Shown here: piece by piece, positions 1-50,382 of the stretch
Layout: every line of letters begins with the position of its first letter
Position numbering within the stretch: position 1 is the first letter of the stretch
Made by a program: the position numbers and the translations under genes
The notes under the pieces: generated by a model
What the model saw: the letters and a program-made list of their open reading frames with translations, nothing else
Told to the model about the DNA's origin: nothing
Database searches by the model: none
From: Candidatus Hermodarchaeota archaeon
GTDB lineage: Archaea; Asgardarchaeota; Hermodarchaeia; Hermodarchaeales; Hermodarchaeaceae
NCBI GenBank assembly: GCA_016839805.1
Contig: JAEOTO010000005.1
Coordinates: 1 to 50,382, forward strand
Length of the DNA stretch: 50,382 nucleotides
Direction of reading: 5' to 3'

Positions 1-19
1 AGTTGGATCAACAACAGAC

Positions 20-1636
20 GTGAAAATTCTTGTCTTAGTTGACTTTTGGAATGGAAACAACGCTCCATTTACAGAAACTAGATGCTATGAAATCACTTAC
101 GACACGGATTTACAGTCAATTAACTCCTGGGAACTAGTAACCCAACTGCCCAATGAAGCGAATATGGGTTCGGGTGATATACTGCGAGATTTCATCATCT
201 TTGGTCAATCCTATGCTCCTGCATGGCGCTTTTTGCTTGTAATTTGGAACCATGGAGATGGATGTTATGGATTGTGCATTGATGAGACCAATCACGACTT
301 CTTGACATTGCGTGAGCTTAACCAAGCGTTGATTGACCCTCTTGTATATTACATCGATATCGTTGCCTTTGACGCCTGTCTCATGGGTCAACTGGAGACA
401 GGTTATGAGCTTCGGAACGCCACGGACATCATCGTCTTCTCTGAAGAAGGCATACCCCTCACTGGTTTTCCCTATGAAGATATTCTTCTCAACTTAACCC
501 TGTATTCCAGTGCAACTCCCCGTCAATTGGCTGAGAGTATGGTAAATTATTACGTTTCAGCTTATAGTGTCGGAGGACGATATTATGACCCTCTACTAGA
601 CTTTGCCTGTCTATCTGCAGTAGACACCTCCCAGCTTCAGAACGTTGCAATGCATTTACACGCACTCATCAATGAATTGATTAACCCAATTCAGACAATC
701 CCTGCAATCTATGAGCTAGTATGCTTGGCACGGAGGTATACCCAAGGTTTTACGTCAGCGGAGTTCATGGACTTAGGGGGATTTGCCTTACAACTAGCTG
801 CTGCATTTAGTAATGAAACTGGCTTACCATTCACAGAAATTCATCATTTAGCCACAAATCTCAGCCTTGCAATCGAATCTGCGATCATCGCTGAATCACA
901 TTTAACTGGAGTCTCTGGCGCAACTGGACTTGGTTTAACATTTGGCTCCTATGGTTCAACTCAACTAGCGCTTGCTGACGATACTGGCTGGGATGAGTTC
1001 ATGACTTATTTCTTGAGTGCAGGCAGGTCATTTTATGACGCAATTTTCATCGATGCTTCCCCCGAACATTATGGCTATCTCGATGGTTATCAGGACTCTG
1101 TGTGGTTTGCAATTATTCCGAATGTAAGCGGATATTTCACCTTCGATATGACCGCAGTATGGGATGAGTATGTGACCGACTTTGATTTGTACCTTTACGA
1201 CTCCAATGGCAATGAATTGGGTGCCTCTTATAGTCCTGAATCCAGTGAAACCATTTCACATTATCTGACGACGGGCCTCTCCTACTATCTCGAAATATAC
1301 TCATACGGAAACGACTATCTCGGTGCTGGCGTCTTCCAGCTTTCTATTTATTCTCAGCCATCCCCAACGAATCCCTTCGATCCCGGAGCAACTACCCTTC
1401 TTGCGCTAATCATCATCGGCAGCGTTGGCGGAATCATCACCATAGTATTTCTCATTGCATACTTAGCGCGACGAAGTATAACACCTGCTCCTTCACCATC
1501 ACCCTATACACGCCCTCAAGCAAGACCCCCACACATTGATACAGATGTGGTTCGATACTGCGGATATTGTGGATCCGTATTACCTGCACGAGCACAATAT
1601 TGTCCCATTTGTGGCGCCTCCTCCCAGAGCGACTAA
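20..1636 (+). CDS. Clostripain-family (C11) cysteine peptidase with PPC-like domain, C-terminal TM helix and zinc ribbon; probably 5'-truncated by the window
   Basis: WNHGDG (catalytic His) and FDACLMGQLE (catalytic Cys); TDFDLYLYDSNG PPC-like segment; hydrophobic helix followed by CGYC..CPIC. The frame is open to the window edge. Confidence 0.8.
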   Translation: MKILVLVDFWNGNNAPFTETRCYEITYDTDLQSINSWELVTQLPNEANMGSGDILRDFIIFGQSYAPAWRFLLVIWNHGDGCYGLCIDETNHDFLTLRELNQALIDPLVYYIDIVAFDACLMGQLETGYELRNATDIIVFSEEGIPLTGFPYEDILLNLTLYSSATPRQLAESMVNYYVSAYSVGGRYYDPLLDFACLSAVDTSQLQNVAMHLHALINELINPIQTIPAIYELVCLARRYTQGFTSAEFMDLGGFALQLAAAFSNETGLPFTEIHHLATNLSLAIESAIIAESHLTGVSGATGLGLTFGSYGSTQLALADDTGWDEFMTYFLSAGRSFYDAIFIDASPEHYGYLDGYQDSVWFAIIPNVSGYFTFDMTAVWDEYVTDFDLYLYDSNGNELGASYSPESSETISHYLTTGLSYYLEIYSYGNDYLGAGVFQLSIYSQPSPTNPFDPGATTLLALIIIGSVGGIITIVFLIAYLARRSITPAPSPSPYTRPQARPPHIDTDVVRYCGYCGSVLPARAQYCPICGASSQSD

Positions 1637-1692
1637 TCCTGTCATCATGAACCAGACCGGTACAAAAAATCCCCTAAAACCTCCCTGTGGGG

Positions 1693-1729
1693 GCAATTCT
1701 TTTGCACCTCAGCTTCCAGCCTTATATAG
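1693..1729 (+). promoter_or_regulatory. polB2 promoter: TATA box (TTATATA, 1722-1728) plus an upstream motif shared with the promoter of its partner gene
   Basis: GCAATTCTTTTGC-ACCTCA-GCTT-CCAG-CC-TTATATAG, about 30 nt before the ATG; the same spacing occurs at 12064-12097 on the minus strand. Confidence 0.55.
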
Positions 1730-1757
1730 GCTAGCGGGAGACCTGCACTGACTGACA

Positions 1758-3965
1758 ATGCGTGGCTGGATCCTAGACGTAGCGCCCCAGTCTGATCACC
1801 TGGTTCTGTGGTTGCGGACAGCTAAGGCGTGTGTGCCCCTTGAAGTGCCGTATCAACCACGGTTCTACTTACATGCACCGGGCGTTCGATTCGAAGACTA
1901 TGCGCCGCTGTTCGAGAATCATCCCCACGTGAGCGCTGTGACGCCTGAGTTTTATCGATTACAGCTGCGAGGTAAGCCACGCCCGGTCATCGCCGTGACA
2001 GTCTCCTCCTGCACCCAACTCGCTCGTGTCGTCCGCGAAATCAAAGCCCTCGCCGTCCCTCGTTTTCGCGTCTTCAACGGCGATCTTTCAGCCACGCAGC
2101 TGTGGTATCTCGAGCAGCAGCGCTACCCCTTCGAACAGGTAGAGGTCCACACCGATGCGTCAGGAACCCACGTGACCCATATCGACTCCTGCGACTCCCA
2201 ATGGGCTCACGACTATGCTCTTCCACCCTTTGACACGGTGGACCTCCGCCTGGAGGGACAAGACCTCTTCTGTGCATCCAGTTCCAACGGAGCCACGTTG
2301 CAGACCACGGAGCCCATGATGCTCCAGGATTGGATTACGGCTCAGGACCCCGACATCATCTTCACCGAAGAGGGTGACTCACGGATTTTTCCCACTCTCA
2401 TCCAACGCGTCCAACAGGCAGGGATGCTGCGCCAGTTCTCGTTAAGCCGAGATCACACCCCTCACGTTTTCAGTGACAAAACCCTGCCCCCGGGACGCGC
2501 TGTCTTCCGGTACGGCGGCCCCGTCTTTTACCGACCACATCCATTCATTCTACGAGGCCGCCTACATTTGAGCCGATCACACATGACCTTTGGCAGCTTC
2601 GATGGTTTGGTGGAGGCGTGTCGACTCACAGCCTTTCCACCTCAACGGATGGCGCGAAGCAGTCCCGGCACAGGCATCAACATGCTGCAGATGCAAGAAG
2701 CCTTGAAACGGGGTGTGCTGATTCCAGAGACCAAAGCGGATCCCGAACGCTACAAGACGGGCATCGAACTCCTCAACGCTGACCGAGGAGGACACGTCAT
2801 CACACCACGAGTTGGTGTATTCAGCGAAGTGGGAGAACTTGACTTTCTCTCCATGTACCCCTCATTGATGGTGAAATACAACATCTCACCGGAGGCTTTG
2901 TTCTGTGATTGTTGTCCCGAGGATGCCACCATCGTGCCCAAACTCGGCTACCGGTTATGCCGACGTCACACGGGGATTGTACCAACCTTCCTCAAGCCAA
3001 TCCTCAAAAAGCGCACGTTCTACAAACGACACCGACACGACAACCCAGTGTACGAGGCTCGACAATCCGCACTGAAATTTCTGTTAGTTGTCTCATTTGG
3101 CTATTTAGGCTTCCGTGCCTCACGCTTTGGTCGTGTCGAAGCTTACGAGTGCGTCACTGCCTTTAGTCGTCGAGTGCTGCTTGAGACGAAGGCAGTGTGT
3201 GAGCGTAAGGGCTTTCAGGTGCTTCATGGTATTGTGGACTGTGTCTGGCTCCAGAAGCCAGGTGCCACCGTTGAAGACTACATGGCAGTCAGTGACGCCA
3301 TCTCTAAAGCGACCGGGCTCCCCATAGAGTTTGAAGGCCGATATCGCTGGATCATGTTTCTTCCCTGTCGTGGTCAACCCTACGGTGCCCTTACCCGCTA
3401 TTGTGGTGTGAAAGAAGATGGGACCATCAAAGTGCGTGGTATAGAGCTTCGCCGCCGTGATACTCCCCCATTCATCAAACAACTCCAGCTCGACCTCCTC
3501 ACCTGTCTAGCGGGAGCTGAAGATATCGACGAAATGCATCAGATGATCCCCCAACTTCTCGATATCGTGAAAGAATACGTAGAGCAACTGCAAAACGGTG
3601 ATGTGGCCACAGAGAATCTAGTTATCACACAAAACATTAGTCGATCCGCAGACGAATATCAACAGCAATGCAGTCAGGCTATCGCCGCTGAACTTGCCAT
3701 TCGCTACGGACAAGACCTTCAGCCAGGACAACCGGTGACCTATGTGCACATCGACGCCAAGGCACGCCATCCCTTGCGCCGCGTCGCGCTCCCACACACC
3801 GCCGCCGCAGCCCACTATGACAAAACCAAATACACAGAACTGCTCCTCCGCGCCACCGACACTCTGCTCACACTGCTAGGGTGGCACTATGATCGACTAG
3901 CTCAACACTTTAGTGAAAAACCACTCCAAACTGTGTTGGATCCCCATTTTCAGCGCGCGAAGTAG
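1758..3965 (+). CDS. polB2: Archaeal family-B DNA polymerase, PolB2 (Dpo2) group
   Basis: Motif A LDFLSMYPS; motif B RQSALKFLLVVSFGYLG; motif C as HGIVDC instead of YGDTDS, diagnostic of PolB2; eroded exonuclease domain; KVRGIELRRRD. Confidence 0.88.
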   Translation: MRGWILDVAPQSDHLVLWLRTAKACVPLEVPYQPRFYLHAPGVRFEDYAPLFENHPHVSAVTPEFYRLQLRGKPRPVIAVTVSSCTQLARVVREIKALAVPRFRVFNGDLSATQLWYLEQQRYPFEQVEVHTDASGTHVTHIDSCDSQWAHDYALPPFDTVDLRLEGQDLFCASSSNGATLQTTEPMMLQDWITAQDPDIIFTEEGDSRIFPTLIQRVQQAGMLRQFSLSRDHTPHVFSDKTLPPGRAVFRYGGPVFYRPHPFILRGRLHLSRSHMTFGSFDGLVEACRLTAFPPQRMARSSPGTGINMLQMQEALKRGVLIPETKADPERYKTGIELLNADRGGHVITPRVGVFSEVGELDFLSMYPSLMVKYNISPEALFCDCCPEDATIVPKLGYRLCRRHTGIVPTFLKPILKKRTFYKRHRHDNPVYEARQSALKFLLVVSFGYLGFRASRFGRVEAYECVTAFSRRVLLETKAVCERKGFQVLHGIVDCVWLQKPGATVEDYMAVSDAISKATGLPIEFEGRYRWIMFLPCRGQPYGALTRYCGVKEDGTIKVRGIELRRRDTPPFIKQLQLDLLTCLAGAEDIDEMHQMIPQLLDIVKEYVEQLQNGDVATENLVITQNISRSADEYQQQCSQAIAAELAIRYGQDLQPGQPVTYVHIDAKARHPLRRVALPHTAAAAHYDKTKYTELLLRATDTLLTLLGWHYDRLAQHFSEKPLQTVLDPHFQRAK

Positions 3966-4210
3966 CCAAAACGGTTATCTCATTAAGAGAATGCCTTACA
4001 GACGATGGAATAATCAATATTTGGTGATTGAACATATCGAAGAGTATTGTCAATTATATTGGTCTGATTCTTGTAATAATTGGCGCTGGATTTTCCTCTT
4101 AATCTTTGGCAGTCTCCTCTTAATCTTCAACGCTCATGTGGGTGCCATTTTGGTGATAATTGAATCAGTCCTCATGATTTCCAAGTAGCTGAGAAGAAGA
4201 TCCTTCGCCT

Positions 4211-5395
4211 TCACCTTTCTTCTAAGAATTTAGTTATTCGTGAGGCTGCTTCGCGGATCCGATTCGGTGGGGCAGATCCAACACTGATGCGTATGTTATC
4301 AGGATAAGATATGCCAAACTGGTCACCAGGAACCACAATGACCCCTGATTCTTCAAGTAGGGTAATCGCGAATTCTGGTCCACTCATACCCGTTTCTTTC
4401 ACGTTTGGAAATAGGTAGAACCCAGCAACTGGTTCATAGGTAAGCTTGAATCCCTTAATGGGTTTGAAGCATTCCAAAGCCACTTTCAGTCGATCACTTA
4501 AGACATTACGGTGGGATCCGATAATTCCTTTGACAGCCTTCGGATTTGAAAGCGTCTTCATAGCTCCAACTTGAATAGGAGTTGGGGCACACGCAGTATT
4601 ATATTGATGGACTTGATAGATCGGCTGCATTAAATGAACTGGTGCTATGATGTATCCAAGACGGAGCCCTGTCATTGCAAATGCTTTCGAGAAACTATTT
4701 GCGATAATCACGTTTTCATAATCGAATTCTGCAGCGCATGTATGTTTGTGTCCGTCATAACGCAAGAACTCATAACATTCATCCGAAATCACAATCGCAT
4801 CATGGTCACGGGCTAGCTCTACGATATCTTTCACATTTTTTCGTGATGCAACGGATCCGGTAGGATTGCAGGGAGAGTTTATGATAACCATTTGAGGTGG
4901 CTTTGTATCAAACGCTTCCTGATACTTGACAACATCTAAATCAAAATCAGGTGACATAGGAATAAGATCGACCTCAGCACCAGCTATTTTTGCTTGATTT
5001 GCAAAGTATCCAAAGGCAGGATCTTGGACTAATACTCGGTCACCAGGGTTAATATGGCCCAGCATGATATCCATGAGCCCTTCTAAGGCACCACATGTCA
5101 CCAGGACCTCTTCGGGAGTATACTTGAGTTTATACATCGATTCATAACGATCAACAATCGCTTGACGTAACTCAAGGATACCTGCATTAGACGAATAATG
5201 AGTCTGTCCCGTAGCGAAAGCATCGGCAATCGCATCTCCAAGGAACGGGGGTAGGGGTAGATCAAGATCACCAATTCCTAGTGAAATGACATCAATTCCC
5301 TTTGCTTCAAGTTTTGCTCCAATCTCGAAGAACTCACGCAAACCACTGGGTGAAACACCCTGTAACCGAGAGGCAGTTTTAATTGATTTAGGCAT
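4211..5395 (-). CDS. PLP-dependent aminotransferase class I/II (aspartate aminotransferase-like)
   Basis: INSPCNPTG, ISDECY and SFSKAFAMTGLRLGY motifs. Start taken at MPKSIK; the ORF extends to 5422. Confidence 0.9.
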   Translation of the reverse strand: MPKSIKTASRLQGVSPSGLREFFEIGAKLEAKGIDVISLGIGDLDLPLPPFLGDAIADAFATGQTHYSSNAGILELRQAIVDRYESMYKLKYTPEEVLVTCGALEGLMDIMLGHINPGDRVLVQDPAFGYFANQAKIAGAEVDLIPMSPDFDLDVVKYQEAFDTKPPQMVIINSPCNPTGSVASRKNVKDIVELARDHDAIVISDECYEFLRYDGHKHTCAAEFDYENVIIANSFSKAFAMTGLRLGYIIAPVHLMQPIYQVHQYNTACAPTPIQVGAMKTLSNPKAVKGIIGSHRNVLSDRLKVALECFKPIKGFKLTYEPVAGFYLFPNVKETGMSGPEFAITLLEESGVIVVPGDQFGISYPDNIRISVGSAPPNRIREAASRITKFLEER

Positions 5396-5576
5396 AATTG
5401 ATCGCTTCCTCCCAGGAGCCATCCTATCACACTTAGGAATTACCCCTTGAAAAAGTTCTGTAACAATGAATTCCTTCCGTATATAACATGGGATTTCTCG
5501 ATTTTTTCAAGAATTAGACCTGTTATTAAGTATATAACAAGGTTAGGAACATATTGGTACCTCTAAAAAAGGTAAG

Positions 5577-6842
5577 ATGGTTTCAATAATGAATGGTTTC
5601 GTATTTGATAACCTATCCTTCAAGAAATTTCTCTTCCAAATACTTCTACCCTTCTTCGTTACACTTTTCTTTCTTCAAGGGTTCAGAACCTTTGTTGTAG
5701 ACATTTACATTGCCCTCTTCAACATCTTATGGGAAGGCACGGGAGAATACCTGCCACTTCTTGGGCTCCTCGTATTTGCCACCCCACTACTGGCAATACT
5801 GCTTCACAAGAAAATTTCAATTCGCTACATGATTGCAGGAAGTGCAATTCTCACCGCGTTCTTTTCCTTACCCATTAGCCTTCAATTACCCTATGAAGTA
5901 GAGCTATTAATGGCATCAATGGTTGTTGCCTTCTACTCTATTTTCCTTCCCTTCTACTTATACTGGCGAACCCAAGACCAACCACATATTAACTACTCAG
6001 CCGATGCCGCTCTTCTATCCGTAAGCATTATCCTCGCATTCAGTTACGATCTCCTCTTTCGAACACTTGGAACAACCTACGACATATCTCGAATACTCTT
6101 CTCCTTTCCAATCCAATTCATCTTCGCTATCATCATAATATGGTCTAACTATGCTCTCATTACTTCGAACCTACGACAATCTCCACTGCCTTCAGAAAAC
6201 GTTTCAAAACTCCCCAATAAGGATAACGAAGTAAAACCAATAACTTCGCGGATAGCCGGATTATTCACGATTGCTGGAGTTGGCGCATTTTTCTTTCTCG
6301 AACATAGCCTTCTCTTGAGCCCCCATAACCTTCTCCGATGGGCGTATCCAACCTACTTTCTCCTCGACATTACAATAGCCCTAATTCTCACTTTCATTGT
6401 CTTAATAATCGCCGCGATTTTACTCGTTCATAATACACTAAGAAACTATTTACAGCGAGAAAAATGGTACACGATGGCCATCGGTAACTTAATCCTGACT
6501 GTTCTCCTCGCGTCACTATTCTTCTCTGGAGGATGGCTAGCCATCATTAGTATCATAGGCTTTCAACTGGTAATGATCATTAACCTATACTTTACCCTCC
6601 AATTTACACTACACCCAACCCTCCGATGGTCAACCACAATACTTTGCACAGCGACATTTGTTGCCCTCCTCATTTTCCTACTCTGGGACTTTATGTTTGC
6701 CTTCACCTTCACCTACGCCTACCTCGGAGATATTGGCACCATCTTTGCCGGTCAAGCCATAACCATCATCTTAAGTGGGGCAATAATCCTCAGCCTCACT
6801 TCCACCTATGCGGTATACAAACTAAGGAGGTTGACACAATGA
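5577..6842 (+). CDS. Polytopic membrane protein, translationally coupled to the downstream EEP hydrolase
   Basis: About 11-12 hydrophobic segments; the stop overlaps the next start (ATGA, 6839-6842). Confidence 0.75.
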   Translation: MVSIMNGFVFDNLSFKKFLFQILLPFFVTLFFLQGFRTFVVDIYIALFNILWEGTGEYLPLLGLLVFATPLLAILLHKKISIRYMIAGSAILTAFFSLPISLQLPYEVELLMASMVVAFYSIFLPFYLYWRTQDQPHINYSADAALLSVSIILAFSYDLLFRTLGTTYDISRILFSFPIQFIFAIIIIWSNYALITSNLRQSPLPSENVSKLPNKDNEVKPITSRIAGLFTIAGVGAFFFLEHSLLLSPHNLLRWAYPTYFLLDITIALILTFIVLIIAAILLVHNTLRNYLQREKWYTMAIGNLILTVLLASLFFSGGWLAIISIIGFQLVMIINLYFTLQFTLHPTLRWSTTILCTATFVALLIFLLWDFMFAFTFTYAYLGDIGTIFAGQAITIILSGAIILSLTSTYAVYKLRRLTQ

Positions 6843-7768
6843 GTTCATTCTTCAATCGCCATTCGAAAGTTCTATTGACATTAACTCTACTCCTTGTCCC
6901 CCTCATTCTTGCCGGTACATGGAGTTCCCTTGTATATCAGGTAAGCCCCCAACCTTCCGGTCAATTAACCGTGATGACCTATAACATCCATGAAGCCATT
7001 AATGTCCACAAGCAATTAAACCTAGATGGAATCCTGGTCACAATTCAACAATCCAACCCAGACATCCTGGTCCTACAAGAAGTCGATACAGGCGTCATCA
7101 TGTCAGGAACAACCGACCAAGCACGATGGCTAGCCCAAAAACTCAACATGTACCTCGCGCCCATCACCTCCACTGACCACATCTGGCAAAGCGACGTGAT
7201 ATTAAGCAAATATCCCATTCACTCTTATGAATCAGTAATACTACACAGTCCCAGCGAAGATGATACCATCCTTCGCGCAGACATCGAAATATCCGGACTA
7301 CAAATCTCCGTCTACGCTGTTCACTTTTCCGCCTTTAGCTCAACCGACCGACGCATCCAAGCCGACACAGGTATCCCCTGGGTTACTTCCATGGGTAATA
7401 GCATCAAAATATGGGCAGGCGATTTCAACGTTGATGCCTACACTACAAACGCCGTTGACCAGAGCATATATGCTGACATAACAACCCACTTCAACGACAC
7501 ATTTGACACCGCCCTCGCCCGAACCGGAAATCTTACCTGGCCATCAACCGGTCCTTATGAACGCATAGACTATGTATTCGTCACACCAACAATCACGGTG
7601 CTCTCTCATGCGGTACCAACATCATTAGCCTCAGATCACCTCCCCGTAGTAACCCAACTACAACTTCCTAGTCCTCCATTGAACCAACCATTACAATACT
7701 CAACGATAATTAAAATAATACAAGTACAAGATGATAACTACTTTCACAGAGTCCAAAGACCAAGATAA
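6839..7768 (+). CDS. Membrane-anchored endonuclease/exonuclease/phosphatase (EEP) family protein
   Basis: MTYNIH, LQEVD, AGDFN, RIDYVF and SDHLPV motifs; AGGAGG upstream of ATG 6839; N-terminal TM helix. Confidence 0.88.
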   Translation: MSSFFNRHSKVLLTLTLLLVPLILAGTWSSLVYQVSPQPSGQLTVMTYNIHEAINVHKQLNLDGILVTIQQSNPDILVLQEVDTGVIMSGTTDQARWLAQKLNMYLAPITSTDHIWQSDVILSKYPIHSYESVILHSPSEDDTILRADIEISGLQISVYAVHFSAFSSTDRRIQADTGIPWVTSMGNSIKIWAGDFNVDAYTTNAVDQSIYADITTHFNDTFDTALARTGNLTWPSTGPYERIDYVFVTPTITVLSHAVPTSLASDHLPVVTQLQLPSPPLNQPLQYSTIIKIIQVQDDNYFHRVQRPR

Positions 7769-8022
7769 TCCAAGGCTTTAACAAATGCATAGAACTACAA
7801 TCATCCATTTTCTAATTCACATCCTACTTACCCACTTTGAGAAGTGATTAAGATAGCAAATGAATGAACTCTAATTCATTGTAATGATGAAAAAAGAGAG
7901 TTTGAGCGCTAACATTAAGGATTGCTAGCCCTCATGATTTTGTTGATAAAAATAGAATAAATATCCGAGTTAACTAGCAAGTCATGAACCTATTTTAAGG
8001 AAAAAATTACAATTCAACGATT

Positions 8023-9429
8023 ATGAAGAAGTATGATGTCATTGTGATTGGTTCTGGTTCAGGTGGAATTATTCTTGACTCGGCTTATCGAGCGGGATTA
8101 AAAGTTGCTTACGTGGACAGGGGACCATTGGGTGGCACGTGTCTCAATGTTGGTTGTATCCCTTCTAAGATGTTAATCTATCCTGCGGATCGTATCGTTG
8201 AAATTCAGGAAGCCCATCGCCTGGGAATTCAGGCGGAGATAAAGGATATTGATTTCAAGGCGATTATGGCTCGCATGCGACAGCCCATCGATGAGAGTCT
8301 CAGTCATATGCGTGCGGGGTTACAACATGCCCGGGACCTTGATTTTTACGAAGCCGAAGGATATTTTGTGAATGATTATACAATGGAAGTTGCAGGCGAA
8401 GAAATTCGAGGTGACAAAATCTTTATTGTGGCTGGTGCCCGACCCGCCATTCCAACAATCAAGGGACTCGAGGAAGTTGATTATCTTACTAATGAAACAT
8501 TGCTTGAAATAACCGAGTTACCGAAAAGTGTAGTCATCATCGGTGGAGGCTATATTGCAGCTGAATATGGTCATTTCCTTGCAGCCATGGGTTCTAAAAT
8601 CACGATGTTACAGCGTGGATCAAGGTTAGTTCCCAACAATGAACCCGAAATTTCTGAAACACTCCATAAGGCATTATCGAAACGCATGGACATCCACCTA
8701 AATACTTCAGCGATTGAAGTGAAACACACGTCCACAGGTGACGTTGTCATTGGAGAAAACAGACTAACAGGGAAAACACAGGAATTCCTCGGTGAACGGA
8801 TTCTCGTAGCTACTGGTCGGCGATCGAACGCTGATGTTCTACGGGTGGAAAAAACTGGTGTCAAAACAGATAAGCGTGGTTTTATTATCGTGAATGACTA
8901 CCTTGAAACGAGTAAGAAAAAAATTTGGGCACTAGGAGATGTCACTGGGCGATACATGTTCAAACATGTCGCGAACCGTGAGGCCCAAATTGCGTGGAAT
9001 AATGCAGTTCAGGACCACAAACAACAAATGGAGTATCACGCCGTTCCCTATGCTATTTTCTCGTATCCTCAAATTGCCGGGGTGGGACTCACGCAAGCTG
9101 AAGCTGAAAAATCCCATGACCTGCTCCTCGGTACTGCCCGTTATTCTGATGTCGCCAAAGGCGAAGCCATGGTGGAAGAAGATGGATTTGCCAAAGCCAT
9201 CGTTGAAAAAAAGACCCATAAGATTCTTGGATTTCACATCATTGGCCCCTATGCGCCTATGCTCATCCAAGAAGTCGTGGACATCATGGCCGTTGGAGGA
9301 AACATGTGGACCCTCGCTCAAGGAATGCATATCCATCCTGCCTTAACAGAGTTGATTGTGACCACACTCGGTAACCTCTATGATCCATCACACGTCCATC
9401 ATTCCCATAACCACGAGCAGGAACACTAA
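8023..9429 (+). CDS. Pyridine nucleotide-disulfide oxidoreductase (dihydrolipoamide dehydrogenase/mycothione reductase-like) with His-rich tail
   Basis: GSGSGG, GGTCLNVGCIPSK, GGGYIAAE, HPALTE; C-terminal HVHHSHNHEQEH. Confidence 0.88.
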   Translation: MKKYDVIVIGSGSGGIILDSAYRAGLKVAYVDRGPLGGTCLNVGCIPSKMLIYPADRIVEIQEAHRLGIQAEIKDIDFKAIMARMRQPIDESLSHMRAGLQHARDLDFYEAEGYFVNDYTMEVAGEEIRGDKIFIVAGARPAIPTIKGLEEVDYLTNETLLEITELPKSVVIIGGGYIAAEYGHFLAAMGSKITMLQRGSRLVPNNEPEISETLHKALSKRMDIHLNTSAIEVKHTSTGDVVIGENRLTGKTQEFLGERILVATGRRSNADVLRVEKTGVKTDKRGFIIVNDYLETSKKKIWALGDVTGRYMFKHVANREAQIAWNNAVQDHKQQMEYHAVPYAIFSYPQIAGVGLTQAEAEKSHDLLLGTARYSDVAKGEAMVEEDGFAKAIVEKKTHKILGFHIIGPYAPMLIQEVVDIMAVGGNMWTLAQGMHIHPALTELIVTTLGNLYDPSHVHHSHNHEQEH

Positions 9430-9447
9430 GTATCATGGTGAGAAATT

Positions 9448-9780
9448 ATGAGTTCAAAAATTGTTGTCATTATTACTTCAAGCGATAAGGAGGTCATTCA
9501 GACAGCCGTGATGTATGCACGAAACACTTTGAAATTCAACTGGCTTGATGATGTGAAAACCATTCTTTTTGGTCCCGCTGAACAAGTAATCGCCAATGAT
9601 CCTGAACTAGCCCATGAAATGAAGGAAATCTGCTCAACCGGCGAGGCAATCGCCTGTAAATTCATCTCAGACAATGAAGGCACATCAGCAACTCTTGCTA
9701 AACTCGGTGTAGAAATTGAATATGTCGGCACTATCATAGCAGATTTGATTAAAGATGGCTATGTACCAATGGTTTGGTAA
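9448..9780 (+). CDS. DsrE-family protein
   Basis: 110 aa; ILFGPAEQ, single Cys in AIACKF, GYVPMVW terminus typical of DsrE-like proteins. Confidence 0.7.
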   Translation: MSSKIVVIITSSDKEVIQTAVMYARNTLKFNWLDDVKTILFGPAEQVIANDPELAHEMKEICSTGEAIACKFISDNEGTSATLAKLGVEIEYVGTIIADLIKDGYVPMVW

Positions 9781-9794
9781 TCCGAATACCAATC

Positions 9795-10025
9795 CTAGAT
9801 GGCAATACAGGTTTCTGTTCGATTGACACCATCTACGCTGTGAACACCTTCCATTAATTGTCGGAGATCTTCCGTTGAAGGTAACACTGCATAGGCGATA
9901 ACGTCATAGGGGCCAGTTACTACATTCGATCTGTCGACGCCTGAAATTTTCCCGATAGCTTGGGCCACATCCCACACTTTCCCAGCTTCTACACGAATCA
10001 GAATATAAACAACGACAGGCACCAT
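9795..10025 (-). CDS. Stand-alone Lrp/AsnC ligand-binding (RAM) domain protein
   Basis: VTGPYDVIA and GVNRTETCI motifs, no HTH; GGAGG upstream. Confidence 0.85.
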   Translation of the reverse strand: MVPVVVYILIRVEAGKVWDVAQAIGKISGVDRSNVVTGPYDVIAYAVLPSTEDLRQLMEGVHSVDGVNRTETCIAI

Positions 10026-10127
10026 GATTCCTCCAATGTGTCAAATATATTCACAGGTAAGGTTTAATTATTTGCCATCCAACCTCAAATATGGATTAAG
10101 TGTACAACAAGGGTTCAGAATTAAAGG

Positions 10128-10943
10128 ATGAAGCATACAGATAATTATCTGATGGAAATGTCACCTAATTCAGATCTTTTTTCGATTATGCATGAGCGCC
10201 GTTCAATGCGTCAATTTTTAGACAAACCTGTCCCGGATGACATGCTTGAAAAAATATTGACTGCTGGGTTTCGGGCACCTTTTGCTGCGCAATTGTGCAG
10301 TATCGTGTATACCAGGGATTCAAAAAAGATTGAAACATTACGACAGTTGGGAGCGTATCCAACGACAAAAGTGCTGATGTTCTTCTTGGTGGATCTTCGA
10401 CGATTAGAGAAAATTATGAAGCAACGTGGGCACACCTATGACTTTGATGACTCCTATGCCTTATGGCTTGGGCTTGAGGATGCGAGTCTTGTCGCGGAGA
10501 ACGTGATTCTGGCCGCTGAAGCCATGGAACTTGGTTCTGTGCTCTTAGGTGCAGTCCCCTATTTTGTTGAACTCCTCGCTGAGATGTTCAAATTACCAAA
10601 GCGAGTTTTTCCTGTCGTGGGATTGTGTCTGGGATATCCAGATCCTGATGAACATACCGAGATTCGTCCACGGTTTCCTCTCCAGTATAGCGCTTATCAA
10701 GACGAATATCTTGACCATTCAACCGCAGACATTGAAGCCTGTATGAAAGTAATGGATGAAGGATATCTTACTCAAAACTATTACGTTGAGCGGAATGCAA
10801 AGATTCCATTACAGAAAGGAAAAGATGACATCGACTATGAAAACTACTCATGGTGTGAACATATTTCCCGAAAATTCTGTCAAGGTGGTTGGGCTAAATA
10901 TCCATTCCTTGAGATGTTACGTCTCCAAGATTTCGACATCTAG
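10128..10943 (+). CDS. Nitroreductase family (NfsA/Frp-like) flavin oxidoreductase
   Basis: RRSMRQF, AENVILAAEAMELGSVLLG, GLCLGYPD..RPR. Confidence 0.85.
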   Translation: MKHTDNYLMEMSPNSDLFSIMHERRSMRQFLDKPVPDDMLEKILTAGFRAPFAAQLCSIVYTRDSKKIETLRQLGAYPTTKVLMFFLVDLRRLEKIMKQRGHTYDFDDSYALWLGLEDASLVAENVILAAEAMELGSVLLGAVPYFVELLAEMFKLPKRVFPVVGLCLGYPDPDEHTEIRPRFPLQYSAYQDEYLDHSTADIEACMKVMDEGYLTQNYYVERNAKIPLQKGKDDIDYENYSWCEHISRKFCQGGWAKYPFLEMLRLQDFDI

Positions 10944-10951
10944 CGATCCTG

Positions 10952-11578
10952 TCAGGGAACGCCAGAGCCGGAGAGAATAGGAAATTGGTCCATCTGGGCC
11001 TTCAGGTCCTCAAGCTTGTTGAGTAATTCTTGATGCATCGCCGTGATACTCATTATCACTGTACCATCAAGGCTTTGTTTTTCAGCCAACATACCAGCTT
11101 CTTGCTGTAATCGTCCAGCCACGGCAATCATATCTGCAAGTCGTTGAATCATGCTTTTCATCAAGGTGTCTGTGTCGCTGATAACGACTCGATCGGATCG
11201 GAAGATGGCTCTCACTTCGAAGGCGTTGAAGCTGAGAGGTTTATCTTTGTATTCATCGATTACCTCAGGGGTATACGATTGCAAAAAAAGCGAACTTAAC
11301 CGATCAAGGGCATGGTTGAGTTCGAATTCATCATGATCATTAGAAGCGAGTATTGCAAAGATGATATTCTCAAAGACATTGAACGCCATCTTCGTCTGAA
11401 GCAATCGTAACCGTTCTAATGCACCAGCACTACGTAGAACTCGGACAATAGTGACAGCTAGTTTCGAAAAGACCGTTGCATCCATTCCCATATCCGCAAG
11501 TTTACTCTTACTACCAGGAACCAAATGAAACAAAGGCGCTTCAGTTTGCCGGTGAACAATTAAGACATCATGAATCAT
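10952..11578 (-). CDS. Hypothetical protein with longin-like N-terminal domain and coiled-coil C-terminus
   Basis: N-terminal beta pattern MIHDVLIVH...PLFH and IIFAILA...LDRLSSLFLQSY resemble longin/sigma-adaptin folds (pattern recognition only). Confidence 0.5.
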   Translation of the reverse strand: MIHDVLIVHRQTEAPLFHLVPGSKSKLADMGMDATVFSKLAVTIVRVLRSAGALERLRLLQTKMAFNVFENIIFAILASNDHDEFELNHALDRLSSLFLQSYTPEVIDEYKDKPLSFNAFEVRAIFRSDRVVISDTDTLMKSMIQRLADMIAVAGRLQQEAGMLAEKQSLDGTVIMSITAMHQELLNKLEDLKAQMDQFPILSGSGVP

Positions 11579-11712
11579 CTAAGCCACAACCATCCTCAGG
11601 AGTAGATGAGTGGAGAACCTCAATTTGTGAGTCTCTTAGATGATTTGGAACCCATTTCCTCTTAAATCGATTGCCCCAAAGTCAAGAAAATGGTGTGAGT
11701 TGCAGATACCAA

Positions 11713-12030
11713 TCATAGCTCCGCTTGCACACGTCGCACATAGTCGTGGTATTTCCGGTTGGCCATCGGTCGCGTATGGCTGGCGGCTGTGGCGAGAGCT
11801 AGACGCAGACGTTGCACCTCCTGGTAAAGCCCCAGAATCATGGACATGAAGATTGCCTCGGAGGGGCAAGGACGGGCCCCAGCACTGGCCGCATCGGCGT
11901 AGGTTCGCGCGTAGACGAAGAGGCTGTCAAATGCCGGTTGATCATCCGCACGCAGGGCTGTACGGTAGAGCCCCCAACGGCGCCGTTCCTTCTCAAGCTG
12001 CAGACGATAAGTTGGTACAGTACGTCCCAC
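11713..12030 (-). CDS. Small alpha-helical PolB2-associated protein (arCOG07300-like)
   Basis: (M)GRTVPTYR...W..YRTALR..D...FD.LF..AR.Y..AAS...RP...EAIFMSMIL signature; GTG start at 12030. Confidence 0.75.
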   Translation of the reverse strand: MGRTVPTYRLQLEKERRRWGLYRTALRADDQPAFDSLFVYARTYADAASAGARPCPSEAIFMSMILGLYQEVQRLRLALATAASHTRPMANRKYHDYVRRVQAEL

Positions 12031-12063
12031 ACGGTTCACCGCTAGTTCAACCGGCGATGACCG

Positions 12064-12130
12064 CTAAAAAGGACCCAAGCCTACGCGCAAGAAATTCCGT
12101 TTCCACACCATGAGACTGGCAGTTTCTTGC
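12064..12130 (-). promoter_or_regulatory. Promoter of the PolB2-partner gene with shared motif and 10-bp inverted repeat
   Basis: Minus strand GGAATTTCTTGC-GCGTAG-GCTT-GGGT-CC-TTTTTAG; inverted pair GCAAGAAATT (12087-12096) / AGTTTCTTGC (12121-12130). Confidence 0.5.
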
Positions 12131-12422
12131 ATGCTCTTGTAATAGAATCTATTTGACCGTAATTAGCAGGTGTTGGAGTAGGTTCTCTTAGGGGGCTTTC
12201 AACGTATCAAAGATCGTTTTCACAAGTTGGATATCCGGCATAGAGGACTTGAAGCCCCTCGATACAGCTGTCCCTGAAGATTGTGATGCCTTTCAATTTT
12301 ATTTCTTCCGCTAACAAGAAGAGTGAGCGTTTTATTCACTAAGGATGAGTCTACAAAAATGAGTGGGCTTTTTATCCAAGAGAAGAAGCGTATTTTTTGC
12401 AGAGGCGATTGCACCCTTAAGG

Positions 12423-13553
12423 CTAGTCAGCGGCGGCTCCGCCAAGGATGATTTCTTGGATGCGGGGAGCAAAAAGATCATCTTTGACAGGAAGGATTAT
12501 CGTATCTTTATGTAGGACATGAAGTGTGAGAGTGTCTCCCCTTTTGAGCTTCGATTCAGCATCGAGTTCAGCCTGAACGCGTTGGGTTCCACCAACATCT
12601 GCATAGACTTGGTTGTATCGACCTGTAAAGACGACACTAGAAATCTTAGTAGGAATATCATTATGAGGACTGCTAGGTGTTTGAACCTTGAAATCCTCAG
12701 GACGTATGGCACAAAATACTTCATCTCCTTTGTTAAAGGTGACATCAGTACGTGTACAGCGTCCTTCAAGTGGTAGGCCCCAAGGTGTTTTAATGGAGAT
12801 TGCCCCACCATCAACAGAGATAATTGAACCTGGAATGAAAGTACAAGAGCCGATAAAGTCAGCAACAAAGAGATTATGGGGATCAGAGTAGATATCTCGA
12901 GGATTGTCCACCTGCATAACGCGACCCAGGTTGATTACAGCAACACGATCTGAAATGCTAAGAGCTTCCTCTTGATCGTGAGTCACATAAACAGTAGTGG
13001 TACCAAATTCCTTTTGGATCCGGATTAGTTCATGTCGCATTTCGACCCGCAGTTTTGCATCTAGATTGCTTAAGGGTTCATCAAGCAGGAGTACTTTAGG
13101 ATTAATTACTAGAGCCCGTGCAAGGGCGACTCGTTGTTGTTGTCCACCACTAAGTTGGTATGGGGTTCGTTCTCCAAACCCCCCCAACCTTACAGCTTCG
13201 AGAACAGCCTCCACGCGTTTTCGTACCTCTGCTGAAGGAACCTTGCGGATTTCTAGGCCAAAAGCTACATTATCAAAGACCTTCATGTGAGGCCAAATGG
13301 CATAGTTCTGAAAGACCATTCCGGTATCACGTTTATGAGGTGGCAATTTTGTAATATCTTCTTCATCAAAGAAAATTTGACCATGATCAGGATGGTAGAA
13401 GCCAGCAATTACACGAAGAAGGGTAGTTTTGCCACACCCTGAAGGCCCTAAGAGGGTAAACAGTTCACCCTCTTCAATATCAATGCTGATTTCATCAACC
13501 GCCATCACTTCACCAAAAGTCTTTGTAACCTCATTTATGCTAATACTAACCAT
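12423..13553 (-). CDS. ABC transporter ATP-binding subunit (FbpC/AfuC/PotA-like) with TOBE domain
   Basis: GPSGCGKT, LSGGQQQR, LLLDEP, VTHDQEEA. Confidence 0.93.
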   Translation of the reverse strand: MVSISINEVTKTFGEVMAVDEISIDIEEGELFTLLGPSGCGKTTLLRVIAGFYHPDHGQIFFDEEDITKLPPHKRDTGMVFQNYAIWPHMKVFDNVAFGLEIRKVPSAEVRKRVEAVLEAVRLGGFGERTPYQLSGGQQQRVALARALVINPKVLLLDEPLSNLDAKLRVEMRHELIRIQKEFGTTTVYVTHDQEEALSISDRVAVINLGRVMQVDNPRDIYSDPHNLFVADFIGSCTFIPGSIISVDGGAISIKTPWGLPLEGRCTRTDVTFNKGDEVFCAIRPEDFKVQTPSSPHNDIPTKISSVVFTGRYNQVYADVGGTQRVQAELDAESKLKRGDTLTLHVLHKDTIILPVKDDLFAPRIQEIILGGAAAD

Positions 13554-13664
13554 AGCTTATACCTCATTGTTCTGTTTTTTTGAATCCCGTCTAGCATTGT
13601 TGATTCTACTTGTTATTCTTTCCAATTTTTTGTTTCACATCCTCTATTCATCAACTCCAAAGTA

Positions 13665-15710
13665 TTAGAGTCCTATTAAGGCTGATGAGCGTCTTTTCGT
13701 TATTACATTAGTTGTTGCCATTACCATGATTTGCAGAATCATCAAAAATATTCCCATTACTGCTGCTAAGGACGGTCCCATCGCTAGAGAATTGTAAATT
13801 ACATACATTTTCCAGGTCATTGGACCATATTCTGCAGCGATGTCACCTAATACTAAGCTGGTACTAACTTCAGACATACAGTACACAAAAGACATCATTG
13901 CACCTGCTAGTACACTTATTCCAATTAATGGAATTACGATTTTTCTAAATACCCGAAATCGGCTTGCTCCTAGATTCGACGCAGCTTCTTCTAGTTCCAC
14001 ATGTGTTTGTTGAAGGCCAGCAAAAGTTGATCGAACGGTAAATGGCATCTTACGAACCGCGTAAGACATGGTGATAAGCACAGCAGGAGCTCCTATGATC
14101 AACGGACTTAAGAATTGGCTGAATAAGGGATCTCTTGAGAAGAATAGCAGGTAGCCAATGGCAATAACTATTCCTGGTAGGGCAATCGGAATAGTGACTA
14201 GTAAATCAAGCAAGCCCTTCCCAGGGATGTTTTTTCTAGCAACTATATATGCCGCACTTGTCCCAATTAATATGATGATAAAAGCTGCTATTCCAGAATA
14301 GACCAGACTATTTATAATGGACCCCAAAATGTCAGGGTCGATAAAAACGATGCCAAAGTTCGCTAAGGTAAAATGAGAGGGAAGAACTGTACGTCCCCAA
14401 GACCCGGGAGCGGCAAAGGCTAATAGGATGATGCCGGCGTGTGGTATAAATGCAATGGTCAAAATACCAATAATGAACCCATAGAAAATAATGTAATGGA
14501 ACCATTTCGAAGGACTGAGTCGAGGATTCCAAGTCCCTCCTTTGCTGAGCATAGCATAATGGCGAAGGGACATATATCTGCGGATAAAGAAGAAACCTAC
14601 CATAGCAATAACAAGCAGGATGACACCCATTGCCGTGGCAACTCCTTGTACATTACCAGTAGGCGCAATGATATTCGTGAAGATAGCATATGTAAGTGTT
14701 TTTCTGACTTGGGGTGAGCCTGAGTAGACAACGAGAGTACCCAAATCTTCAACACTCAAAATAAAGGTCAAGATTGCACCAGCTTCGATACCTGGTAGCG
14801 CTAGAGGTAGGGTGACCTTTCGGAATAAGCCAAAGCCTTTAGCCCCTAGGTTTTCAGCAGATTCCTCGAGCGTTGGATCGATATTAAGAAAAGCGGAATA
14901 AGCTGAAAGGTAGGTGAGTGAAAAGAAATGTAACGTTTGCACAAAAATAACTGCGGCAAATCCTTCAAGGACAAACCGAGTAGGCCAAATACCGAGAGTC
15001 TCATGAAATAATAGATTAAAGGATCCATCTACGCTTAGGAACCGTTTGATACCAATGGCTCCAACAAAGGGGATAACAAGAAGGGGAACTAATAGAAGTG
15101 TTCGGAGAACTGTTTTACCACGAAAATCGTACCGAGCCATGATGAAAGCTAGGGAGACGCCAATAAGCGTAGAAAAAAGTGTAGTTAGCAGCCCCACGTA
15201 AATCGAATTTAATATTATGCCCATATCCACACCTTGAACCAATAACACAAGCCCATCCGGATCAAAAATAATCGGTTGCTCTTTAACATCTAAAATTAAA
15301 CCGATGGGGTGTTGATGAAAGATAGAGGAGTCTAAATGCTGAAAGATATAGAGGGGAAAATAGGTCTTATCCTCAAAGAAGATATAATTGAACCAGAACA
15401 GCGACCATTGTCCATCAACTTGGAATGCTGTAACCATTACTTGAAAAATCGGTAGAATAAGAAATAACAAAAAGAGTACCAGCACGGAAATGAGTTGGAT
15501 ACCTGTGAATAAATCCATCTCTCGATACAACTGATAAGCCTGACTTGAAAAATAGCTCTTCGTTCTAGAAGCACGTAATTTTATCGCAACACCTATCCCA
15601 AGAACTTCTTCCAGGGTTGTTTTCTTGCGTTTTTCTTCATTTTGGTTTGAGTTTTGTTTCTCATCAGCCTGATTTGACTTCGATGCTGAAGTTGCTTCCG
15701 AGCGGGTCAT
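13665..15710 (-). CDS. ABC transporter permease (FbpB/AfuB-like, two fused permease domains)
   Basis: Two EAA loops (LEESAENLGA, LEEAASNLGA); about 12 TM segments. Confidence 0.9.
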   Translation of the reverse strand: MTRSEATSASKSNQADEKQNSNQNEEKRKKTTLEEVLGIGVAIKLRASRTKSYFSSQAYQLYREMDLFTGIQLISVLVLFLLFLILPIFQVMVTAFQVDGQWSLFWFNYIFFEDKTYFPLYIFQHLDSSIFHQHPIGLILDVKEQPIIFDPDGLVLLVQGVDMGIILNSIYVGLLTTLFSTLIGVSLAFIMARYDFRGKTVLRTLLLVPLLVIPFVGAIGIKRFLSVDGSFNLLFHETLGIWPTRFVLEGFAAVIFVQTLHFFSLTYLSAYSAFLNIDPTLEESAENLGAKGFGLFRKVTLPLALPGIEAGAILTFILSVEDLGTLVVYSGSPQVRKTLTYAIFTNIIAPTGNVQGVATAMGVILLVIAMVGFFFIRRYMSLRHYAMLSKGGTWNPRLSPSKWFHYIIFYGFIIGILTIAFIPHAGIILLAFAAPGSWGRTVLPSHFTLANFGIVFIDPDILGSIINSLVYSGIAAFIIILIGTSAAYIVARKNIPGKGLLDLLVTIPIALPGIVIAIGYLLFFSRDPLFSQFLSPLIIGAPAVLITMSYAVRKMPFTVRSTFAGLQQTHVELEEAASNLGASRFRVFRKIVIPLIGISVLAGAMMSFVYCMSEVSTSLVLGDIAAEYGPMTWKMYVIYNSLAMGPSLAAVMGIFLMILQIMVMATTNVITKRRSSALIGL

Positions 15711-15824
15711 GAAGAGACACCACCAATAGACTCGTTTCTTCGTTGAATATCTTCGATATTAAGATACTCTCTTTACCTAACTTCCCTTAAAATTATCCGT
15801 ATCATAGAAACAGTCCTTTAAAAA

Positions 15825-15868
15825 GGAAAGAAAGTGATGCATGAAATGTTGGTAATGTATGCACCACT
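15825..15868 (-). terminator. Putative hairpin plus U-tract after the substrate-binding protein gene
   Basis: AGTGATGCAT...ATGCACCACT imperfect stem followed on the minus strand by TTTCTTTCCTTTT. Confidence 0.4.
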
Positions 15869-15876
15869 GTCTTAGT

Positions 15877-17259
15877 TTAAGGAGGAATTAAGGCTTCAAC
15901 CGCATTGTATTGGGCAATTGCAGCTGCAGTCCAATCAGATTGCATTAGAGCTCGGAATGAATCGCTGGATCCCATCTGATCATTAATCGATATCGCATAT
16001 GCTTCAGTGAATGTTTCCGTATCCCAAGTCACTGGTGCCGCCATTTGAGCAGCATAATTCCCGAACTCTACTTCATTAATGAGCATGTTGCGATAAGCGC
16101 TCACCAACTTGGACCAACAACTTTGAAGATCGCTTTGGGCATTTGTGAGAACTGCTTCAAAATAGTACATGAGTGAATACTCATAGGATAATGCTAAGGG
16201 ATCAGAGAAATCGATACCAATGTTGTCCACAGAGTTGTTGTAGAAAAGGTATAGGTCATCACGTGTCTGACCTACAGCTGTTTGAAAGGCTTCCTCAAGT
16301 ATAGGCAGTCGGTTAATAGCTTCATCTAACCAAGTGCTTTGGCCTTCTGGAGTCAAGATATAGTCAATGAAGGCTTCCCCAGCCTCTTTGTTGGGTGCTG
16401 TTGTACAAAGTGCGATTGGATCAGGATTAATAATGGATCCATTTACTGGGATACGATATTCACAGTCAGGATTACGAAGTGCAGTTGAAAATCCATAAAA
16501 ATCGATTGACATGGCGACGCCGGTGACCCCGGTTTCTACTTGTGATTGCGTTTCTGTAGACCCAAGTTCTATCCTAGAGTTGCCTGCCATTCGAGTAAGA
16601 ACCTCCCAACCTTTAACCCATCCAAATTTCTGTAGAATAATCTCGTAGATTCGAGTATTGCTCGTTGTACCTGGGGAGTTACCCATGGCTATGGTTGGTG
16701 TTGTTGGAAGAAATTGACCAAACTCGTCACTCGTTAGGTTTTCCCAATGAGTTGGGAAGGGTAGTCCCCTTGTTTGAAGCCAAGGTTTGTTTATGGTGAA
16801 GCCAAAAGAGCTAATTGCGGACCCGACCCAAATATACTCATCTTCAGCATTCTTTCCTTTTGCGTCTACTCCAGCAATAGTGTCATTGACACGGGCTATT
16901 GCGGCAAGTATTTTGGTGCTATTGAGTACTGCGAGGAGTCCCTGATCATAAAGTTGATTGAAAAGTGTTGGTCCCCCGCCAAAGGCGACATCAGGTTGAA
17001 ATGTTGGAATCACCTGGGGCCAAAACATCATGTTGGGTTGAGTCCATGCAATACTGGTAATACTGTTATTTGTGGCATATTCTGAAGCGAGAAATGCTTG
17101 CTCGATTTTCAATTGTAATGTAGGATCGTGTCGAGTGATAACTCTGAGTTCAACGCCGGGTTGAATCGGAGTCTTTGGAACAAACAACCACCATACTGTA
17201 ACTGCTGACACACTAATGATCACAATCAATGCTAATGCATACCATTTCGTTCGGCTCAT
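15877..17259 (-). CDS. ABC transporter substrate-binding protein (Fe3+/AfuA-like), N-terminal membrane anchor
   Basis: AFGGGPTLF, SSFGFTIN, SSNTRIYEIILQ-type segment, INPDPIA, FIDYILTPEGQ; first gene of the ABC operon. Confidence 0.85.
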   Translation of the reverse strand: MSRTKWYALALIVIISVSAVTVWWLFVPKTPIQPGVELRVITRHDPTLQLKIEQAFLASEYATNNSITSIAWTQPNMMFWPQVIPTFQPDVAFGGGPTLFNQLYDQGLLAVLNSTKILAAIARVNDTIAGVDAKGKNAEDEYIWVGSAISSFGFTINKPWLQTRGLPFPTHWENLTSDEFGQFLPTTPTIAMGNSPGTTSNTRIYEIILQKFGWVKGWEVLTRMAGNSRIELGSTETQSQVETGVTGVAMSIDFYGFSTALRNPDCEYRIPVNGSIINPDPIALCTTAPNKEAGEAFIDYILTPEGQSTWLDEAINRLPILEEAFQTAVGQTRDDLYLFYNNSVDNIGIDFSDPLALSYEYSLMYYFEAVLTNAQSDLQSCWSKLVSAYRNMLINEVEFGNYAAQMAAPVTWDTETFTEAYAISINDQMGSSDSFRALMQSDWTAAAIAQYNAVEALIPP

Positions 17260-17337
17260 TTCCTTTGACACTCTCTCAAGTGATGATTTATGATGCTGCT
17301 TTGTCAACTATCTGCGTAGCAGCAAACTAACCAAAGC

Positions 17338-17355
17338 AAAGGTTAGCTAACCTTT
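17338..17355. promoter_or_regulatory. Perfect 18-bp palindrome, putative DtxR/MntR-family operator
   Basis: AAAGGTTAGCTAACCTTT about 80 nt upstream of the SBP start; resembles the DtxR/IdeR box TTAGGTTAGSCTAACCTAA without the central base. Confidence 0.55.
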
Positions 17356-17507
17356 TAGCCTTTCTGGTTATTTAGTCAGTCAAGCTAAGAGTAGGCTTTC
17401 AAATTAATATCTTCGAGATAGTCAAAGTGGAGCTGAATGCTTGATTTTCCTCTCGATTGCTGCAGCGAAATCTACCCTATTCCAGAAATTGACGCTGAAT
17501 ACGGTTG

Positions 17508-19394
17508 CTAAGAGGGAGAACGACGGCGATACCAAAAGACGATGGCCACTACAACGACTATAACAACTACAACCCCTGCTCCACCAAGAATTATCAGAGG
17601 GTTAATCGGCGGAGGAGTAACCCCATTTATCGCTAATGGAATTGAGTACACATCACTCGTTGTGGTTTGATCTGAATAATCAGTAGCAGAAACTCTGAAA
17701 CGTATCGATGCGGCTTCCTGTCGCAATAGCACGTACATGTATCGACCATCACTAAATAGAGACATTCCATAAGACAAAAAGGGCCCATCGTTGAGAGAAA
17801 TTTCAATTCGAGTACTAACGATACCGCTAATAGGATTCGTCCAATTCGCATAGATATAATAAATTTCGCCAGGAACAAACGAGTCAGGATACTCTACCCC
17901 AACCAGCGTGGGTGGCTGGGCATTGCTGGGATAGAGGCGAAATGTTTTCCTCTCATCCACAGCCAAATCGACGAGGAAACGAACCAACCATGCATCAGTA
18001 CCATTGATTGTTTCAACAACAGGGGCACCAATGGCATGATAGACAGTTCCCCCGCTTAATGGTTTTACAAGAAAGTCCACAATTTGACCAATAAGGGGTT
18101 CATCCTGTTTATTCGTGAGGGTCCCAAAACCACCAACATCGACATCGTGGAAATTCCACGGGTACCGATCACCATACACTAAGTTATACGGCGTCGACCA
18201 ACATTCTGAAACCGTCCAATTCCACTTGACGGGAACATAGTTTTCAAACTCAATAACTCGAAATCCCCACTCATGATGCCCAGGATCATCGGGATCAGTC
18301 CAAACACCACCTCCGCAAGCAGTAGTTAAAATCCATAAAGTATCATTGACCCAGTCTACCCGATCGTTATGTAAATGCCCTGTCAAAACTACATCTACAT
18401 CGTAAGTATCGCAAATACGTATAAGTTCGATCGCTTCATCTTCGTCTAAATAGAAATTGTCACCTTCAACATAATAGAGGGGGTGATGGAAACCAAGGAT
18501 TTTCAGTTGAGCGGTACTCGCTGCCATATCACGTTCAATCCACCCGATTTGTGTGAAATTGAGAATCCCAGAGGCTCCGGAATTCGCTAACACTAAAAAG
18601 ACATCTGGACCAAAATTTGCTGTATAGTAATCCGGACCAAAAAACGAAGAATAAGTATTGTAGGTGTTCCCTCCCGTTTCATCTTTATCATGGTTGCCAG
18701 GACATACGAATGTTGGCACCCGGCTCTGCCTTAAGACCTGAATGAAACTATTTAACGTACTACTCATTCCATCTTCGGTTAAATCGCCAGTGATTACGAC
18801 GAGATCTGCATTTACCATTGCCGCTCGATACAATGCAGCCAAGAATACTTCAGCTTGCCGAGGCGAGGTAAGGACTAAATGGGTGTCTGTGATGTGGAAG
18901 AGTGTGAAATTCGCAGGATACGCGTAACGGACTTGAACAGCATTCCATTCGATAAGTTCTTGGTTGTTTACTCCATCAGTGAGGCCAATTTGTAAGTCAT
19001 AAAGATCGCGTTCAGCAGAAGTGGGAATTGTAACATTGATTTGCCATTCACTCGTAGTACTGTTCCACAAGGGCGTATCGTAGGTGAGGCTATATGAACG
19101 ATATTCACGATATAATGAAAAACTCCAACCCAAAGCGGTAATATTACTGGGTCCTTGAACATGTACCTCAAAAATCGAACCGTTCAGCATAATTGCCGGA
19201 TGGCTAATAAGAGGCCACTTAATCTTCGCAACTAATCCTTGAGGCTTGGCACTAATATTTACTGAGGTCCAATGATCTTGGGCAAGTTGTGCATTAAAAA
19301 CGGGTGTCTGACTCGGCAACATCAAGACTGAAAAAAGTAGTAGGAGAAAAACTAGGTATGTTTCAGTTTTACTTGAAGACAACCAAGACCTCAT
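17508..19394 (-). CDS. Extracellular calcineurin-like metallophosphoesterase, C-terminally membrane-anchored
   Basis: DTH, TGD, GNHD, HHP and GHLH motifs; signal peptide; C-terminal TM plus RRR. Confidence 0.88.
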   Translation of the reverse strand: MRSWLSSSKTETYLVFLLLLFSVLMLPSQTPVFNAQLAQDHWTSVNISAKPQGLVAKIKWPLISHPAIMLNGSIFEVHVQGPSNITALGWSFSLYREYRSYSLTYDTPLWNSTTSEWQINVTIPTSAERDLYDLQIGLTDGVNNQELIEWNAVQVRYAYPANFTLFHITDTHLVLTSPRQAEVFLAALYRAAMVNADLVVITGDLTEDGMSSTLNSFIQVLRQSRVPTFVCPGNHDKDETGGNTYNTYSSFFGPDYYTANFGPDVFLVLANSGASGILNFTQIGWIERDMAASTAQLKILGFHHPLYYVEGDNFYLDEDEAIELIRICDTYDVDVVLTGHLHNDRVDWVNDTLWILTTACGGGVWTDPDDPGHHEWGFRVIEFENYVPVKWNWTVSECWSTPYNLVYGDRYPWNFHDVDVGGFGTLTNKQDEPLIGQIVDFLVKPLSGGTVYHAIGAPVVETINGTDAWLVRFLVDLAVDERKTFRLYPSNAQPPTLVGVEYPDSFVPGEIYYIYANWTNPISGIVSTRIEISLNDGPFLSYGMSLFSDGRYMYVLLRQEAASIRFRVSATDYSDQTTTSDVYSIPLAINGVTPPPINPLIILGGAGVVVVIVVVVAIVFWYRRRSPS

Positions 19395-19671
19395 GAAAAC
19401 ACAACCTGAAGAAACCAAATATCTTACCTCCTATTAATCCTTTATCAAATGTCAAGAAAATGAGAATTATAAGCTTCATATATCCATTAAAGAATTCGAG
19501 TCGCGTAGAAGAATAGATTATCGAGAAAAAAAATAGAACAATTATCCATAGATTCAGAAATTCACTGAAAAAACAGCTCTTGAAATTAGAAGCCTTTTCT
19601 AATAGGAGCAAGCCTTTAAAGGATAAACGTTGTAGAAACACCAAACCCATTTACGGGTGTACACCTAAGGG

Positions 19672-20712
19672 TTGAAAAAAATGTCAAGAAATAAGACTAT
19701 TCTAATTTTCACACTCTTTCTACTAGTATCTACAGTAGCTGCAATGCCTAGACCTGCTGCTGCCCAAGACAGCAAAACCATTGTCATTACCTCAGCTTAC
19801 GGTATCGGAACAAAAGCCGTTGCAAACCTAACGACTTGGCTAGAAGGGCTTGGCCACACAGTAATCGACGCCAAAGGAGGTATTAATAGTTCTATCTTAG
19901 TTGGAGCGGATGCCCTCATATTTGGATCACCTTATGGTCCAATTACTGGGCTTGATGCACTAAACGCTACGAATGGACCAATTATCTTCACAGCGATTAA
20001 AAATTGGTGGGAAAGTGCTGGCGGCAAGTTCCTGTGGGTAGCTAGTGATAGTGATTACGAGGGCCGAAACTGGATCGCATTTAATGGCAGTAAAATCCTT
20101 GAGGATGCTGGTAGTGCAATGCGCTTTGAACCTTCAGATATCACTGAAACCAGGTGCGTATGGGATGATGGAGTCGCGCATTATCGAGTTAATGTGAATA
20201 CCACCGCACCTAATCCAGTATCCCAAAGTCTCATGACGGGTGTGAATTCCTCGCTCTTCCATGGACCAACCTGTCTCTATGGGATGTCAGGAGGATCACC
20301 AGTAAACCTTGCCACTACACCAATTCCAAATGTGTTCCCTATCGGACTATCAGACCCCACCAGCATTTATGAACCAGATGATCCCACTGTGCCTGGTTAC
20401 GCCCATACGGTAGGCGAGACTGGTCCCTTCGTCATGATCGCCGGTGAGATGTACCTTGGACCCGAAGACAACAGTAAAGTCGTTGCGTCAGGCTCAACCC
20501 CCTATGGAGGATACGAACCTATCTGGAAACTAAACTATCACGCTCTTACACTTAAGGGTGATGTGCTCGTAAAGAACACCATCCTCTGGGGTCTTACAGT
20601 TGAAGCACCGATCATTGGATTAGATCCACTGCTCATTCTGGGGATTGCAGCCGTAGTGATCATTGTCATCGTCGTCATTGTTGTCATCATCTTCCTCCGC
20701 CGAAGGAAGTAG
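19672..20712 (+). CDS. Secreted, C-terminally anchored surface protein of unknown function
   Basis: Signal peptide ending AAA-Q; C-terminal TM followed by RRRK; T-tract downstream. Confidence 0.75.
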   Translation: MKKMSRNKTILIFTLFLLVSTVAAMPRPAAAQDSKTIVITSAYGIGTKAVANLTTWLEGLGHTVIDAKGGINSSILVGADALIFGSPYGPITGLDALNATNGPIIFTAIKNWWESAGGKFLWVASDSDYEGRNWIAFNGSKILEDAGSAMRFEPSDITETRCVWDDGVAHYRVNVNTTAPNPVSQSLMTGVNSSLFHGPTCLYGMSGGSPVNLATTPIPNVFPIGLSDPTSIYEPDDPTVPGYAHTVGETGPFVMIAGEMYLGPEDNSKVVASGSTPYGGYEPIWKLNYHALTLKGDVLVKNTILWGLTVEAPIIGLDPLLILGIAAVVIIVIVVIVVIIFLRRRK

Positions 20713-20817
20713 ATGTAATCTACTTCCCCTCTCCTCTTTTTTTGGCTTGAATAATCTGTTTTTAAAAGAAGCCTATACGGATTGACAAGTATTTCTTGTC
20801 AAATAATTATCAGATTT

Positions 20818-21951
20818 TTAGTTTTGTCTGCTATACACGCGTAGTAAAAGTATTCCAGCCAGTATTAGAGGTATGTAGCCAATCCCTGCTAGCCAAAGAA
20901 TGCCCGATAGGAGAAAGAGGATATTGAGTGTGAGAAACCAGAGATCACCTTTTTCTTTTGAGGCCCGGAACACTTGCAGAAATCCAATAGAAGCTAGCAG
21001 AGCACCAATGCAGAGAGGGAGGGCACTCCATACCCAGAAAGCGGGTGCTGTTGTATAAAGCCATAAACCCCAAGTAGGGTCAAGAGTCACAGTAATATTA
21101 CTCATAAGCCAGGTAAAATCAGCGAGACTCAAGACAAACAAACCAAATGAACTAACAACCAAAGCATAACCAAACCAATTATTTGTGAAGCGAATCTCAA
21201 AGCTGTGAAATACAATCGCTGTACCCAACACCGCTAGCCAAGCACAAAGTAAACTAATTACATTTAGCACAGCAGCTGCTACCACAGGTAGTAGGAAAAG
21301 CTGATTTACCCACCAACGAAGTGTCAGGATTGCGTAAATTGTGAGTAGTAGCGTTCCAAGTTGTCCGAGTTGATATTGCCTTTTTTGGTGGAAGAGACGA
21401 GTAGGAGAAGGAAAACCAAAGATACGATGGGGAGATACGAAAATGATAGCGCTGAGAATGCTCCCTAAGGTGAGTAATACAAATCCAAAGTAGGTGACCC
21501 AGCCAAAAGCATTCAGAAGAAAGATTAGACCTGCAAAAAGACTGTATCTTTGTCGATGACCAATTTTCTTTCGAGTGAAAAAGAAGGTTAATCCCCAAAG
21601 GAGAAAAGTCACCATGAGAGCAACAATCGCCCAACTATAAATAAAGGTACCAAAAAAGTAGCCCGCCGCAATAACAAGATGAGCACTGCACTGGAGACCC
21701 CATGAGATCAATCCCACCAAAGCGGATAACCAGCCTAGGGGTTGACCAAGTTCTCGTTGGAATGCAAGAAAGCCAAAGCTAAATAAGATCCCGCCAAGTC
21801 CTCCTAATAGGCCTAGAAAACCCATTAAAATCGTTGCACTAATAGGTTCTATGGATGCACCTGAGAAGTGATAGGCTATGAAGTATACAAATCCATATAC
21901 TGAGAGAATAACACTACCAAGAAAACCATAATCTGCTAACCGAGTCTCCAT
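20818..21951 (-). CDS. Polytopic membrane protein with apparent internal duplication
   Basis: About 10 TM segments in two similar halves. Confidence 0.7.
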   Translation of the reverse strand: METRLADYGFLGSVILSVYGFVYFIAYHFSGASIEPISATILMGFLGLLGGLGGILFSFGFLAFQRELGQPLGWLSALVGLISWGLQCSAHLVIAAGYFFGTFIYSWAIVALMVTFLLWGLTFFFTRKKIGHRQRYSLFAGLIFLLNAFGWVTYFGFVLLTLGSILSAIIFVSPHRIFGFPSPTRLFHQKRQYQLGQLGTLLLTIYAILTLRWWVNQLFLLPVVAAAVLNVISLLCAWLAVLGTAIVFHSFEIRFTNNWFGYALVVSSFGLFVLSLADFTWLMSNITVTLDPTWGLWLYTTAPAFWVWSALPLCIGALLASIGFLQVFRASKEKGDLWFLTLNILFLLSGILWLAGIGYIPLILAGILLLRVYSRQN

Positions 21952-22096
21952 GACATCTCACCAATTAGTCACATTGTCTTATTGTCTTCCTTAAGACCTT
22001 TTCTTTACAAAAAGGCATCACCTTCTCTTAAAAACGTTGAATATTGTAATAATACATCGCTGCAATACAGCGGTAAAAAAGCAAGCTAATACAAAA

Positions 22097-22476
22097 AAGC
22101 TTGTAGTAGAAACTCCATGGTTTCGTGAGATTCAGGGTCGAACCACGATAGACGATATATCTATGAAAAAAATGATGAAGTGTATGTTGCAATTCGTCTA
22201 GAGGATTTCTAGGTGTGGAACCCCTCTGACCCATATAATACAATTTCTAGTACAATTGAGAGTGTTGTGTTCACTGGAAAATACTATCCTGTCTACGCCA
22301 ATGTGGATGGAACGCAGCCTGTGAACGCAGAACTGGATCTAGATACTGAAATAAAAATCGGAGATAAACGAGAATTACATGTGTGTTATAAGGACGCAAT
22401 AATTCTCAAAGCCGAAGGAGACCCATTCGCTGATCGCATCAAAGAACTTCTTGAAGGTAAAGCTGCCGCCGATTAA
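22097..22476 (+). pseudogene. Remnant of a second ABC ATPase (C-terminal TOBE region), paralogue of 12423-13553
   Basis: ETPWFREIQGR..DEVYVAIRLEDF*VWNPSDPYNTISSTIESVVFTGKY..AELD..GKAAAD aligns with KTPWGLPLEGR..DEVFCAIRPEDFKVQTPSSPHNDIPTKISSVVFTGRY..AELD..GGAAAD; frameshift in the A7 run (22166-22172) and TAG at 22210. Confidence 0.85.
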
Positions 22477-22539
22477 CATCTGCTATGTACTTAACCTTGA
22501 ATAGTCATAGCAGGTTAACAAAGACTAGAAACCACCCTA

Positions 22540-23235
22540 TCAATCCTCGAGTTCAGTGAGAACTGATCCATAATTTGTCGTTAGATCAACACGGAACCAG
22601 GTTCCTGCAACTACATTTTCTAGTTCGTAGAGTCTATCCAGAGGATCGTCATCGGTACGCCCAAAGGTGATTTTTCCATCGCCTGCTAGCCCCTCATGAA
22701 TAACAAAATCTAGTTTCGCACGAGTGATATGTTTTACATCTGTGCCTTTTCCATCAACACCAGGTATTACTTTAAGATTAATAGTATCACCTGTATCAAT
22801 CCATTCACCAGGCCCCTCAAGTTTGATATTGAATTTCATGATAGGAACTTTGTGTCGGATGACTTGGGCTTTGATTTGATCCTCTTTTCGAGAATATCTA
22901 AATTTAGCAGGTTTTGAGGGAAATCCCCAAATTTCACGATGGGCTACCAAGGAAGGAATATTATCTGTATACATCGAAGTACAGAAAACCCCATAGTGCT
23001 CGCCATATGTGCATTGGAAGACAATCGCGGCCTCCCAAAGGTCACCATAAACAGAGTTACGGAACCGAGCAAGATAAGCACCTCCTAGTAAGCCGGGGGC
23101 CAGAGGTTTTGGAAGGTGGCGTTCATAACATGCCTTAGTCGGTGTAAAGATTACCTGGATCATCTCGGAATCAGTGAATTTCAAAGGAGCTTTAAACCAA
23201 GGAGTGTGAATCGGCATTGTAGGTTGCTTTGTCAT
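22540..23235 (-). CDS. Acetoacetate decarboxylase-like family protein
   Basis: REIWGFPSK Schiff-base Lys motif; INLKVIPGVDG. Confidence 0.8.
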   Translation of the reverse strand: MTKQPTMPIHTPWFKAPLKFTDSEMIQVIFTPTKACYERHLPKPLAPGLLGGAYLARFRNSVYGDLWEAAIVFQCTYGEHYGVFCTSMYTDNIPSLVAHREIWGFPSKPAKFRYSRKEDQIKAQVIRHKVPIMKFNIKLEGPGEWIDTGDTINLKVIPGVDGKGTDVKHITRAKLDFVIHEGLAGDGKITFGRTDDDPLDRLYELENVVAGTWFRVDLTTNYGSVLTELED

Positions 23236-23390
23236 TAATCAAATACCTCCATGAAAGTAGCGAAGTCTAATATGATTTGTCATCCTGTAACTGTTAATTC
23301 TTTAAATTTCTATGGGACATTGTTAAACTATTGAAGCAGGTTCATGATGAAGTTTTTTAAACTAAATGAAAAACAATAGTCCTGATTATA

Positions 23391-23597
23391 ATGCGAGTCA
23401 TTGACATCCTGGTTCCTTTAATTTTGGTAATACTTGGTTTGGTTATCCTTTGGATCCTTGTACTATTTTATCCAGAGCTGTTTCCCTTTGCCATTGGATT
23501 TGCGGTTCTGCTTTTAATTTTCATTATCGCGTCCTTCTTTTCAGGACGATATACACACAAGGATAGTTCTGACAGAGCTTATTTCCTGAAACGATAA
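23391..23597 (+). CDS. Small 2-TM membrane protein
   Basis: Two hydrophobic helices, ATG start, fills the intergenic gap. Confidence 0.55.
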   Translation: MRVIDILVPLILVILGLVILWILVLFYPELFPFAIGFAVLLLIFIIASFFSGRYTHKDSSDRAYFLKR

Positions 23598-23606
23598 ATA
23601 CATGAT

Positions 23607-24011
23607 TTAAGGTCCAGGAAAGAAAATCATAAACAGGAAATTAATTCCAAAATCAATAATGAAAACTAGAATAAAAGCAATTACTACGATTGTGAACCCT
23701 CGAACAAAAAATGTATCAAAGAAATGCTGAACTAAAACCATCCAAACTATGAACATAGCGAGTAACGACACAGCATTCCACGCAAAAATTACAATATCAT
23801 TGAGACCGGGAACTAAAACTAAGCTAATACCAAAATCGATAACGAACTTTAATAACAAGCCAAATAAGGCTACCAACAGGGCATCCGTAAATTTCGCGTT
23901 CACTCCAGACAAAAGTCGACCTGCCAGAAAGAATGCAATTGTCGCTACAATCAATCCGATGACAAAAGTGATAATCACAGAAATCTGGTCAGGTGTGAGA
24001 AATAGCATCAT
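23607..24011 (-). CDS. 4-TM membrane protein
   Basis: Four hydrophobic segments; GGAG upstream. Confidence 0.7.
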   Translation of the reverse strand: MMLFLTPDQISVIITFVIGLIVATIAFFLAGRLLSGVNAKFTDALLVALFGLLLKFVIDFGISLVLVPGLNDIVIFAWNAVSLLAMFIVWMVLVQHFFDTFFVRGFTIVVIAFILVFIIDFGINFLFMIFFPGP

Positions 24012-24188
24012 CCAAACAGCTCCGAACCTGTTAGCGGTACATTACGAACTCGCATACCTAAATAACTTCGCCCTAATTCTTATGTCCGAATACAGTGTCT
24101 CGAGAAGCTAAGCTATATATCAGAGAACCGAACAACACTAACGCCATACCTACTCTCCCAATATATTTTCATCACGGAGGACCCCTTA

Positions 24189-24602
24189 ATGAGTAAACGC
24201 TCAAAAATCTCCGAAAAAATGGAAGAATTCTCCATCGCTCAAGTCACTGGTACTGTTCTCATCTGGTACATTCTCGCAATCGTTGGTTCACGACTCCTAA
24301 CTATGATCATTGCCCCAGGTATTAGCATTGAGACTGGAATTTATCATTATCATCACATCCTCTGGGGTCTCATACTTATGACTATGGGCGGTTTTATAGG
24401 CCTCTATTGGGAGAGTCGACGGGCGAAAGTATTTGGAGCATTTTTCCTTGGATTAGGCCTAGGCTTAGCTGTCGATGAAGTAGGGTTAATCCTTGTCACT
24501 TCCGATGCTGGTTACTGGGATCCGATTAGTTACCCAATCATGATCATCGTAGCGCAATTACTGTTCATTGCCTTCATGGCTGCCCGACAACAAGGGCGTT
24601 AG
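24189..24602 (+). CDS. Membrane protein with HHxxWG ... DE motif
   Basis: HYHHILWGLILM and GLGLAVDE, a recurrent uncharacterised membrane family; GGAGG upstream. Confidence 0.7.
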   Translation: MSKRSKISEKMEEFSIAQVTGTVLIWYILAIVGSRLLTMIIAPGISIETGIYHYHHILWGLILMTMGGFIGLYWESRRAKVFGAFFLGLGLGLAVDEVGLILVTSDAGYWDPISYPIMIIVAQLLFIAFMAARQQGR

Positions 24603-24671
24603 TTATGGATGAACTGGCAAAAGTCATTCTCGAAGTTCATAATACGGGATACATGAAGAATGAGAAAAGGG

Positions 24672-25831
24672 TTAACGTTCTTCCTGAAGGCTTTCCAGGC
24701 TTTCTAACACCACATCACGTTGGCCTTGGCGAATCAAACTTCGGAGAAAAGTCCCAAGGACACCTACTTCACTAACCCCTAAACGATTCATTGCATGAAC
24801 CGAGCGGTTCTCGAAATCTTCATCCTGAATTGAGTGTGGGTCAATACCAATGAATTCCACTAGAGTTGATTCGGTTTTATGTTCCACGACAACATCTGCA
24901 GTTTCTGGTGGTAGCTCAGCATCGGGAGGTTGAGGTTCAGGAGTAACAGGTTCTGCTGGCGCTTGAGGTTCAATGGGAGTCTCTTCGATTTCTTGAGGTA
25001 TAGGTGGTTCAATCGGTTTAATGGGTTCTGGTTCAGAACTTTCTACTGTTGGTGTAGAGGGGTCTTCGAGTGGAATAGGTTCATCTTCCACTTCCTCTAT
25101 AGGAGGGAGAGGTATCGGTTCAGGAATAGGTGCCTCTTCTTCAGAAACCCTTTCTTCTGGTGGCATACTCGACGGTTCAGGAACTGCAGGCTCTTCAACA
25201 GGAGTTACTGGAGTCTCCGAAACCGCAGGAACAGCTTCCTCTTCAGCCTTACCCCATTCCGGCCATTTTGACTGAATAATCGTTTTCGCAACCTGAATAA
25301 AGGCATCACCTACGTTCTCATCCATCTTCGCACTTGTTTCGATATACTCCACATCAATCTGTGTAGCGAAAGCCTCTCCTTCCTCTCGTGATACAACACG
25401 TTGATCCTCTAAATCAGTCTTGTTAGCAATCAGAATCCCCGGAATATTCCCAGCATTCTTACTCGACTCCTCCAACCATCCGGCTAAATGATCAAAAGAG
25501 GCTCGATCTGTAACACTATAAACGTAAATCACACCTGTGGATCCCTGATAAAACAGGGGACGCACACCGCCAAAGTGTGGCTGTCCCGCCAAATCCCAAA
25601 TCTGCAGCTTTACCATAACATTACCCAAATCAACCGTCTTCACCGCAAATGACGTGCCAATCGTCATTTTTTGCGCAGATGGCGCTACGTGAGCGGCATC
25701 TAGTACGTGTCGGTGAAGGTGCCTTGGGTGTAGCGGACGATTAGGCTGGTTTTGCCGACGGCGCCGTCGCCAGCAACTGGGACTTTGAAGATGTATGTTG
25801 GTTTGGTTGTTGGAGGTCTTCCTTCCATCAT
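24672..25831 (-). CDS. Rab-like small GTPase, join(25831..25703, 25670..24672), 375 aa, with Pro/Glu-rich linker and small C-terminal domain
   Basis: Exon 1 (43 codons, AAGGAG upstream) MMEGRPPTTKPTYIFKVPVAGDGAVGKTSLIVRYTQGTFTDTY carries G1; exon 2 KMTIGTSF..KLQIWDLAGQ..NKTD..ETSAK carries G2-G5. Confidence 0.9.
25671..25702 (-). other. Putative 32-nt bulge-helix-bulge-type mRNA intron
   Basis: Minus-strand TAGATGCCGCTCACGTAGCGCCATCTGCGCAA. Its removal fuses TAC|AAA in frame; internal hairpin and 3-nt bulges AC^U and AA^A flank a 4-nt central helix. Confidence 0.75.
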
Positions 25832-25965
25832 AATATGCTCCTTGGTTGGTCAATAGTGTCTTGGGTATTTATTTTCTGTGTTGACTTTTAACTGGATTGG
25901 TGGGTGTTGCGTTTTACTTCGTAGATTAGTACAGCTGTCATGAATTTTCAAAGGTCAAAGACGAT

Positions 25966-26682
25966 TTAGTATTCATCATCTTCATCTGGAATAAATGATT
26001 GAATCTGGTCAGGTGTGACTATGAGATAGGTGTTATAATTCTGTTGCCCTTCCTGTGTTTCCCGCTTCTTTTTCGAGTCTCGTCGGAACCGACCTATACA
26101 ACTGAAATTACAAAAGCAAGGAATGATAATAAACACAATGACGCCCAAAATGATTACGTAAACAATCAGATTAGCGAAAGGAGAAAAATCGTCTAGTGGA
26201 TTGGTAGGTAAAGTGGCAGTGGTCCAATGGTAGTGAGTAATACGAAGGGTGTAGTAAAGAGTTATTGGTCCAGTATTGTTCAACACAAAATACCAACGAC
26301 TGTAGTAGAGAAGATCAATACTAGTGTCCAGTGAGGAATTCACTGAATGAACCAGTTGGCATTGACTTGAGGAGCCTGTCTCTTGCCAATGCATGAACCC
26401 GCCTTGATCACAAATAAGAACTGTCGTTGGATTAAACCCAAAGTAACTAATGGTCAGGTTAATGACCCAACGATCATCAGGTCCCCGACTTGTACTATAG
26501 CTCCATTGAGCGTGACCCATTAGGGATTGTAATAAGCCAAAGTAATCCTCGTCTACAAGCGTCCAATATCCTTCACTAGCCTGTGGCATGGCGAGATGAA
26601 AAGAACAAAAGCTTACAGAGACAATTATAAGCATCAAAGACAGACGTAGTACCCGCAAAGGGCTCACCTCTGCCAAGTGCAC
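25966..26682 (-). CDS. Single-pass membrane protein with extracellular beta-rich domain and acidic tail
   Basis: Signal peptide, WYFVLNNTG beta segment, TM followed by a Cys cluster, DEDDEY end. Confidence 0.65.
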   Translation of the reverse strand: MHLAEVSPLRVLRLSLMLIIVSVSFCSFHLAMPQASEGYWTLVDEDYFGLLQSLMGHAQWSYSTSRGPDDRWVINLTISYFGFNPTTVLICDQGGFMHWQETGSSSQCQLVHSVNSSLDTSIDLLYYSRWYFVLNNTGPITLYYTLRITHYHWTTATLPTNPLDDFSPFANLIVYVIILGVIVFIIIPCFCNFSCIGRFRRDSKKKRETQEGQQNYNTYLIVTPDQIQSFIPDEDDEY

Positions 26683-26836
26683 GGTTTTTGGTCACTTTTT
26701 AACTGTTATGCTTTCAACTCAATAGGTGAAAAATGATTAAAGAACCGCTTCAAATCTGAAGACTAAAATCGGTCATATCAACTTATAAAGTGGGGATTTC
26801 AATGGAGTGTATCGGGTTGACTGAGAGGTCTGTTTT

Positions 26837-27925
26837 ATGTCATCATCGTTTGCTCGTCAAATAATACGTGATGCACTGCGAGTACGTGACCAAGAATTAG
26901 TTTGGATTCATACCTGGGATCATAGTTTAGACTTAGCACAAGAAATCTTACAACAAGCCCACTTACATGGGGCATCTGTCGTATTGAGCATGGTTTCTGA
27001 ATCGTCTGCTATACATCTGTTGAAGAAAGCCCCACTTGAGGCGGTGACCACTCCTTCCAGCCACTTGTTCAGTGGAGTGTCCAGGGCAAATGCATTAGTC
27101 GTATTAGATGGCCCAGAAAATCCGGGGATATTTCGTACCGTAGATAAGGGTAAGGCCTTGGCGATAACCAGTAGCCTTACACGATTACTGGGTACAGCTT
27201 TCTCGAAACGAGTACGAACATTACATGTTCGAACGACTGCTTTCACTGAGCAAGCGGCAAAGACCTATGGGATATCTCATGCAAAATGGTTGCAGGAAAG
27301 TAACCGGTGTCTAACAATGAATCAAGCAGCAACGCTTGATCTGGGTCATCGTATTGAAGCCCTTCTGCGGAAACATCATGAGATCCATCTCAGTTCTAGT
27401 GAGGGTACAGATTTACGATTTCGAACCCGAGGATCACCTCTAATTGATGATGGTATCATTGATCAGTCCGATGTACAAAGTAAAAATGTCCTTACTCAAC
27501 TTCCAGCTGGTACTCTTTCAATACCAGTTGATGAATCAAGTGCTGAGGGTACTGTTGTCTTTACCTGGCCTCGCGCCTTCCTAAGCGATACGATTGACAA
27601 ACTACGCCTAGATTTCAAGAAGGGTGCGATTACGGATCTGCGAGCGCAGAGAGGTGAAAAAACCTTTGAAAGAGCTTTACGGGAAGGATCGAAATTAAGT
27701 GACCGGTTAACTCGGTTAGTCTTTGGTATTAATTCACAAGCGTCTACACAACTTGGACAGCCTTTAGATGTTCTAATACCGGGTACAATTACGCTTGGAC
27801 TTGGTGATAATACTGCTATCGGTGGTCGTGTTCAAAGTAATTTCAGTTACGAACATACCTTGAATGATGCAATCGTTAGTATCGGTCCCACAGCCGTCAT
27901 TATGGATGGCAAGTTGACCCTCTAA
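26837..27925 (+). CDS. M29 (thermophilic metallo-aminopeptidase)-like protein, metal ligands apparently lost
   Basis: GTDLRF, DDGII, QLPAGT, AEGTVVF, GTITLGLGDN..GG backbone retained; canonical Glu/His/Asp ligands substituted. Confidence 0.72.
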   Translation: MSSSFARQIIRDALRVRDQELVWIHTWDHSLDLAQEILQQAHLHGASVVLSMVSESSAIHLLKKAPLEAVTTPSSHLFSGVSRANALVVLDGPENPGIFRTVDKGKALAITSSLTRLLGTAFSKRVRTLHVRTTAFTEQAAKTYGISHAKWLQESNRCLTMNQAATLDLGHRIEALLRKHHEIHLSSSEGTDLRFRTRGSPLIDDGIIDQSDVQSKNVLTQLPAGTLSIPVDESSAEGTVVFTWPRAFLSDTIDKLRLDFKKGAITDLRAQRGEKTFERALREGSKLSDRLTRLVFGINSQASTQLGQPLDVLIPGTITLGLGDNTAIGGRVQSNFSYEHTLNDAIVSIGPTAVIMDGKLTL

Positions 27926-27957
27926 ATCGGTGCCATGTCTTTCTTCTCCGATTTGTC

Positions 27958-28317
27958 TTAGCTAGTCTCCTCAATCAGGAAAAGGACAGCACCAATTATG
28001 ATTAATAGTCCAGCAATTCCCCATGAACCAATAGCTACCAAAATTCCTAGCCCAATGAGAATCAATGCATTACGAGAGGGATCCTCCTCAAGCTGAGAAG
28101 AAAAACGTGTTAGAATATAATAGCTAAGCAGAATAGCGAGAACACTCATCACCAATAGAACAGAATCAAAGATGTTCACCAAAAAGAATGGCAAACCAAA
28201 CCGGAGAAGAATTGAAAAAAGCCAAAAAAGCATTGACAAGAGACCTAAAACCATGCCTAGAATAGCCCCAAATTTTACCAGGGTTTGTGCGGATTCGATT
28301 AAGTCCAGCGAAAGCAT
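27958..28317 (-). CDS. Small membrane protein, paralogue of 28455-28820
   Basis: GAILGMVLG...LIGLGIL...GLLIIIGAVLFLIEE resembles the neighbouring gene. Confidence 0.7.
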   Translation of the reverse strand: MLSLDLIESAQTLVKFGAILGMVLGLLSMLFWLFSILLRFGLPFFLVNIFDSVLLVMSVLAILLSYYILTRFSSQLEEDPSRNALILIGLGILVAIGSWGIAGLLIIIGAVLFLIEETS

Positions 28318-28397
28318 CCTCCTAGCAATAAAATTCGTATTATCTACTTTCCTTTTATTAGCTTGTTAAATTTGTGCTGAAAAATATAAAGAGAGTA

Positions 28398-28431
28398 GAG
28401 GAAACTAGCGAATGTCATCCGCTAGTTCCTC
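28398..28431 (-). terminator. Stem-loop between the paralogous membrane-protein genes
   Basis: GAGGAAACTAGCG / CGCTAGTTCCTC stem, followed by a T-rich tract on the minus strand. Confidence 0.5.
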
Positions 28432-28454
28432 GATTGGAAAACCCCCGCAGGATT

Positions 28455-28820
28455 CTAGGCAGTCTCGCCTTCTTTTTCTACAAAGACAAGGATGCCTGCA
28501 ATAAAGATGAGTAAACCACCAAATGCAGCCCAGGATAAAATTCCTAGAACAATCAGGGGAATAGCTGTCGCTTTGTAATTAGTCTCCAACATTGGATAGT
28601 AGGTTCGCCAGACAATAAAGGCACAGATAATTGCGATGACATCAACGACAATATAGACGATGTACGATACTGCAGCGAAAGGCCCCAGTAACCAAAGCCA
28701 AGGACCCGCTAAAAGAAGGCCAGCACCCTGAATAGCTATAGAGATGAAGCCAATGATGATAGCAATAATTGCACCCCAAAAGGTCAACGGTTTAACATAG
28801 TTCATGTAGGTCATAATCAC
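28455..28820 (-). CDS. Small membrane protein
   Basis: GAIIAIIIG...LIVLGIL...GLLIFIAGILVFVEKE. Confidence 0.7.
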   Translation of the reverse strand: MIMTYMNYVKPLTFWGAIIAIIIGFISIAIQGAGLLLAGPWLWLLGPFAAVSYIVYIVVDVIAIICAFIVWRTYYPMLETNYKATAIPLIVLGILSWAAFGGLLIFIAGILVFVEKEGETA

Positions 28821-29004
28821 ATCAATCCTTTAGAAGCAGGATTTAATGTTCATGTGAATTATCTCCAGAAAAGGTTTGTGTGTGTTAAATAAAAAACACA
28901 AATCTAATGATTATTTGTCAGGTCAACTTTTTTCTGATTCCATACCCAAAGAATTTTATCAGAAGGCTGACTGGAAAACCTGCAAATTTTCGGTGAGAGA
29001 TTCA

Positions 29005-29385
29005 ATGACTAATTCCGTCCAATTTTATCGACCACCCCGGAGAGTATCAGCTAGTCCCGAGGATGAGCCGCAAGAACGAAATCAGACGCGTAACATGGTT
29101 ATTCTGTTTGTCGGATTAGTGTTAATCTGCGTTATTCTTTATGTTTCAAGCATCATTTTGAGTCAAATGGGATTTCATTCTATGGCAATCGGTATACAAA
29201 TGTTAACAATTATTCTTTTGTGGACATCAATCGGTATTGGCTTCACTGTTGGGATTAGTTACTTTGTTTTACGAACTTTTCTTAGACGAGAATTTGACAA
29301 ACGTTTCCGAAAATTGGAAAAAGAACAGCACAGACGATATCGCGAGATGATGGGGCTCAAAGAACCAAGCGAGGATTCAGAATGA
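29005..29385 (+). CDS. 2-TM membrane protein with charged C-terminal helix
   Basis: Start at MTNSVQF after GGTGA; two TM segments. Confidence 0.65.
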   Translation: MTNSVQFYRPPRRVSASPEDEPQERNQTRNMVILFVGLVLICVILYVSSIILSQMGFHSMAIGIQMLTIILLWTSIGIGFTVGISYFVLRTFLRREFDKRFRKLEKEQHRRYREMMGLKEPSEDSE

Positions 29386-29404
29386 GTAGGAGTAAATCTG
29401 AAAA

Positions 29405-30103
29405 TCAGATACCAAATTGTTTCGCAATTGCTTTCTCTTCCCAATAAGAATATGACATTTGAAACCTATCTTTATTATCCTGAATAAGGCGCCAAATATC
29501 CATAACCAGCCGTTTTCCACTTGATGACAACTTCAAACGTTTCTTCTTCTCAATAGCATCCAGAAATCGACGTCCTAGCAGACGGCTATTCAACAGATTC
29601 TTCTTTCGCGTTTCAATATCATCTTTTTTTGGCACAATGGTTGCAACTGGTTTAACTACACCTAACCCCCAAGACTCAAGAATAGCTGAAAGATATTCTG
29701 ATAGACTCTCAGCTCCATAACTTACTGATGTTACAATCACAGCCCCATACTTTCCAAACAAACGAGGACGCAACATCCAAGGCCAAAACCGATCGAGCAA
29801 ACACTTCAATCGCCCTGGAGGACCCATCAAGTAAACTGGTGTCGCTAGGACAAAGCCAGGAGAAATCAATAAAGATTCCTGGAATGTTTGCACATCATCT
29901 TTCACGACACAATCGTCTGTTGATTCACAGGCTAGACAGCCTCCACATGCTGCAAAGGATAAATCAGGCGTCGTAATGATTTTCGTTTGGAACCCTGCAT
30001 GCTGAATCTCTTCAATAAGATCCTTAATCACTTCAGCAGTCTGTCCCTTGACTCCTTGTGGACTAGCAATGAGAATAGGAATACTCACCACGTGAACCAT
30101 CAA
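29405..30103 (-). CDS. Iron-sulfur flavoprotein / NADPH-dependent FMN reductase family
   Basis: ASP..KGQT, CGGCLAC..C, ATPVY, LKCLLDR. Confidence 0.85.
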   Translation of the reverse strand: MMVHVVSIPILIASPQGVKGQTAEVIKDLIEEIQHAGFQTKIITTPDLSFAACGGCLACESTDDCVVKDDVQTFQESLLISPGFVLATPVYLMGPPGRLKCLLDRFWPWMLRPRLFGKYGAVIVTSVSYGAESLSEYLSAILESWGLGVVKPVATIVPKKDDIETRKKNLLNSRLLGRRFLDAIEKKKRLKLSSSGKRLVMDIWRLIQDNKDRFQMSYSYWEEKAIAKQFGI

Positions 30104-30276
30104 CTGTGTCGTTTAATTCTTTCAAAGGGAAGTCGTCAAGGGACGGCCCTTTATGTCCAATGTAAACATCATATTATGAATTTAAGAGCTTGACGACAAA
30201 TCATTTTCCTAATCTTTTTTATTAAGAGGGATTTAAGAGGAGGAAAACAGGATGTAATACGGGTTGGTTTTGACAT

Positions 30277-30765
30277 ATGGGATCTGCAAGCGATCTTTTC
30301 CAACGAGCCGTCATTGCTTTAAGTGATCAAGATTTTGAGCGGGCGGAAAAACTCACAAACGAACTCCTTGAGCTTGATGCCAAAAACGTCGATGCCTGGG
30401 GTCTCCTTGCCAATATACATCAGCAAAGCGGAGAACACGGGAAAGCTATAGAAGCCGCGAAAAAAGCCACTGAATTAGATCCAAAAAACATTCAACACTG
30501 GAATAACCTAGGTTTCTTATACTTGTCCCAGGAACAATGGAAGGAAGGCGAGAAATGTTACGCTAAAGCCGTTAAGCTCCCCAATCCACCACCTACCATT
30601 TTTTTAAACCACGCATGGGCACTAGCAGAATTAGGGCAAGAGAAAGCTGCACTCAAAGAACTCAAACAAGCAATTGAACAATCTCTCGAAGATACAATTA
30701 CTGAAACTATCAGAACTGAGGACCGGTACACAAAACTCCGTCCATTACTGAAAAAAGTCAAATAG
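30277..30765 (+). CDS. Tetratricopeptide repeat protein
   Basis: Repeats AWGLLANI..A..LDPKN, WNNLGFLY, FLNHAWAL. Confidence 0.85.
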   Translation: MGSASDLFQRAVIALSDQDFERAEKLTNELLELDAKNVDAWGLLANIHQQSGEHGKAIEAAKKATELDPKNIQHWNNLGFLYLSQEQWKEGEKCYAKAVKLPNPPPTIFLNHAWALAELGQEKAALKELKQAIEQSLEDTITETIRTEDRYTKLRPLLKKVK

Positions 30766-30790
30766 AGTAAACCAAACTTTTCTTGTCAGC

Positions 30791-31243
30791 TCATGGTTCT
30801 TCTTTAATAATGAAGAAACTACCAGATGTCACCGTATGACCCACACCCGGAATCTTACGCAATTGGTTTACTACCAATTCACCAATCTCTTGCAACGAAG
30901 CACCCCTTGCTTTCAAAATGATATCCCACTGCCCTGCCACCACATGGACCTCAACCACATTTTCTAATTGGGCGATTTCACGCGCTACATCCTGCTGCGA
31001 ACGATCATTCGTGGGAGTATAAGTTACTAGTACAAAAGCAGTTACAGGCAAACCGATCTTCGAGTAATCCGGAATAGCCACAATTCGAGTAATGATTTTA
31101 TTCTTCTTTAATCGATCAATTCGATGTTGGACCGTTGATCGAGGTATGCGTAATTTCTTGGCAATCTGTGACGCAGATTGGGTTGCATCAGTCCGGAGTT
31201 CCCTTAAAATTTGTGAATCTTTCTTGTCAAGCATAATTAGCAA
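30791..31243 (-). CDS. Lrp/AsnC family transcriptional regulator
   Basis: LDKKDSQILREL, HTH (STVQHRIDRL), VAGQWDIIL. Confidence 0.9.
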   Translation of the reverse strand: MLIMLDKKDSQILRELRTDATQSASQIAKKLRIPRSTVQHRIDRLKKNKIITRIVAIPDYSKIGLPVTAFVLVTYTPTNDRSQQDVAREIAQLENVVEVHVVAGQWDIILKARGASLQEIGELVVNQLRKIPGVGHTVTSGSFFIIKEEP

Positions 31244-31340
31244 TTAGCCAATATCACTATATAATTATTGTCATTCTTTAGTAATTTACCTATGCCGTTA
31301 GCAAAAAGCTAATATCTATTAACATGTTACAAAGCAGCGG

Positions 31341-32366
31341 GTGCGTCTCATGGTATGGGAATCATCTTCGCAACGTCAACCCACTAGTACAGTGGATTTT
31401 GATATGGAACGAGGAGTTCAATTCCGATATCAGTCTATTCGTACTCCGCGTGCTCGAGCAATCTTACAAGTCCAGCACGAGTTACTTCGAACATGCCGAC
31501 AGTTTCTAGACCGTGTCGGGTTCACCGAAGTACTGGCACCAATTATCGGACCGGTTACCGATCCTGGTATCCGAGGAGCTGATATAATTGAGGTGCCCTT
31601 CTATGGGAAGGCATACGTATTGATGACCAGCATGATTCTGTATAAGCAGATGACGATGGCGAGTTTCCCCCGCGTATACGCTTTTTCACCTAACGTCCGG
31701 CTGGAACCATCAATTAGTAGTACTACGGGTCGTCACCTTGCCGAGTTTTACCAACTCGATTTGGAAGTGGCACATGGAACCTGCGACGAAGTCATGGCGC
31801 TTGGAGACACGTTGTTGTCTGAGGCCATAATTACAGTCCGACATGCTTGCGCTGAACAACTAGAATTACTCGGACGCACCCTCCCTTTACCACCAAGGCA
31901 GCTTCCCCGCATAACCCATGCAATAGCAATAGAACTCCTTACCGAGTTGGGCTTTGAATTGGATCCAACAGCCGAAATTCCTTGGGAAGCCGAACATCAT
32001 TTATCCCTTCATCTTGAAACCCCTTTCTGGATTACTGATTATCCCACCACAGCTCGAGGTTTTTATTACCTCCGAGATCCTGGATATCCCGAATATGTAC
32101 GATCCATGGATCTTATTCTCCCGGAGGGCTTTGGGGAGATATCCAGTGGAGGGGAAAGAGAATACACGGTTGAAGGCGTTACTCAGCGAATGCTCCAGAC
32201 TGGAGAGGACCCTACAAAATACGCATGGTATCTCGATATGCTTCAGGAAGGGATTCCCCCATCCGCGGGTTTTGGAATCGGCTTAGAACGGTTAACGCGA
32301 TATCTCTGTGGTGTGCCACATATTTGGGAATGTTCACCATTTCCGAAAGTACCCGGCGTCACATAA
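31341..32366 (+). CDS. Archaeal asparagine synthetase A (AsnRS2; AsnRS catalytic core without anticodon-binding domain)
   Basis: PIIGPVTDPGIRG, SMILYKQ, RHLAEFYQLDLE, GEISSGGERE, PSAGFGIGLERL; no N-terminal OB fold. Confidence 0.88.
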   Translation: MRLMVWESSSQRQPTSTVDFDMERGVQFRYQSIRTPRARAILQVQHELLRTCRQFLDRVGFTEVLAPIIGPVTDPGIRGADIIEVPFYGKAYVLMTSMILYKQMTMASFPRVYAFSPNVRLEPSISSTTGRHLAEFYQLDLEVAHGTCDEVMALGDTLLSEAIITVRHACAEQLELLGRTLPLPPRQLPRITHAIAIELLTELGFELDPTAEIPWEAEHHLSLHLETPFWITDYPTTARGFYYLRDPGYPEYVRSMDLILPEGFGEISSGGEREYTVEGVTQRMLQTGEDPTKYAWYLDMLQEGIPPSAGFGIGLERLTRYLCGVPHIWECSPFPKVPGVT

Positions 32367-32374
32367 TTAATTCG

Positions 32375-32854
32375 TCACTTTCTACCTTTGATTTCTTCCG
32401 GAGAGATTAACATCGACGCATTGAGTTCAACACCGCAATGAGGACATTTATTCTTCTGCTTAACCCAGGTTACGATTTCATTTTTATGACCCAGCGTTTC
32501 ACAATGAGGACAGCCCAAGAGCTCTTGGCCTCCAGCTATGAAACGGTGACAGATTGGACATCGTTGCCGGTCGGCGCCACAACTAGGGCATTGAAGTGAA
32601 GTTTCTTCCTCGATTATAACTCCACAGCTCATGCAGGTTCCGCCTACGGGGCTTGAAGCTCTGTCAGGTGGGTCAGCAGGAATTTGGGAGTAAGACCGAC
32701 TGGTAGTTCGTGAGGAACTAGACCGGCTTGAAGTGCTAGAGCGCCGATAACTTCTTCCACGCTGATCACCCCTCGACTCACGTCCACCTGCCGCACTCTT
32801 CCCAATTGCAAGACATATTCCAACAATCAAGCAAACAATCATGAATTCCGCCAT
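32375..32854 (-). CDS. Membrane-anchored zinc-ribbon plus RING-like protein
   Basis: N-terminal hydrophobic helix, Ser/Arg-rich linker, CMSC..CPSC, then CPIC..CPHC..H..W...CPHC. Confidence 0.65.
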   Translation of the reverse strand: MAEFMIVCLIVGICLAIGKSAAGGRESRGDQRGRSYRRSSTSSRSSSSRTTSRSYSQIPADPPDRASSPVGGTCMSCGVIIEEETSLQCPSCGADRQRCPICHRFIAGGQELLGCPHCETLGHKNEIVTWVKQKNKCPHCGVELNASMLISPEEIKGRK

Positions 32855-32974
32855 TCAGATTCCACTTAAGAAATTATTCGCCGCTAAATCCTCTGAGGAA
32901 AAACAAAGATAAAAGGGCTTTTACACAACCTCAGATTATAGGAGTCCCTATCACTTACGTGGAGTAAACAACCC

Positions 32975-33613
32975 ATGGAAATCCGGATCCTAGCACATAC
33001 TGAGAACCCAGATTTGTTGTGTGCTAAAATTGGTCGCTATTCAAACGTAACTGAAACCTGGGATGAAATCGACAGGAAAATGCCCAGTGGTGGCTGGGAA
33101 AAATTCCTCCAAAAAGTCATCAAGATGGGTCATACCTCAGTTCTCGAACATGCCGTTTTTACATTTGAAATTACAGGTGTGTCCCGTGTGTTTACTCACC
33201 AATTCGTTCGCCACCGCATTGCCAGCTATCTTCAGAAATCATTCCGTCGAACTAAAATCAAACAGCTCATTCTCCCCAGAACCGTCCTAGATGCTGCTGA
33301 GGACCCCCAGGCATTACAGAAAGCAGCTGAAACACTCTATCGAGAATATTTTCGTCGAGGTGTGCCTATGGAAGATGCCCGGTATCTCGCTCCGATGGGA
33401 TCTGAGACTGCTATCATTGCCACCTTCAATGCTCGAACCCTCCTCGAATCCTTCTTCCCCCTCCGATTACACCGAACAGCCCAATTTGAAATTCGAGCCG
33501 TCGCTAACGAGATGCTCCGAATCGTCAAAGAGATTGCTCCCGTTATTTTTCAGAATCTTGAAGTTGATGAAAAGCTCCTTCACGAATTCAAAAGAACATT
33601 TACCAAACCCTAA
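32975..33613 (+). CDS. thyX: FAD-dependent thymidylate synthase
   Basis: GHTSVLEH, RHRIASYLQKSFR, EDARY, AQFEIR. Confidence 0.92.
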   Translation: MEIRILAHTENPDLLCAKIGRYSNVTETWDEIDRKMPSGGWEKFLQKVIKMGHTSVLEHAVFTFEITGVSRVFTHQFVRHRIASYLQKSFRRTKIKQLILPRTVLDAAEDPQALQKAAETLYREYFRRGVPMEDARYLAPMGSETAIIATFNARTLLESFFPLRLHRTAQFEIRAVANEMLRIVKEIAPVIFQNLEVDEKLLHEFKRTFTKP

Positions 33614-35589
33614 CACAAGGAATTTATTTCACTAAATTTCGTTCGAATTCTGGAAAGCCGCATAGCATTGAGTATCACTGCTAAGGATAAACCCATATCC
33701 CCCACAGCCACAGCGACCCAAAGAGATATGAGTCCTGGAAAAACGAGACCCGCAAGACTGAATTTGACTATCAAGGATGCAATGACATTTTGGCGAACAA
33801 TACCTCGCACCTTTTTGCTCAATCTTAACAAATATGGTAATTTTGAAAGGTCATCTTGCATTAATGCAATATCAGCTGTATCGATAGCTGCGTCACTACC
33901 GATAGCACCCATCGCAATACCAACATCAGCTGTAGCTAAAGCAGGCGCATCATTAACACCATCCCCCACCATTGCAACAGACCCGTATTTCTCTTGTAAT
34001 GACCTGATAATAGTCACCTTATCCGAGGGTAATAGCCCTGCATAGACTTCTTCAATACCTACTTTCGATGCGATAGCTCTAGCGGTTTCTTCATTGTCAC
34101 CAGTCAGCATAATAGGTAAGATACCCTCTTTTTTCAACGCAGAAATAGCCGTAACCGCAGTCTGACGGACCGTGTCTTGAACTGCAATGACACCAATCAC
34201 TTCATTTTCAGTACCAACGAGAACAACGGTCTTGCCTTCTTGTTCGAGGTGATTCACAAGATCCCGTGAATATGGGATCCCCCGCTCAATGAATAACCGT
34301 TCGCTTCCAACGAAGAATTGTTCTCCATTAATTGTTCCAGTCACACCACGACCTATTATCGCACTAAAATTCTTCACTAGGTGAAAAGATACACCAGGAT
34401 TACCAATTTTCTCAACAATTGCTTGACTAATCGGATGCTCGGAGAACATCTCCAAAGAACCTGCAACCTCAAGGATATCCTCTGATGAACCATTAACTGA
34501 AACAATATCCATAACCACTAACTGCCCTTTGGTCAATGTTCCTGTTTTATCAAAGGCTACAACTTTCACGGTCCCTAGTTTTTCGAGATACCGGCTACCT
34601 TTAACTAATATACCATTTCGTGTCGCACTAGTGAGAGCGGAAACCATCGCTACTGGGGTTGAGATCGCAAAGGCACAAGGACAAGAAATTACCAAGAGAA
34701 CGAGGCCTCGATAGAGCCAATCAAGCCAGGGAACACCAAATAACAAGGGAGGAATTATGGAAATAAACACCGCGAGAACAACAATCATTGGTGTATAGTA
34801 TTTGGCAACCTTCTCAACAAAATGCTCCGTTGGTGATTTCTCCTTCTGCGCCTTCTCAACTAAGGTCAAAATTCTAGAGAGCATTGTATCATCTGAAAGT
34901 TTTGTAACCCGAACCTCTAGAAAGCCCTCATTGTTGATGGTTCCTGCGAATACTTCGTCGTTAACATATTTCACCACCGGAATAGATTCACCCGTAATGG
35001 GGGCTTGATTTACACTCGATGTTCCGCTACTTACGATGCCATCAAGAGGAATTTTTTCACCTGGACGAACAACCATGATCTCATCGACTTGCACATCATG
35101 AACATGCACACTCATCTCTTCGCCTGCTCGTTTAACAGTCGCCACTTCAGGAGCGAGCTTCATGAGCGAGGCTACTGATCGCTGGGCCTTCTCCTTTGCT
35201 TTACTCTCGAGGAATTCGGCGACGAAATACAAGACCATCACAGCAGCACCTTCAGCCGGATGTCCGATGAGAAAACTTGCTATTGCTGCAATTGTCATCA
35301 AGAAGGCAATATTCAATTGATGATGAAAGACAAGTCCAGTAATTCCACTTTTGGCAATAGAATACCCTGCTATGCACGCTGCAAAAACGAAGAACGCCAA
35401 AGCCATCAGTGGTTGACTTATTATGAATTCGAGAACAAGTCCAAGGCTAAAGAATATCGCAGACACAAGGATAATAATAAACCGTTTATCGTTCCACAAG
35501 GAAAGGGGTGCTACGACTTGGGAATAGGTCACTTCACAAGTGCTACATGCGTTCTCCTCATCGTGTTTGTGCACACTCAATCCCTTCAA
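33610..35589 (-). CDS. P1B-type heavy-metal ATPase (ZntA/CadA-like)
   Basis: TGES, CPC, DKTGT, SEHP, GDGVNDAPAL; N-terminal HKH..CSTC; Lys and Asp in the last TM helices as in P1B-2. Confidence 0.92.
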   Translation of the reverse strand: MKGLSVHKHDEENACSTCEVTYSQVVAPLSLWNDKRFIIILVSAIFFSLGLVLEFIISQPLMALAFFVFAACIAGYSIAKSGITGLVFHHQLNIAFLMTIAAIASFLIGHPAEGAAVMVLYFVAEFLESKAKEKAQRSVASLMKLAPEVATVKRAGEEMSVHVHDVQVDEIMVVRPGEKIPLDGIVSSGTSSVNQAPITGESIPVVKYVNDEVFAGTINNEGFLEVRVTKLSDDTMLSRILTLVEKAQKEKSPTEHFVEKVAKYYTPMIVVLAVFISIIPPLLFGVPWLDWLYRGLVLLVISCPCAFAISTPVAMVSALTSATRNGILVKGSRYLEKLGTVKVVAFDKTGTLTKGQLVVMDIVSVNGSSEDILEVAGSLEMFSEHPISQAIVEKIGNPGVSFHLVKNFSAIIGRGVTGTINGEQFFVGSERLFIERGIPYSRDLVNHLEQEGKTVVLVGTENEVIGVIAVQDTVRQTAVTAISALKKEGILPIMLTGDNEETARAIASKVGIEEVYAGLLPSDKVTIIRSLQEKYGSVAMVGDGVNDAPALATADVGIAMGAIGSDAAIDTADIALMQDDLSKLPYLLRLSKKVRGIVRQNVIASLIVKFSLAGLVFPGLISLWVAVAVGDMGLSLAVILNAMRLSRIRTKFSEINSLC

Positions 35590-35708
35590 TAAGCCGGAAA
35601 TTATTGTTGAGAGGATAACACAGGATATTTATTAGATTAGTGCTAATACAATGCTAAATTATAATAAATTTTATTAATTCTAATAATACAAATTATTAAG
35701 GTGAGCAT

Positions 35709-36116
35709 TTGCCAATCATTAGCATTTCATTGACTACAGAACTTTTGAAACAACTAGATAAGTTCATGAAACAGCGAGGGTACTCTAGTCGCTCGGAAGC
35801 CGTCCGCGACGCAGTGCGCAACACCATTTCAGAATTTGAGTTGAGTCGATTTGAAAAAGGTCGAGTGACCGCTACAATCACTGCAATCTCAGCCCATGAG
35901 TTACCTGGTGTTGATGAACGACTAACCCGCCTCCGTCACGACTATAACCAAATAGTCTCAGGGAACATGCATCTGCACCTTGGCGAAACATATTGCCTTG
36001 AAGTATTTATCACTGAAGGCGATGCAGAGCGTGTCTTAGAATTCATCAGTCGCATTCGAGCAATGCGAGGCCTCCACCAAGTAAATTACACGATCATGCC
36101 CTTATCAAATAAGTAA
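35709..36116 (+). CDS. NikR-like ribbon-helix-helix metalloregulator, divergent from the P1B ATPase
   Basis: IISISL..GYSSRSEAVRDAVR RHH domain; HLHL...CLEV metal site. Confidence 0.88.
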   Translation: MPIISISLTTELLKQLDKFMKQRGYSSRSEAVRDAVRNTISEFELSRFEKGRVTATITAISAHELPGVDERLTRLRHDYNQIVSGNMHLHLGETYCLEVFITEGDAERVLEFISRIRAMRGLHQVNYTIMPLSNK

Positions 36117-36188
36117 GCTAGATTTCACTCTCGAATGGTATGGCTATTAAGGCGTCTACGATTCCGAGTAAATCGAATTCAAGGAAGT

Positions 36189-36458
36189 TTACTCTTCCTC
36201 GAAGAATTCAACCTTTTTGAGGCGAATCTCATCCCGCATAGGGCTAGCCGCCATCAAGAAGTATTCTCCGCCTTCGAGCTTCATCATCTCACGGATCTGT
36301 TTGGGAATAACAACATGGTATGATGAGCCATCTGGACGCATGTACCCTTTCACAATAATTCGTACCTTCTTACGCATATGATGTGGTGGTCTTGGATGGT
36401 GCTTTGGCTCGAGTGGTTCAGGCGGTTCCGGTGGTTCAGGAATTTTTTCTTTTGGCAT
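36189..36458 (-). CDS. AbrB/MazE-like DNA-binding protein with Pro/His-rich N-terminus
   Basis: SSYHVVIPKQIREMMKLEGGEYF swapped-hairpin signature. Confidence 0.7.
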   Translation of the reverse strand: MPKEKIPEPPEPPEPLEPKHHPRPPHHMRKKVRIIVKGYMRPDGSSYHVVIPKQIREMMKLEGGEYFLMAASPMRDEIRLKKVEFFEEE

Positions 36459-36608
36459 TTTTAATCACGACGTATATTACTAATAATTATAACCAGTATA
36501 ATCAGTATACTCATAATACTTAGTATGTTTTAAATCTTTCGTCCGCAAAACCTTGAAAAACCCATACAACAGACAGAACAAACTACAACGTTCAAGGAGA
36601 GAACACTC

Positions 36609-37346
36609 ATCCCACTAGATGCCGTATTCTTTGACCATGGACGCACCCTGGTAAGCGATCATTCCCTCGAAGACATGAATCGCAAAATCATCTGGCCCAA
36701 ACTCCAAGAATTAGGCTTCCAAGGCTCATATACTGACTTTGATACTGCTAGAAAGCAAGTGTTAACCAATAGTCAGCTAGAATATATGGCTCCTCCCATA
36801 AAGCCCCAATCCAAAGTAACTCCGTTCCTAAAATTCGTAGTTGACAAATTAAGAGTTACAGACTTACCCCTCAAGAAAATTCGTGAAATTACTGAAGCAG
36901 GTTGGCAGTATCATCAAACGGTAGCCAAGTGTTACCCAGGAACCCGAACAGCCCTTCAATGGATATACGACCAAGGACTCAAACTCGCTGTTGTATCAAA
37001 TTGGTATCAGGAACAGATTGAAGGCTACCTTGACCAATTAGAAATTCACCATTTTTTTGACACCGTAGTGACCTCTGAAAGAGCAGGTGCGCTCAAAGCA
37101 GATTTAAAGCCCTTTCAAATAGCCCTTGATGAGCTTGAGGTAAAACCACATAGAACACTCCATGTTGGTGATAGTGTCAGCCAGGATGGAGCCTGTCGGC
37201 GATTAGGAATCATATATACATTGAGTATCTGGCACCTAGATGATCACCCAGAAGAATCTGTTTCATCCTTGTCAGAGGATCAGTATGACTATATTGTTAC
37301 AAGTTTTTCAGAACTAGTAGAATTACTTCGAACCCTTATTCGATGA
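36609..37346 (+). CDS. HAD-superfamily hydrolase, probable non-canonical ATC start
   Basis: Motif I AVFFDHGRTL lies upstream of the first ATG (36675); VVSN, K and HVGDS..D motifs. Confidence 0.8.
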   Translation: MPLDAVFFDHGRTLVSDHSLEDMNRKIIWPKLQELGFQGSYTDFDTARKQVLTNSQLEYMAPPIKPQSKVTPFLKFVVDKLRVTDLPLKKIREITEAGWQYHQTVAKCYPGTRTALQWIYDQGLKLAVVSNWYQEQIEGYLDQLEIHHFFDTVVTSERAGALKADLKPFQIALDELEVKPHRTLHVGDSVSQDGACRRLGIIYTLSIWHLDDHPEESVSSLSEDQYDYIVTSFSELVELLRTLIR

Positions 37347-37416
37347 TTACACTAGGATTAGCTTATGAGTAATAGTGTCACTACGGTGTATGAAAAAAAT
37401 CTTGAAGGTCAGTTTT

Positions 37417-38292
37417 ATGAGCGTAGTAAAAGGAATCGTATCGTTATCTCGACCATACGTTCTTTTTACAACGACATCGTTCTATATTGCTGCTGCTTTT
37501 TTAGGGATTAATGGAATTCCAGCCCTATTGCCATTTTTCATTGGATTTCTAGCCGTTGCTTTAGCGATTGCTTCGGCCCATACATTGAATGATTATTTTG
37601 ATAGGGAAAATGATTTGAAAAATCCAAGAACAGCTAACCGGGCTATACCCAGCGGCTTGATCTCACCGCGGACAGCTCTTGTTTTAGGGATTATTTATGG
37701 CGTTATTGCTGTATCTCTTACCTTTTTTCTCAATCCACTTTGTATTATACTAGCTTTCGTTGCAATCCCATTACCTTTCGCATACATTTTCATGCGAAAA
37801 CGACGAATCCCATTCAGTTTCATATGCACGATGTTAGCGGTTTTGTTCATCATCCTATTGGGCAGTGCCGTTGCTTCTGGTATGTATTTTCCTAATTTGA
37901 TGTTGCTTTTCGTTGTGTTTGGTATGTCCTGGGAAATGGGGCGAACTCTGATCAGTGAAGTCCAGGATGTCGATTACGATAAGTTAACTAATGTGACAAC
38001 CATCTCTGCAACAATTTCATCTAAACGAGCTGCTCAACTTATCCTCGTCTTATTCTCTATCGCATCAATAGTGAGTATTATCATCGGAATTGTTGGGCAA
38101 TTGGGTATCATATACCTTGGAGTTGTAATAATTGCCTCCTTATGGTTAATCTATCGATGCCTGGAGCTAGTCAGAACCCCAACAACCCCTAACGCCATTA
38201 ACATGCGGATACGAGTACCTAAGTACCTTCTTACTATTTGTTTAATTTTAATTGTCACAATTCTATTGAATACTCTACTCTTAGGGCTCTAA
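37417..38292 (+). CDS. UbiA-family prenyltransferase (DGGGP synthase-like)
   Basis: LSRP, NDYFDRENDLKNPRTANRAIPSG, EVQDVDYD. Confidence 0.82.
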   Translation: MSVVKGIVSLSRPYVLFTTTSFYIAAAFLGINGIPALLPFFIGFLAVALAIASAHTLNDYFDRENDLKNPRTANRAIPSGLISPRTALVLGIIYGVIAVSLTFFLNPLCIILAFVAIPLPFAYIFMRKRRIPFSFICTMLAVLFIILLGSAVASGMYFPNLMLLFVVFGMSWEMGRTLISEVQDVDYDKLTNVTTISATISSKRAAQLILVLFSIASIVSIIIGIVGQLGIIYLGVVIIASLWLIYRCLELVRTPTTPNAINMRIRVPKYLLTICLILIVTILLNTLLLGL

Positions 38293-38326
38293 TTCATAAC
38301 TTTGATTGTCTCAGACTATTTCGATC

Positions 38327-39181
38327 TTAGAAGATTTTCGGGATAGTAATTGTGAAGAAGAGGAGGAATCCAAAAAGGGCATTCCAGTATGGATAGAGCC
38401 AATAGACCTTCTCGATGTTTGCACGACGACGAAGTAAGAGGTAGAGAGGAATAGCGGGATAAACGAACATTAGAAGATTCCACGGCGGATTCCAAGGGAT
38501 AATGAAGACTAAGATGATAGCAAAAGTGAGCCAAAATGTAAAGCAAAGAATCAACGAGGGAACAGCTCCAATAAGAACTGCAGTGGTGGTAATGTTAGCT
38601 TGTTTATCAGCATCAATATCCGGAACCGCAGAGAAGAGGTGCATGGCTGAGGTCCACATGAATGCTGCAAAAAGAGGTAAAACTGGAGGGATGAAAAACC
38701 GAAGTTGATAGAATGCGAGAATTGCTGGGATTACGTAGAGAAAGTTGGACATGAAATCCAGGAATGGTCGAGCCTTAAATCGAATGGGTTTAGCGCTGTA
38801 CAGAATCGATAGCAGTAGAAAGGCACCGAATAGTGCCATAGCGAGTATATCAGGTTGAAATATCATTAAGATGATTCCAAATGTAAAAGAGGCTAGAATC
38901 AGAGCAAGAAGAGTTCGCCGATCCTTTGTTGTAACACGATATTCTTTGTCTTCTTTTTTTGGATTAAAAATATCCGTGTCTTCATCATAGTAATCATTCA
39001 CACCATAAAGGTACAAATTGGCAGGGAATAAGAAGAAAAAGAGGTGAAGAGCAAATAAGGGATTAAGGAATTGGATGGGACTAGTAATGCCAATGGCATA
39101 ACCAATAAGATAGGTTCCTCCTAGATACAACCAAAACCGTGGTCGTGAAATCCTTAATGCCAAACGTACTATTCTACTCAA
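38327..39181 (-). CDS. lyeJ: Lycopene elongase-like UbiA prenyltransferase (LyeJ/CrtEb)
   Basis: SRPRFWLY, YGVNDYYDEDTD..NPKK, YSAKPIRFK.RPFLD, MHLFSAVPDIDAD; directly downstream of a CrtI-family gene. Confidence 0.8.
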   Translation of the reverse strand: MSRIVRLALRISRPRFWLYLGGTYLIGYAIGITSPIQFLNPLFALHLFFFLFPANLYLYGVNDYYDEDTDIFNPKKEDKEYRVTTKDRRTLLALILASFTFGIILMIFQPDILAMALFGAFLLLSILYSAKPIRFKARPFLDFMSNFLYVIPAILAFYQLRFFIPPVLPLFAAFMWTSAMHLFSAVPDIDADKQANITTTAVLIGAVPSLILCFTFWLTFAIILVFIIPWNPPWNLLMFVYPAIPLYLLLRRRANIEKVYWLYPYWNALFGFLLFFTITIPKIF

Positions 39182-39192
39182 TTGCTTTTCCC

Positions 39193-40671
39193 TCAGTGGT
39201 CATATTGCTTTGTGATTTGATCGGTCACAATTTGTGATGAAACGAGTGCCATAGGAACTCCAATTCCTGGATGAGTATACTGTCCTGTGTAAAAGAGGTT
39301 TCGAACTTTTTTACTACGATGTCGGGGACGGAAGAAAGCCGATTGACGGAACGTATGAGTCAGACCTACTGCAGTACCCTGATACGCATTGTAATCTCGA
39401 GTAAAATCGTTTAACGAAAAAATACGCTTCACACTAATAGCATCACGAAACGACTCGCCAATGAGCTTTTCCATATGACTAAGGATTTTTTCAAAATACG
39501 CCTCACGAATCTTCGGTGTATCGTCAATACCCGGTGAGATGGGTACAGTGATGAAAATATTCTCCTTACCCTTTGGAGCTACTAATGAATCATACCTTGA
39601 GGGACAACAAACATAATAAGCGGGTTCATCAGGCCAAGCAGGTTTCTCAAAAATTTGGTCAAAATGCTTTACCCAATCATATTCTAGGAAGACATTATGA
39701 TGAGTCAACTGATCTAATTTTCGATCCACACCCAGGTAGACAACAAATGCCGAAGGAGCAATGATTTTCTTTTCCCAATACTTGGCAGGATAAGTTTGCA
39801 ACTTGGAATCAAGCAACTGCATCTCACTGAAAGGGTAATCGGCATTGACGACCACTAGATCAGCATCAATATCTCCTTGTGTTGTCTGGACCCGCTGAGC
39901 AGTCCGATTCTTCACGTCGATATGTGTGACCTCAACACCAAATCGGATTTCAGCTCCACACTCTTTTGCTAATTTCATAAGTGCCTCAGGTATCTTCCCA
40001 AGACCTCCACGTGGATACCAGACGCCTAGATTATAATCAATATGTGAAATGATTGAATAAAGCGCTGGAGTATTTTTCGGGTTCCCACCTAAAAACACAA
40101 TTGGGTACTCCAAAATTTTCCGGGCCCGGTCACTTTTGAAAAACTTCTGAACGTATTCATCTATATTGCTTAATATATGCAGTTTTCGACCCGCTTTCAT
40201 AAGTGAGGGACTAAACATGGACCAAAAGCTATCTAGGTCTTTGTACATGATCCCCTCCATCATATACTCATAGGTTTCCTTCGCCTTTGACAGATACTCC
40301 TGTAATTTATCCGCACCACCCGTTTCAAACCCTTCAAAGGTTTGCAGATTGGGTTCCAAATCCGCTGTAATCTCTACGATATCCTTGGCACCAAAAAAAA
40401 TCCGATAATTTGGATCCAATCGCATCAATTTATAATAATCTGAGACCGATTTCCCAAATTCTCTAAAGAAGTTCTCGAAGATTTCGGGCATCAGATACCA
40501 AGAGGGGCCCATATCAAAGACAAAACCCTCTTTTTCCCATACACGAGCACGACCTCCCGCCTCAGCACATCTTTCAATCACTTCTACATCATATCCTCTC
40601 TTCGCAAGAAGAGCCGCTGCAGCAAGTCCACCAACACCAGCGCCAATCACTAAAACATTCTGAGGTTTCAT
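39193..40671 (-). CDS. CrtI-family carotenoid desaturase (CrtD-like by position before lyeJ)
   Basis: GAGVGG, FDMGPSWYLMP, GQYTHPGIGVPM. Confidence 0.85.
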   Translation of the reverse strand: MKPQNVLVIGAGVGGLAAAALLAKRGYDVEVIERCAEAGGRARVWEKEGFVFDMGPSWYLMPEIFENFFREFGKSVSDYYKLMRLDPNYRIFFGAKDIVEITADLEPNLQTFEGFETGGADKLQEYLSKAKETYEYMMEGIMYKDLDSFWSMFSPSLMKAGRKLHILSNIDEYVQKFFKSDRARKILEYPIVFLGGNPKNTPALYSIISHIDYNLGVWYPRGGLGKIPEALMKLAKECGAEIRFGVEVTHIDVKNRTAQRVQTTQGDIDADLVVVNADYPFSEMQLLDSKLQTYPAKYWEKKIIAPSAFVVYLGVDRKLDQLTHHNVFLEYDWVKHFDQIFEKPAWPDEPAYYVCCPSRYDSLVAPKGKENIFITVPISPGIDDTPKIREAYFEKILSHMEKLIGESFRDAISVKRIFSLNDFTRDYNAYQGTAVGLTHTFRQSAFFRPRHRSKKVRNLFYTGQYTHPGIGVPMALVSSQIVTDQITKQYDH

Positions 40672-40724
40672 GTATTAGATCCACCGGAATATTAGGTGTT
40701 TCAATATGTCATATTTAAAAATAA

Positions 40725-40749
40725 TGTATTAATGTAAAACATTATTACA
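40725..40749. promoter_or_regulatory. Inverted repeat in the divergent carotenoid promoter region
   Basis: TGTATTAATGT-AAA-ACATTATTACA (11-bp arms, 1 mismatch). Confidence 0.5.
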
Positions 40750-40871
40750 CAATAAATAACTAACTGAAAATATTAGTAATCTCCGATAGTAAGAGAGAAG
40801 TGTTTAAAAACAAAAAAAATCCCCCCTCACATGAATTAACACCGTTGAGAACCTATGTGAGCGTTAAGACC

Positions 40872-41825
40872 ATGTTAAGGGGAGAAACCTATCACTTAGA
40901 AATTATTCCCACACAAATCCATGTCAAAGATACTCTGACGCCAGGTGAATTAAATCGTTCCTACGACTATTGCTTGGAGTTATTCGGTAAGCATGCAAAA
41001 TCCTTCTCTTTTGCCTCACGCTATCTCGAACCTGACCAACGAAGAAGCATTGCAGCTCTATATGGCTTTTGCCGATTAGCTGACGATTTCGTGGATGAAG
41101 TCCAACTTGAACCTGACCAAATTGACACTGAAATTGGCGTATTAGGTGAAATTGTAACTCGCCTAAGTCACGGTGAAATCTTCGATCACCCAATCTTTCA
41201 TGCGTTTGGCGACACCATGACAAAATATCGTATTCCAGTTCAATATTTTTATGAACTACTTGAAGGCGTCCGCATGGACGTTCATCGTCAAGAAATTCAA
41301 ACCCAAGAAGAGCTTAACCTCTACTGCTTCCGGGTCGCATCCACAGTGGGCCTATCTATGTGTCATATTTGGCGAGCAATTCACCCAGAGACACTCCAAC
41401 GAGCAGCGGATCTTGGAATCGCAATGCAACAAACTAATATTCTCCGAGATATCGCCGAAGATTACGATAAAGGGCGGATCTATATACCTCTAGAGACACG
41501 CAAACGGTTCCGGATACGAAAAGAGGATTTTGAAGCTCGAGAGATTACACCAAATTTCAGGCAGTTATTAAAATACGAAATCGCCAATGCACGGGCAAAT
41601 TATGCTAGCGCAGAAATTGGAATACGGGATCTTCCTCCTGCAGCAGCATTTACAGTCAAGGTTGCTTCAAGGGTCTATGGCAACATTCTGAATGCCATTG
41701 AAAAAATGGATTACCAAGTTTTCAAAAAACGGGCATATGTGCCAAAATGGAAGAAATTCCTGATTGCCTTTCAGTGCCGCCGAGAGTACCTTCGCGATCT
41801 AAGGCAATTGGTCATGAACCCCTAA
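40872..41825 (+). CDS. crtB: Phytoene synthase
   Basis: AKSFSFAS, LYGFCRLADDFVD, YCFRVASTVG, QQTNILRDIAED..GRIYIP. Confidence 0.92.
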   Translation: MLRGETYHLEIIPTQIHVKDTLTPGELNRSYDYCLELFGKHAKSFSFASRYLEPDQRRSIAALYGFCRLADDFVDEVQLEPDQIDTEIGVLGEIVTRLSHGEIFDHPIFHAFGDTMTKYRIPVQYFYELLEGVRMDVHRQEIQTQEELNLYCFRVASTVGLSMCHIWRAIHPETLQRAADLGIAMQQTNILRDIAEDYDKGRIYIPLETRKRFRIRKEDFEAREITPNFRQLLKYEIANARANYASAEIGIRDLPPAAAFTVKVASRVYGNILNAIEKMDYQVFKKRAYVPKWKKFLIAFQCRREYLRDLRQLVMNP

Positions 41826-41856
41826 TTATGGACAGTCAATAAAACGTAATTTACTG

Positions 41857-43386
41857 ATGGTGAAAAAAATGAAACAACATAATTCTTCCAAGGTCATTGT
41901 TATTGGTGGAGGATTTGGTGGATTGGCTTCAGCCGTAAGATTACAGGCTGCTGGATACCAAGTCACACTTTTAGAGAAACGCCATCAACTTGGAGGGCGA
42001 GCAGGAGTATTCGAACGAGATGGATTTAGATTCGACACCGGTCCCACTATTGTTACACCACCCTTCGTTGTGGAAGATGTTTTTCGTGATGTAGGACGAG
42101 ATCCATCCGATTACATTGAGTTAGTTCCCATACATCCACATTATCGGCTCCACTTTTCGGATGGTACACATTTTGATATCGGAACAGTTGACGAAATCAC
42201 AGAACAAATCAAGCAGATAAGCCCTAACGATGTCAATGGTTATCATAAATGGCTCAAGTTACTCAAGCCAATCTATGAACTTGGGTTTGAGAAATTTGCC
42301 ATGACACCCTTTGAAAGTCTTTGGAGCATGGTCAAAATTGTCCCACCGGCCATACGACTCAAATCCTACAAGAGCGTATATGGGCTTGTCGCAAGTAATA
42401 TGAAACATGACCATCTTCGCATGGCCTTCTCCTTCCTTCCCCTCTTCATTGGAGGAAACCCCTTCACCGCCACTAGCGTATATTCTCTCATTGCTTATCT
42501 TGAAAACGAGTATGGGATGCTCTGGGTTAGAGGTGGCACTCATCGGCTCGTTGAAGCTCTCGAACGATTGTATAAGGAACTAGGTGGTTCAGTCAAATTC
42601 AATTCAGAAGTAACCAAGATTGAAGTCGATGATAACGACCGAAGGGTGAAAGGAGTCATCACTGCAAATGGAGAAAGCCTTCCTGCCGATATCATCGTAA
42701 GCAATGCTGATGTCGCGATGACCTACATGAGTCTTATTGATAAAAAATATCGTCGGAAAAACAGTGACCGCCGTTACAAGAAAGCAAAATACAGTATGAG
42801 TCTCTTTATGATATATTTTGGCACAAAAAAAACTTATCCGGAAATGCCACACCACAATATCATTTTCAGTTCACGTTACAAAGAGCTTGTGAAGGATATC
42901 TTCGATCGCCATGTTTTAGCTGACGACTTTGCCATTTATCTACATGTGCCCACGAGGACCGATCCGGAGCTTGCACCTTCAGGATGTGAAACCTTCTATG
43001 CTTGTGTCCCGGTTACACACCAGGATTCTGGGATTGATTGGGAGCAAATGAAGGAACCTTTCAAAGACAAAGTATTACAATTTCTAAATGATAATTATCT
43101 ACCTGGACTTTTAGATAACATCGAAGTTTGTGAAGTTTTTACTCCACAAGATTTCGAACAAGAATTCAACGCCTATAAGGGGAATGCATTCCAATTACAA
43201 CCCTTGATGACTCAATCGGGATGGTTTAGACCGCATAATCGTTCACGAGATATCAAAGGCTTATATATAGTCGGGGCAGGCACTCACCCCGGCGGAGGAG
43301 TGCCCAGTGCTTTCCTTAGCGGAAAGATCTCTACTGATCTAATCTTCAGTGATTATGGGAAACCATCTGAAGCATTACCTGATTGA
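41857..43386 (+). CDS. crtI: Phytoene desaturase
   Basis: GGGFGG, FDTGPTIVT, SMSLFMIYFG, QSGWFRPHN, VGAGTHPGGGVP. Confidence 0.92.
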   Translation: MVKKMKQHNSSKVIVIGGGFGGLASAVRLQAAGYQVTLLEKRHQLGGRAGVFERDGFRFDTGPTIVTPPFVVEDVFRDVGRDPSDYIELVPIHPHYRLHFSDGTHFDIGTVDEITEQIKQISPNDVNGYHKWLKLLKPIYELGFEKFAMTPFESLWSMVKIVPPAIRLKSYKSVYGLVASNMKHDHLRMAFSFLPLFIGGNPFTATSVYSLIAYLENEYGMLWVRGGTHRLVEALERLYKELGGSVKFNSEVTKIEVDDNDRRVKGVITANGESLPADIIVSNADVAMTYMSLIDKKYRRKNSDRRYKKAKYSMSLFMIYFGTKKTYPEMPHHNIIFSSRYKELVKDIFDRHVLADDFAIYLHVPTRTDPELAPSGCETFYACVPVTHQDSGIDWEQMKEPFKDKVLQFLNDNYLPGLLDNIEVCEVFTPQDFEQEFNAYKGNAFQLQPLMTQSGWFRPHNRSRDIKGLYIVGAGTHPGGGVPSAFLSGKISTDLIFSDYGKPSEALPD

Positions 43387-43402
43387 AAGGAGAATGGGAA
43401 TA

Positions 43403-44692
43403 ATGACTGAAAAAGTCGATACAATTGTTGTGGGAGCAGGTCCTGCCGGTTCTGCCACAGCCTATAGCCTTGCTAAAACAGGTCATGAGGTTCTTTTAGT
43501 CGAACGAGCCAAAACACCTGGAGAGAAGAATGTCTCAGGGGGAGTATTATTTGGATCCGTTCTCCATAAACTGATTCCTAATTTCTGGGAGGAAGCACCT
43601 GTTGAACGCACAATCACAAAACGGAGCCTCATCTTCTTAGCTGACGATTCCTCCGTTTCCCTTGATTTTGCAAGCCCGAAGCTTGGGAAACCCCCAAATA
43701 ATGGGTATTCGATAATTCGCAAAGAATTTGATCAGTGGTTCGCTAAACGCGCAGAGGAAGCTGGCGCGCTTCTAGCCACAGGAATCCTCGTTGATAGCCT
43801 TCTCTGGGAGAATAAGCGAATTGTAGGAATCAAAGCAGGAGACGACGAGATCAGAGCTAAGGTAGTCGTGGCGGCCGACGGTATTAATTCCTTACTAACA
43901 GAGCAATCGGGTCTCCGAAAAGACCCCCAACCTAAAAATATTGGACTTGGCATCAAAGAAGTCATTCAACTCCCTCGTGACATAATTGAAACACGGTTTA
44001 ATCTAGAAGGAAACGAGGGAACTGCCCATACCTACCTAGGGTGTACAAAAGATTATCCAGGTGGCGGTTTTCTCTATACTAATTGTGATAGCCTATCCCT
44101 AGGTATTGTTATGAAGTTACCCTCCTTTAGCAACGGGGCTAATACTAAAGCTCCTGAATTTATTGATCATCTGAAACAGTTTCCATATATTTCACGTCTT
44201 ATCAAGGATGGAGAACTTATCGAATATTCAGCGCACCTCGTCCCCGAAGGAGGATATCGAGATCTGTCCAAACTTTATACCGATAATTTTCTAGTTACAG
44301 GTGATGCTGCTGGACTTGCCTTAAATATCGGCTATGCTCTTGAAGGAATGAACTTTGCAATCGCATCTGGTATTGCAGCAGCCAAAACCATCCAGAGAGC
44401 GAAGCAACAAGGAAATTACACTAAGAAGACAATGAAATATTATCAGCACCTCATGAATCAAAGCTTTGTTCTTAAAGATATGAAGACTTTTCGAAATGCT
44501 CCAGCTATCGTTAACAACATGCGTCTGATGAAAACTTATCCAGAAGTCATCAATAATTTAGCCCTGAATCTCTTTCAATCGAATGGTTCACCAAGACCGA
44601 AACTCGTTAACTTACTATTGAAGAATATTGTACGTGAGGTATCACTTCCACATCTGATGTTGGATGGAATTCAAGCGGTGAGAGGTTTATGA
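43403..44692 (+). CDS. fixC: FixC-like FAD-dependent oxidoreductase
   Basis: GAGPAG, GEKNVSGG, EAPVER, EYSAHLVPEGG, GDAAG, EGMNFAIASG. Confidence 0.82.
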   Translation: MTEKVDTIVVGAGPAGSATAYSLAKTGHEVLLVERAKTPGEKNVSGGVLFGSVLHKLIPNFWEEAPVERTITKRSLIFLADDSSVSLDFASPKLGKPPNNGYSIIRKEFDQWFAKRAEEAGALLATGILVDSLLWENKRIVGIKAGDDEIRAKVVVAADGINSLLTEQSGLRKDPQPKNIGLGIKEVIQLPRDIIETRFNLEGNEGTAHTYLGCTKDYPGGGFLYTNCDSLSLGIVMKLPSFSNGANTKAPEFIDHLKQFPYISRLIKDGELIEYSAHLVPEGGYRDLSKLYTDNFLVTGDAAGLALNIGYALEGMNFAIASGIAAAKTIQRAKQQGNYTKKTMKYYQHLMNQSFVLKDMKTFRNAPAIVNNMRLMKTYPEVINNLALNLFQSNGSPRPKLVNLLLKNIVREVSLPHLMLDGIQAVRGL

Positions 44693-44964
44693 CAACAAAA
44701 ATCGAAACTAAACTGGGAACACTTCGATATAATATTGATAAGGAAGCCCATATTCAGGTTAACTTCCAATTATGCAAGAATTGTAAAACGAAATCATGTA
44801 TTGCTGGTTGCCCAGCACAATGCTTCCAACTCATAGATAGCGAAATCCATTTTCAATATGAAGATTGCATTGAATGTGGCACCTGCAAAATCCTCTGCAA
44901 CAAAAAGGCGATACAATGGAACTACCCAAGAGGAACATTTGGTGTCGCTTTCCAAAAGGGCTAA
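44689..44964 (+). CDS. fixX: FixX-like ferredoxin
   Basis: CKNC..C..CPA, CIECGTC..C, WNYPRG.FGV; ATGA overlap with fixC. Confidence 0.85.
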   Translation: MTTKIETKLGTLRYNIDKEAHIQVNFQLCKNCKTKSCIAGCPAQCFQLIDSEIHFQYEDCIECGTCKILCNKKAIQWNYPRGTFGVAFQKG

Positions 44965-44966
44965 CA

Positions 44967-46016
44967 CTACCCTTCTGCGATTTCTAAAGCCGATTTAGCA
45001 TCTGGAGCAAAACCATCTGCACCAATTCGCTTCCAGAGCTGTGGATCTAGTTTGAATGCACGACCACCCACAATGATTCTAATATCCTTGATTTCCTTAG
45101 TATTCCGAATTTCTGTGATGAGTTTTTCAGCTTCGATTATATACCAAGGGATGGTCACTGAGATAGCAAGAAGATCCGCATTTTGTTGTTTGATGGCTTG
45201 AATAAGGTCAGGTGTCGGAGTATTGGCCCCAGTGAAGAAGGTATTCCAGCCACTTAGTTCAAAAAAGTCTGATACCATACGAATACCAAGCTCATGCAAC
45301 TCACCTTTTACACAGCTTGCTATTAAGGTTCGATCTAATCGTTTTGACGGTTTTATGTAAGAATGAAGTGAATCCATGATCCGCCGTGTTAAATCGGTGC
45401 AATAATGCTCTTGGGCTACTGTTAGTTGATTTGCATGCCAGAGTCGACCAATTTCTAGTTGCACATTTTCAAGTACTTGAAGATAGATATCACGGATATC
45501 TGTACCCTTCTTAACTGCGTCCTGAATGAGCTGATTAGCACTCTGTGAATTACCATGTAGAAGCGAGTCCAAATATTGAGTGGCAAGTTCAGAAAGAGGG
45601 AAATCACCTTCAATAAATGATGGAATTTCAATTGCGTCTACATCAAGCAGGCTTAACCCTGAATCCATAAACTCGACAAGAACATCGCGAAGTGGACCAG
45701 GTGCTTTCGATTCAAAAACTCTCCTAAAGCACTGGAAATTTACTACGATGTCTTCCATAGGAACATTGAGATCAACCAACAAGCCTTTCACCCATTCAAT
45801 ATACGAGCCAAATAAACCCTTACTCAGATATGTCAGAGCACTACTGAGAAATTTAAGATGATATATAATATCACGCCGAAAATACTCATATCCCAAATCC
45901 CTATACCGTTCCATAAGGTCTGGTTGCACTTTCAATTGACATTGGATAATATCTTCTCTTATTTTGTCTGCATTTCTGGTTATGTATTTACTTGCTTCTT
46001 GCCCCAGCTGTTGCAT
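44967..46016 (-). CDS. Photoglobin-like domain fused to a CarH-type B12-binding photosensor domain, no HTH
   Basis: W-x9-EH (WHANQLTVAQEH) and ExHxxG (ELHELG), VGGRA; N-terminal RDIIYHLKFLSSAL phycobiliprotein/globin-like helix. Confidence 0.8.
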   Translation of the reverse strand: MQQLGQEASKYITRNADKIREDIIQCQLKVQPDLMERYRDLGYEYFRRDIIYHLKFLSSALTYLSKGLFGSYIEWVKGLLVDLNVPMEDIVVNFQCFRRVFESKAPGPLRDVLVEFMDSGLSLLDVDAIEIPSFIEGDFPLSELATQYLDSLLHGNSQSANQLIQDAVKKGTDIRDIYLQVLENVQLEIGRLWHANQLTVAQEHYCTDLTRRIMDSLHSYIKPSKRLDRTLIASCVKGELHELGIRMVSDFFELSGWNTFFTGANTPTPDLIQAIKQQNADLLAISVTIPWYIIEAEKLITEIRNTKEIKDIRIIVGGRAFKLDPQLWKRIGADGFAPDAKSALEIAEG

Positions 46017-46126
46017 ATAAATCGCACCAGTGAATATTTGATGTGCTATGACATTGTAATGATATAGGTTTGCCTTAGACGTCCTTTTAATTTATTACCA
46101 TTCAAATTCCAGTACAATCGGCTTCT

Positions 46127-46609
46127 CTACTCGCCGTCTGGTGATCCAAGTGCAATCGTTTCTACAATATTCTTTAACTTCACAATATTGAGTGGTTTCT
46201 CGGGATTTAGCGCTTGCCATCCATCTGATTTTTTCAATCCATGCGCAGCAAGGAAATTAGTTGACAAGGATTTAGAACCGACTTCAGCCATTCGATTGAT
46301 GGCTTTTCCTCTTTCATTTGGGTCACCCACAACTTCTAGTTCCCCTCTGAATACCACGAAACAATATTGATGAAGATCTGGTTTGTAAGTTTCGATTTCC
46401 ACAGCGACACGATTATCATGTTCGATTAGTTTCATCTTCTTACCATAGCGTGTGAAATGGAAATAGAGGTTTCCGTTGATGTACGCATATTGAAAAGGAG
46501 CCATATACGGGTAATCCTCTCCTCGAAATGCAATGCGACAAATCACCTGATTCTTTAGAAGCTCTTCAATCATTTTGCGTTTCATTTTTGGTAACTTGAC
46601 AATGGACAT
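46127..46609 (-). CDS. Pyridoxamine 5'-phosphate oxidase-like (NimA-type) flavin-binding protein
   Basis: CRIAF..YPYMAP, LYFH..GKKM, VAVE..VVFRG. Confidence 0.8.
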   Translation of the reverse strand: MSIVKLPKMKRKMIEELLKNQVICRIAFRGEDYPYMAPFQYAYINGNLYFHFTRYGKKMKLIEHDNRVAVEIETYKPDLHQYCFVVFRGELEVVGDPNERGKAINRMAEVGSKSLSTNFLAAHGLKKSDGWQALNPEKPLNIVKLKNIVETIALGSPDGE

Positions 46610-46686
46610 CTTCTTTACCCCATACATACTTGAGGAATGCTTTTTCTCATATATTCGATACGGATTAATTATCAGGGATATGAAAA

Positions 46687-48081
46687 ATGGGTAAATCGTA
46701 TAAAAATTCCTTATTTATTTTTCGCCGAGATATTCGGCTAACCGATAACTCCGCGTTAATTAACGCACTAGCCAATTCAGGACAGGTTCTTCCATGCTTT
46801 ATCTTCGATCCCAGGCTTCTTGAACAAAAAACACCGCACATGAATGCGATACAACTTCTGACTAAAGCATTACTGGATTTAGAAAATCATCTTCAACAAC
46901 AAAACGGTCAACTCTTCTATATGAAAGGCATCCCAGAGGAAATTCTACCAGAACTACTTTCAACCCATAATATTGATGCTATTTTCATAAACCGTGATTA
47001 CTCACCTTTTAGTCGACGCAGAGATGCATATATCCAGAATATTTGTAAAAAGGAAAAAATCCAGTTCCAACAATTCAGTGATTCGCTTCTTAATGAACCC
47101 GAAATGATCCGAACGGCCAACAACACACCGTACAAGGTATTTACACCCTTTTTCAAAAAAGCATCTGAATTATCCATTGCTCCACCAAAAGAAAATTCAT
47201 ACAAAAATTATCTAAAAATCAAGCAAAAACGTGATGAACCAGTCAAAAGATTGCATAAAAAAATCCAAACACAAACCAATGAATCCCTACTTGTTGAAGG
47301 TACAAGAGCAGAATGCCTTAGTATTCTCTCAAATCTACGAGACTACAAAAATTATGAGACTAGCAGGGACCTCCCAAGCAAACATGGCACCACCCGCCTA
47401 TCATCTTACATCAAATTTGGAATATGCTCGATTCGCGAAGTCTATTCAGCTATCACCAAACAATTAGGCACACATCATCCATTAATACGCCAACTTTATT
47501 GGCGAGACTTCTACACACACATCGCCTTTCATTATCCCCATGTATTCAAACACGCCTTTAAACCACGTTTTGAAAAAATTCAATGGAACTATGATAAGGA
47601 ATTATTCGAAACATGGTGTACAGGAAAAACGGGATTCCCCATCGTAGATGCAGGGATGCGCGAACTTAATACTACCGGCTGGATGCATAACCGGGTTCGA
47701 ATGATTGTCGCCTCATTTCTCACCAAAGACCTCCATATTGACTGGCGATGGGGCGAACGCTATTTTGCACACAAGCTAGTCGATTATGATCCAGCAGTCA
47801 ATAATGGGAATTGGCAATGGGCAGCTTCAACTGGTGCAGACGCGCAGCCCTATTTCCGAATCTTCAATCCCTGGCGTCAACAAGAAAAATATGACTCAAA
47901 ATGCGAATACATAAAACGTTGGATCCCCGAAATTGTTGACCTTGAACCGAAGATAATTCACCGATGGTTTAAACCGACCCAGTGGGATGCACAACTAAAT
48001 TATCCAAAACCAATTGTTAATCATAAGGAAGAAAGTCAATATTCGAAAGAAATTTTTTCCGCCACTTTTTCAAACCGATGA
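46687..48081 (+). CDS. phr: Class I CPD DNA photolyase
   Basis: FRRDIRLTDN, TTRLSSYIKFG, GWMHNRVRMIVASFL, WRWGE, DYDPAVNNGNWQW, RIFNP. Confidence 0.93.
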   Translation: MGKSYKNSLFIFRRDIRLTDNSALINALANSGQVLPCFIFDPRLLEQKTPHMNAIQLLTKALLDLENHLQQQNGQLFYMKGIPEEILPELLSTHNIDAIFINRDYSPFSRRRDAYIQNICKKEKIQFQQFSDSLLNEPEMIRTANNTPYKVFTPFFKKASELSIAPPKENSYKNYLKIKQKRDEPVKRLHKKIQTQTNESLLVEGTRAECLSILSNLRDYKNYETSRDLPSKHGTTRLSSYIKFGICSIREVYSAITKQLGTHHPLIRQLYWRDFYTHIAFHYPHVFKHAFKPRFEKIQWNYDKELFETWCTGKTGFPIVDAGMRELNTTGWMHNRVRMIVASFLTKDLHIDWRWGERYFAHKLVDYDPAVNNGNWQWAASTGADAQPYFRIFNPWRQQEKYDSKCEYIKRWIPEIVDLEPKIIHRWFKPTQWDAQLNYPKPIVNHKEESQYSKEIFSATFSNR

Positions 48082-48537
48082 GAGGACATATTTTCCTAAT
48101 GGTCCCCAGTTCTCGAGAAAATCGTTCTCGGGTTTCTTTGCACAAAAATGAATCAGAACTTGGGATGAATCCAGACCAGGTATATTTTCAAATAGGTCAC
48201 GATCTCCATAACGGATAGCTTCTAAAACAAGAGATAACTCACGTCTAAAAATCGCTTCACGAAATCTTCGGGTCCCAAACCCTCTATTAACCTCACAATA
48301 CACATGAAGAACGTAACCACCTTTATCCTCAACCAATTCTGCGAGAACTTCATCGCGCATTAGCCGCGTGTACCAACCTTTAATCTGTTCATAATCGTAA
48401 TCAAGACCTACCGTAAGAAAAAGATCACCAGTCCTATCAGAATGAGTAAGAGTGTATCGGCGTGGAAAAATTAAATCATTAGATGAGAGAGAGTCGTGAA
48501 ATCGAACATTGAGCTTCTTTGGTTTCAGCCTCGACAT
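48070..48537 (-). CDS. Stay-green (SGR) family protein
   Basis: PRRYTLTHSDRTGDLFLTVG, RDEVLAE, LHVYCEV, IFRREL..VLEAIRYGD. Confidence 0.85.
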   Translation of the reverse strand: MSRLKPKKLNVRFHDSLSSNDLIFPRRYTLTHSDRTGDLFLTVGLDYDYEQIKGWYTRLMRDEVLAELVEDKGGYVLHVYCEVNRGFGTRRFREAIFRRELSLVLEAIRYGDRDLFENIPGLDSSQVLIHFCAKKPENDFLENWGPLGKYVLSSV

Positions 48538-48562
48538 TCAAAACCCCCAAACTTAAATTTCT

Positions 48563-49018
48563 CTAAAGTTTTAGTTCTTCAATTTTTGATATGATTTCAT
48601 CAACATGGCCCGGTACTCGAACCTTTGGCCAAATAAAACGGATTGTTCCTTCACGATCGATCAGAAATGTTGATCGTTTGGCAGAACCGGTTTCAGATTT
48701 AAGAACATCATAGAGCTTAACCACATTTTGCTCCTTATCTGCAACAAGCGGAAATTGCAATGCATTCTTCGTTTTAAACCCAGCCTGGCGTTTTACACTA
48801 TCTGTACTCACTCCTACTACTTTCACACCCATACCTGTTAGGCGGATCATGCTATCTCGAAAAGAGCATGCTTCCTTCGTACAGCTTGGGGTGCCAGCCC
48901 TCGGATAAAAGTATAAGACGACGATATTTTCTCGAAGACTGCTTAAGGTAAGTGTTGAACCATCATCTGTGGGCGCTGTGAAATCGGGCGCTTTTTCTTC
49001 TACTTTTGGCATTACCAT
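48563..49018 (-). CDS. bcp: Bacterioferritin comigratory protein (Bcp/PrxQ peroxiredoxin)
   Basis: LYFYPRAGTPSCTKEACSFRD. Confidence 0.9.
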   Translation of the reverse strand: MVMPKVEEKAPDFTAPTDDGSTLTLSSLRENIVVLYFYPRAGTPSCTKEACSFRDSMIRLTGMGVKVVGVSTDSVKRQAGFKTKNALQFPLVADKEQNVVKLYDVLKSETGSAKRSTFLIDREGTIRFIWPKVRVPGHVDEIISKIEELKL

Positions 49019-49071
49019 ACATATCACCTGAATTTTCTTTGCTTATTAATTATTATTATAATATTATAGAT

Positions 49072-49103
49072 AAAGAAAAAATGAGGGAGAATTCCCCCTC
49101 ATT
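49072..49103 (-). terminator. Hairpin plus U-tract after the fasciclin gene
   Basis: AATGAGGG..CCCTCATT stem followed on the minus strand by TTTTTCTTT. Confidence 0.5.
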
Positions 49104-49122
49104 AAAAAGGATTCATAGAATC

Positions 49123-49524
49123 CTATTTGGGCAAGATCACTTTATCAATGATGTGGATCACGCCGTTCTCAGCTTCGATGTCAGCCTGAATTACGTGAGC
49201 ATCATCGACTTTGACACCATCGCTGGCATCAATGTGAATACTTTGACCTTGGACCGTTTTGATTTCGTCTTTATTGATGACGTCTTTAGCTTTGTATTTC
49301 CCTGCTACCACGTGGTAGAGGAGAATAGCTTTCAATTTTTCAGTATCTTTAAGAAGAGCTTCAACTGTGCCCTCTGGGAGAGCTGAGAAAGCATCATCAG
49401 TAGGTGCGAAAACTGTAAAGGGTCCATCATTCGATAATGTTTCGGCTAATCCAGCCGCGGTTGCTGCCGTTAATAGAGTATTAAATTGGCCAGCATCTTT
49501 AGCAATTTTAACAATATTTTCCAT
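49123..49524 (-). CDS. Fasciclin (FAS1) domain protein without signal peptide
   Basis: [33 protein letters not shown]. Confidence 0.9.
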
Positions 49525-49769
49525 ATTACATCCATCCTTTGATTTATGAATCCGTGGATGGTTGGGGTTAACCATTCGCGGAATTAACAGTGTTAAGTAC
49601 CCAAGCCATATATAAATATTATCCTTAATTAAAAATATATCTAATCAAATAACACGAAACAGTAATATAAATAGCCCATTGCCTATCCAGTGAAAGTAGA
49701 TTAAATAGAATGCAGAAGATTCCTTGAGCAAATGCAATTTTCGTAGTCTAAGCGATTACATTTAAGGAA

Positions 49770-50375
49770 TTATGTCTTTTCTACTCGGAAGAGGATGATT
49801 AGCCCATAGATGATTTTTGTTATCACATCTAAAGCTGCATACAGTATTACAGCAACGAGGGTTGTAATGAGACCAAATCCTGTTGGTGCAAGCATGAACA
49901 CCAGAGGAAAGAGAGACCAGAAGATAATGATAAACAACATTAGCTGTGAATTCATTCCTCCTCTCGGCATACCCTTAAACAACGTAATGAGAAGCGCAAC
50001 GTAGGCAATCGAACTGAAGGCAAAGAACCACCACCGCTCGATGCTAGTAATAAAAGCGGCTAGAAAGCCACAAAACATAACCAGCATCGTCAATACAGGA
50101 ATCTTCACGAGCGTCATAGATTCGGTCTGTCTCAGAACCATTGCCACGGATATTGTGAGTAAACTACAACTGGCCATGTAAAAGAGCCATCGACTCCAAT
50201 AAACAGGTTCACCAATACCTGAAGTGACCACTAAGAAACCAAGAGCCATGAGAACATAGGATATCGTCGTTATAAAGGCAACAAGAATATCAACGAAGGA
50301 ATAAAATTCGTGAGCTCCAGAACGAAACGAAAGTAAAGTAAACATCACGGTTGCGATGCCAAAGATCGCAGCCAT
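49770..50375 (-). CDS. Microbial rhodopsin, schizorhodopsin/AntR-like; probably 5'-truncated by the window
   Basis: Helix C YWSRWLFYMASCSLL (Phe at the BR D85 site, Cys at the T90 site), helix F WSLFPLVF, helix G DVITK with the retinal Lys; the frame is open to the window edge. Confidence 0.85.
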   Translation of the reverse strand: MAAIFGIATVMFTLLSFRSGAHEFYSFVDILVAFITTISYVLMALGFLVVTSGIGEPVYWSRWLFYMASCSLLTISVAMVLRQTESMTLVKIPVLTMLVMFCGFLAAFITSIERWWFFAFSSIAYVALLITLFKGMPRGGMNSQLMLFIIIFWSLFPLVFMLAPTGFGLITTLVAVILYAALDVITKIIYGLIILFRVEKT

Positions 50376-50382
50376 AATCCAA

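What the first reader, a model, noticed from the sequence alone, without database searches (positions are those of the whole stretch)
25632..25831. Candidate bulge-helix-bulge mRNA intron inside a Rab-like GTPase gene
Seen in sequence (minus strand): an AAGGAG-led frame encodes an intact P-loop (..VAGDGAVGKTSLIVRYTQGTFTDTY) and then meets TAG. The rest of the GTPase (KMTIGTSF..KLQIWDLAGQ..) resumes in another frame. Deleting exactly 32 nt (25671-25702) gives FTDTY-KMTIG, the canonical Rab F-x-x-x-Y-x-x-T-I-G spacing. Independently, the RNA folds as central helix ACGU/GCGC (3 pairs plus an A-C mismatch), bulge ACU, intron hairpin AGAUG-C-CGCU-[CACGU]-AGCG-C-CAUCU, and bulge AAA. Established: archaeal splicing endonuclease cuts after the second nucleotide of each 3-nt bulge. 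Here that gives AC^U and AA^A, the same boundaries that protein homology requires. The best-known archaeal mRNA intron of this type is in crenarchaeal cbf5. Inference: EndA/RtcB-type splicing is needed to express this eukaryotic-signature GTPase. The unspliced mRNA would give only a 43-aa peptide, so splicing could act as an on/off switch conceptually like XBP1/HAC1.
Basis: partly seen in the sequence, partly recalled or inferred. Interest (0 to 1): 0.95.

Follow-up and report, generated by a model that had tools for sequence, protein, structure and literature searches.

The report
tRNA-type mini-intron in Asgard GTPase gene
A 32-base insert that splits a Rab-like GTPase gene of an Asgard archaeon is almost certainly a small intron removed from the mRNA by the tRNA-splicing enzymes, a gene layout previously documented in archaea essentially only for the cbf5 gene of Crenarchaeota.

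Summary
On the minus strand, exon 1 (25831-25703, P-loop) and exon 2 (25670-24675) are separated by exactly 32 nt (25702-25671). Removing them gives FTDTY-KMTIG, which is what 11 same-genus orthologues read without interruption.

The insert is real DNA. It appears in an independent assembly of the likely source run and in a 2.7%-diverged strain from another study.

It is not a pseudogene. Homologous 32-nt inserts sit at the same junction in four other diverged alleles. Both exons are under strong purifying selection among these alleles (dN/dS 0.02-0.11, dS up to 1.3). The insert evolves more slowly than synonymous sites, and its changes preserve pairing.

The fold is a relaxed bulge-helix-bulge (HBh'): a 3-4 bp central helix, a 3-nt 5' bulge, a 10-bp inner stem, and a 3' site in an A-rich loop. 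The cut sites fall exactly on the boundaries set by homology.

[quoted passage not shown] I also verified same-design inserts in dnaG (conserved across the genus), S30e, an EF-2 paralogue and actin.

No RNA data were available, so splicing is inferred, not shown. The proposed on/off switch role has no support. This scan had flagged the other mRNA inserts on other pieces of this genome before.

The parts
25838..25843 (-). Shine-Dalgarno-like AAGGAG, 6 nt upstream of the start codon
   Evidence: Read directly from the sequence.
25703..25831 (-). Exon 1: 43 codons, MMEGRPPTTKPTYIFKVPVAGDGAVGKTSLIVRYTQGTFTDTY (beta1, P-loop, alpha1)
   Evidence: ORF listing. Pfam Ras profile positions 1-28. dN/dS 0.02-0.07 between insert-bearing alleles.
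25671..25702 (-). 32-nt intron (relaxed BHB, HBh' class). It starts with an in-frame TAG in this strain.
   Evidence: Clean 32-nt gap against 11 orthologues. Present in independent contigs of runs X1 and X2, and partly in X3. Homologous 32-nt inserts at the same site in L079, L081, L082 and L086.
24675..25670 (-). Exon 2: KMTIGTSF...WDLAGQ... (rest of the GTPase domain) plus a long Pro/Glu-rich tail and a C-terminal region. The stop codon is at 24672-24674.
   Evidence: ORF listing. Pfam Ras profile positions 30-161. Orthologues at 81-92% identity. dN/dS 0.05-0.11.
25705..25708 (-). Central helix, exon strand (ACGU, exon positions -6 to -3)
   Evidence: Pairs with 25673-25676: 3 of 4 pairs here and 4 of 4 in L081/L082/L086. 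The same register holds in this genome's canonical tRNA introns.
25673..25676 (-). Central helix, intron strand (GCGC, intron positions 27-30)
25702..25704 (-). 5' three-nucleotide bulge AC|U. The predicted cut lies between 25703 and 25702.
   Evidence: MFE and consensus folds. The cut coincides with the boundary set by homology.
25677..25701 (-). Inner stem-loop h': AGAUG-C-CGCU / loop CACGU / AGCG-C-CAUCU
   Evidence: MFE folds of all five alleles. 94% of cells are paired, and changes preserve pairing, including a G:C to A:U double change.
25670..25672 (-). 3' cut region AA|A. The predicted cut lies between 25671 and 25670. It is part of an A-rich single-stranded stretch, not a strict 3-nt bulge.
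   Evidence: Consensus fold. The boundary comes from homology.
25709..25714 (-). Possible distal outer helix, exon-1 strand (-12 to -7), pairing with 25656-25661
   Evidence: RNAalifold consensus: 4 bp in the window allele and 6 bp in L081/L082/L086. Coding constraint confounds this.
25656..25661 (-). Possible distal outer helix, exon-2 strand (Ile-Gly codons)

Best explanation
The 32 nt at 25702-25671 (minus strand) are an archaeal bulge-helix-bulge-type intron inside the mRNA of a Rab-like small GTPase of an Asgard archaeon.

Proposed structure of the pre-mRNA:
- Exon nucleotides -6 to -3 (ACGU) pair with intron nucleotides 27-30 to form the short central helix.
- The 5' splice site lies in a 3-nt bulge (AC|U), next to a 10-bp intron stem-loop.
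- The 3' splice site (AA|A) lies in an A-rich unpaired stretch just 3' of the central helix.
- This is the relaxed HBh' form of the motif.

Proposed mechanism: the heteromeric (alpha-beta)2 splicing endonuclease, whose alpha subunit carries the broad-specificity loop, cuts after the second nucleotide at each site. RtcB, with archease, joins the exons to give ...ACG UAC|AAA AUG..., which reads FTDTY-KMTIG. The 32-nt intron is probably released as a circle. Only the spliced mRNA encodes a complete GTPase. The unspliced mRNA ends after 43 codons.

Shown: the anatomy, that the insert is real DNA, its homologues at the same site, selection on both exons, conservation of the structure, and the presence of the enzymes. 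Inferred: cleavage and ligation themselves.
For: 1. Exact frame restoration. Pfam Ras covers positions 1-28 on exon 1 and 30-161 on exon 2. Eleven same-genus orthologues read TFTDTYKMTIG with a clean 32-nt gap at exactly these boundaries.

2. Real DNA. A 9.5-kb Logan contig of run X1 carries the insert with 0 differences. Run X3 partly covers it. A 999-nt contig of run X2 (another study, 27 differences, 0 gaps) carries it, and its only two changes are at the first and last intron nucleotides, the bulge positions.

3. Selection after insertion. Between the window and the X2 strain there are 13 coding differences, 10 of them silent.

4. Same-site homologues. 32-nt inserts occur at the same junction in L079/L080, L081, L082/L083 and L086, from JGI, NCBI and Logan sources.

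5. dN/dS is 0.02-0.07 for exon 1 and 0.05-0.11 for exon 2 at dS 0.18-1.3. The intron differs at only 3/32 and 5/32 positions in the same pairs.

6. Structure. All alleles fold by MFE into helix, 3-nt bulge and 10-bp stem. 92.9% of cells are paired, against 19-47% when partners are slid, with 7 further pair types. The A.C mismatch of the window is A-U in three alleles. RNAalifold finds the same structure unprompted.

7. Chance rate of the minimal motif at a fixed register: 1.35e-3 per position. The register rule is validated on this genome's own canonical tRNA introns.

8. Stop codons. In L081, L082 and L086 the exon-1 and exon-2 frames are both closed within the insert, and in L081 and L086 all three frames are closed.

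9. Enzymes.
- Two EndA paralogues.
- The alpha subunit aligns without gaps to 3p1z_B/3ajv_B, including the loop region.
- The second paralogue lacks the catalytic His.
- RtcB sits next to archease.
- Asgard EndA is reported as (alpha-beta)2 with the L1 loop (PMC5829648).

10. Same-design inserts restore dnaG, S30e, an EF-2 paralogue and actin in this genome. The dnaG insert is kept in all 13 genus genomes with 98.6% of cells paired.

11. The gene tree needs at least 3 gain or loss events, including exact absence of the 32 nt in the window's sister allele P0002. This is the gain-and-loss pattern described for the cbf5 intron (PMC2738675).
Against: - No transcript, junction read, circular intron or peptide has been seen.
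- The window allele has only 3 of 4 central pairs and a C.C mismatch in the stem.
- There is no outer exon helix next to the 3' site, so the 3' cut lies in an 11-nt loop and not in a canonical 3-nt bulge. A recent preprint warns that the loosest relaxed BHB class is very permissive (10.64898/2026.10.13.758758).
- With only five alleles, the shuffle control for covariation is not significant: 83/500 shuffles reach the observed pairing and 166/500 the covariation score.
- The insert-bearing alleles other than the window and X2 come from metagenome contigs whose organisms' EndA genes I did not check.
Confidence: 0.85

Rival explanations
1. Split gene without splicing. Exon 1 (43-47 aa) and exon 2 (starting at the ATG of K-M-TIG) are translated as two separate polypeptides that assemble into a working GTPase. 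The insert would be just an intercistronic spacer.
For: Both parts are under purifying selection. An ATG lies 3 nt into exon 2. Gene callers do call two ORFs.
Against: - The spacer's BHB-shaped fold, with cut sites exactly at the homology boundaries, would be left unexplained.
- The spacer evolves more slowly than synonymous sites, in a pair-preserving way.
- The Lys codon just before the ATG varies only synonymously, AAA or AAG.
- No Shine-Dalgarno-like motif precedes the internal ATG.
- The same design interrupts S30e after 9 codons and actin near its C-terminus, where split proteins are implausible.
- Close relatives have the exact uninterrupted gene.
Confidence: 0.05
2. Translational recoding. 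The ribosome bypasses (hops over) or frameshifts through the 32 nt, helped by the hairpin, as in phage T4 gene 60.
For: A stop codon or a hairpin directly follows the last exon-1 codon, which superficially resembles a take-off site.
Against: - No matching take-off and landing codons: TAC/TAT at take-off, but CAA/CAG/TAA before the landing point.
- No slippery heptamer upstream.
- In L081, L082 and L086 the exon-2 frame has TAA at intron positions 30-32, and L081 and L086 have stops in all three frames, so reading through is impossible.
- Reading through in the window allele would add about 11 residues inside switch I.
Confidence: 0.03
3. Non-functional insertion. The gene is a recently inactivated pseudogene and the hairpin is incidental.
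For: Among 400 species representatives of the phylum, only this genome has the insert. All 11 same-genus orthologues lack it.
Against: - dN/dS is 0.02-0.11 on both exons across insert-bearing alleles that have diverged to dS above 1.
- 10 of the 13 coding differences between the two strains are silent.
- The genome holds no intact second copy. The next paralogue is 54% identical.
- The insert itself is conserved.
Confidence: 0.03
4. The element is removed at the DNA level (programmed excision in part of the population), or it is an assembly or sequencing artefact.
For: The source is a metagenome-assembled genome. Contigs cannot show rare variants.
Against: - The insert is identical in an independent Logan assembly of X1 and in the part covered by X3.
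- It is present in the diverged X2 strain from another study.
- It is present in JGI, NCBI and Logan contigs of other lineages.
- No contig of the same strain shows the joined form. The only joined form is in X4, a roughly 92%-identical relative.
Confidence: 0.02

Closest known systems
cbf5 pre-mRNA intron of Crenarchaeota (Desulfurococcales and Sulfolobales; Watanabe 2002, Yoshinari 2006, Yokobori 2009 = PMC2738675)
   Same: A small intron inside a protein-coding gene. It is bounded by a relaxed BHB cleavage motif. The organism has a hetero-oligomeric splicing endonuclease. The distribution among close relatives is patchy, with gain and loss.
   Different: Different phylum (Asgard) and a different host gene (a Rab-like small GTPase, a eukaryotic-signature protein). 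There is no sequence relation. Splicing is not yet shown experimentally here. In this genome it is one of at least five such inserts, not a single case.
Non-canonical archaeal tRNA introns (HBh'/BHL motifs) cut by (alpha-beta)2 or epsilon2 EndA (PMC5829648, PMC3241643; Asgard tRNA census 10.64898/2026.10.13.758758)
   Same: Same register: a 4-nt central helix between exon -6..-3 and intron n-5..n-2, with the cut after the second bulge nucleotide. Same size range (this genome's tRNA introns are 12-117 nt, one of them 32 nt with an 11-bp inner helix). The same enzymes are inferred.
   Different: The host RNA is an mRNA with no tRNA body. The anticodon-stem-like outer helix is missing, so recognition would have to rest on the central helix, the 5' bulge and the inner stem alone.
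HAC1/XBP1 unconventional mRNA splicing (Ire1 cleavage; ligation by Trl1 or RtcB)
   Same: A protein-enzyme-catalysed excision of a short, frame-changing intron from a cytoplasmic mRNA, independent of the spliceosome, with RtcB-type ligation in metazoans.
   Different: The endonuclease there is Ire1, which recognises two 7-nt loops, not a BHB. That system is stress-regulated. Here no Ire1-type RNase domain was found (an uninformative control) and nothing suggests regulation.

Membership tests
Archaeal BHB intron (EndA substrate) | Four-position central helix between the exon nucleotides -6..-3 and the intron nucleotides n-5..n-2 | tested here: met
   Window and L079: 3 of 4 pairs (A.C, C-G, G-C, U.G). 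L081, L082 and L086: 4 of 4 pairs. The same register is seen in this genome's canonical tRNA introns.
Archaeal BHB intron (EndA substrate) | The 5' splice site lies after the second nucleotide of a 3-nt bulge and coincides with an independently defined exon boundary | tested here: met
   The bulge is AC|U (AC|A or AU|A in the other alleles) in the MFE and consensus folds. The boundary comes from the orthologue alignment.
Archaeal BHB intron (EndA substrate) | The 3' splice site lies after the second nucleotide of a 3-nt bulge closed by an outer helix | tested here: inconclusive
   The AA|A position is right relative to the central helix, but no adjacent outer helix exists. The consensus fold puts the site in an 11-nt loop closed by a distal exon-exon helix. 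This is the relaxed HBh'/BHL form.
Archaeal BHB intron (EndA substrate) | At least one flanking helix (h or h') of 2 or more pairs | tested here: met
   The inner helix h' has 10 positions: 9 paired in the window and 10 in L081/L082/L086. 94% of cells are paired across the alleles.
Archaeal BHB intron (EndA substrate) | The host encodes a splicing endonuclease able to cut relaxed motifs, plus an RtcB ligase | tested here: met
   Two EndA paralogues. The alpha subunit matches 3p1z_B/3ajv_B through the loop region, and the second paralogue lacks the catalytic His. RtcB and archease are present. The literature reports Asgard EndA as (alpha-beta)2 with the L1 loop (PMC5829648).
Archaeal BHB intron (EndA substrate) | Cleavage and exon ligation actually occur (spliced RNA, circular intron) | not testable with these tools
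   No RNA run that holds this locus was listed.
cbf5-type archaeal pre-mRNA intron | Intron located in the cbf5 (pseudouridine synthase) gene of Crenarchaeota | tested here: not met
   The host gene is a Ras/Rab-family GTPase of an Asgard archaeon (source names). It works like the cbf5 intron but is not a member by descent.
HAC1/XBP1-type regulated unconventional splicing | Ire1 kinase/RNase and twin 7-nt-loop cleavage sites; stress-dependent splicing | tested here: inconclusive
   PF06479 was not found in the 87%-complete genome, but the control genomes did not ring either. The fold is a BHB, not twin loops. Regulation was not testable.
Ras/Rab-like small GTPase (PF00071) | P-loop GxxxxGK[ST], switch I Thr, DxxGQ and NKxD in one chain | tested here: met
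   After removal of the 32 nt, GDGAVGKTS, YKMTIG, WDLAGQ and NKTD are in one frame. The Pfam E-value is 1.5e-37 on exon 2 and 8.4e-6 on exon 1.

The most novel reading that the evidence does not exclude
This Asgard genus routinely splices mRNAs with the tRNA-splicing machinery. Mini-introns of 28-32 nt with a common HBh' design sit in several protein genes, both housekeeping (dnaG, S30e, an EF-2 paralogue) and eukaryotic-signature (actin, a Rab-like GTPase). Some are old and conserved across the genus, while others were gained recently in single species. Protein-coding genes in the closest prokaryotic relatives of eukaryotes would then be undergoing ongoing intron gain and loss through an enzyme-based, spliceosome-independent route.
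Probability: 0.6. Interest if true: 0.92.

Novelty: new member of a known kind. Interest (0 to 1): 0.82.

Why it matters
Protein-enzyme splicing of archaeal mRNAs has been documented essentially for one gene (cbf5) in one phylum. This case has comparative proof of function in a eukaryotic-signature GTPase of an Asgard archaeon, and at least four further inserts of the same design occur in the same genome.

- **Biology:** mRNA introns of the tRNA type would be a living, turning-over feature in the archaeal lineage closest to eukaryotes. That makes questions about intron tolerance, intron gain and mRNA surveillance before the spliceosome open to experiment.
- **Annotation:** gene callers truncate such genes. 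The public protein collection holds this family as P-loop-less "MTIGTSF..." proteins (P0001, P0003, P0043, P0048, P0049), and the S30e gene is interrupted after its 9th codon. Inventories of eukaryotic-signature and core proteins, and pseudogene counts, are therefore biased in these genomes.

Tried and rejected
- **Collection scans.** A degenerate exon-anchored pattern on genome contigs and metagenome contigs gave 62 hits, none Ras-like. All were chance matches.
- **Phylum scan.** The pattern search of 400 phylum genomes found only the window itself. The single other hit (G148, L089) is an uninterrupted GTPase matched in another reading frame.
- **Covariance model.** The model of the BHB core (R1) found no second copy in the own genome or in 60 relatives, so the intron is not a dispersed element. 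blastn-short found no related sequence in the genome.
- **Genome-wide scan.** The scan for BHB plus ORF fusion did not discriminate: 8228 hits against 8405 and 8514 in shifted-register controls. I discarded it. A first fuzzy-regex scan timed out.
- **False leads.** P0015 (L084) is truncated by its contig end. P0045 (L085) is an uninterrupted gene with a miscalled start. P0034 (L087) has an unrelated internal deletion. P0039 had no DNA available.
- **RNA evidence.** No RNA holder was listed for this locus, so expression and splicing could not be examined.
- **Shuffle control.** For covariation on five alleles it is not significant, so I rely on the slid-partner control, the selection data and the register statistics instead.
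- **Ire1 search.** The RNase domain search found nothing, but its controls did not ring either, so it is uninformative.
- **Local hairpin.** An exon-2 hairpin (25669-25662 with 25654-25647) could act as a surrogate outer helix in the window allele. It is not conserved in the other alleles, so it is not part of the model.
Full report
**1. What is in the sequence**

On the minus strand, an AAGGAG (25843-25838) precedes an ATG at 25831. The frame encodes 43 residues ending ...GDGAVGKTSLIVRYTQGTFTDTY and then meets TAG at 25702-25700. The rest of the GTPase (KMTIGTSF...WDLAGQ...NKTD...) starts at 25670 in another frame and runs to 24675.

Pfam Ras matches exon 1 on profile positions 1-28 and exon 2 on positions 30-161. 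Deleting 25702-25671 therefore rebuilds one uninterrupted domain.

**2. Boundaries fixed independently of any fold**

A search of 30 related genomes found one clear orthologue in each of 12 or more same-genus genomes, at 81-92% identity over the GTPase domain. All 11 that I extracted read TFTDTYKMTIG without interruption. The DNA alignment shows a single clean 32-nt gap between TAC and AAA whose position cannot be shifted. The genome has no second intact copy, and the next paralogue is 54% identical.

**3. The insert is real DNA**

I laid Logan contigs on the locus.
- A 9.5-kb contig of run X1 (probably the source sample) carries the insert with no difference.
- X3 (same study) covers part of it identically.
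- A 999-nt contig of X2 (a different study and year) is 2.7% diverged, has no gaps, and carries the insert.
- X4, a roughly 92%-identical relative, lacks exactly this segment.

The only two X2 differences inside the insert are its first and last nucleotides, which are the predicted bulge positions. Of the 13 coding differences between the two strains, 10 are silent.

**4. Homologous inserts at the same site in other lineages**

A search of the large protein collection with the exon-2 product returned 58 orthologues. Source names were Promethearchaeota, Thorarchaeota, Hermodarchaeota and Hodarchaeota, so this is an Asgard archaeon. Several were called as starting exactly at MTIGTSF.

Their contigs show the following.
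- Four distinct alleles carry a 47-aa Ras mini-ORF, a 32-nt insert at exactly the Y|K junction, and the same neighbouring genes. They are L079 (=L080), L081, L082 (=L083) and L086.
- Two of these were each seen in two independent data sources.
- Three other leads were trivial: a contig end, a miscalled start, and an unrelated deletion.

**5. The interrupted gene is functional**

Between insert-bearing alleles, dN/dS is 0.02-0.07 for exon 1 and 0.05-0.11 for exon 2, at dS 0.18-1.3. Exon 1 would decay if only exon 2 were used, and it does not. The insert differs at 3/32 and 5/32 positions in pairs whose synonymous divergence is 0.4-1.25. So the insert itself is constrained.

In L081, L082 and L086 the exon-2 frame has TAA at intron positions 30-32 and the exon-1 frame has TAR at 16-18. 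L081 and L086 have stops in all three frames. Read-through or frameshifting cannot join the exons.

**6. The RNA structure**

All five alleles fold by MFE into the same shape: a 3-5-bp helix, a 3-nt bulge, and a 10-bp stem with a 5-nt loop.

I defined the pairing scheme from the insertion boundaries: exon -6..-3 with intron 27-30, and intron 2-11 with 17-26. Under that scheme:
- 92.9% of cells are paired, against 19-47% when the partners are slid by 1-3 columns.
- Seven further pair types occur, including G:C to A:U at 3:25 and C:G / U:A / U:G at 10:18.
- The window's A.C mismatch in the central helix is A-U in three alleles.

With five sequences, the shuffle control is not significant. RNAalifold on a 162-nt alignment recovers the same elements unprompted. 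It adds a distal exon-exon helix (exon 1 at -12..-7 with the Ile-Gly codons of exon 2), which leaves the 3' cut site in an 11-nt A-rich loop. The motif is therefore strict on the 5' side and relaxed on the 3' side: the HBh' class, verging on bulge-helix-loop.

**7. Is it more than chance?**

The register rule (cut after the second bulge nucleotide, with the central helix 5' of each bulge) is reproduced at offset 0 by this genome's own canonical tRNA introns: Ser, Tyr, Gln and Trp. It also matches the definition used in a recent Asgard tRNA-intron census (10.64898/2026.10.13.758758).

Across the genome, a 32-nt segment meets even minimal criteria (3 or more of 4 central pairs plus five in-register inner pairs) at 1.35e-3 of positions. 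Here the boundaries were fixed beforehand by homology.

**8. The machinery**

- The genome has two EndA-family genes.
- The 186-aa paralogue keeps the Tyr/His/Lys catalytic context. It aligns without gaps to PDB chains 3p1z_B and 3ajv_B, including the loop GIRKPKTTEFDRP against DVEKPRGADFEGP. From my own knowledge, those chains are the Aeropyrum pernix (alpha-beta)2 enzyme, and that region is the crenarchaeal-specific loop.
- The 198-aa paralogue has Thr at the catalytic His position, as expected for a structural beta subunit.
- RtcB and archease are adjacent genes.
- PMC5829648 reports that Asgard archaea have (alpha-beta)2 EndA with the L1 loop, and that only such enzymes cut relaxed motifs.
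- About half of the aragorn-called tRNA genes of this genome carry introns.

**9. Distribution**

Among 400 species representatives of the phylum, only this genome has an insert at this site. On the gene tree:
- The insert-bearing alleles form one fully insert-bearing clade (L081, L082, L086; support 100/100).
- A second clade is (L079, (window, P0002)), in which the window's sister P0002 lacks the 32 nt exactly.
- At least three gain or loss events are needed.

Exact absence in close relatives, together with conservation elsewhere, is how the cbf5 intron behaves (PMC2738675). The element is not dispersed: a covariance model finds only this copy in 61 genomes.

**10. Context: other mRNA inserts in the same genome**

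Earlier first-stage notes of this scan listed candidate BHB inserts in other protein genes of this genome.

| Gene | Place | Length | Central pairs | Inner pairs | Restored sequence |
|---|---|---|---|---|---|
| S30e | C22:69656-69685, minus | 30 nt | 4/4 | 9 | HGSLT-KAGKVR |
| dnaG | C22:35407-35434, plus | 28 nt | 4/4 | 5 | QTEGL-LGEDLDL |
| EF-2 paralogue | C22:180577-180607, plus | 31 nt | 4/4 | 5 | EEQRRG-I-TIKSA |
| actin (first break) | C32, minus | 28 nt | 4/4 | 3 (outer 5) | APP-ERMYSVW |

The three C22 inserts and the GTPase intron share the same design: an inner stem, almost no outer helix, and AA| at the 3' site. The actin insert differs in having a 5-pair outer helix and a shorter inner stem.
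- The dnaG insert is present in all 13 genus genomes examined. 98.6% of cells are paired (41-55% when slid), and variation is concentrated in the 3-nt loop.
- The S30e insert, like the GTPase insert, is unique to this genome. Twelve relatives are uninterrupted.

An essential ribosomal protein gene and an essential, genus-wide conserved dnaG can only be expressed if such inserts are removed. This independently supports the mechanism.

**11. Verdict**

The best explanation (confidence about 0.85) is a relaxed BHB intron removed from the mRNA by (alpha-beta)2 EndA and RtcB.

The rivals are each unlikely and each has a stated refutation: a split two-polypeptide GTPase, translational bypass, a pseudogene, and an artefact or DNA-level excision. 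What is missing is any RNA or protein evidence, because no RNA run was available.

The patchy distribution does not favour it.

I found no report of BHB introns in Asgard protein-coding genes in the searched literature. The nearest precedent is the crenarchaeal cbf5 intron. I class this as a new member of a known kind and rate its interest as high, because of the lineage, the host gene and the evidence for a wider system.

Noticed in passing
G000:C22:69656-69685 (minus strand; loci L091/L112): A 30-nt insert with two in-frame TAG stops interrupts the ribosomal protein S30e gene after its 9th codon. It has a BHB register (GCUU/GAGU, AC|G, AA|A, 9-bp inner stem). It is absent from all 12 same-genus relatives examined, so it looks like a recent gain in an essential gene.
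   Followed up: yes
G000:C22:35407-35434 (plus strand; loci L092, L094-L106): A 28-nt BHB-type insert in dnaG is conserved in all 13 genus genomes examined. 98.6% of cells are paired, stem changes preserve pairing, and the 3-nt loop is highly variable.
   Followed up: yes
G000:C22:180577-180607 (plus strand; locus L093): A 31-nt insert in an EF-2-family gene (GGGG/CCCC central helix, AA|A and AA|U). Removing it restores EEQRRG-I-TIKSA. I did not check conservation in relatives.
   Followed up: partly
G000:C32, minus strand, just downstream of the codons for KIVAPP: The actin gene is interrupted near its C-terminus. A 28-nt segment in BHB register (4/4 central pairs, outer 5, inner 3) restores APP-ERMYSVWIGGSIL. 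Earlier notes reported a second break (30 nt) further on, which I did not verify.
   Followed up: partly
G000:C13:18034-18140: tRNA-Ala(UGC) carries a 32-nt intron at a non-canonical position, with an 11-bp inner helix and only 2 outer pairs. That architecture is very like the mRNA introns. 18 of the 35 aragorn tRNA calls have introns, though some of the calls are doubtful.
   Followed up: partly
G000:C22:6363-8483: An intron-containing tRNA-Ser(UGA), archease (6594-7007) and RtcB (7173-8483) lie side by side on the same strand.
   Followed up: no
window 25862-25935 (minus strand), upstream of the GTPase gene: A non-coding block (...CACCAATCCAGTTAAAAG.CAACA.AGAAAATAAATAC...) is more conserved across the genus than the N-terminal codons. 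It is probably the promoter (an A/T-rich TATA-like box) and the 5' leader.
   Followed up: no
window 25647-25669 (minus strand): Only in the window allele (and X2) does exon 2 form a perfect 8-bp local hairpin (AAAUGACG / CGUCAUUU) starting one nucleotide after the 3' splice site. A Ser codon (TCA) not used by any of the 11 orthologues makes this possible. It might stack on the central helix as a surrogate outer helix, or it might be chance.
   Followed up: partly
L087:1741-2060 (JGI 3300028823 contig): One orthologue has an internal deletion running from the P-loop (…GDGAVG) to …DSVMVKLQ. It is either a true pseudogene or a misassembly, and it is unrelated to the intron.
   Followed up: no
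Protein collection entries P0001, P0003, P0043, P0048, P0049: Public gene calls for every insert-bearing allele start at MTIGTSF and lack the P-loop. The 43-47-aa exon-1 ORF is called separately or not at all. This is a systematic annotation error caused by the intron.
   Followed up: yes
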